The notes under the pieces are model-generated. The model worked only from the letters and a program-made list of their open reading frames with translations. It searched no databases and had not been told where the DNA came from. Of a stretch of DNA of 4,668 nucleotides, positions 1 to 4,668 are shown one piece after another. Made by a program: the position numbers and the translations under genes. Positions within the stretch are counted from its first letter, which is position 1; every line of letters begins with the position of its first letter. This DNA comes from a virus (Duplodnaviria > Heunggongvirae > Uroviricota > Caudoviricetes), in IMG/VR virus record IMGVR_UViG_3300012155_000088, positions 1 through 4,668 of that record; one strand, written 5' to 3'.

Positions 1-100
1 ACCCATCTTTACGCATTTGATCTGGAACAGGTTTAACAGCGGATTATCAGGTCATTAAGCAAATATAACGCCCTGAGAATTTCGACAGGCAAAAGAAAAA

Positions 101-123
101 GGGGTTAGCATTTAGCTAACCCC
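101..123 (-). terminator. Rho-independent terminator hairpin (9-bp stem GGGGTTAGC/GCTAACCCC, 5-nt loop) immediately 3' of the tRNA fragment; possibly bidirectional
   Basis: Seen in sequence: perfect 9-bp inverted repeat at 101-109 and 115-123. On the minus strand it is followed by TTTTTCTTTT (complement of 91-100); on the plus strand by TTATCTTATTT (124-134). It lies about 10 nt downstream of the tRNA CCA end. Terminator function is inferred from this structure. Confidence 0.55.
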
Positions 124-133
124 TTATCTTATT

Positions 134-193
134 TGGCGGAAGCGCAGAGATTCGAACTCTGGAACCCTTTCGAGTCGCCGGTTTTCAAGACCG
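134..193 (-). tRNA. serT: Partial tRNA-Ser(UGA): 3' 60 nt only (anticodon stem-loop, long variable arm, T arm, acceptor 3' strand, CCA); 5' half absent; likely att core copy at the element boundary
   Basis: Reverse complement of 134-193 reads CGGTCTTGAAAACCGGCGACTCGAAAGGGTTCCAGAGTTCGAATCTCTGCGCTTCCGCCA. It contains an anticodon loop CTTGAAA (anticodon UGA), a long class-II variable arm, a T-loop GTTCGAATC and a terminal CCA. From memory it matches the 3' part of E. coli serT with about one mismatch. Sequence beyond 193 (AAGAAAAATAAAG...) cannot form the D arm or acceptor 5' strand, so the gene is truncated. Confidence 0.8.
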
Positions 194-334
194 AAGAAAA
201 ATAAAGAAAAATCAGTGCAATACGCAAAATAGCTGAAAAGTTAATCAGACTTAACACCAAGAAAAATCAAGATATTAGGGAGCTATTCAGAGTTAATATA
301 CCAAGTCTTTTTGCCAGAAAATTTTCTGGATTGC
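194..334. promoter_or_regulatory. Putative att arm between the core and int: A-rich, with three direct copies of AAGAAAAAT and an IHF-consensus-like site
   Basis: Seen in sequence: AAGAAAAAT at 194-202, 204-212 and 259-267, the last two extended to AAGAAAAATCA. AATCAAGATATTA at 265-277 fits the IHF core consensus WATCAANNNNTTR. The region contains no ORF and sits where lambda-type arm sites would be. Int or IHF binding is inference only. Confidence 0.4.
314..329. repeat. Perfect 16-bp palindrome CCAGAAAATTTTCTGG, 5 bp downstream of the int stop codon
   Basis: Seen in sequence: the 16-mer equals its own reverse complement. It is not followed by a T-tract on either strand, so it is not a canonical intrinsic terminator. 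It may be a protein-binding site or an RNA hairpin at the int 3' end. Confidence 0.5.
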
Positions 335-1354
335 CTACTTACTGACCACAAGCGGCAAATCCAGTGTTGGGGTGATTTTGGTTTTACGATCGTAAATCAA
401 CACCTGATTTTCTGTTTTGTGTCCACTGAAAATTTGTTTGTCGCGACTGCTGCCTTCGTAATCTGAAATCCCTTTGGCTTTTATGTCATGGAAGTTGCAC
501 CCAAACGGAACGCCGGCTTTTTGCTCGGCTGCACGTTTAGCCTGATTCCACCAGTTGTTCAGCGTCTTGGCTATTACCTTCCCGCCTTTGGTTGTGTTGA
601 TCACATACTCGCATGTGCCGGAAGATACATTTCGGGCTAACTGGATCGCCGTACGTAATCGCGGAGACCATTCCTTGATTTGTTTAGTGCCGGTCTTGTT
701 TTGCTCAATGTAAATCCCTTTATCCATAATATCCTGCCATTTCAGCTCGAGTACATCACCGAGCCTTGCCGCACAAAGATAGGATATCTCCATTGCAATA
801 CGTAACTGTGGAATTGCTTCCGCATATATTGCAGCATACTGTTCATCGGTGATGTAAACAGTACGGGCTTTAAGTGTGAATTTTCTGACTCCTTTGCATG
901 GATTATTTTTCACATACCCACGCTCATATCCCCATCCGTATACACGGCTCAGACTTGCCAGTTCATGGTTTGCCTGGGTCTTGCTCTCAAGTCCTCGCTT
1001 ATCCATGAAAATTCTTACCTGTTCAATTTTTACATTATCAGCAAGCACTTTTCCGAATACTGCCAACAATACCCTTTGATGTTGCCGATAATCTTTTTGG
1101 GTTCGGGGGGCCAGTTCTGTAAATGCAGGGGAGTCCATAAACATGTGCCATAATTTAGCGACGGTCATTATGTTGTGGAGTTTTGCTTTTTCCAGCTCAT
1201 AATTTTGCCAGACTTTAGCTACGCTGGTTTCCCGCACTCTTCCGAGCCCTATAGTTCTTGTGCTTCCTTCGGGTTTCCATACGTAACTGTAACCATTCGA
1301 TCTAACACGCGGTGGTAGTGCATTATCTTTTTTGTTTTTTCTTGGTCTTCCCAT
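335..1354 (-). CDS. int: Tyrosine-type site-specific integrase, phage lambda Int family (339 aa)
   Basis: The N-terminus MGRPRKNKKDNALPPRVRSNGYSYVWKPEGSTRTIGLGRV parallels the lambda Int arm-binding domain (MGRRRSHERRDLPPNLYIRNNGYYCYRDPRTGKEFGLGRD, from memory). The catalytic-domain blocks AARLGDV (Arg I), YIEQNKTG (Lys), FHDIK (His), FSGHK (His II) and LIYDRK (Tyr nucleophile) are in lambda-like order. RBS GAGG sits 9 nt upstream of the ATG at 1354. The gene lies next to the tRNA-derived att site. Confidence 0.95.
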   Translation of the reverse strand: MGRPRKNKKDNALPPRVRSNGYSYVWKPEGSTRTIGLGRVRETSVAKVWQNYELEKAKLHNIMTVAKLWHMFMDSPAFTELAPRTQKDYRQHQRVLLAVFGKVLADNVKIEQVRIFMDKRGLESKTQANHELASLSRVYGWGYERGYVKNNPCKGVRKFTLKARTVYITDEQYAAIYAEAIPQLRIAMEISYLCAARLGDVLELKWQDIMDKGIYIEQNKTGTKQIKEWSPRLRTAIQLARNVSSGTCEYVINTTKGGKVIAKTLNNWWNQAKRAAEQKAGVPFGCNFHDIKAKGISDYEGSSRDKQIFSGHKTENQVLIYDRKTKITPTLDLPLVVSK

Positions 1355-1574
1355 TGTTCAGCGCCTCAAAATCGGGTTCAGCGGAAACCAGTTCAGGTGC
1401 TTTTGGCATCGTAGTCAGTCCGTGTGGAATATCCCTGCGAAGAACTATTGGTTCGTTTTTAGGACCGATTACAAATGGGATACCGTGCAGCCTTAACTGG
1501 TGTTGCTGTTTTGTGTATCGCTCGTATTTCGTGATCTCTTGAATCTCTGCTGGCGATAGAGTTAATTCGTACAT
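1323..1574 (-). CDS. xis: Excisionase (lambda Xis-like, 83 aa); its 3' end overlaps the int start by 32 nt
   Basis: Small basic protein immediately upstream of int and overlapping it, as in lambda xis-int. The N-terminus MYELTL resembles lambda Xis MYLTLQEW and the basic tail NNGKTKKKQKR resembles lambda RIRNGKKAKS (from memory). Only a weak AAGG lies about 12 nt upstream of the ATG. Confidence 0.8.
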   Translation of the reverse strand: MYELTLSPAEIQEITKYERYTKQQHQLRLHGIPFVIGPKNEPIVLRRDIPHGLTTMPKAPELVSAEPDFEALNNGKTKKKQKR

Positions 1575-1640
1575 GTGGTCACGTGCCTTACAGCATGACC
1601 GCCGCCAATATAATTCGGAGACGGCGATCAGGGTTGAACA

Positions 1641-4112
1641 TTAAAAATCAACCGGATTCGGGATCAGTTTTTGCCAGATAGCTGAAACGTATTTTGCCTG
1701 GTAACGAGCGTCATCAAGTGCATTGTGGCACTCACCTTCGAATGGAATATCCGTTATGGCATCGAAGTCTATGGCTTTCCCCAGCTCAACGATTGTGCGT
1801 ACATCGCGATCGTTGCAGTAGCGCCACGGGCAGGGGATACCCTGTCGTTCGTATGAACGGCGTAAAATCACGTTGTCGAAGTTGGCTCCATTCCCCCAGA
1901 CCTGGACAAAAAATTCACCGGAGTTTTCGTCGATAAATTCCCGCAATTGCAGTAGTGCATCATCTAACGGAATTTCATCGGTCAGAAGGGCAGATTGCGC
2001 CTCGCGTGATTGCTTGAGCCACCATTTTATGGTGTCACGATCAATGACTCCGCCAGTAGTTTCCAGATCGATGGTCTTGCTAAATTCCGGCCCCATATCT
2101 CCGGTTTGCGGATCGAAAAATATTGCACCTATTGAGATAATCGGGGCATCTGGATTTTTTCCCATGGTTTCAAGGTCGATCATTAGATGGTCACACGTCC
2201 CGCTGGTGGATGTGCTTTCATGATGACCGTTCACCTTAACTGAGTGATCTGTCGCCTCACCAGTTTCATTATCGCTGGCGTGGTCCTGAGCGCTGCCAGC
2301 ATTCTCCTTGTGTTGATGTTCAGCGCCTTCCATTTCCTCTGGATCATTTTCCTGAACTTCAACCTGATTCTCTTCATCGAATGTTTCCTGGTATGTTGCG
2401 TCGCCCATAACCGCGCCACAATCAGGGCAGTTGCCGCCACCGCTCTGACCGCAGGCGGTGCAGACTTTTTCCGGTTCCTGTTGCGCTACTGGCTCAGGTT
2501 GTTTCGTTTCTGGCTCGTTTTGTAACGCATTTTGGCTGTTTTGTTCCGCTTTCTGGTCGTTCTGTTCCGATTCTTGCTGGTTCTGGTTTACAGAATCGCG
2601 GGTTTCAATCCCCTTCACCCATTTCGGATCATTCGGGTCGCTAATCCCTGCAACAAATTCTCCGCGAGAGGCAGCAAGCAACTTATCGGCGTCAGGCTGG
2701 CTGATATTGGCTGCCTGCATAATTTTGTTTACTTCGTCAGCGGTAACTTTTACCGGCTCTGGTTGTGCGGTCGTGTCAGATGCACCAGTATTTTGTTGTG
2801 AACCTGAGTATGTACCGTTTTTGCGGGCGAAATATTCTTCTTTCGTGATTTCAGTAGCCCCGGCAGCCAGCGCCTTATCCAGACCAGAAAGTTTGTTTGC
2901 ACGACCATATTTTTCGCCATCCTTATCTGTGAAGAGGAAGTAGAACGGCCCCTCACGCTCTACAGATGGTTCGACTTCCACTTTGCATTCGGTTTTTTCG
3001 TTGTCCGGAATTGCCGTTTCCACTGCATCAGTTTCTGGTACTGGCGACGAGAGAGTATCAGTTGCGCTCTGATTTGTTCCTTCATCTTCAAACACGCCCT
3101 TTGTAGTCAGGTATTCAGTAATGTATTTGTTCAGTGCCACAGGGTCTTTGTGAATGTCGATCGGACGTTCACGGACAAGGCCAAAAATAGTCTGGCGGTC
3201 GTAGCGAAGGGCATCAGGCTGTTTGCGCATTGATGCCGAGATACGCTTCCAGTCTTCGCGGTCGTTGTCGATAACTTCATTTTTTGCCCAGCGATGGATG
3301 CTGCCGTCAATGTTTCCGGCATCAATGTCACCAGGCCACAGAGCGTAGGCCAGTTCATCATCCAGTGTTTTCCATGTCTGCTTGTATTCGCGACGAATGG
3401 TGGCAGTGGCTGGGGGGATTTTCGCTACTGAGTTTTCAGTGTTCTGCCGGTTGACTCTGGCGCGGGCAAGATCAACAACAGACGTGTATTTCCCGGTTTC
3501 TTTGCGTTCGGCTTCGCGACGTTTTTTCCAGGTGCGTAATTCTGTCTGGATCTCAGGCCATTTTGCACCCGGCTTACATTTATGTTTAACCCACCTGATG
3601 GCGAGCAGCTTAAGCTCTGAATACATGACGTTAACTTCAGGCATTTTCATCAATGCCTCAACGATATGCCCGTTGAATGTTGTCATGTCCTCCTGCAGTA
3701 ATTCCTGAGCACTAATCACCATATCAACGGTGATGTTTTCACATGTACCGAACTTAACCAGGACCGCGTTCTGTACTTCAAGGGACAGCTTGTCAAAATT
3801 GACGTTCATCGGATCGGATTCTGGTTCGACCGGAACAAAGGAAGCGCCTTCCTCATCCCAGCGGTTTTCCAGCATATATTCGGTATCCCAGGAGTCGATG
3901 GCAGGGCGGGGCATGCCGGGTTTATCCTCGCAAACAAGAAATTTATAAGCGCAGTCCTGAGCAGTCGGATATTGCTCCAGGAATTGCCAGGTAAATTTGG
4001 CACGGGCGCGGTGTTCGTCGCCGGCTTCAATGGCAGTGGCTACAGCGACTGCACCTTCTTCCTTTATTGCCTGTTCGTCCGGAATGGCGGCGCAAATAAA
4101 GACTTTACTCAT
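1641..4112 (-). CDS. Large modular prophage exonuclease (823 aa): unassigned N-terminal region, acidic Q/E/N-rich linker with Cys4 zinc ribbon (possibly RecE-like), C-terminal DnaQ-like DEDDh 3'-5' exonuclease domain
   Basis: Single uninterrupted 823-codon ORF with RBS GAGGT 8 nt upstream of the ATG at 4112. Exo I motif MIDLETMG (D646, E648), Exo II WGNGANFDNVIL (D746) and Exo III ECHNALDDARY (H796, D801) are seen directly, with spacing typical of DEDDh exonucleases. Zinc-ribbon motif CTACGQSGGGNCPDC at residues 551-565 (nt 2418-2462). The central segment DADKLLAASRGEFVAGISDPNDPKWVKGIETRD and the Cys4 block appear, from memory, to resemble the middle of E. coli Rac RecE. Confidence 0.85.
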   Translation of the reverse strand: MSKVFICAAIPDEQAIKEEGAVAVATAIEAGDEHRARAKFTWQFLEQYPTAQDCAYKFLVCEDKPGMPRPAIDSWDTEYMLENRWDEEGASFVPVEPESDPMNVNFDKLSLEVQNAVLVKFGTCENITVDMVISAQELLQEDMTTFNGHIVEALMKMPEVNVMYSELKLLAIRWVKHKCKPGAKWPEIQTELRTWKKRREAERKETGKYTSVVDLARARVNRQNTENSVAKIPPATATIRREYKQTWKTLDDELAYALWPGDIDAGNIDGSIHRWAKNEVIDNDREDWKRISASMRKQPDALRYDRQTIFGLVRERPIDIHKDPVALNKYITEYLTTKGVFEDEGTNQSATDTLSSPVPETDAVETAIPDNEKTECKVEVEPSVEREGPFYFLFTDKDGEKYGRANKLSGLDKALAAGATEITKEEYFARKNGTYSGSQQNTGASDTTAQPEPVKVTADEVNKIMQAANISQPDADKLLAASRGEFVAGISDPNDPKWVKGIETRDSVNQNQQESEQNDQKAEQNSQNALQNEPETKQPEPVAQQEPEKVCTACGQSGGGNCPDCGAVMGDATYQETFDEENQVEVQENDPEEMEGAEHQHKENAGSAQDHASDNETGEATDHSVKVNGHHESTSTSGTCDHLMIDLETMGKNPDAPIISIGAIFFDPQTGDMGPEFSKTIDLETTGGVIDRDTIKWWLKQSREAQSALLTDEIPLDDALLQLREFIDENSGEFFVQVWGNGANFDNVILRRSYERQGIPCPWRYCNDRDVRTIVELGKAIDFDAITDIPFEGECHNALDDARYQAKYVSAIWQKLIPNPVDF

Positions 4113-4192
4113 TTTGTTTTAACCTCATTACAGATTTAAGGGTGAACAAATCCCTGCCATTGCTGGCATCTAAAAATAAAACCGGATATTAA

Positions 4193-4396
4193 TTACGGTG
4201 CTGCTTTAAGTCCTGCCGGGATTTCGTTATTGTCCATGCGAATAACTTTATCAACCGGATAACAGTTGCCGGGAATTTTCTGTTCCGCTGCGGCAGCCAT
4301 GCATTCTTTCATTGAACCGTAAATGTCAATAACCAGGTCAACAGGCTCGCCCGTATTAAGAAAAACTGTCAGAGTGAGAGCAATTGCTGTATTCAT
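4193..4396 (-). CDS. Hypothetical small protein (67 aa from the ATG at 4396) with an N-terminal hydrophobic segment; translationally coupled to the upstream ORF
   Basis: The ATG at 4396-4394 overlaps the upstream ORF's TGA stop in an ATGA arrangement. AGGA lies 8 nt upstream of this ATG. The N-terminus MNTAIALTLTVFL is hydrophobic. A longer in-frame form starts at 4450 (85 aa; KR followed by a hydrophobic core, signal-peptide-like) but has a poor RBS and a 58-nt overlap with the upstream ORF. No recognisable family. Confidence 0.5.
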   Translation of the reverse strand: MNTAIALTLTVFLNTGEPVDLVIDIYGSMKECMAAAAEQKIPGNCYPVDKVIRMDNNEIPAGLKAAP

Positions 4397-4581
4397 TGCC
4401 AGCATCCTTTTTGCATCGGGCGTAAACGTGCCAGCATTGAAAGAATGCATATTTTATTTAATAGCTCCCGTTCGTGTTTTCTCTTATTAATGGCATCTTC
4501 AGTAAATGCAGGGTTACTGATTCTGACACCAATTTCAAAACAACCTTCAGACGTATTAACGTTTGGTAATAACGTTTCCAT
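4393..4581 (-). CDS. Hypothetical small protein (62 aa from the ATG at 4581); reading frame stays open to the window edge, so it may be 5'-truncated here
   Basis: Strong RBS GAGGA 7 nt upstream of the ATG at 4581. The stop overlaps the start of the downstream ORF. The same frame has no stop codon between 4582 and 4668, so the true start could lie beyond the window. No recognisable family. Confidence 0.5.
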   Translation of the reverse strand: METLLPNVNTSEGCFEIGVRISNPAFTEDAINKRKHERELLNKICILSMLARLRPMQKGCWQ

Positions 4582-4668
4582 TATCGCGTCCTCAACAATG
4601 AATTTTGTGATGCGGTGCCTGGTGCCTCCAGGTGACGTTAACCAGTTAACAATTAACGCCGGATACAG

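Follow-up and report, generated by a model that had tools for sequence, protein, structure and literature searches.

A displaced tRNA-Ser fragment at the junction between the Escherichia coli chromosome and a lambdoid prophage

Features of the junction region

The 4,668-nt stretch of DNA analysed here (the window) begins with bacterial intergenic DNA, followed by a transcription terminator, the 3' part of a tRNA-Ser gene, an A/T-rich arm, a tyrosine integrase gene (int) and a small gene that overlaps the int start, all of them assigned to the minus strand (Table 1). When read on that strand, the tRNA fragment is CGGTCTTGAAAACCGGCGACTCGAAAGGGTTCCAGAGTTCGAATCTCTGCGCTTCCGCCA (the reverse complement of positions 134-193) and it aligned without gaps to nucleotides 29-88 of the 88-nt serT gene of E. 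coli K-12, with 59 of the 60 bases identical. Its first base is the second of the anticodon stem, and from there it continues through the anticodon loop, the long variable arm, the T arm and the 3' strand of the acceptor stem to the CCA end. The anticodon loop CTTGAAA corresponds to window positions 183-189 and the anticodon TGA to 185-187. ARAGORN found no tRNA gene anywhere in the window and Rfam gave no tRNA match in it, so the 28 nt of the serT 5' part are absent. The homology to serT ends exactly at 193/194, where the K-12 gene goes on as ...GGCAC and the window as ...TTTTTCTT. On the other side, window positions 1-193 matched the serT 3' part, the terminator and the yccA-side flank of K-12 at 192 of 193 positions. 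The three local features proposed in an earlier sequence-only reading of this DNA, namely a Ser tRNA present only as its 3' half, a terminator in its 3' flank (the 11-bp hairpin and T run described in Table 1) and an abrupt end of the tRNA homology at 193/194 where int-bearing element DNA begins, were thus all borne out; the alignment to K-12 is also the alignment to a host tRNA-Ser(UGA) gene that this reading had called for. For annotation purposes, no tRNA pseudogene of unknown origin needs to be called at 134-193. The remaining Rfam matches, ctRNA_p42d (on the terminator), STnc100 and Hrs13, scored far under their gathering scores and were taken as chance matches or generic hairpins.

Table 1. 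Features of the junction region and the evidence on which each was assigned
Feature	Position in window	Strand	Evidence or remark
Host chromosome, serT-yccA intergenic region downstream of serT, with the terminator's T run at about 89-98	1-98	-	Identical to K-12
Host serT intrinsic terminator hairpin: 11-bp GC-rich stem and 5-nt loop, followed by TTTTCTTTT	99-125	-	Identical to K-12
Identity block of attB and Evi attP, the duplicated att core: serT nt 29-88 plus AATAA, 65 nt	129-193	-	Four-way alignments and core listing
Displaced 3' fragment of serT, tRNA-Ser(UGA)	134-193	-	59/60 to K-12 serT nt 29-88; no tRNA called; not a functional gene
Private substitution in the fragment	173 (A on + strand)	-	C to U in tRNA sense; variable-arm C-G becomes U-G
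Anticodon-loop segment flanked by the dyad CGGT/ACCG; probable strand-exchange region	183-189	-	Inference from the anticodon-centred class
Int-proximal attP arm, A/T-rich	194-334	-	Conserved in Evi attP and all lysogens
AAGAAAAAT(A/C)A repeats in the int arm	194-204, 204-214, 259-269		
TATACCAAGT motif	297-306		Degenerate copy, containing a match of the TATACCAAG motif search, at 253-260
Perfect 16-nt palindrome CCAGAAAATTTTCTGG	314-329		5 nt past the stop codon of int; conserved in Evi and CEA224S
int, tyrosine integrase of the lambda Int family, 339 aa	335-1354	-	Pfam, structure match, Evi Int
DUF4224 protein, 83 aa; overlaps the int start by 32 nt	1323-1574	-	Xis position

The integrase was recognized by Pfam (Phage_integrase, PF00589, 34.6 bits against a cut-off of 27.1) and matched lambda Int structures over its full length, the N-terminal part included (residues 1-318 against 1-339, E 7.5e-18); structures of the lambda Int catalytic domain were matched as well. 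At the amino acid level it shows about 25% identity with lambda Int and lambda-group integrases and 99.4% with the Int of Escherichia phage Evi. The DUF4224 gene is a putative excisionase gene by virtue of its position. Short motifs recur on the attP arms. The TATACCAAG(T) motif appears three times in the far arm of the Evi attP (L002 2963-2995) and once in the int arm (L002 3204-3213, equivalent to window 297-306); this motif and the AAGAAAAAT(A/C)A repeats are candidate arm-type sites for the integrase or for an accessory factor.

Two other features lie farther from the junction. An 823-aa protein is encoded on the minus strand at 1641-4112 and contains the YdfE_N and YdfE_C domains, a C-terminal Rv2179c-like 3'-5' exoribonuclease domain, a Q/E-rich linker and a CxxC...CxxC motif. 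Its homologues are labelled exodeoxyribonuclease VIII (RecE) in several phage records, a label unsupported by this domain content. In Qin-like prophages, small RNAs are encoded upstream of dicB. Upstream of dicB (4393-4581) in the window, a weak and partial Rfam match to STnc100 was located on the minus strand at 4562-4668, truncated where the window stops (20.1 bits, E 0.29; gathering score 47); it is probably a chance match.

Comparison of attB, attP and both prophage ends

Four sequences were compared: the attB of K-12, the attP of phage Evi (LR597642.1), the int-proximal junction and the far junction. An empty attB, the comparison that the sequence-only reading had proposed, is provided by K-12 MG1655, a strain without the element in which an intact serT lies between yccA and hyaA with nothing inserted. 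As to the phage side, Evi covered 89% of the window (91 to 4668) at 91.8% identity, and from position 129 rightwards the match is to its attP-int-xis-exonuclease region. The Evi attP carries the A/T-rich arm and the 60-nt serT segment next to int, followed by AATAA, a diverged terminator hairpin and phage DNA with effector and tail-fibre genes. Similarity to Evi extends in a patchy manner out to about window position 91 because the phage carries its own copy of the terminator.

From the second base of the anticodon stem to 5 nt beyond the CCA, attB and the Evi attP are identical. The same comparison with an attP from IMG/VR (contig L008) gave an identity block of 77 nt; in this contig and in a second one from IMG/VR (L009) the serT core is bounded by phage-type flanks. 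The phage copies of the terminator found 3' of the serT core (L002 of Evi, the far end in L004, L008 and L009) have diverged from the host terminator but all keep the 11-bp hairpin. The stem is preserved by paired changes, the host having TTAGC/GCTAA versus TTACC/GGTAA or GGTAG in the phage copies. These paired changes suggest selection for termination of the regenerated serT as the putative role of the phage hairpin.

Concerning the two ends of the prophage, the int-proximal junction has the same composition (phage arm, core, host terminator and yccA) in the window and in the genomes of CEA224S, Z0117EC0133 and STEC711. The opposite end of the prophage, roughly 29 kb away in Z0117EC0133 and 45 kb away in CEA224S, has an intact tRNA-Ser(UGA) gene next to hyaA. 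The 3' flank of this far end in Z0117EC0133 is of the Evi type (AATAATCAAGGGGTTACCAAATGGTAGCCCC...) and not the host terminator. At the sequence level, the pattern formed by attB, attP and both ends is the reciprocal one that site-specific recombination of attP with serT should produce. Simple deletion, misassembly and free phage DNA were each rejected as readings on this four-way comparison. The earlier reading had proposed a displaced att core of 60 nt, left by integration into a tRNA gene, and had predicted an intact serT at the far end. The displacement was confirmed by the comparison of attB, attP and both ends in the relatives, and the intact gene was seen in the complete genomes of two of them, Z0117EC0133 and CEA224S. 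The extent of the core, however, had been set too short: it is at least 65 nt (129-193) and runs 5 nt past the CCA.

In our opinion the window very likely spans the int-side junction formed by a lambdoid prophage integrated in the E. coli serT gene; by the lambda convention, this junction corresponds to attL. A variant of this explanation is that the junction is real and the element behind it has been rearranged or has decayed, so that its far end is no longer at serT, for instance by recombination with a lambdoid prophage of the ompW type; in that case the fragment would say nothing about the other boundary. The prophage of Z0117EC0133 is indeed a decayed version loaded with IS elements, the exonuclease-dicB region is shared with ompW-type prophages (about 93% identity), and STEC711 combines an int end of the serT type with an ompW far end. 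In this last genome (NZ_CP041416.1; L010 and L011, matching about window 1-340) an Stx2k prophage shows the yccA-side junction and ends at a partial ompW (its 3' part) next to yciE, so a far end at serT is not guaranteed. Such a layout is the expected product of recombination between directly oriented serT and ompW prophages. Yet this recombination would delete about 280 kb and with it the only serT, and collapse of the assembly is at least as likely an origin for the STEC711 layout. Both far ends that were inspected lie at serT and, among the 12 junction-bearing records listed, 11 have at least two copies of the core; the only record with a single copy is that of STEC711. We therefore consider a rearranged far end quite unlikely for the window.

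The source contig and the frequency of the junction

An exact search with the 823-aa protein of 1641-4112 yielded a single 20.9-kb metagenome contig (ENA ERZ27241829, k141_78950), in which the window is present at 100% identity. Beyond window position 1, this contig holds 8 kb of host genes (yccA, tusE, yccX, rlmI, hspQ, mgsA, helD and yccF); a comparison of 2185 nt with K-12 gave 99.3% identity. On its opposite side the contig enters a lambdoid early region with a repressor gene, cro and O/P-like replication genes, and it stops inside the prophage, the far end of which lies outside the contig. Since the contig runs into host genes one way and into a lambdoid early region the other way, the window is an E. 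coli chromosome-prophage junction from a metagenome.

We looked for the junction elsewhere with a query of 82 nt across it, to be covered at 80% or more. Of 5426 complete E. coli genomes, 752 (about 14%) contained it, and it was inspected in three of these. In total there were 6260 matching places in 5428 records, approximately the number expected if each genome has one serT and each junction-bearing genome one fragment besides. Among the GTDB species representatives, the exact junction was present only in E. albertii NBRC 107761, in a contig beginning at the core; this genome is not the source of the window. This draft contig (L005) and two IMG/VR contigs of the same prophage (L006 and L007) start at or inside the serT core, a repeat at which short-read assemblies commonly break.

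These breaks and the short-read metagenome assembly from which the window comes are what would speak for an artefact, in which phage DNA was joined to the chromosome through the tRNA repeat or the 5' half of serT was dropped. We give this explanation a very small probability: the same junction occurs in hundreds of complete genomes, which rules out misassembly, an origin that the sequence-only reading had itself considered. In addition, the contig name contains the number 141; if this is the k-mer size, as we read the name, it exceeds the length of the repeat (60-77 nt), and the repeat alone would not bring about a false join. The chance that the window is free phage DNA, that is an attP, is negligible and is ruled out by the host flank and the host genes of the contig, for although Evi and the IMG/VR contigs also combine this int with this tRNA segment and then a similar hairpin, window positions 1-128 are identical to K-12 and unlike all the phage-type flanks, and the source contig runs on into yccA, tusE, rlmI and helD.

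Position of the crossover

As its identity block begins within the anticodon stem, this is an anticodon-centred (class A) tDNA att site. Integrases of the lambda type exchange strands within a short overlap, and strand exchange most likely takes place in the 7-nt anticodon-loop segment at 183-189, by analogy with the class of the site. The description of the whole block from the anticodon loop to the 3' end as the crossover segment was therefore overstated, because the exchange would use only a short overlap within it. Likewise, position 193/194 had been taken to fix one boundary of the element to the nucleotide. It is a homology breakpoint only, and the edge of the element is defined only up to the duplicated core.

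No polymorphism was found to partition between the two ends: all the core copies examined are identical except for the private change at 173 in the window, so the crossover is not locatable by polymorphism. The variant at 173 was absent from every other copy of the core examined, whether in attB, attP or junctions. In agreement, 12 of the 12 full-length junction matches listed had 98.8% identity, equivalent to one mismatch in 82 nt, and only one of the 5428 records reached at least 99% with the junction query, so that at most this record could share the variant. We also considered the change as a phage-borne marker, which would put the crossover 3' of the variable arm; this was discarded, as no lysogen or attP copy examined has it. 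The substitution is best taken as a base-call error or as a mutation in DNA on which selection has ceased to act.

Proposed integration into serT

According to the very likely assignment of the window to the int-proximal junction, integration would proceed as follows. The phage attP carries serT nucleotides 29-88, a few bases past the CCA and its own terminator hairpin. A tyrosine integrase of the lambda family would recombine this block with the identical block of the chromosomal serT. At the far end, next to hyaA, the 5' 28 nt of the host gene would be joined to the phage-borne 3' part and the phage terminator, and a full serT would be regenerated. At the int end, next to yccA, the original 3' 60 nt of the host gene and the host terminator would be left behind, the former as the non-functional fragment at window 134-193. 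The far junction in the genome from which the window derives is predicted to read, from the hyaA side, serT 5' 28 nt, core and a phage-type terminator (AATAATCAAGGGGTTACC...).

A further question is whether the displaced tRNA half is inert. It lies on the int strand, 141 nt beyond the int stop codon, with the host serT terminator coming next. Since the three elements are co-linear, int transcripts could end in a tRNA-like 3' module consisting of the variable arm, the T arm and the 3' strand of the acceptor, and there is a slim chance that such transcripts would be processed or stabilised by tRNA-maturation enzymes. If this were the case, an RNA containing the tRNA half would be produced or the stability of the int mRNA would be altered. 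After int, the free phage likewise has such a tRNA half and a hairpin, an argument against any switch confined to the prophage state.

Relation to known systems

The serT gene has been described as a prophage site in STEC O121:H19 (PMC8767318), in STEC CC119 with three integration patterns (PMC10132054) and, for an Stx2f prophage, in E. albertii (PMC10673567). These prophages share with the window the locus and the lambdoid type in Escherichia; the site is given there without the anatomy of att. E. albertii NBRC 107761 has a related junction. Likewise, the recognition of island ends by a regenerated target at one and a displaced fragment at the other, and the existence of a class of anticodon-centred sites, have been published (Islander; Hudson, Lau and Williams 2015, PMC4383910, where the att-site classes are restated citing Williams 2002). 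The window is the same in kind as the anticodon-centred islands of Islander, with a crossover position assumed from the class. The junction is accordingly ordinary: a common site, a textbook mechanism and an already known kind. Its value is for annotation only, as it sets one end of a lambdoid prophage, with serT as the target and an integrase of the lambda Int family.

The closest known system is phage Evi, which has the window's Int (99.4% amino acid identity) together with its int-proximal arm and, in attP, its 60-nt serT segment. Evi represents the free-phage form, in which the core is followed by the phage's own terminator copy, the TATACCAAG repeats and the effector and tail-fibre genes, whereas in the window it is followed by host DNA; the early genes of Evi differ from those of the window by about 8%. 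The resemblance to lambda includes a full-length Int homologue, an int gene next to attP, a small overlapping gene in the position of xis and repeated motifs on both attP arms, which are candidate sites. In contrast, lambda integrates in the gal-bio intergenic region whereas the target here is a tRNA gene, and the gene in the xis position belongs to DUF4224 instead of the lambda Xis family.

Follow-up and report, generated by a model that had tools for sequence, protein, structure and literature searches.

Genomic context of the integrase-proximal prophage end

By its sequence matches, the DNA analysed here, a stretch of 4,668 bp referred to as the window, is the int-proximal end of a prophage that occupies serT in E. 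coli. Its closest matches were E. coli chromosomes, in which the window is found between yccA and the prophage, and the nearest genome was NZ_CP098183 (99.6% identity). The locus order is yccA-serT-hyaA in the host and yccA, serT remnant, int and xis at the prophage end, and about 740 of 5,426 complete genomes carry an int module of at least 95% similarity next to serT. Genes for EspV, EspK and EspF-repeat effectors adjoin attR in these prophages.

On the host side of attL lies the intrinsic terminator of serT (99–125, minus strand), a stem-loop followed by a T-run that is identical to the K-12 attB flank. Positions 133–193 (minus strand) are a displaced piece of tRNA-Ser(UGA), comprising its 3' part with the anticodon loop at one end and CCA at the other, as delimited by alignment with K-12 serT, three attR copies and the attP of phage Evi. 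The same segment constitutes the identity block common to attB, attP, attL and attR (the att core block), which extends by a single base into the anticodon stem on its 5' strand and in the window carries a private SNP, A165. ARAGORN detected no intact tRNA in the window, the tRNA piece being recognised by alignment instead, and Rfam returned no RNA family in the window.

Positions 193–334 are phage DNA between the core and int, i.e. the int-proximal arm of attL. With the tRNA remnant at 133–193, the end of int at 335 and no credible ORF in 193–334, this agrees with the original prediction of a non-coding arm between the att core and int. A perfect palindrome, CCAGAAAATTTTCTGG (312–327), was found by repeat search between the arm site described below and the int stop codon; it was considered as an int terminator, a role unsupported by the terminator scan, and is partly variable in relatives.

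The integrase and the xis-like gene

The int gene (335–1354, minus strand) encodes a 339-aa tyrosine integrase of the lambda type (PF00589) with a predicted N-terminal arm-binding domain. Residues 1–318 aligned with residues 1–339 of lambda Int (1z1b; phmmer, E = 7.5e-18), and the lambda Int structures 1z1b, 5j0n and 1z1g were all matched from residue 1. The MGRxR, LPP, NGY and GLGR motifs of lambda Int are conserved in the N-domain. The homology of the arm-binding domain rests on the phmmer alignment, as the corresponding Pfam model gave no score on the Int N-terminus. Judged by this alignment, Int is a full-length homologue of lambda Int and predicted to be heterobivalent.

Overlapping the int start is a xis-like gene (1323–1574, minus strand) of the DUF4224 family (PF13986; phrog_1266 ‘excisionase’, E = 6.5e-23), which provides a predicted recombination directionality factor (Xis) beside int. 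Beyond it, the domain search identified a protein of 823 aa that has an Rv2179c-like exonuclease domain at its C-terminus.

Repeats and an IHF consensus in the arm

The arm had been proposed to hold three direct copies of AAGAAAAAT serving as arm-type Int sites, together with a perfect IHF site. The sequence features themselves proved accurate: exact copies of AAGAAAAAT are present at 194–202, 204–212 and 259–267 (plus strand), two of which extend to AAGAAAAATCA (204–214 and 259–269), and AATCAAGATATTA at 265–277 is the sole perfect match to WATCAANNNNTTR in the window. No further copy of AAGAAAAAT was found on either strand of the 4668-bp window. In whole-window dinucleotide shuffles, 0.20 copies of the 9-mer were expected and at least three copies were reached in 0 of 200. 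The arm is 44% A, and when 193–334 was shuffled by itself some 9-mer attained at least three copies in 1.25% of 20,000 shuffles. A perfect IHF consensus on either strand arose in 2.6% of the arm shuffles and in 54 of 200 whole-window shuffles. The repeats are thus real and modestly non-random, and neither feature is compelling alone.

Location of the crossover

The region of strand exchange was placed using a secondary insertion, in which the same int module is integrated inside a prophage gene in E. coli O103 RM8385 and in an IMG contig (L070). The secondary target, GCCGTTTGGTAGTCCGGTGG, mimics the serT anticodon stem-loop, and at the junction host sequence gives way to phage sequence between positions 187 and 190 of the window. 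This indicates recombination at the anticodon loop (183–189, TTTCAAG on the plus strand), 5 bp from the first AAGAAAAAT copy, and we infer that the 7-bp loop is the overlap region. attP and attB are identical from the anticodon loop as far as the tRNA 3' end, and the crossover falls at the loop, as in phages that target anticodon loops. Integrases have reportedly been classified by tRNA sublocation (Williams, 2002), with crossover in the anticodon loop as one of the classes. As is typical of anticodon-loop integration, the phage copy restores the tRNA and the other junction keeps the displaced 3' remnant; beyond this class, the phage has its own terminator copy with an embedded IHF consensus.

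A candidate arm-type site present in both arms

Comparisons with a free-phage attP (phage Evi), with the far prophage end and with eight related phages point to (T)ATACCAAG as the probable arm-type site, with a single copy in the window arm and a tandem of three in the far arm. The window copy, TATACCAAG at 297–305 (plus strand), is a distal, direct, P1-like candidate at offset +104/+105; it is the repeat that behaves as arm-type and was missing from the arm sites originally listed. Offsets are given from the anticodon-stem edge, which is position 193 in the window.

Phage Evi (LR597642) is 96.7% identical to the window over int and xis, and its uninterrupted attP joins both arms. To the left of the tRNA fragment Evi carries its own copy of the terminator and, further out, ATACCAATTGGTATACCAAGTTTATACCAAG, which consists of three tandem (T)ATACCAA(G/T) units with 12- and 11-bp spacing (Evi L001, 2427–2459; also found in attR, L098). 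In the repeat analysis of the attP, the top direct-repeat family was TATACCAAGT, with four copies: a tandem of three in the far arm, and a fourth at the equivalent of window position 297. An 8-mer with at least two far-arm copies and at least one near-arm copy was obtained in 78 of 20,000 shuffles.

The triple repeat was also found at attR, beside an intact serT, in strain 139, an O111:H11 strain, NCCP 13905 and NZ_CP098183. The DNA beyond the triple differs across the five phage flanks compared (Evi/strain 139, the O111 strain, NCCP 13905 and NZ_CP098183), and similarity starts at most 5–25 nt outside the first copy. On the window side, we aligned 14 distinct versions of the arm, taken from IMG/VR contigs, E. 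albertii and Evi. TATACCA was invariant in all 14, its flanks changed, and the sole change within the 9-mer was A-to-G at 304 in two variants. A repeat that stands in both arms away from the crossover, as expected of an arm-type site, is therefore seen for TATACCAAG and not for AAGAAAAAT, which is found in one arm only.

A direct near-copy of the arm motif with one mismatch, ACACCAAG (254–261, plus strand; +61), overlaps the third AAGAAAAAT copy. Close variants do not preserve it (CCTCTAG, ACACCTAG), relatives show no equivalent at +61, and its status as a site is doubtful. No inverted, P2-like copy of TATACCAAG was detected within two mismatches at or near +40 of the window, where 233–240 reads CTGAAAAG.

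Comparison with related phages

Searching sequenced phages with tblastn, relatives of Int were found in Citrobacter phage Chris1 (59% identity), E. coli phages vB_EcoM-606R7 (55%) and BUCT708 (54%), Klebsiella phage KpF5 and Salmonella phage ST64B (both 50%, serU), Pectobacterium phage ZF40 (46%), and mEp390 and Fostie (both 42%), with HK022-type Ints at 27%. Like the window, Chris1, 606R7, BUCT708, KpF5, ST64B, ZF40, mEp390 and Fostie target tRNA anticodon loops, in serT, serU or a Leu-type tRNA. The offset scan covered the six relatives with a complete attP, giving seven attPs in all. A Kluyvera int remnant, the only hit besides E. albertii in a contig scan using Int, has the orientation of the relatives and was uninformative; most IMG/VR loci end at the int stop codon, and two 76–78% relatives (L083 and L085) were left out of the comparison as other genes lie between int and att.

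A common plan was found in the attPs of this family. In order from the int stop codon, there are tandem direct 8–10-mers, usually three (two to four), at about -138, -125 and -114, followed near -76 by a minus-oriented IHF-like site and then by the antisense 3' half of the tRNA. In the other arm, one IHF-like site (+17 to +19) precedes an inverted copy of the same 8-mer at +40 to +42, and a second IHF-like site stands at +70 to +74, with a direct distal copy of the phage's own motif at +103 to +106 in five of the six relatives scanned. This distal site is degenerate in BUCT708 and Fostie. The inverted +40 site lies within one mismatch of the motif in five relatives, and in Chris1 only at two.

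The six relatives with a complete attP each have an 8–9-mer of their own, mostly at the same offsets. The candidate arm motif is TATACCAAG in Chris1, ATTCCAAG in 606R7, ATTCTAAG in BUCT708, TTTTCTCA in KpF5 and ST64B, ATGGCGAA in mEp390, TATTATGAA in Fostie and ATATTAGGAA in ZF40. The motif tracks the N-terminal sequence of Int: Chris1 and the window share LPPRV..N.YSYVWKP, and the Int N-termini of KpF5 and ST64B are near-identical, sharing MPKGVFFRPSGYYWKPGG. Recurrence of a motif within a phage combined with its change between phages is the signature expected of arm-type sites, and on these alignments TATACCAAG would fit it. In the literature searched we found neither mapped arm sites for the attPs of these relatives nor a description of arm sites, or of TATACCAAG, in serT/serU phages of the family, an absence that proves little; the ST64B paper that was found concerns a different integrase (IntA).

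The match of the window to the family plan is incomplete, as the relatives keep the inverted +40 site whereas the window has no recognisable P2-like site. Furthermore, the attP of the window and Evi is inverted relative to int, whereas all relatives have int beside the triple-repeat arm and convergent with the tRNA.

IHF-like sites

The perfect IHF match of the original prediction, AATCAAGATATTA (265–277, plus strand), is H1-like and lies at offset +72. All seven divergent attPs have an IHF-like match with 0–1 mismatch and the same polarity at 70–74 bp from the edge of the core, with a chance expectation of 0.010–0.025 per phage in shuffles; as the relatives are of common descent, such positional conservation is not wholly independent evidence. 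A second, H2-like site, AATCAGTGCAATA (210–222, plus strand; +17), differs from WATCARNNNNTTR by one mismatch (AT for TT), and IHF-like sites with 0–1 mismatch were found at +17 to +19 in six of the seven attPs (chance 0.004–0.014 per phage).

Among the 14 arm variants, changes in the +72 site were confined to the R and N4 positions (GATA, GCTA, GATG, GCTG, GGTA), and in the +17 site AATCAR and ATAC were invariant with variation in N4. The WATCAR half of the +72 site is core-proximal, as in H1, H2 and H' of lambda. In the far arm, an IHF consensus match at -75 is embedded in the phage's own terminator copy. Candidate IHF sites thus stand between the core and the putative arm-type sites on both sides (+17, +72 and -75), and the site at 265–277 looks real on this comparative evidence.

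Nature of the AAGAAAAAT repeats

The first two copies of AAGAAAAAT (194–212, plus strand) form two A5 tracts phased 10 bp apart. They are located between the crossover and the IHF-like core at +17, with offsets of +1 (to +9) and +11 from the core edge. With copy 1 lying 5 bp from the anticodon-loop crossover, a core-type half-site is expected there, not an arm-type one, and this copy probably overlaps the phage-side core-type Int half-site. Copy 2 would supply the 5' flank and first bases of the H2-like site, which is among the least secure parts of our reading. Copy 3 (259–267, plus strand) is seen in the repeat families to consist of the first three bases of the H1-like IHF site and the A-rich sequence on its 5' side. 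The extended repeat AAGAAAAATCA lies within a 19-nt unit, present as AAGAAAAATCAGTATAATA and AAGAAAAATCAAGATATTA (repeat family D2), which are 84% identical and 55 bp apart, and this pair of units corresponds to the two IHF-like sites plus their A-rich 5' flanks. The 11-mer thus recurs because two similar IHF-like sites, spaced by 55 bp, each include it as their ‘A-tract + WATCA’ half.

In close variants the three units lose their likeness to one another. Among the 14 arm versions copy 1 changes to AAGAAAAAC, ATGAAAAAT or ATGAAAAAC; copy 2 changes to AATAAAAAT in seven, or to AAGGAAAAT; and copy 3 changes to TAGAAAAAT, where AGAAAAATCA is invariant in all 14 and the first base varies. In copies 1 and 2 only the A-tracts and AAAAATCA are invariant, and the units drift independently.

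An assignment of the three copies as binding sites of the Int N-domain in a P'-like arm is hard to reconcile with this drift and is in our view very improbable. Three exact direct copies with two of them 10 bp apart, like P'1 and P'2 of lambda, and the int-proximal position of the arm, which P' also has in lambda, speak in its favour. Yet the other att arm, where the same 9–11-mer was to be sought, has no exact copy of AAGAAAAAT in either Evi or the closest genome. The nearest sequence is CCGAATAAAAATA, a 12/13 match at the outer edge of the Evi far arm, which falls outside the block conserved in other prophage backgrounds. Homologous elements likewise contain no AAGAAAAAT repeats in any of the eight relatives (Chris1, 606R7, BUCT708, KpF5, ST64B, ZF40, mEp390 and Fostie), including Chris1, which uses TATACCAAG. 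The resemblance of AAGAAAAAT to the reverse complement of the ST64B/KpF5 arm motif (one mismatch) could be counted for the assignment, but was judged coincidental as positions and orientation differ. In lambda, a site for a bending protein always separates the arm-type sites from the core (PMC4880445), whereas copies 1 and 2, at +1 and +11 and 5 bp from the loop, have no such site between them and the core. In addition, TATACCAAG is a far better candidate, with copies in both arms.

The tandem copies at 194–212, and perhaps copy 3, could instead bind the DUF4224 excisionase or another accessory factor, in the manner of X1 and X2 in lambda. Head-to-tail direct repeats one helical turn apart would suit this, as would the correspondence of the arm to the P arm of lambda, the home of the Xis sites (X1/X2 direct repeats), and the missing P2-like site suggests that excision may be organised differently. 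The xis-like protein of the window/Evi phage group is only 19–28% identical to those of relatives (a mis-framed Chris1 entry being left out), so the absence of the motif from relatives is no evidence against such a role, and Xis similarity was dropped as a test of it as the proteins are too divergent. However, 194–212 lies right beside the crossover and shares bases with the H2-like IHF core, and among variants whose Int is 97–100% identical, copy 2 varies freely at its G and copy 1 at its final T. A literature search on DUF4224 binding sites found nothing, and we regard binding by the excisionase or another accessory factor as unlikely.

A third possibility is that AAGAAAAAT has no sequence-specific role and arose by chance or slippage in an A-rich spacer under selection only for composition or bendability. 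The frequency of triplicated 9-mers in the arm-only shuffles, the invariance of the A-tracts alone among variants and the AT-rich but unrelated sequences of relatives at +1 to +17 are all compatible with a spacer of this kind. On the other hand, the 19-nt, 84% identical unit coincides with the two IHF-like sites and thereby ties copies 2 and 3 to functional elements. The spacer explanation overlaps our preferred reading rather than excluding it, and as a full account of the repeats we consider it possible, though on the improbable side.

Our preferred reading is that AAGAAAAAT is not an arm-type Int site but A-tract or IHF-flank sequence; this designation is the least secure part of it, as A-tracts upstream of the IHF-like cores are generally missing in relatives, which counts against it.

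Comparison with lambda attP

The attP of lambda has a P arm with the order P1-H1-P2-X1/X1.5/X2/F-H2 and a P' arm with the order H'-P'1-P'2-P'3, on which Int, IHF and Xis act. When scanned with the same script as the family, lambda attP returned P1 as direct, P2 as inverted and P'1–3 as direct, as in the family, and all three IHF sites had WATCAR nearest the core with the same polarity as in the family. Shared with lambda are the family's five arm-type positions (a direct tandem of three, a proximal inverted site and a distal direct one) and three IHF-type sites, as well as a xis gene that overlaps int and an int 3' end that abuts att.

The original prediction had likened the window arm to the P' arm of lambda. 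The likeness to a lambda-type att arm used by a heterobivalent Int was borne out by the alignment of Int from residue 1, but the P' assignment was not, as the H2, H1, P1 layout is that of a P arm. A P' arm would have one IHF site followed by three tandem direct sites at about 10–11 bp, an arrangement absent from 193–334; the triple tandem repeat and the H'-like site stand in the far arm instead. By layout, the window arm would be the counterpart of the P arm and the far arm that of P'.

Several features differ from lambda. Instead of C/AAGTCACTAT, the arm motif reads TATACCAAG, and the core is the tRNA anticodon stem-loop with an identity block that reaches the tRNA 3' end. Counted from the overlap centre, the H2-like position is at about +24 and the P2-like position at about +47, leaving no room for Xis/Fis sites between them, and there is instead a 24-bp gap between the P2-like and H1-like positions. 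The tRNA 3' half and the terminator lengthen the triple-repeat arm, whose sites are at about -100 to -130 versus +53 to +83 in lambda. Finally, int adjoins the P-like arm in the window/Evi group, in which no P2-like site is recognisable.

Proposed organisation of the attachment site

The explanation we favour, with a probability of about 0.78, is that 193–334 is a lambda-type attL arm in which TATACCAAG is the arm-type site, 210–222 and 265–277 are IHF-like sites and AAGAAAAAT is not arm-type. In the free phage this int-proximal arm would form one arm of a lambda-type attP, and Int would recombine in or at the anticodon loop (183–189). Outward from the core, the arm would comprise an A-tract spacer with AAGAAAAAT copies 1 and 2, the H2-like site at 210–222, the H1-like site at 265–277 and TATACCAAG at 297–305. 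The partners of this last site would be the three tandem far-arm sites beside the phage-borne tRNA 3' half and the terminator with its H'-like site. By analogy with lambda, bends introduced by IHF may let Int molecules link the core sites with the distal sites of the arms; we infer such bridging, and the binding of Int and IHF at these candidate sites. In mechanism nothing departs from the lambda paradigm, and the locus is an ordinary lambda-style prophage arm.

The annotation of the att site of a very common E. coli prophage is hereby corrected and candidate Int and IHF sites are pinned down, which may be useful for a serT-targeting integration tool or for excision studies of effector-carrying prophages. 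A family blueprint with a different arm motif in each phage could also help to predict the specificity of the Int arm-binding domain.

More speculatively, the family may have a rigid attP of five arm and three IHF positions, set at constant offsets about the crossover in the anticodon loop, in which the arm sequence has been re-specified at least seven times together with the Int N-domain, and the Evi/window lineage may have flipped its attP, lost the P2-like site and adopted another excisive complex. We consider this possible but not likely. If true, the rigid geometry with re-specified motifs would offer a natural data set for the arm-recognition code, and excision in the Evi/window lineage might use the DUF4224 Xis on the phased AAGAAAAAT/A-tract elements or on the near-copy at 254–261.

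Orientation of attP relative to int

Comparison with related phages showed that the attP of the group formed by the window and Evi, a free phage carrying an uninterrupted attP (L001), is inverted relative to int when set against eight related phages (L089–L095 and L100). In the window/Evi group, the arm carrying the H2- and H1-like IHF sites and the P1-like arm-type Int site adjoins int, and int and the tRNA fragment read in the same direction (window 193–1354), whereas in the eight relatives it is the arm with the triple arm-type repeat that adjoins int, and int is convergent with the tRNA.

IHF consensus in the phage-borne terminator and sites in the arms

The phage copy of the serT terminator, as found in Evi (L001 2489–2501), contains a perfect IHF consensus, TAACCCCTTGATT, in minus orientation at offset -75 (offsets are counted from the core edge at window 193). 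The host serT terminator (window 117–129) reads TAACCCCTTATCT and is without the IHF consensus. Chris1, KpF5 and ST64B each carry a site with one mismatch to the consensus at offset -75. Within the displaced 3' remnant of the tRNA-Ser gene, alignment showed an A at window 165 where host serT, Evi and all attR copies (the far prophage ends, with intact serT) have G; this is a private SNP within a non-functional fragment.

An inverted arm-type copy, corresponding to the P2-like site of the family attP plan, was found at +40 to +42 in BUCT708, KpF5, ST64B, mEp390, Fostie and ZF40, and in weak form in Chris1. No such copy was recognisable at the expected +40 in the window (233–240), where the sequence is CTGAAAAG. 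Between the P2-like and H1-like positions, several attPs share a semi-conserved TTT(N)ACAC-like element, located at 251–258 in the window and at approximately +56 to +63 in relatives (TTAACACC in the window, TTTAACAC in BUCT708 and TTTCACAC in KpF5), which could possibly be a site for an accessory protein. The interval separating the TATACCAAG site from the stop codon of int holds a perfect 16 bp palindrome, CCAGAAAATTTTCTGG (window 312–327); this palindrome received no terminator score in the terminator scan, and it is partly variable among close relatives. The 13-mer CCGAA(G/T)AAAAATA is present both at the core edge (window 191–203) and at the outer edge of the Evi far arm (L001 2416–2428), with 12 of 13 positions matching, the latter copy falling outside the block conserved across other prophage backgrounds.

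Insertion outside serT

In E. coli O103 RM8385, the same int module sits inside a prophage gene (DUF1737/DUF6645; loci compared: L070 2655–2792, an IMG contig, L097 2580–2680 and L096 230–330). As the target, GCCGTTTGGTAGTCCGGTGG, mimics the anticodon stem-loop of serT, this insertion probably represents an Int-mediated secondary attachment site.

Related elements and neighbouring genes

BUCT708 (L091 2290–2360) and BUCT709 are labelled as Stenotrophomonas phages; their attPs contain a tRNA-Ser(UGA) fragment that shares approximately 96% identity with serT of E. coli, and their Int and Xis are of enterobacterial type. The Stenotrophomonas host label looks doubtful for both. In Kluyvera georgiana (L008 1500–1932), a truncated remnant of int covers residues 251–336 at 59% identity. 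After it come a terminator, one ATTCCAA-like motif and then serT, in the same orientation as in relatives; this is a degraded element occupying the same tRNA. In several serT prophages, genes or gene fragments for type III effectors (EspV, EspK and an EspF-repeat protein) adjoin attR, in the DNA just beyond the far arm (L003, L004 and L001).

Follow-up and report, generated by a model that had tools for sequence, protein, structure and literature searches.

A lysine at the second catalytic arginine position of an Sp4-like prophage integrase appears to be a clade-defining substitution

The DNA analysed here, a stretch of 4,668 nucleotides that we refer to as the window, is one end of an Escherichia coli lambdoid prophage and contains an integrase gene (int) whose product has a lysine, Lys292, at the position of the second catalytic arginine (Arg II) of tyrosine recombinases. 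We consider it highly probable that int encodes a functional lambda-type tyrosine integrase of a prophage resembling Sp4/CP-933M, inserted in the 3' part of serT beside yccA, and that Lys292 is a clade-defining residue. Comparison with related sequences indicates that this lysine is an ancient and fixed substitution that characterizes a large group of phage integrases, and that it does not represent a lesion. The sequence, alignment, conservation and selection data come from the present analysis, and the data on the mobility of close relatives come from the literature. The features of the window are listed in Table 1.

Table 1. Positions of the features discussed in the text, numbered from the first nucleotide of the window.
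Feature	Position	Strand	Basis and remarks
Chromosomal serT intrinsic terminator hairpin	99..125	minus	Terminator scan; identical to K-12; bacterial side of the junction
att core, 65 bp, common to K-12 attB and Evi attP	129..193	minus	Three-way alignment of window, Evi attP and K-12 serT
Phage arm, core to int stop codon	194..269		Three direct repeats AAGAAAAAT[A/C]A at 194-204, 204-214 and 259-269 (repeat search)
int, lambda-type tyrosine integrase	335..1354	minus	339-aa open reading frame; arm-binding, core-binding and catalytic domains
H312 (His II/III) to Y321 (nucleophile)	392..421	minus	Reading and alignments; H312 CAC 421-419, Y321 TAC 394-392
Box II, F288-H289-D290-I291-K292-A293-K294	473..493	minus	Direct reading; K292 at Arg II position; TTC 493-491, CAT 490-488, GAC 487-485, ATA 484-482, AAA 481-479, GCC 478-476, AAA 475-473
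Catalytic Lys K220 (EQNKTG), lambda K235	695..697	minus	phmmer and MAFFT alignment
Box I, Y192-L-C194-A-A-R197-L-G-D200	755..781	minus	Arg I AGG 766-764; Asp I; C194 TGT 775-773
DUF4224 protein, 83 aa, overlaps int start	1323..1574	minus	PF13986, E 1.8e-9; PHROG 1266 'excisionase', E 6.5e-23
Exonuclease-type protein, 823 aa	1641-4112	minus	Rv2179c-like 3'-5' exoribonuclease domain over the C-terminal 170 residues (PF16473, E 2e-66)

Residues 168-323 of Int match the Pfam phage integrase family PF00589 with a score of 34.6 bits, the gathering cut-off being 27.1. This score is low for a bona fide integrase, probably as a consequence of a box I that reads YLCAAR and lacks TGxR, and screening against NCBIfam gave no specific family and just a sub-threshold match to XerC. 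When Int was compared by phmmer with all PDB sequences, only lambda integrase entries were retrieved (1z1b, 5j0n, 1z1g, 1z19, 1p7d and 1ae9; best E-value 7.5e-18), and the alignment with lambda Int extends over the full length, starting at residue 1 of both proteins. An AlphaFold model of Int, calculated without DNA, has a mean pLDDT of 79, with low values over the C-terminal 40 residues that contain His II and the tyrosine. The top Foldseek match of this model is full-length lambda Int (1z1b_A; E-value 6.7e-17; 334 aligned columns), and the leading matches (lambda Int, Tn1549 Int, XerA/D, Cre and IntI) identify the fold of the catalytic domain. The modelled residues 17-60 form three beta strands and a helix, corresponding to the arm-binding region of lambda Int (residues 1-64); homology to this N-terminal domain, which is seen in the phmmer alignment, the model and the structural alignment, places Int among the lambda-type integrases. 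As to PF00589, the profile match, the tyrosine nucleophile and the fold are all present, and Int departs from the canonical R-K-H-R-H pentad at Arg II alone. A minority of the family is documented to have a lysine at this position, which gives no ground for exclusion.

Int and lambda Int (1z1b, 1z1g, 5j0n, 1p7d and 1ae9) share the three-domain organization and the motif MGRxR...LPP...Y at the start of the protein, and lambda Int is the best structural match, although the two proteins are only 22% identical. The genetic organization is also alike, with an att site after int and a small gene in the xis position before it. The systems differ in that the partner gene encodes a DUF4224 protein and not lambda Xis, and in that the target is a tRNA gene, whereas the attB of lambda lies between gal and bio. 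The catalytic R, D, K, H, H and Y can all be aligned: R197 corresponds to R212 of lambda Int, D200 to D215, K220 to K235, H289 to H308, H312 to H333 and Y321 to Y342, and the tyrosine follows the second histidine by nine residues in both proteins. Y321 is conserved in 116 of 120 aligned sequences. Two differences are found within the motifs themselves, namely the lysine for Arg II and 'CAAR' in box I where lambda has 'TGQR'; in addition, the distance from His I to His II is two residues shorter in Int. In the phmmer alignment, 'nfhdikakg' of Int is paired with 'tfhelrsls' of lambda Int, so that K292 occupies the position of R311 (Arg II), and K292 again falls in the R311 column in MAFFT alignments of 11 sequences (lambda Int plus ten phage integrases) and of 120 sequences. 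The first-pass annotation had read FHDIK, with the AAA codon at nucleotides 479-481 of the minus strand, as a lysine at Arg II, had regarded the other catalytic positions as intact, and had proposed an alignment with lambda Int and homologues to verify the column; direct reading and the three alignments bear out these assignments.

The sequence FHDIKAKGISD (residues 288-298) of Int conforms to the box II motif FHD[ILV]KAKG[IV]SD of the integrases with lysine at Arg II (K-type). Among the 120 nearest cluster representatives, with 55-97% identity to Int, 116 have the core of this motif, [FY]HD[ILV]K; three of the four exceptions represent a truncated or frameshifted variant, and the fourth has a motif that does not fit. 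More distant relatives were taken from an exhaustive HMMER search, one per 50%-identity cluster. The 118 representatives obtained in this way have a lysine in 90 cases (29-54% identity to the query) and an arginine in 27 (21-34%). A neighbour-joining tree of 117 taxa, rooted on lambda, requires only two changes between lysine and arginine, and a single pure-lysine clade holds 86 of the 90 K sequences, the query among them. Named phages with a lysine at Arg II are Evi, Chris1, vB_EcoM-606R7, BUCT708, KpF5, ST64B, ZF40 and mEp390, some of which use the codon AAA and others AAG; Pseudomonas phage F10 and lambda have an arginine. The dN/dS ratio of int is 0.038 in comparison with Sp4 (dS 0.37) and 0.025 in comparison with Evi, so that int is under strong purifying selection. 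That the lysine might simply define a sub-family had been one of two possibilities raised in the first-pass annotation, together with the proposal to examine its conservation there. It proved to be universal in the clade, the 90 distant K-type representatives form essentially one clade, and the evidence supports this possibility. A lysine at Arg II is a known and tolerated sub-family signature, and int is nearly identical to known genes.

A lysine at this position is rare among tyrosine recombinases as a whole. Gibb et al. (2010) found Arg II to be an arginine in 99.1% and a lysine in 0.5% of more than 12,000 tyrosine recombinases (PMC2943603), and Fan et al. noted a small number of natural lysine substitutions (PMC4381057). 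The main text of a classification paper on tyrosine recombinases does not mention the lysine, and lambda-like integrases formed no subgroup in it (PMC8138268). Activity is retained in three enzymes with a lysine at Arg II, Cre R292K, vaccinia TopIB R223K and Pal_Y-Int_1 (PMC2943603, PMC12884075). [quoted passage not shown] Both are point mutants of Arg-type enzymes, with ligation defects, and in this respect they differ from Int. A 2026 study described two natural Lys-at-Arg-II integrases, of which Pal_Y-Int_1 was efficient, with integration in 18.7% of cells receiving the plasmid, and Pal_Y-Int_2 failed the integration assay (PMC12884075). Pal_Y-Int_1 was assigned by its authors to another subgroup, Y-BPP1Arm. 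Our literature search found no purified and biochemically assayed K-type integrase of the clade described here; the purified 'IntA' in a paper on ST64B (PMC12455584) is a different chromosomal integrase and was not counted.

Given the ligation defect of Cre R292K, a kinetic cost of the lysine, or a need for its compensation, is plausible. Box I of Int has Cys194 in place of the usual threonine of 'TGxR' (YLCAAR, residues 192-197). A cysteine three residues before Arg I (YLCxxR) is present in 80 of the 90 K-type sequences and in none of the 27 R-type sequences, whereas Thr-Gly is found in 24 of these 27 R-type relatives and in lambda; the glycine of 'TG' (position 195) is also lost in the K-type sequences. 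One explanation for this tight co-variation, which the build-up of covalent intermediate by Cre R292K would fit, is that the active site of the K-type clade has been re-tuned by the lysine together with the box I cysteine. Its kinetics would then differ, for instance because ligation is slower or the covalent intermediate persists for longer, and the changed kinetics would be compensated or exploited for the control of directionality. However, there are only about two independent lysine/arginine events, so that phylogenetic hitch-hiking in a single clade could account for the co-variation, and we regard a re-tuned active site as quite unlikely. The proposition that Lys-type lambda-like integrases are a mechanistically distinct variant, in which lysine and cysteine would have co-evolved and the balance between cleavage and ligation would be shifted relative to Arg-type enzymes, is also an unlikely one; if true, the shifted balance could affect the reversibility or tightness of integration by prophages that target tRNA-Ser genes.

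Several relatives with the lysine are mobile, which indirectly supports our preferred reading of int as a functional gene. Evi (LR597642) is a coliphage from infant faecal samples (PMC10910852) whose K-type Int is 99.4% identical to that of the window; its attP shares the 65-bp serT core and the arm sequence with the window. In the Evi record the annotation is that of a shorter 'mobile element protein'. The integrase of prophage Sp4 (CP-933M) of E. coli O157:H7 Sakai/EDL933, ECs_1055, is 97% identical (10 amino-acid differences) and has FHDIK; Sp4 occupies the same serT/yccA locus and has the same neighbours, a DUF4224 xis gene and a gene for an 823-aa 3'-5' exonuclease, with several base changes in the phage arm beside the core. 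Asadulghani et al. reported that Sp4 was excised and circularized after mitomycin C treatment, and packaged, and inferred that the integrase seems capable of mediating excision by itself (PMC2669165). Circles were seen only after mitomycin C, and the authors judged the Sp4 Xis to be probably non-functional (PMC2669165). Because other Sakai prophages such as Sp14 carry related integrases, Sp4 may have been excised by action in trans. ST64B, with a K-type Int 50% identical to that of the window, excises under oxidative stress (PMC12455584); it has also been described as cryptic. The source entry of ZF40 (K-type) reads 'induced lysogen', and an attP is annotated for mEp390 (K-type). Evi, ST64B, ZF40, mEp390 and Chris1 are members of the K-type clade that were isolated as particles or from induced lysogens.

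These data also bear on the other possibility raised by the first-pass annotation, that the change reduces activity and that the element is no longer excisable. In its strongest form, this would be a degenerative arginine-to-lysine mutation that cripples the recombinase and locks the prophage in the chromosome. The 99.1% conservation of Arg II, the lowered activity or ligation defects of arginine-to-lysine mutants of Cre, XerCD and TopIB, and a Pfam score of merely 34.6 bits could be taken in this sense. Yet the lysine is present in every intact close homologue and throughout the clade down to about 29% identity, both lysine codons are in use, the dN/dS of int is 0.03-0.07, and near-identical integrases are found in the isolated phage Evi and in the excisable prophage Sp4. 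A crippled integrase is very improbable, and is effectively refuted because the lysine is conserved; the annotation itself had named universality of the lysine among active integrases of the clade as the outcome that would speak against it. Least probable of all is a misalignment in which another arginine, such as R304 in SSRDK (12 residues downstream of K292, and also named in the annotation), is the true Arg II and K292 a bystander, to which the shorter distance between the two histidines in the K-type clade might point, since the F-H-x-x-[R/K] register is the same and ungapped in the three alignments, R-type relatives (21-34% identity) have their arginine in exactly the K292 column within an FHD[IL]-x-AK context, and 69 of the 90 K-type relatives have a gap in the column of R304, where K, A or H stands in ST64B, ZF40 and mEp390.

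The first 1.7 kb of the window is 99% identical to many E. coli chromosomes, in which the gene order is yccA, int, the DUF4224 gene and the 3'-5' exonuclease gene. In K-12, serT (tRNA-Ser) adjoins yccA, and in E423 and Sakai yccA is located immediately to the left of the junction. The att core (Table 1) is made up of the last 60 nt of serT (134-193), which run from the anticodon stem-loop through CCA, and of the next 5 nt downstream. In the three-way alignment, the window matches the chromosome on the left side of the core and the phage on the right side, which identifies the core as the int-proximal junction between prophage and chromosome, the only prophage junction within the window. A search of the whole window with ARAGORN found no complete tRNA, because merely the 3' 60-nt fragment of serT is present at the junction. 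Position 173, within the core, is an A in the window and a G in K-12 attB, Evi attP, strain E423 and the junction of Sakai Sp4; in the serT remnant this amounts to a C-to-T change in the region of the variable arm.

The attP of Evi has its own serT terminator hairpin (Evi 3000-3045, compared with window 99-133), with paired changes that preserve the stem: its arms read GGGGCTACC...GGTAACCCC, and those of the chromosomal hairpin GGGGTTAGC...GCTAACCCC. As the attP carries a copy of the terminator, the phage would supply both the 3' end of the tRNA and a terminator after integration. The AAGAAAAAT[A/C]A repeats in the phage arm are candidate arm-type Int binding sites, and Sakai Sp4 conserves them only in part. 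Directly 3' of the int stop codon (314-329) there is a perfect 16-bp palindrome, CCAGAAAATTTTCTGG, which could bind a protein or form a weak hairpin. In vB_EcoM-606R7 (1682-1768), a K-type integrase gene whose product is 55% identical to that of the window adjoins the tRNA-Ser(CGA) gene serU and mtfA. The targeting of tRNA-Ser genes, serT here and serU in 606R7, may therefore be a trait of the clade.

Upstream of int, the 83-aa DUF4224 protein is likely, from its profile matches, to be the excisionase (directionality factor). A DUF4224 gene precedes int in every relative examined (ST64B, ZF40, mEp390, BUCT708, KpF5, 606R7, F10 and Sp4). Such a partner is not peculiar to K-type integrases, as the Arg-type Pseudomonas phage F10 has one. 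The authors of the O157 Sakai study considered the DUF4224 gene probably non-functional, for it has no recognisable DNA-binding motif (PMC2669165); despite this doubt, the gene is conserved across genera. The long, acidic and low-complexity N-terminal part of the 823-aa protein encoded further upstream matched no Pfam family. In related phages this protein is labelled 'exodeoxyribonuclease VIII' or RecE-like, which is not obviously backed by the PF16473 match.

The scheme that follows is inferred, both for the chemistry (Lys292 and any compensation by Cys194) and for the arm sites and the function of Xis. Tyr321 would attack the scissile phosphate while the ammonium group of Lys292, taking the role of the Arg II guanidinium, would form a hydrogen bond to a non-bridging oxygen of this phosphate and neutralize it; the remaining active site (R197, D200, K220, H289 and H312) is canonical. 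The N-terminal domain of Int would bind arm-type sites, for which the direct repeats are the candidates, and Int and the DUF4224 protein would recombine two 65-bp serT-derived core copies, resulting in excision of the prophage. Because the lysine is universal in a clade that includes mobile elements, it has no specific bearing on the excision of the present copy. Excision hinges instead on the other junction, on gene expression and on the A, private to the window, at position 173 of the core. Should position 173 fall within the strand-exchange overlap and the other core copy have a G, this mismatch would outweigh K292 for excision.

For annotation, this means that a prophage integrase should not be taken for dead because its second catalytic arginine is a lysine. 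It is the normal residue in a large enterobacterial clade that includes Sp4/CP-933M of O157 and ST64B of Salmonella. For studies of how a lysine works in the active site of a tyrosine recombinase, this clade complements the mutants Cre R292K and TopIB R223K with natural enzymes, and the paired Thr-to-Cys change in box I provides a concrete residue for probing how the lysine is accommodated.

Follow-up and report, generated by a model that had tools for sequence, protein, structure and literature searches.

Genomic organization of the locus

The window analyzed here is a stretch of 4,668 nucleotides from a record of a tailed virus (Caudoviricetes). Its minus strand carries an open reading frame (1641..4112) that encodes a protein of 823 amino acids, and ten bases ahead of the ATG at position 4112 there is a Shine-Dalgarno sequence (GAGG, 4126-4123). 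The PHROG 2082 profile covers this protein from end to end and the precomputed Pfam assignments place YdfE_N, YdfE_C and an Rv2179c-like domain on it, so that the frame represents a whole and intact modular exonuclease gene of the ydfE type. It is the intact form of the ydfE pseudogene of the K-12 Qin prophage.

In the early-left (dicB) operon of a lambdoid prophage of the Qin/Tritos type, this gene is the last to precede xis-int. Upstream, on the same strand, we found a YdfD-like DUF1482 protein (4193..4396; Pfam PF07358, E = 4e-20; RefSeq annotation of a 96%-identical locus) and the cell-division inhibitor DicB (62 aa, 4393..4581; Pfam PF05358, E = 6e-37; NCBIfam NF049927). The original prediction had listed two small upstream frames of 62 and 67 aa, and both were recovered; the YdfD-like protein has 67 aa according to RefSeq, and the longest open reading frame at this place comprises 85 aa and reaches position 4450. 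Downstream, the minus strand encodes a DUF4224 excisionase-like protein (1323..1574; Pfam PF13986) and a tyrosine integrase (335..1354; Pfam PF00589 and gene context), which lies at the prophage end adjoining the host gene yccA. The operon is repressor-controlled and the position of the exonuclease gene is not moron-like. No promoter-like site was found in the 80-base gap upstream of the gene, which is consistent with co-transcription. A scan for promoters and terminators gave nothing above chance, and an Rfam scan of the window did not yield a credible match; DicF is located past the window end.

Domain structure and homology to RecE

The N-terminal domain (YdfE_N, residues 1-205; 3498..4112, minus strand) consists of a small beta-alpha-beta unit (1-95) and a helical bundle (111-205), and no recognizable fold was found for it. 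It is followed by a linker that is predicted to be disordered (206-245; 3378..3497; pLDDT <50 across most of 206-237) and by a helical domain (YdfE_C, 246-340; 3093..3377), which is delimited by AF2 helices at 247-338, by BLASTP similarity to RecE 278-~360 and by the NCBIfam RecE model PRK09709, which aligns from residue 217 onwards. Since YdfE_N (PF27430) and YdfE_C (PF27432) are both assigned to this exact protein and residues 1-256 share 84% identity with the product of the K-12 ydfE pseudogene, the original view that the first ~470 residues lack any assignable motif does not hold. Further downstream, a motif of about 50 amino acids (GPFYF..DG.K.GRANKL..EEY.ARKNG, residues 385-436; 2805..2960) stands out by near-invariant columns in comparison with annealase-tailed relatives. 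This motif is absent from Rac RecE and sits in a gap of the RecE alignment.

The homology to RecE (exonuclease VIII of the Rac prophage, UniProt P15032) is extensive. Residues 262-622 align with residues 278-588 of K-12 RecE (BLASTP, E = 3e-61) and PRK09709 covers residues 217-625 (E = 5.5e-82). The similarity is weaker from residue 262 onwards and strongest in an acidic, Q/E/N-rich central segment (474-622; 2247..2693), which shares 68% of its amino acids with RecE 454-588 (about 75% when a 14-residue gap is excluded) and 77% of its nucleotides. It can be seen that this segment contains a Cys4 zinc ribbon (C551-x2-C554-x7-C562-x2-C565; 2418..2462) and that all four cysteines are also present in Rac RecE. 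These data bear out the earlier suggestion that the linker resembles the central region of RecE.

The homology stops at residue 622 (RecE 588), where the RecE nuclease begins. In Pfam, the PD-(D/E)XK nuclease family PF12684 matches K-12 RecE (615-850) but not the 823-aa protein. Similarly, the N-terminal family PF06630 (Exonuc_VIII) matches RecE residues 2-178 (E = 6e-98) and is missing from the 823-aa protein, which carries YdfE_N instead. The RecE equivalog model NF007259 scored 276 bits against a curated cut-off of 1269, and only its positions 241-602 were aligned. Thus, the two proteins are alike in overall length, in a multi-domain layout with a C-terminal catalytic module, in the central region and in their early-left site near xis-int. 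However, Rac RecE combines the PF06630 N-terminus with a PD-(D/E)XK 5'-3' nuclease and is followed by recT, whereas the protein studied here combines YdfE_N with a predicted DEDDh 3'-5' nuclease and lacks RecT. Judged by its homologies, the 823-aa protein is a RecE-like scaffold in which the usual 5'-3' nuclease has been replaced by a DexA-type DEDDh domain.

The C-terminal DEDDh domain

Residues 642-813 (1674..2189, minus strand) matched Pfam PF16473 (Rv2179c-like) with an E-value of 2.1e-66 and 223 bits (cut-off 27), and positions 2-177 of the 177 profile positions were covered. Alignment with T4 DexA and two standalone homologues from lambdoid phages indicated that D646, E648, D746, H796 and D801 are invariant, and among 95 full-length relatives 90 have retained the catalytic motifs. 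The domain had been predicted to adopt a DEDDh rather than a PD-(D/E)XK fold with these five catalytic residues, and our data confirm this assignment. When the full protein was searched against the PDB sequences, T4 DexA (8KEL, E = 7e-6) was the sole match; RNase Rv2179c was not among the matches. Taken together, these homologies place the C-terminal domain among the DEDDh exonucleases of the T4 DexA/Rv2179c type, with predicted 3'-5' activity.

T4 DexA (exonuclease A; PDB 8KEL/8KEN) is a 3'-5' DNA exonuclease that takes part in the breakdown of host DNA and processes ends during intron homing (PMC12153337). It shares the DEDDh subfamily and the five catalytic residues with our domain, but it is only 25% identical and is a standalone protein of 227 aa from a virulent phage. 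For DexA, W152 and D169 have been proposed to recognize 5hmC, and D90, which is involved in tetramer formation, corresponds to Ala78 in the defence exonuclease EcD ('HREX', GenBank HAK9828821.1; PMC12153337). The equivalent of W152 is Cys763 in our protein and this position is hypervariable in the E. coli family (H 42, C 26, Y 23). An Asp is aligned with D90, in an alignment that is too weak (25% identity) to rely on, and the D169 region does not align reliably with the 823-aa protein. EcD itself was represented by 189-aa proteins that were recovered with the published EcD forward primer, without an exact match of the reverse-primer sequence; they start with MIDTET and carry the Ala78 described for EcD. 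These EcD-like proteins are 39% identical to our C-terminal domain (182 aa, E = 3e-38) and the catalytic residues are kept in both. EcD stands alone as a protein of about 189 aa, with Ala at the DexA-D90 position and a retained Trp, whereas the 823-aa protein carries a fused scaffold of 640 aa, Cys in place of Trp and, going by the weak alignment, Asp in place of Ala. Our domain is homologous to the DexA/EcD 'HREX' group but is devoid of the Trp proposed for 5hmC recognition.

A combinatorial protein family

Comparison with relatives indicated that the same parts occur in other combinations. In E. coli and Citrobacter, the DEDDh module is found on a RecE-type N-terminus, and these RecE_N+DEDDh lineages are independent and widespread in Citrobacter. 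In another relative, the YdfE-type N-terminus is joined to a PD-(D/E)XK nuclease and RecT follows. A third class of tails is Rad52/ERF-like annealase, and databases label such proteins "exodeoxyribonuclease VIII". The Rad52/ERF kinship of this tail emerged only from Pfam matches below the threshold and from a comparison of folds; searching the PDB with a profile of the annealase-like tail alignment gave no match, and BLASTP of the tail against the Rad52 protein of phage mEpX2 was not significant. The family is thus combinatorial, with two N-terminal types and a DEDDh, a PD-(D/E)XK or an annealase-like tail. The originally proposed nuclease-module swap on a RecE-like scaffold is supported by our data and is strengthened by these relatives with swapped N-termini and tails. 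Family members occupy a common slot upstream of xis-int or are found in Gam-containing modules. The PD-(D/E)XK forms have RecT as next gene and the DEDDh forms have no partner.

Standalone DnaQ-like exonucleases (mEpX2 gp32; the epsilon34 DnaQ in Zheng et al., 2025) are also encoded in the early-left operon and their catalytic domains are 59-60% identical to ours. However, these proteins comprise only about 180 aa, lack the scaffold and lie between SSB and Abc2, beside a Rad52-type annealase. For mEpX2, the 59%-identical homologue is part of a Rad52-SSB-exo-Abc2 module.

Distribution and type of the recombination module

Of 5426 complete E. coli genomes, about 700 carry a ydfE-type gene, and hundreds of genomes as well as isolated phages have an uninterrupted 823-aa frame. 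A scan of contigs for related loci, carried out on a set with one genome per species, returned 10 loci. A phage counterpart is gp27 of phage Tritos, which is 86.5% identical over its full length and is embedded in an identical gene order (CI-ydfABC-DicF-DicB-YdfD-exo-xis-int). The K-12 Qin prophage contains the same gene, but there it is cut short by IS2E, and the copies in Shigella flexneri and at one E. albertii locus align in several frames. The object is not new, since it is already covered by PHROG 2082, by RefSeq annotation and by the Pfam families YdfE_N and YdfE_C. Its novelty had been overstated in the original prediction, and Tritos serves as a prototype in Zheng et al. (2025). In the literature we found ydfE only in incidental mentions, and no report on a ydfE/Qin exonuclease or on the Rv2179c-like domain in prophages. 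Because the locus is common and catalogued, our data are of value for the family as a whole rather than for this window.

In the contig to which the window belongs, the entire operon, taken from the CI-like repressor through to int, is free of annealase genes. In tblastn searches, homologues of RecT, Rad52, SSB, Gam, Abc2 and Gp157 were not found within 8-10 kb in 10 DEDDh-type loci, and neither Bet nor Erf was listed in the annotation and Pfam tables. Thus, the statement that no RecT/Bet-sized frame lies between this gene and xis is correct and can be extended to the upstream region and the remainder of the operon. With neither an annealase gene nor a PD-(D/E)XK 5'-3' nuclease, the locus differs from the two-component exonuclease plus annealase modules of the RecET or lambda Red type. 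Table 1 of Zheng et al. (2025, PMC12315714) lists Tritos as a Rec-module type with a nuclease only, no annealase, SSB or anti-RecBCD function and abundant Chi sites, and the paper also reports DnaQ-like nucleases in lambdoid Rec modules. Our locus agrees with this type in its Tritos homologue, its gene order and its lack of partner genes; the window's own prophage is only partly covered, and Chi sites were counted in the intact 45-kb prophage of strain CEA224S. Here, we found 8 Chi sites compared with 1.4 expected by chance. This count equals, but does not exceed, the E. coli genomic density.

Possible function of the protein

We tentatively favor the reading that the protein is a 3'-5' DNA-end exonuclease made on induction, which would support recombination by the host RecBCD/RecA system and provide the only recombination-module function of the phage. 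According to this model, the scaffold (N-terminal domain, helical domain, acidic linkers and Cys4 ribbon) would bear an exchangeable C-terminal recombination effector. The DEDDh effector is expected to use two-metal catalysis to release nucleotides from 3'-OH ends; D646, E648, D746 and D801 would bind the metals and H796 would be the general base. As substrate, DNA is more likely than RNA because the nearest characterized relatives are DNA exonucleases. Judging from the operon structure, the protein would be produced after derepression from a DicA/CI-like repressor alongside DicB, YdfD, Xis and Int. At DNA ends, it may then shorten 3' tails or flaps, and recombination-dependent replication and repair would be carried out by host RecBCD-Chi/RecA and not by a phage annealase.

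Two other roles for an active nuclease were considered. The DEDDh domain might exclude superinfecting phages by degrading incoming modified phage DNA, as proposed for EcD, or phage RNA, as for the ISG20-like 'TONDO' prophage exonucleases, with the scaffold as auxiliary targeting domain. An anti-defence or exclusion role had been raised originally, but too strongly; it is still speculative and we consider exclusion unlikely. The similarity to the EcD-like proteins argues for it, as do the protection against T4 by plasmid-borne EcD (PMC12153337) and the defence against RNA phages by prophage DEDDh nucleases with variable auxiliary domains (PMC13344964). The hypervariability at the DexA-W152 position could reflect an arms race. 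Exclusion is also favored by DicB, another product of this operon, whose expression reportedly blocks certain phages. However, the exonuclease gene is buried within the early-left operon, under repressor control and without a promoter-like site of its own, and it is therefore expected to be silent in the lysogen, unlike typical prophage defence genes. Moreover, the proposed 5hmC-recognizing Trp is a non-conserved Cys763, the residue aligned with DexA D90 is Asp rather than the Ala of EcD (albeit in the 25%-identity alignment), and in PADLOC the 823-aa protein matched nothing but a generic DEDDh model of the CRISPR-associated kind (E = 1e-4). In the relatives, the scaffold bears recombination effectors, either a RecE nuclease or an annealase. 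The slot that is shared with RecE-RecT and annealase fusions points to recombination, and we consider it quite improbable that the protein is a DexA-like nuclease of the lytic cycle that degrades host DNA or immune nucleic acids (small RNAs, msDNA, signalling oligonucleotides) after induction without any recombination role. Such scavenging or anti-defence activity would agree with the homology to T4 DexA and its activity in host-DNA breakdown, with a Pfam family named for the exoribonuclease Rv2179c and with the predicted co-expression with dicB and ydfD, two early genes directed at the host. Nevertheless, the scaffold has no link to any defence system, the sequence is nearer to DNA exonucleases than to Rv2179c, and we know of no temperate lambdoid phage that degrades host DNA.

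The truncation of the K-12 gene and the copies that align in several frames might suggest that the protein is a decaying, functionless RecE remnant, which originated from illegitimate recombination in cryptic prophages. We give this explanation hardly any credence. The dN/dS ratio is 0.13-0.31 in every segment of the ydfE-type gene, which indicates purifying selection, and together with the retention of the catalytic motifs this effectively refutes it. The intact frames in genomes and isolated phages and the independent Citrobacter lineages also argue against decay.

Several observations speak against a recombination role. Annealing and strand invasion depend on 3' tails, which a 3'-5' exonuclease destroys, and the usual effect of such exonucleases of the host is to inhibit recombination (Lovett, 2011, cited in PMC12315714). 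Zheng et al. (PMC12315714) leave sporadic DnaQ-type genes near int out of their Rec-module genes, and in our data Chi occurs only at genomic density.

The function of the large N-terminal and central region of RecE has been unresolved for decades (review PMC11611040). One scaffold with three recombination effectors, each with its own partner logic, provides a handle on the role of this region. Full-length RecE differs in its recombineering behavior from the nuclease domain alone. It is possible, though in our view rather doubtful, that the YdfE/RecE scaffold is a general delivery platform for phage recombination effectors, which would use its N-terminal domain and zinc ribbon to keep a nuclease of either polarity (5'-3' or 3'-5') or an annealase of the Rad52/ERF type on DNA ends or bound to a host factor. 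The DEDDh version would then represent an annealase-free recombination strategy that feeds host RecBCD-Chi, and the widespread nuclease-less 'exodeoxyribonuclease VIII' proteins of Klebsiella, Salmonella and Enterobacter ('RecE-2' in Zheng et al., 2025) would be recombinases that unite scaffold and annealase in a single chain. Since a nuclease-only module is present in real phages such as Tritos, there is a test bed for the role of 3'-5' exonucleases in phage recombination. The family is also systematically misannotated, and 'exodeoxyribonuclease VIII' names cover proteins that carry a DEDDh domain or no nuclease at all. Tritos gp27 is a case in point, as its annotation 'exonuclease VIII, ds DNA exonuclease' denotes the wrong type of nuclease.

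Domain architecture of the 823-aa protein

The window covers the left arm of a lambdoid prophage, which is integrated beside yccA. On the minus strand, it carries genes for an integrase (335-1354), a DUF4224 excisionase-like protein (1323-1574), the 823-aa ydfE-type exonuclease (1641-4112), a YdfD-like DUF1482 protein (4193-4396) and dicB (4393-4581). Profile searches with the 823-aa protein confirmed the DEDDh fold assigned to its C-terminus in the original prediction. Here, we found that residues 642-813 match Pfam PF16473 (Rv2179c-like 3'-5' exonuclease, E=2e-66), and the only solved structure found by PDB sequence search was the 3'-5' DNA exonuclease DexA of phage T4 (8KEL, E=7e-6). When the domain was aligned with DexA and a pair of standalone homologues from lambdoid phages, D646, E648, D746, H796 and D801 were invariant, and all five catalytic positions had been correctly predicted. 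EcD-like proteins (EcD is a standalone E. coli DexA homologue) share 39% identity with this domain. Cys763 (codon 1824-1826) aligns with W152 of T4 DexA, a tryptophan proposed to read 5hmC, which is a feature of DexA and EcD. At this position, E. coli homologues that otherwise exceed 90% identity are hypervariable (His 42, Cys 26, Tyr 23, Thr 1), whereas standalone phage homologues keep the tryptophan.

Upstream of the exonuclease domain, residues 262-622 align with residues 278-588 of K-12 RecE (E=3e-61). Within this region, residues 474-622 are 68% identical to RecE 454-588 (77% at the DNA level), as anticipated for the linker with its Cys4 ribbon (C551/C554/C562/C565). Homology ends at residue 622 (RecE 588), immediately before the nuclease of either protein. 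The NCBIfam RecE model matched residues 217-625 with a score far below its cut-off, and both the N-terminal PF06630 domain of RecE, listed as of unknown function in a 2023 review (PMC11611040), and its PD-(D/E)XK nuclease (PF12684) are absent from the 823-aa protein. Residues 385-436 (2805-2960) form a strongly conserved motif of about 50 residues (GPFYF..DG.K.GRANKL..G..EI..EEY.ARKNG), without an assignable family or structure; it is common to annealase-tailed relatives but missing from Rac RecE.

Exchange of terminal domains among relatives

Representative family members were painted with the domains of the 823-aa protein and of RecE. Either N-terminus (YdfE-type or RecE-type) was found with either nuclease (DEDDh or PD-(D/E)XK) at the C-terminus, and these data, together with the homology boundary, support the proposed module swap on a RecE-like scaffold. 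For instance, a protein of phage vB_EcoS-813R8 joins a RecE-type N-terminus to the same middle region and the same DEDDh domain, and many proteins combining PF06630 with PF16473 occur in Citrobacter. A third tail class unites 35 of the 36 proteins having neither nuclease. These proteins, annotated as exodeoxyribonuclease VIII in Klebsiella, Salmonella and Enterobacter, are likely scaffold-annealase fusions; no Pfam domain scored above threshold in this class. One further relative (P0127, 702 aa) carries on the same scaffold a tail (residues 455-702) whose sequence differs from those of the annealase-like tails. This tail had no Pfam match and matched solely PHROG 26058 (unknown function).

Partner genes and operon structure

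RecT follows the PD-(D/E)XK forms, as seen in Rac, P0132 and P0128; the last of these is of the YdfE_N type, and the gene downstream of it matches Pfam RecT with E=2e-36. In Salmonella, an annealase-tailed form is placed between Gam and a Gp157-like gene without a separate annealase. DEDDh fusions are always the final gene before xis-int, and no homologue of RecT, Rad52, SSB, Gam, Abc2 or Gp157 was found within 8-10 kb of them in ten loci. Similarly, no annealase was listed in the annotation or Pfam tables of further DEDDh-fusion loci, including the window's own contig and phage Tritos. Unlike these partnerless fusions, the standalone 182-aa exonuclease of mEpX2 (59% identical) lies inside a Rad52-SSB-exo-Abc2 module.

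The identical 823-aa protein is encoded on one ENA metagenome contig, where the early-left operon is complete (CI-like repressor, YdfA, YdfB, YdfC, DicB, DUF1482, 823-aa gene, xis, int); here too the predicted lack of an annealase partner was upheld. GAGG precedes the ATG of the 823-aa ORF by ten bases. The 80-base gap upstream of this ORF contains no promoter-like site, the promoter scan being at chance level overall. Thus, the simplest reading is that the ORF is transcribed together with dicB from the repressor-controlled promoter. The longest DUF1482 ORF begins at 4450, and its first 58 bases (4393-4450) lie within the end of dicB. The 67-aa form annotated in RefSeq starts at 4396 and shares four bases with the dicB stop codon (ATGA), an overlap typical of translational coupling. 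Close to the integrase gene but outside it, where prophage meets host sequence, a perfect G+C-rich hairpin of 11 bp flanked by T-runs on both strands (99-125) resembles a bidirectional terminator; an overlapping Rfam match to ctRNA_p42d was weak (E=0.76) and not credible.

Distribution and evolution

Many E. coli chromosomes match the window over its whole length at about 96% identity, and at least 80% of it is present in about 704 of 5426 complete genomes. The isolated phages Tritos, Evi, HannyBb, PhiR42_1 and mEp460_ev081 carry the gene at 85-89% identity, and in RefSeq the ORF is listed as exonuclease or 3'-5' exonuclease. The gene belongs to a common, already annotated family with a phage prototype in a published classification, and the interest of the system lies in the role of a 3'-5' exonuclease on a RecE scaffold without annealase and in the family-level pattern, including the likely annealase fusions. 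A literature search for ydfE found no paper characterising YdfE. DEDDh homologues in OV696610 (Tritos), ON470619, LR597641 and others are annotated either as 'exonuclease VIII, ds DNA exonuclease' or as 'exodeoxyribonuclease VIII'. That name, which implies a 5'-3' PD-(D/E)XK enzyme, stems from annotation transfer via the RecE-like middle that the proteins share.

Compared with three homologues, each of four segments of the gene had a dN/dS of 0.13-0.31, and 90 of 95 full-length relatives retain intact catalytic motifs. Segments of 1641-4112 differ about five- to nine-fold in their synonymous divergence from close homologues; in comparisons with L001 (the CEA224S prophage locus) and L007, dS was 0.05-0.07 for residues 261-470 vs 0.27-0.60 for residues 1-260. 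These inequalities indicate a recent recombination mosaic. The K-12 ydfE pseudogene (Qin locus L006, 5079-5999) corresponds to the first 256 codons (84% identity) and is truncated by IS2E, so that K-12 lost the entire RecE-like middle and the exonuclease domain. In E. albertii (L010, 8004-8548) and Shigella flexneri (L011, 10492-11045), the DEDDh domain aligns as two or three pieces in different frames. Both copies look like frameshifted pseudogenes, in contrast to the intact copy in the window.

Possible function

Zheng et al. (2025, PMC12315714) described sporadic DnaQ-type genes near int in lambdoid phages and found an annealase missing from only 9 of 246 modules. Their Tritos type, comprising four phages, encodes a nuclease alone, lacks an anti-RecBCD function and carries 7-21 Chi sites on the top strand. 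The 823-aa protein shares 86.5% identity with gp27 of Tritos, whose operon is the same, DicF included. The homologous CEA224S prophage, which looks complete (45 kb, lambda-like head, P2-like tail), carries 8 Chi sites vs 1.4 expected by chance, about the E. coli genomic density. From the observed architecture, residues, context and selection, we tentatively infer activity, substrate, timing and role: the protein may well be produced upon induction and act as a 3'-5' DNA exonuclease, which would, for example, trim 3' tails or flaps at ends. A phage of this type would rely on host RecBCD-Chi and RecA, with the predicted exonuclease as its only own recombination function.

The main rival is an exclusion nuclease resembling EcD, for which Kang et al. 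(2025, PMC12153337) showed cleavage of T4 DNA and protection of cells; prophage ISG20-like DEDDh nucleases defend against RNA phages (2026 preprint, PMC13344964). However, the 823-aa gene sits in a repressed operon, the putative 5hmC-reading tryptophan is not conserved and the same scaffold carries recombination effectors in relatives, and we consider exclusion unlikely. A scavenging or anti-defence nuclease of the lytic cycle appears more doubtful still, and a dead relic is effectively excluded. The recombination role thus remains our preferred, if provisional, reading.

Downstream of its replication genes, the CEA224S prophage encodes a KwaB-like (Kiwa) domain protein (L001 28165-29187) and a Hok/Gef toxin (29595-29750), which probably represent accessory cargo for defence or addiction, distinct from the exonuclease.

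What the first reader, a model, noticed from the sequence alone, without database searches (positions are those of the whole stretch)
4193..4581. Two small translationally coupled ORFs upstream of the exonuclease gene, one with a hydrophobic N-terminus
The 62-aa ORF (4393-4581, strong GAGGA RBS) ends in TGA overlapping the ATG of a 67-aa ORF (ATGA coupling, AGGA 8 nt upstream). The downstream product begins with a hydrophobic stretch (NTAIALTLTVFL); the longer 85-aa alternative has a signal-peptide-like KR plus hydrophobic core. Small coupled genes at this position in lambdoid early-left operons are typically kil-type host-killing proteins, superinfection-exclusion proteins, or anti-defence or toxin-antitoxin-like pairs, and are frequently unannotated. 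The upstream ORF's frame is open to the window edge, so its true length is unknown.
Basis: partly seen in the sequence, partly recalled or inferred. Interest (0 to 1): 0.4.

Follow-up and report, generated by a model that had tools for sequence, protein, structure and literature searches.

The report
Known prophage dicB–ydfD gene pair
The two small overlapping genes are ordinary copies of dicB (a cell-division inhibitor) and ydfD (a lysis protein), a well-studied, routinely annotated pair found in Qin-like prophages of most E. coli genomes.

Summary
On the minus strand a 62-aa ORF (4393-4581, GAGGA 7 nt upstream) ends in a TGA that overlaps the ATG of a 67-aa ORF (4193-4396, AGGA 8 nt upstream) with a hydrophobic N-terminus. 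Neither is unknown.

- **62-aa product:** full-length DicB (Pfam PF05358 1-62/62, NCBIfam NF049927 above cutoff), 87% identical to E. coli K-12 DicB.
- **67-aa product:** a DUF1482/YdfD protein, 68% identical to the K-12 Qin lysis protein YdfD. K-12 dicB and ydfD overlap by the same 4 nt.
- **Linkage and selection:** the pair is linked in all 90 loci examined. Both genes are under purifying selection (dN/dS 0.30 and 0.17).
- **Distribution:** the stretch matches 4556 of 5426 complete E. coli genomes, where RefSeq annotates both genes.
- **Start of dicB:** the frame open to the window edge is the non-coding dicB leader, so ATG 4581 is the start.
- **85-aa alternative:** not supported. It has no RBS, its ATG lies inside dicB codons, and distant family members all start at the MN position.

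The prophage sits at serT: int, xis, exonuclease, ydfD, dicB. By homology, DicB recruits MinC to the septum and blocks division and ManYZ-dependent phage entry. YdfD is reported to lyse dividing cells by inhibiting IspG. This is already known and of low interest.

The parts
4393..4581 (-). dicB, 62-aa cell-division inhibitor DicB (ATG 4581-4579, TGA 4395-4393)
   Evidence: Pfam PF05358 1-62/62, E 6.2e-37. NCBIfam NF049927 130.6 bits against a cutoff of 100. 87% identity to K-12 DicB b1575. dN/dS 0.30.
4589..4593 (-). Shine-Dalgarno GAGGA of dicB, 7 nt before the ATG
   Evidence: Read. GAGGA in 20 of 25 distinct contexts; the others read GAGGG (1) or GAGGAT (3), or vary upstream of it.
4582..4668 (-). 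Non-coding 5' leader of dicB; the frame is open but not translated
   Evidence: One mismatch to the K-12 dicF-dicB spacer. No in-frame start codon inside the window, and in-frame stops in some relatives. Weak resemblance to Rfam STnc100.
4193..4396 (-). ydfD-like gene, 67-aa DUF1482 lysis-protein homologue (ATG 4396-4394 overlaps the dicB TGA)
   Evidence: Pfam PF07358 72.1 bits against a cutoff of 25. PHROG 1092 aligns 1-63/63 starting at this Met. 68% identity to K-12 YdfD b1576. dN/dS 0.17.
4405..4408 (-). Shine-Dalgarno AGGA (AAAGGA) of ydfD, inside the 3' end of dicB, 8 nt before the ATG
   Evidence: Read. AAAGGA in 23 of 25 distinct contexts; the other two read ACAGGA and CGGAGA.
4397..4450 (-). 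In-frame upstream extension that would give the 85-aa ORF; judged not translated
   Evidence: No purine-rich RBS before ATG 4450. That ATG is formed by the dicB codons ATA-TGC. It is absent in 3 of 90 loci. Divergent family members all start at the MN position. Curated NCBI entries are 63 or 67 aa.
4113..4192 (-). 80-nt spacer between ydfD and the exonuclease gene, with a weak GCCA-GCAA-TGGC hairpin
   Evidence: One terminator-like match, no more than expected from shuffles. Folding z-score +0.6.
1641..4112 (-). 823-aa prophage exonuclease; K-12 ydfE is the remnant of this gene
   Evidence: PHROG 2082 1-823/823. Pfam Rv2179c-like 3'-5' exonuclease domain at residues 642-813. K-12 layout.
1323..1574 (-). 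Excisionase (DUF4224)
   Evidence: Pfam PF13986; PHROG 1266 excisionase.
335..1354 (-). Tyrosine integrase
   Evidence: Pfam PF00589; PHROG integrase families; RefSeq annotation in relatives.
135..193 (-). 3' 59 nt of tRNA-Ser(UGA) serT, the attachment-site copy; the prophage junction is at 193/194
   Evidence: Alignment to K-12 yccA-serT: window 1-193 is identical apart from one mismatch, then homology ends. ARAGORN finds no complete tRNA.

Best explanation
The two ORFs are the dicB-ydfD gene pair of a Qin-like lambdoid prophage integrated at serT in an Escherichia chromosome. They form the distal part of the early-left (dicB) operon, which is transcribed towards the exonuclease, xis and int genes.

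**Shown here**
- Identity: full-length family matches, 87% and 68% identity to the K-12 proteins, and the same 4-nt ATGA overlap.
- The gene order was the same in all 90 loci examined.
- Both genes are under purifying selection.
- The start codons are ATG 4581 for dicB and ATG 4396 for ydfD.

**Inferred from the K-12 orthologues**
- Repression: the operon is silent while a DicA-type repressor is active.
[quoted passage not shown] Through ZipA it takes MinC to mid-cell, where the FtsZ ring is dismantled and cells filament. The same MinC-dependent activity blocks ManYZ, and so blocks DNA entry of lambda-like phages.
- Coupling: ribosomes terminating at the dicB TGA reinitiate at the overlapping ATG and make the 67-aa YdfD-like protein.
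- YdfD: K-12 YdfD lyses dividing cells and is reported to bind and inhibit IspG of the MEP isoprenoid pathway.
- Interaction between the two: because this lysis needs ongoing division, co-produced DicB dampens it.
For: **Family membership**
- DicB: PF05358 1-62/62, 125.6 bits; NF049927 130.6 bits against a cutoff of 100.
- YdfD: PF07358 72.1 bits against a cutoff of 25; PHROG 1092 1-63/63 from Met19 of the 85-aa ORF.
- BLASTP to K-12 b1575 and b1576: 87% and 68% identity.

**Layout and context**
- K-12 has the same layout, with ydfD annotated 'lysis protein'.
- The leader differs at 1 nt from the K-12 dicF-dicB spacer.
- All 90 loci have both genes at a fixed 185-nt start-to-start spacing.
- dN/dS is 0.30 for dicB and 0.17 for ydfD, with variable sites enriched at third positions.
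- A match is present in 4556 of 5426 complete E. coli genomes, annotated as dicB and DUF1482.
- The whole-window architecture occurs in 704 genomes.
- Upstream in relatives lie a DicA-like HTH repressor, DUF1391/ydfA and ydfB.

**Functional determinants**
- The N-terminal 19 residues of DicB equal K-12 apart from K2E. That position tolerated K2A, K2G and K2R.
- Three of the eight changes (positions 55, 57, 61) fall in the last 8 residues, which were dispensable in K-12 DicB (PMC4967827).

**Mechanism literature**
- PMC6832061, PMC8835842, PMC10448788.
Against: No function was tested for this allele.
- The YdfD-like protein is only 68% identical to the K-12 protein. Its hydrophobic N-terminus is weaker (19-residue KD mean 1.41 against 2.00), and it carries four extra C-terminal residues.
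- The IspG mechanism rests on one group's work (PMC8835842). That paper says YdfD's effect on IspG enzyme kinetics was difficult to assay.
- The upstream part of the operon (promoter, repressor, any dicF) lies outside the window.
- The closest relatives have no DicF, so regulation may differ from K-12.
- The AlphaFold model of the YdfD-like protein was uninformative (pLDDT 57).
Confidence: 0.92

Rival explanations
1. The downstream gene is really the 85-aa ORF (ATG 4450). It would encode a protein with a KR-plus-hydrophobic signal peptide that is exported or membrane-anchored, translated from a start inside dicB.
For: The ORF exists. The in-frame ATG 18 codons upstream is present in 87 of 90 loci. 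Automatic gene callers often report 85- or 81-aa forms. The 15-residue hydrophobicity rises from 1.24 to 1.89 when LAM is included.
Against: There is no Shine-Dalgarno before ATG 4450 (the sequence is TTAAATAAAAT). That ATG is a by-product of the conserved dicB codons Ile-Cys. It is lost in the three most divergent contexts, one of which has a stop 9 codons upstream. The Pfam and PHROG profiles begin at the MN Met. DUF1482 members at 37-51% identity are 62-67 aa and start at that same position. Curated NCBI and K-12 annotations use 63 or 67 aa.
Confidence: 0.03
2. The 62-aa ORF is only the tail of a longer gene that starts beyond the window edge.
For: The frame has no stop between 4582 and 4668. 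In many relatives it stays open for 40 codons, with a GTG at codon -32.
Against: The match to the 62-position DicB models is end to end. The ATG is invariant and the GAGGA before it nearly so, varying in 4 of 25 contexts. There is no start codon in the leader inside the window. Several relatives with intact DicB have in-frame stops at codons -14, -15, -21 and -30. The leader equals the K-12 non-coding spacer. N-terminal fusions mask DicB activity (PMC4967827).
Confidence: 0.02
3. The pair is a bona fide toxin-antitoxin module. DicB would be a dedicated antidote that neutralises YdfD by direct binding.
For: The genes are small, overlapping and co-transcribed. DicB co-expression prevents YdfD lysis (PMC8835842 citing Masuda 2016).
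Against: SulA, an unrelated division inhibitor, rescues equally well, which points to an indirect effect through division arrest. DicB is itself toxic. No TA or defence family hits were found. Deleting ydfD had minimal effect on the DicB phage-resistance phenotype.
Confidence: 0.04
4. The genes are decaying remnants of a cryptic prophage with no maintained function.
For: Qin in K-12 is defective. One Shigella flexneri copy of ydfD is frameshifted (L006). 27 of 90 DicB copies end two codons early.
Against: Both ORFs are intact here. dN/dS is 0.30 and 0.17 across 38 and 44 distinct alleles. The pair also occurs in sequenced phage genome records such as mEp460, Tritos and HannyBb. Here int, xis and the 823-aa exonuclease are all intact. 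The 2-residue truncation lies in the dispensable C-tail.
Confidence: 0.04

Closest known systems
DicB of the E. coli K-12 Qin cryptic prophage (b1575; Pfam PF05358, NCBIfam NF049927)
   Same: 62 aa and 87% identical. The first 19 residues are identical apart from K2E. The RBS is the same, and the 87-nt leader matches except at 1 nt. It holds the same position directly upstream of ydfD with a 4-nt overlap.
   Different: There are eight substitutions, three of them in the dispensable C-terminal tail (P55, Q57, W61). The host prophage sits at serT rather than at the Qin site. It keeps an intact exonuclease, xis and int. Judging from close relatives, it probably lacks dicF upstream.
YdfD, lysis protein of Qin (b1576; Pfam PF07358 DUF1482; YebW is a paralogue name)
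   Same: 68% identity over 63 aa. It shares the hydrophobic N-terminus, both conserved cysteines, and the motif EQKIPGNCYPVDKVI. The start is translationally coupled to dicB in the same way.
   Different: It is 67 aa rather than 63. K-12 has a 1-nt insertion near the 3' end that brings in an earlier stop, and 67 aa is the commoner form. Residues 4-29 diverge most, and the hydrophobic segment is less hydrophobic. Lysis and IspG binding are untested for this allele.
Lambda Kil and Rac KilR (prophage early-left division inhibitors)
   Same: They work alike: small proteins from the early-left operon of a lambdoid phage that block FtsZ-ring formation when the prophage is derepressed. Phage Evi has a gene annotated 'Kil protein' at the equivalent position next to the exonuclease (H46).
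   Different: There is no sequence relationship; only DicB models match. From established knowledge of these families, DicB acts through MinC and ZipA, whereas Kil acts on FtsZ with ZipA without needing MinC.
Single-gene phage lysis proteins that inhibit envelope-precursor synthesis (phiX174 E on MraY, Qbeta A2 on MurA, M Lys on MurJ)
   Same: As reported for K-12 YdfD, this would be a small protein that lyses only growing and dividing cells by starving cell-wall synthesis of a precursor (PMC8835842).
   Different: The family and the target (IspG) differ. The gene lies in the early-left operon rather than a late lysis cassette. The mechanism is less firmly established.

Membership tests
DicB (PF05358 / NF049927) | Full-length match to the curated family models above their cutoffs | tested here: met
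   PF05358 125.6 bits (cutoff 27), 1-62/62. NF049927 130.6 bits (cutoff 100), 1-62/62.
DicB (PF05358 / NF049927) | About 62 aa, with the N-terminal ~14 residues that are required for activity in K-12 DicB | tested here: met
   The first 14 residues, METLLPNVNTSEGC, are identical to K-12 apart from K2E, and L5 is kept. K2 tolerated substitution, and the last 8 residues were dispensable (PMC4967827).
DicB (PF05358 / NF049927) | Location in the early-left operon of a lambdoid prophage, downstream of a DicA-type repressor and ydfA/ydfB, and directly upstream of ydfD | tested here: met
   The downstream context is in the window. The upstream context lies outside the window but is seen in relatives that are 96-98% identical and in K-12.
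DicB (PF05358 / NF049927) | Binds MinC and inhibits division in a MinC- and ZipA-dependent way | not testable with these tools
   Needs expression in wild-type and minC (E156A or deletion) hosts.
YdfD / DUF1482 (PF07358) | Match to the family model above the gathering score | tested here: met
   PF07358 72.1 bits (cutoff 25). PHROG 1092 1-63/63, E 1.7e-34. 68% identity to K-12 YdfD.
YdfD / DUF1482 (PF07358) | 62-67 aa, a hydrophobic N-terminal segment, two conserved cysteines and the QK-PGNCYPV-K-I core | tested here: met
   C32, C45, Q39, K40, P42, Y46, P47, V48, K50 and I52 are invariant in 35 sequences. Distant members keep the same length and start.
YdfD / DUF1482 (PF07358) | Start codon coupled to the stop of dicB | tested here: met
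   ATGA at 4396-4393. Of 90 loci, 61 have ATGA and 2 have GTGA at the dicB stop. The other 27 have a dicB TGA 2 nt before the ydfD ATG.
YdfD / DUF1482 (PF07358) | Division-dependent cell lysis on expression; binds IspG | not testable with these tools
   Known only for the K-12 protein (PMC8835842).
Type II toxin-antitoxin pair | A recognisable toxin or antitoxin domain, with a non-toxic antitoxin that neutralises the toxin directly | tested here: not met
   No TA family appears in the Pfam, NCBIfam or PADLOC scans. Both products are toxic, and SulA substitutes for DicB in rescue. Direct binding was not testable.
Sec signal peptide (85-aa isoform) | A translated, conserved n-region and h-region ahead of the mature domain | tested here: not met
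   No RBS. The start is not conserved in divergent loci. Family profiles and distant members begin 18 codons later.
DicF sRNA (RF00039) as part of the dicBF operon | A DicF gene upstream of dicB | tested here: inconclusive
   In K-12 dicF ends 174 nt before dicB, about 87 nt beyond this window's edge. DicF is found in K-12 (76.7 bits). It is not found in the close relatives L001 and L090.

The most novel reading that the evidence does not exclude
The most novel reading not excluded has two parts. First, this YdfD allele differs from the studied K-12 protein in its target or localisation. It is 68% identical to K-12, has a weaker hydrophobic N-terminus and carries a 4-residue C-terminal extension. 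Second, the unusually strong nucleotide conservation of the dicB leader and of dicB itself reflects an overlapping STnc100/PasD-like regulatory RNA that takes the place of DicF in this prophage type. Third-position diversity is 0.078 in dicB against 0.221 in ydfD.
Probability: 0.07. Interest if true: 0.35.

Novelty: already known. Interest (0 to 1): 0.06.

Why it matters
It matters little beyond correct annotation. The window carries an intact serT-integrated Qin-like prophage arm with the well-known dicB-ydfD module. The useful outcomes are negative. The 'unknown coupled ORFs' are named genes with published phenotypes. The open upstream frame is a leader, not coding sequence. The 85-aa gene call that automatic pipelines often make for DUF1482 proteins is probably an over-extension. 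Allelic differences from K-12 could interest groups working on DicB-MinC or YdfD-IspG.

Tried and rejected
- **Structure of the YdfD-like protein.** AlphaFold2 on a 35-sequence alignment gave pLDDT 57 and pTM 0.33. That is too poor for a fold search, so none was run.
- **Solved structures.** No relatives exist in the PDB for either protein.
- **Defence systems.** PADLOC models gave no hits.
- **RNA structure.** Folding of the dicB leader and of the ydfD-exonuclease spacer was no better than shuffled sequence (z -0.89 and +0.60).
- **Promoters and terminators.** No promoter-like site was found in 4000-4668. The single terminator-like match is at chance level.
- **Antisense ORF 4323-4490 (+).** Rejected: its ATG is replaced by a non-start codon in 55 of 90 loci and the frame is broken in 4.
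- **Species-representative genome scan.** It returned only 7 loci, all but one labelled Escherichia or Shigella, so broad taxonomic comparison was not possible.
- **Exhaustive representative search.** It showed a narrow family of 35 clusters. Two long repetitive proteins, P0124 and P0127, are spurious multi-stretch hits.
- **Masuda et al. 2016 (PMC5975272).** This is the primary ydfD paper. It is not held in the library, so its results are cited only as relayed by PMC8835842.

Full report
**Observation**

On the minus strand the window holds a 62-aa ORF at 4393-4581 and an 85-aa ORF at 4193-4450. The shorter 67-aa form of the second ORF starts at ATG 4396-4394.

Reading the minus strand gives these coordinates:
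- GAGGA at 4593-4589, 7 nt before the first ATG (4581-4579).
- AGGA (AAAGGA) at 4408-4405, 8 nt before the second ATG.
- An ATGA at 4396-4393, where the stop of the first ORF and the start of the second share bases.

The frame of the first ORF has no stop up to the window edge.

**Identity**

The 62-aa product matches the DicB models from end to end. Pfam PF05358 scores 125.6 bits at positions 1-62/62. NCBIfam NF049927 scores 130.6 bits against a cutoff of 100.

The second product matches Pfam PF07358 (DUF1482) at 72.1 bits. It also matches PHROG 1092 over 1-63/63, beginning at residue 19 of the 85-aa ORF, which is the Met of the 67-aa form.

In E. coli K-12 the Qin prophage carries dicB (b1575) followed by ydfD (b1576, annotated 'lysis protein') with the same 4-nt overlap. 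The ydfE remnant of the exonuclease gene and intQ follow. The window proteins are 87% and 68% identical to K-12 DicB and YdfD. The 87 nt upstream of dicB in the window differ at one position from the K-12 dicF-dicB spacer.

**How common it is**

The 569-nt stretch matches 4556 of 5426 complete E. coli genomes, with a median of two copies per genome. The listed hits annotate it as 'dicB: cell division inhibition protein DicB' and 'DUF1482 family protein'.

It also occurs in sequenced phage genome records such as mEp460, Tritos, HannyBb and the PPompW phages. The whole 4.7-kb architecture recurs in 704 genomes.

**Comparative tests**

I collected 90 sequences:
- 7 from species-representative genomes, found with DicB.
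- 80 viral contigs, found with the YdfD-like protein.
- K-12, strain ETEC1732, and the window itself.

All 90 carry both genes with a fixed 185-nt start-to-start spacing. In 27 loci DicB ends two codons early through a TGG-to-TGA change. That leaves a 2-nt gap before the ydfD ATG.

Nei-Gojobori dN/dS over the distinct alleles is 0.30 for dicB (38 alleles) and 0.17 for ydfD (44 alleles). Variable sites are enriched at third positions.

**Start codons**

*dicB.* There is no in-frame ATG, GTG or TTG in the leader inside the window. Several relatives with intact DicB carry in-frame stops 14, 15, 21 or 30 codons upstream. The ATG is invariant, and the GAGGA varies in only 4 of 25 distinct contexts. 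N-terminal fusions mask DicB activity in K-12 (PMC4967827). ATG 4581 is therefore the start, and the open frame is the untranslated leader.

*ydfD.* The alternative ATG at 4450 has no Shine-Dalgarno. It is formed by the dicB codons ATA-TGC, and it is missing in the three most divergent contexts. DUF1482 members at only 37-51% identity are 62-67 aa long and begin at the equivalent MN/MT position. Curated NCBI entries are 63 or 67 aa, whereas unnamed metagenome gene calls are often 85 or 81 aa. The 67-aa form is the supported product.

**The hydrophobic N-terminus**

The segment is real but short. TAIALTLTVFL has an 11-residue Kyte-Doolittle mean of 2.22. The best 19-residue window reaches only 1.41, against 2.00 in K-12 YdfD. 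An AlphaFold2 model built from 35 homologues was of low confidence (pLDDT 57), so no structural inference is drawn.

**Other strand and signals**

- The 55-aa plus-strand ORF at 4323-4490 lacks a start codon in 55 of 90 loci and is interrupted in 4, so it is not a gene.
- No promoter-like sites occur in 4000-4668, and the single terminator-like match is at chance level.
- The leader and the downstream spacer fold no better than shuffled sequence.

**Context**

Window 1-193 equals the K-12 yccA-serT spacer plus the 3' 59 nt of serT, with one mismatch. Homology stops at 193/194. The element is therefore a prophage integrated at serT.

On the minus strand the order is integrase (335-1354), excisionase (1323-1574), an 823-aa exonuclease (1641-4112), ydfD and dicB. 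In relatives that match the whole window at about 96%, the operon continues upstream with ydfB, a DUF1391/ydfA gene and a DicA-like HTH repressor.

**Mechanism (inferred by homology, not tested here)**

- *DicB.* It binds MinC and, through ZipA, brings it to mid-cell, where the FtsZ ring is dismantled. The same MinC-dependent activity inhibits ManYZ and lowers infection by lambda-like phages about 100-fold in the abstract's figure (plating efficiency 0.04 in the assay shown) (PMC6832061).
[quoted passage not shown] A ydfABC-dicFB-ydfD transcript has been detected (PMC10448788).
- *YdfD.* Its expression lyses cells unless division is blocked by DicB or SulA. It is reported to bind IspG, and ispG overexpression or HMBPP rescues the cells (PMC8835842).
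- *This DicB allele.* It keeps the N-terminal residues shown to be essential. Three of its eight changes lie in the dispensable last 8 residues.

**Comparison with known systems**

This is a member of both families, and every sequence-level defining feature was met. Functionally it resembles lambda Kil and the single-gene lysis proteins, but it is unrelated to them in sequence.

It is not a toxin-antitoxin pair. No TA or defence models match, both proteins are toxic, and SulA can replace DicB in the rescue.

**Verdict**

It was wrong to suppose the genes unannotated or of unknown length, and wrong about the 85-aa signal-peptide form. This is already known and ordinary, and of low interest.

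Noticed in passing
window 1-193 (serT fragment at 135-193, minus strand): Window 1-193 is host chromosome: the yccA-serT spacer plus the 3' 59 nt of tRNA-Ser(UGA) serT. It is identical to K-12 apart from one mismatch at 173. Homology ends at 193/194, which marks the prophage junction next to int. ARAGORN finds no complete tRNA.
   Followed up: yes
window 4562-4668 (-); L090 8549-8772 (-): The dicB leader gives a sub-threshold match to Rfam STnc100 (RF02076), a prophage sRNA family related to PasD. The score is 20.1 bits when cut by the window edge and 34.1 bits (E 1e-4, gathering score 47) in the full-length relative. The match includes the hairpin CCUGG-AGGCA-CCAGG. Close relatives L001 and L090 show no DicF, unlike K-12.
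   Followed up: partly
window 4393-4668 compared with 4193-4396, across 57 distinct homologous regions: The leader and dicB are much more conserved at the nucleotide level than ydfD. Mean pairwise diversity is 0.053 (leader), 0.064 (dicB) and 0.121 (ydfD). Third-codon-position diversity is 0.078 against 0.221. This holds even though most loci were recruited by YdfD similarity. It could reflect an RNA-level constraint or a recombination block.
   Followed up: partly
loci L051-L067, L075-L088 and others (27 of 90): A common DicB variant ends at residue 60 through a TGG-to-TGA change, which leaves 2 nt between the dicB stop and the ydfD ATG. This is consistent with the reported dispensability of the last 8 residues of DicB.
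   Followed up: partly
window 4193-4210 compared with L002 5975-5990: K-12 YdfD is 63 aa because a 1-nt insertion (GGTCTTTAA against GGACTTAAA) brings in an earlier stop. The 67-aa form ending in LK(T/A)AP, as in this window, is the commoner one.
   Followed up: yes
L006 (Shigella flexneri SFBU0723) 3186-3386: The ydfD copy is frameshifted after 18 codons while dicB remains intact. This looks like a pseudogenised lysis gene in Shigella.
   Followed up: no
L007 (contig labelled as a Veillonella parvula MAG): A 22.9-kb contig binned as Veillonella carries an Escherichia-type dicB-ydfD pair, with DicB 82% identical to the window's. This is probably a mis-binned enterobacterial prophage contig.
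   Followed up: no
window 1641-4112 (-): The 823-aa exonuclease has a C-terminal Rv2179c-like 3'-5' exonuclease domain (residues 642-813). It also has a weak CxxC...CxxC zinc-ribbon-like hit at 548-569 and a long acidic, Q-rich linker. It only partly matches the NCBIfam exodeoxyribonuclease VIII model (276 bits against a cutoff of 1269). K-12 ydfE is its truncated remnant.
   Followed up: no
window 4323-4490 (+): A 55-aa antisense ORF spans the dicB/ydfD junction. Its ATG is replaced by ATA, ACA or another non-start codon in 55 of 90 homologous loci, so it is not a conserved gene.
   Followed up: yes
window 89-127 (-): A stem-loop followed by a U-run (AAGGGGUUAGC...GCUAACCCCUU UUUCUUUU) gave a chance-level hit to ctRNA_p42d. 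It lies just downstream of the serT 3' end and is most simply the serT terminator.
   Followed up: no
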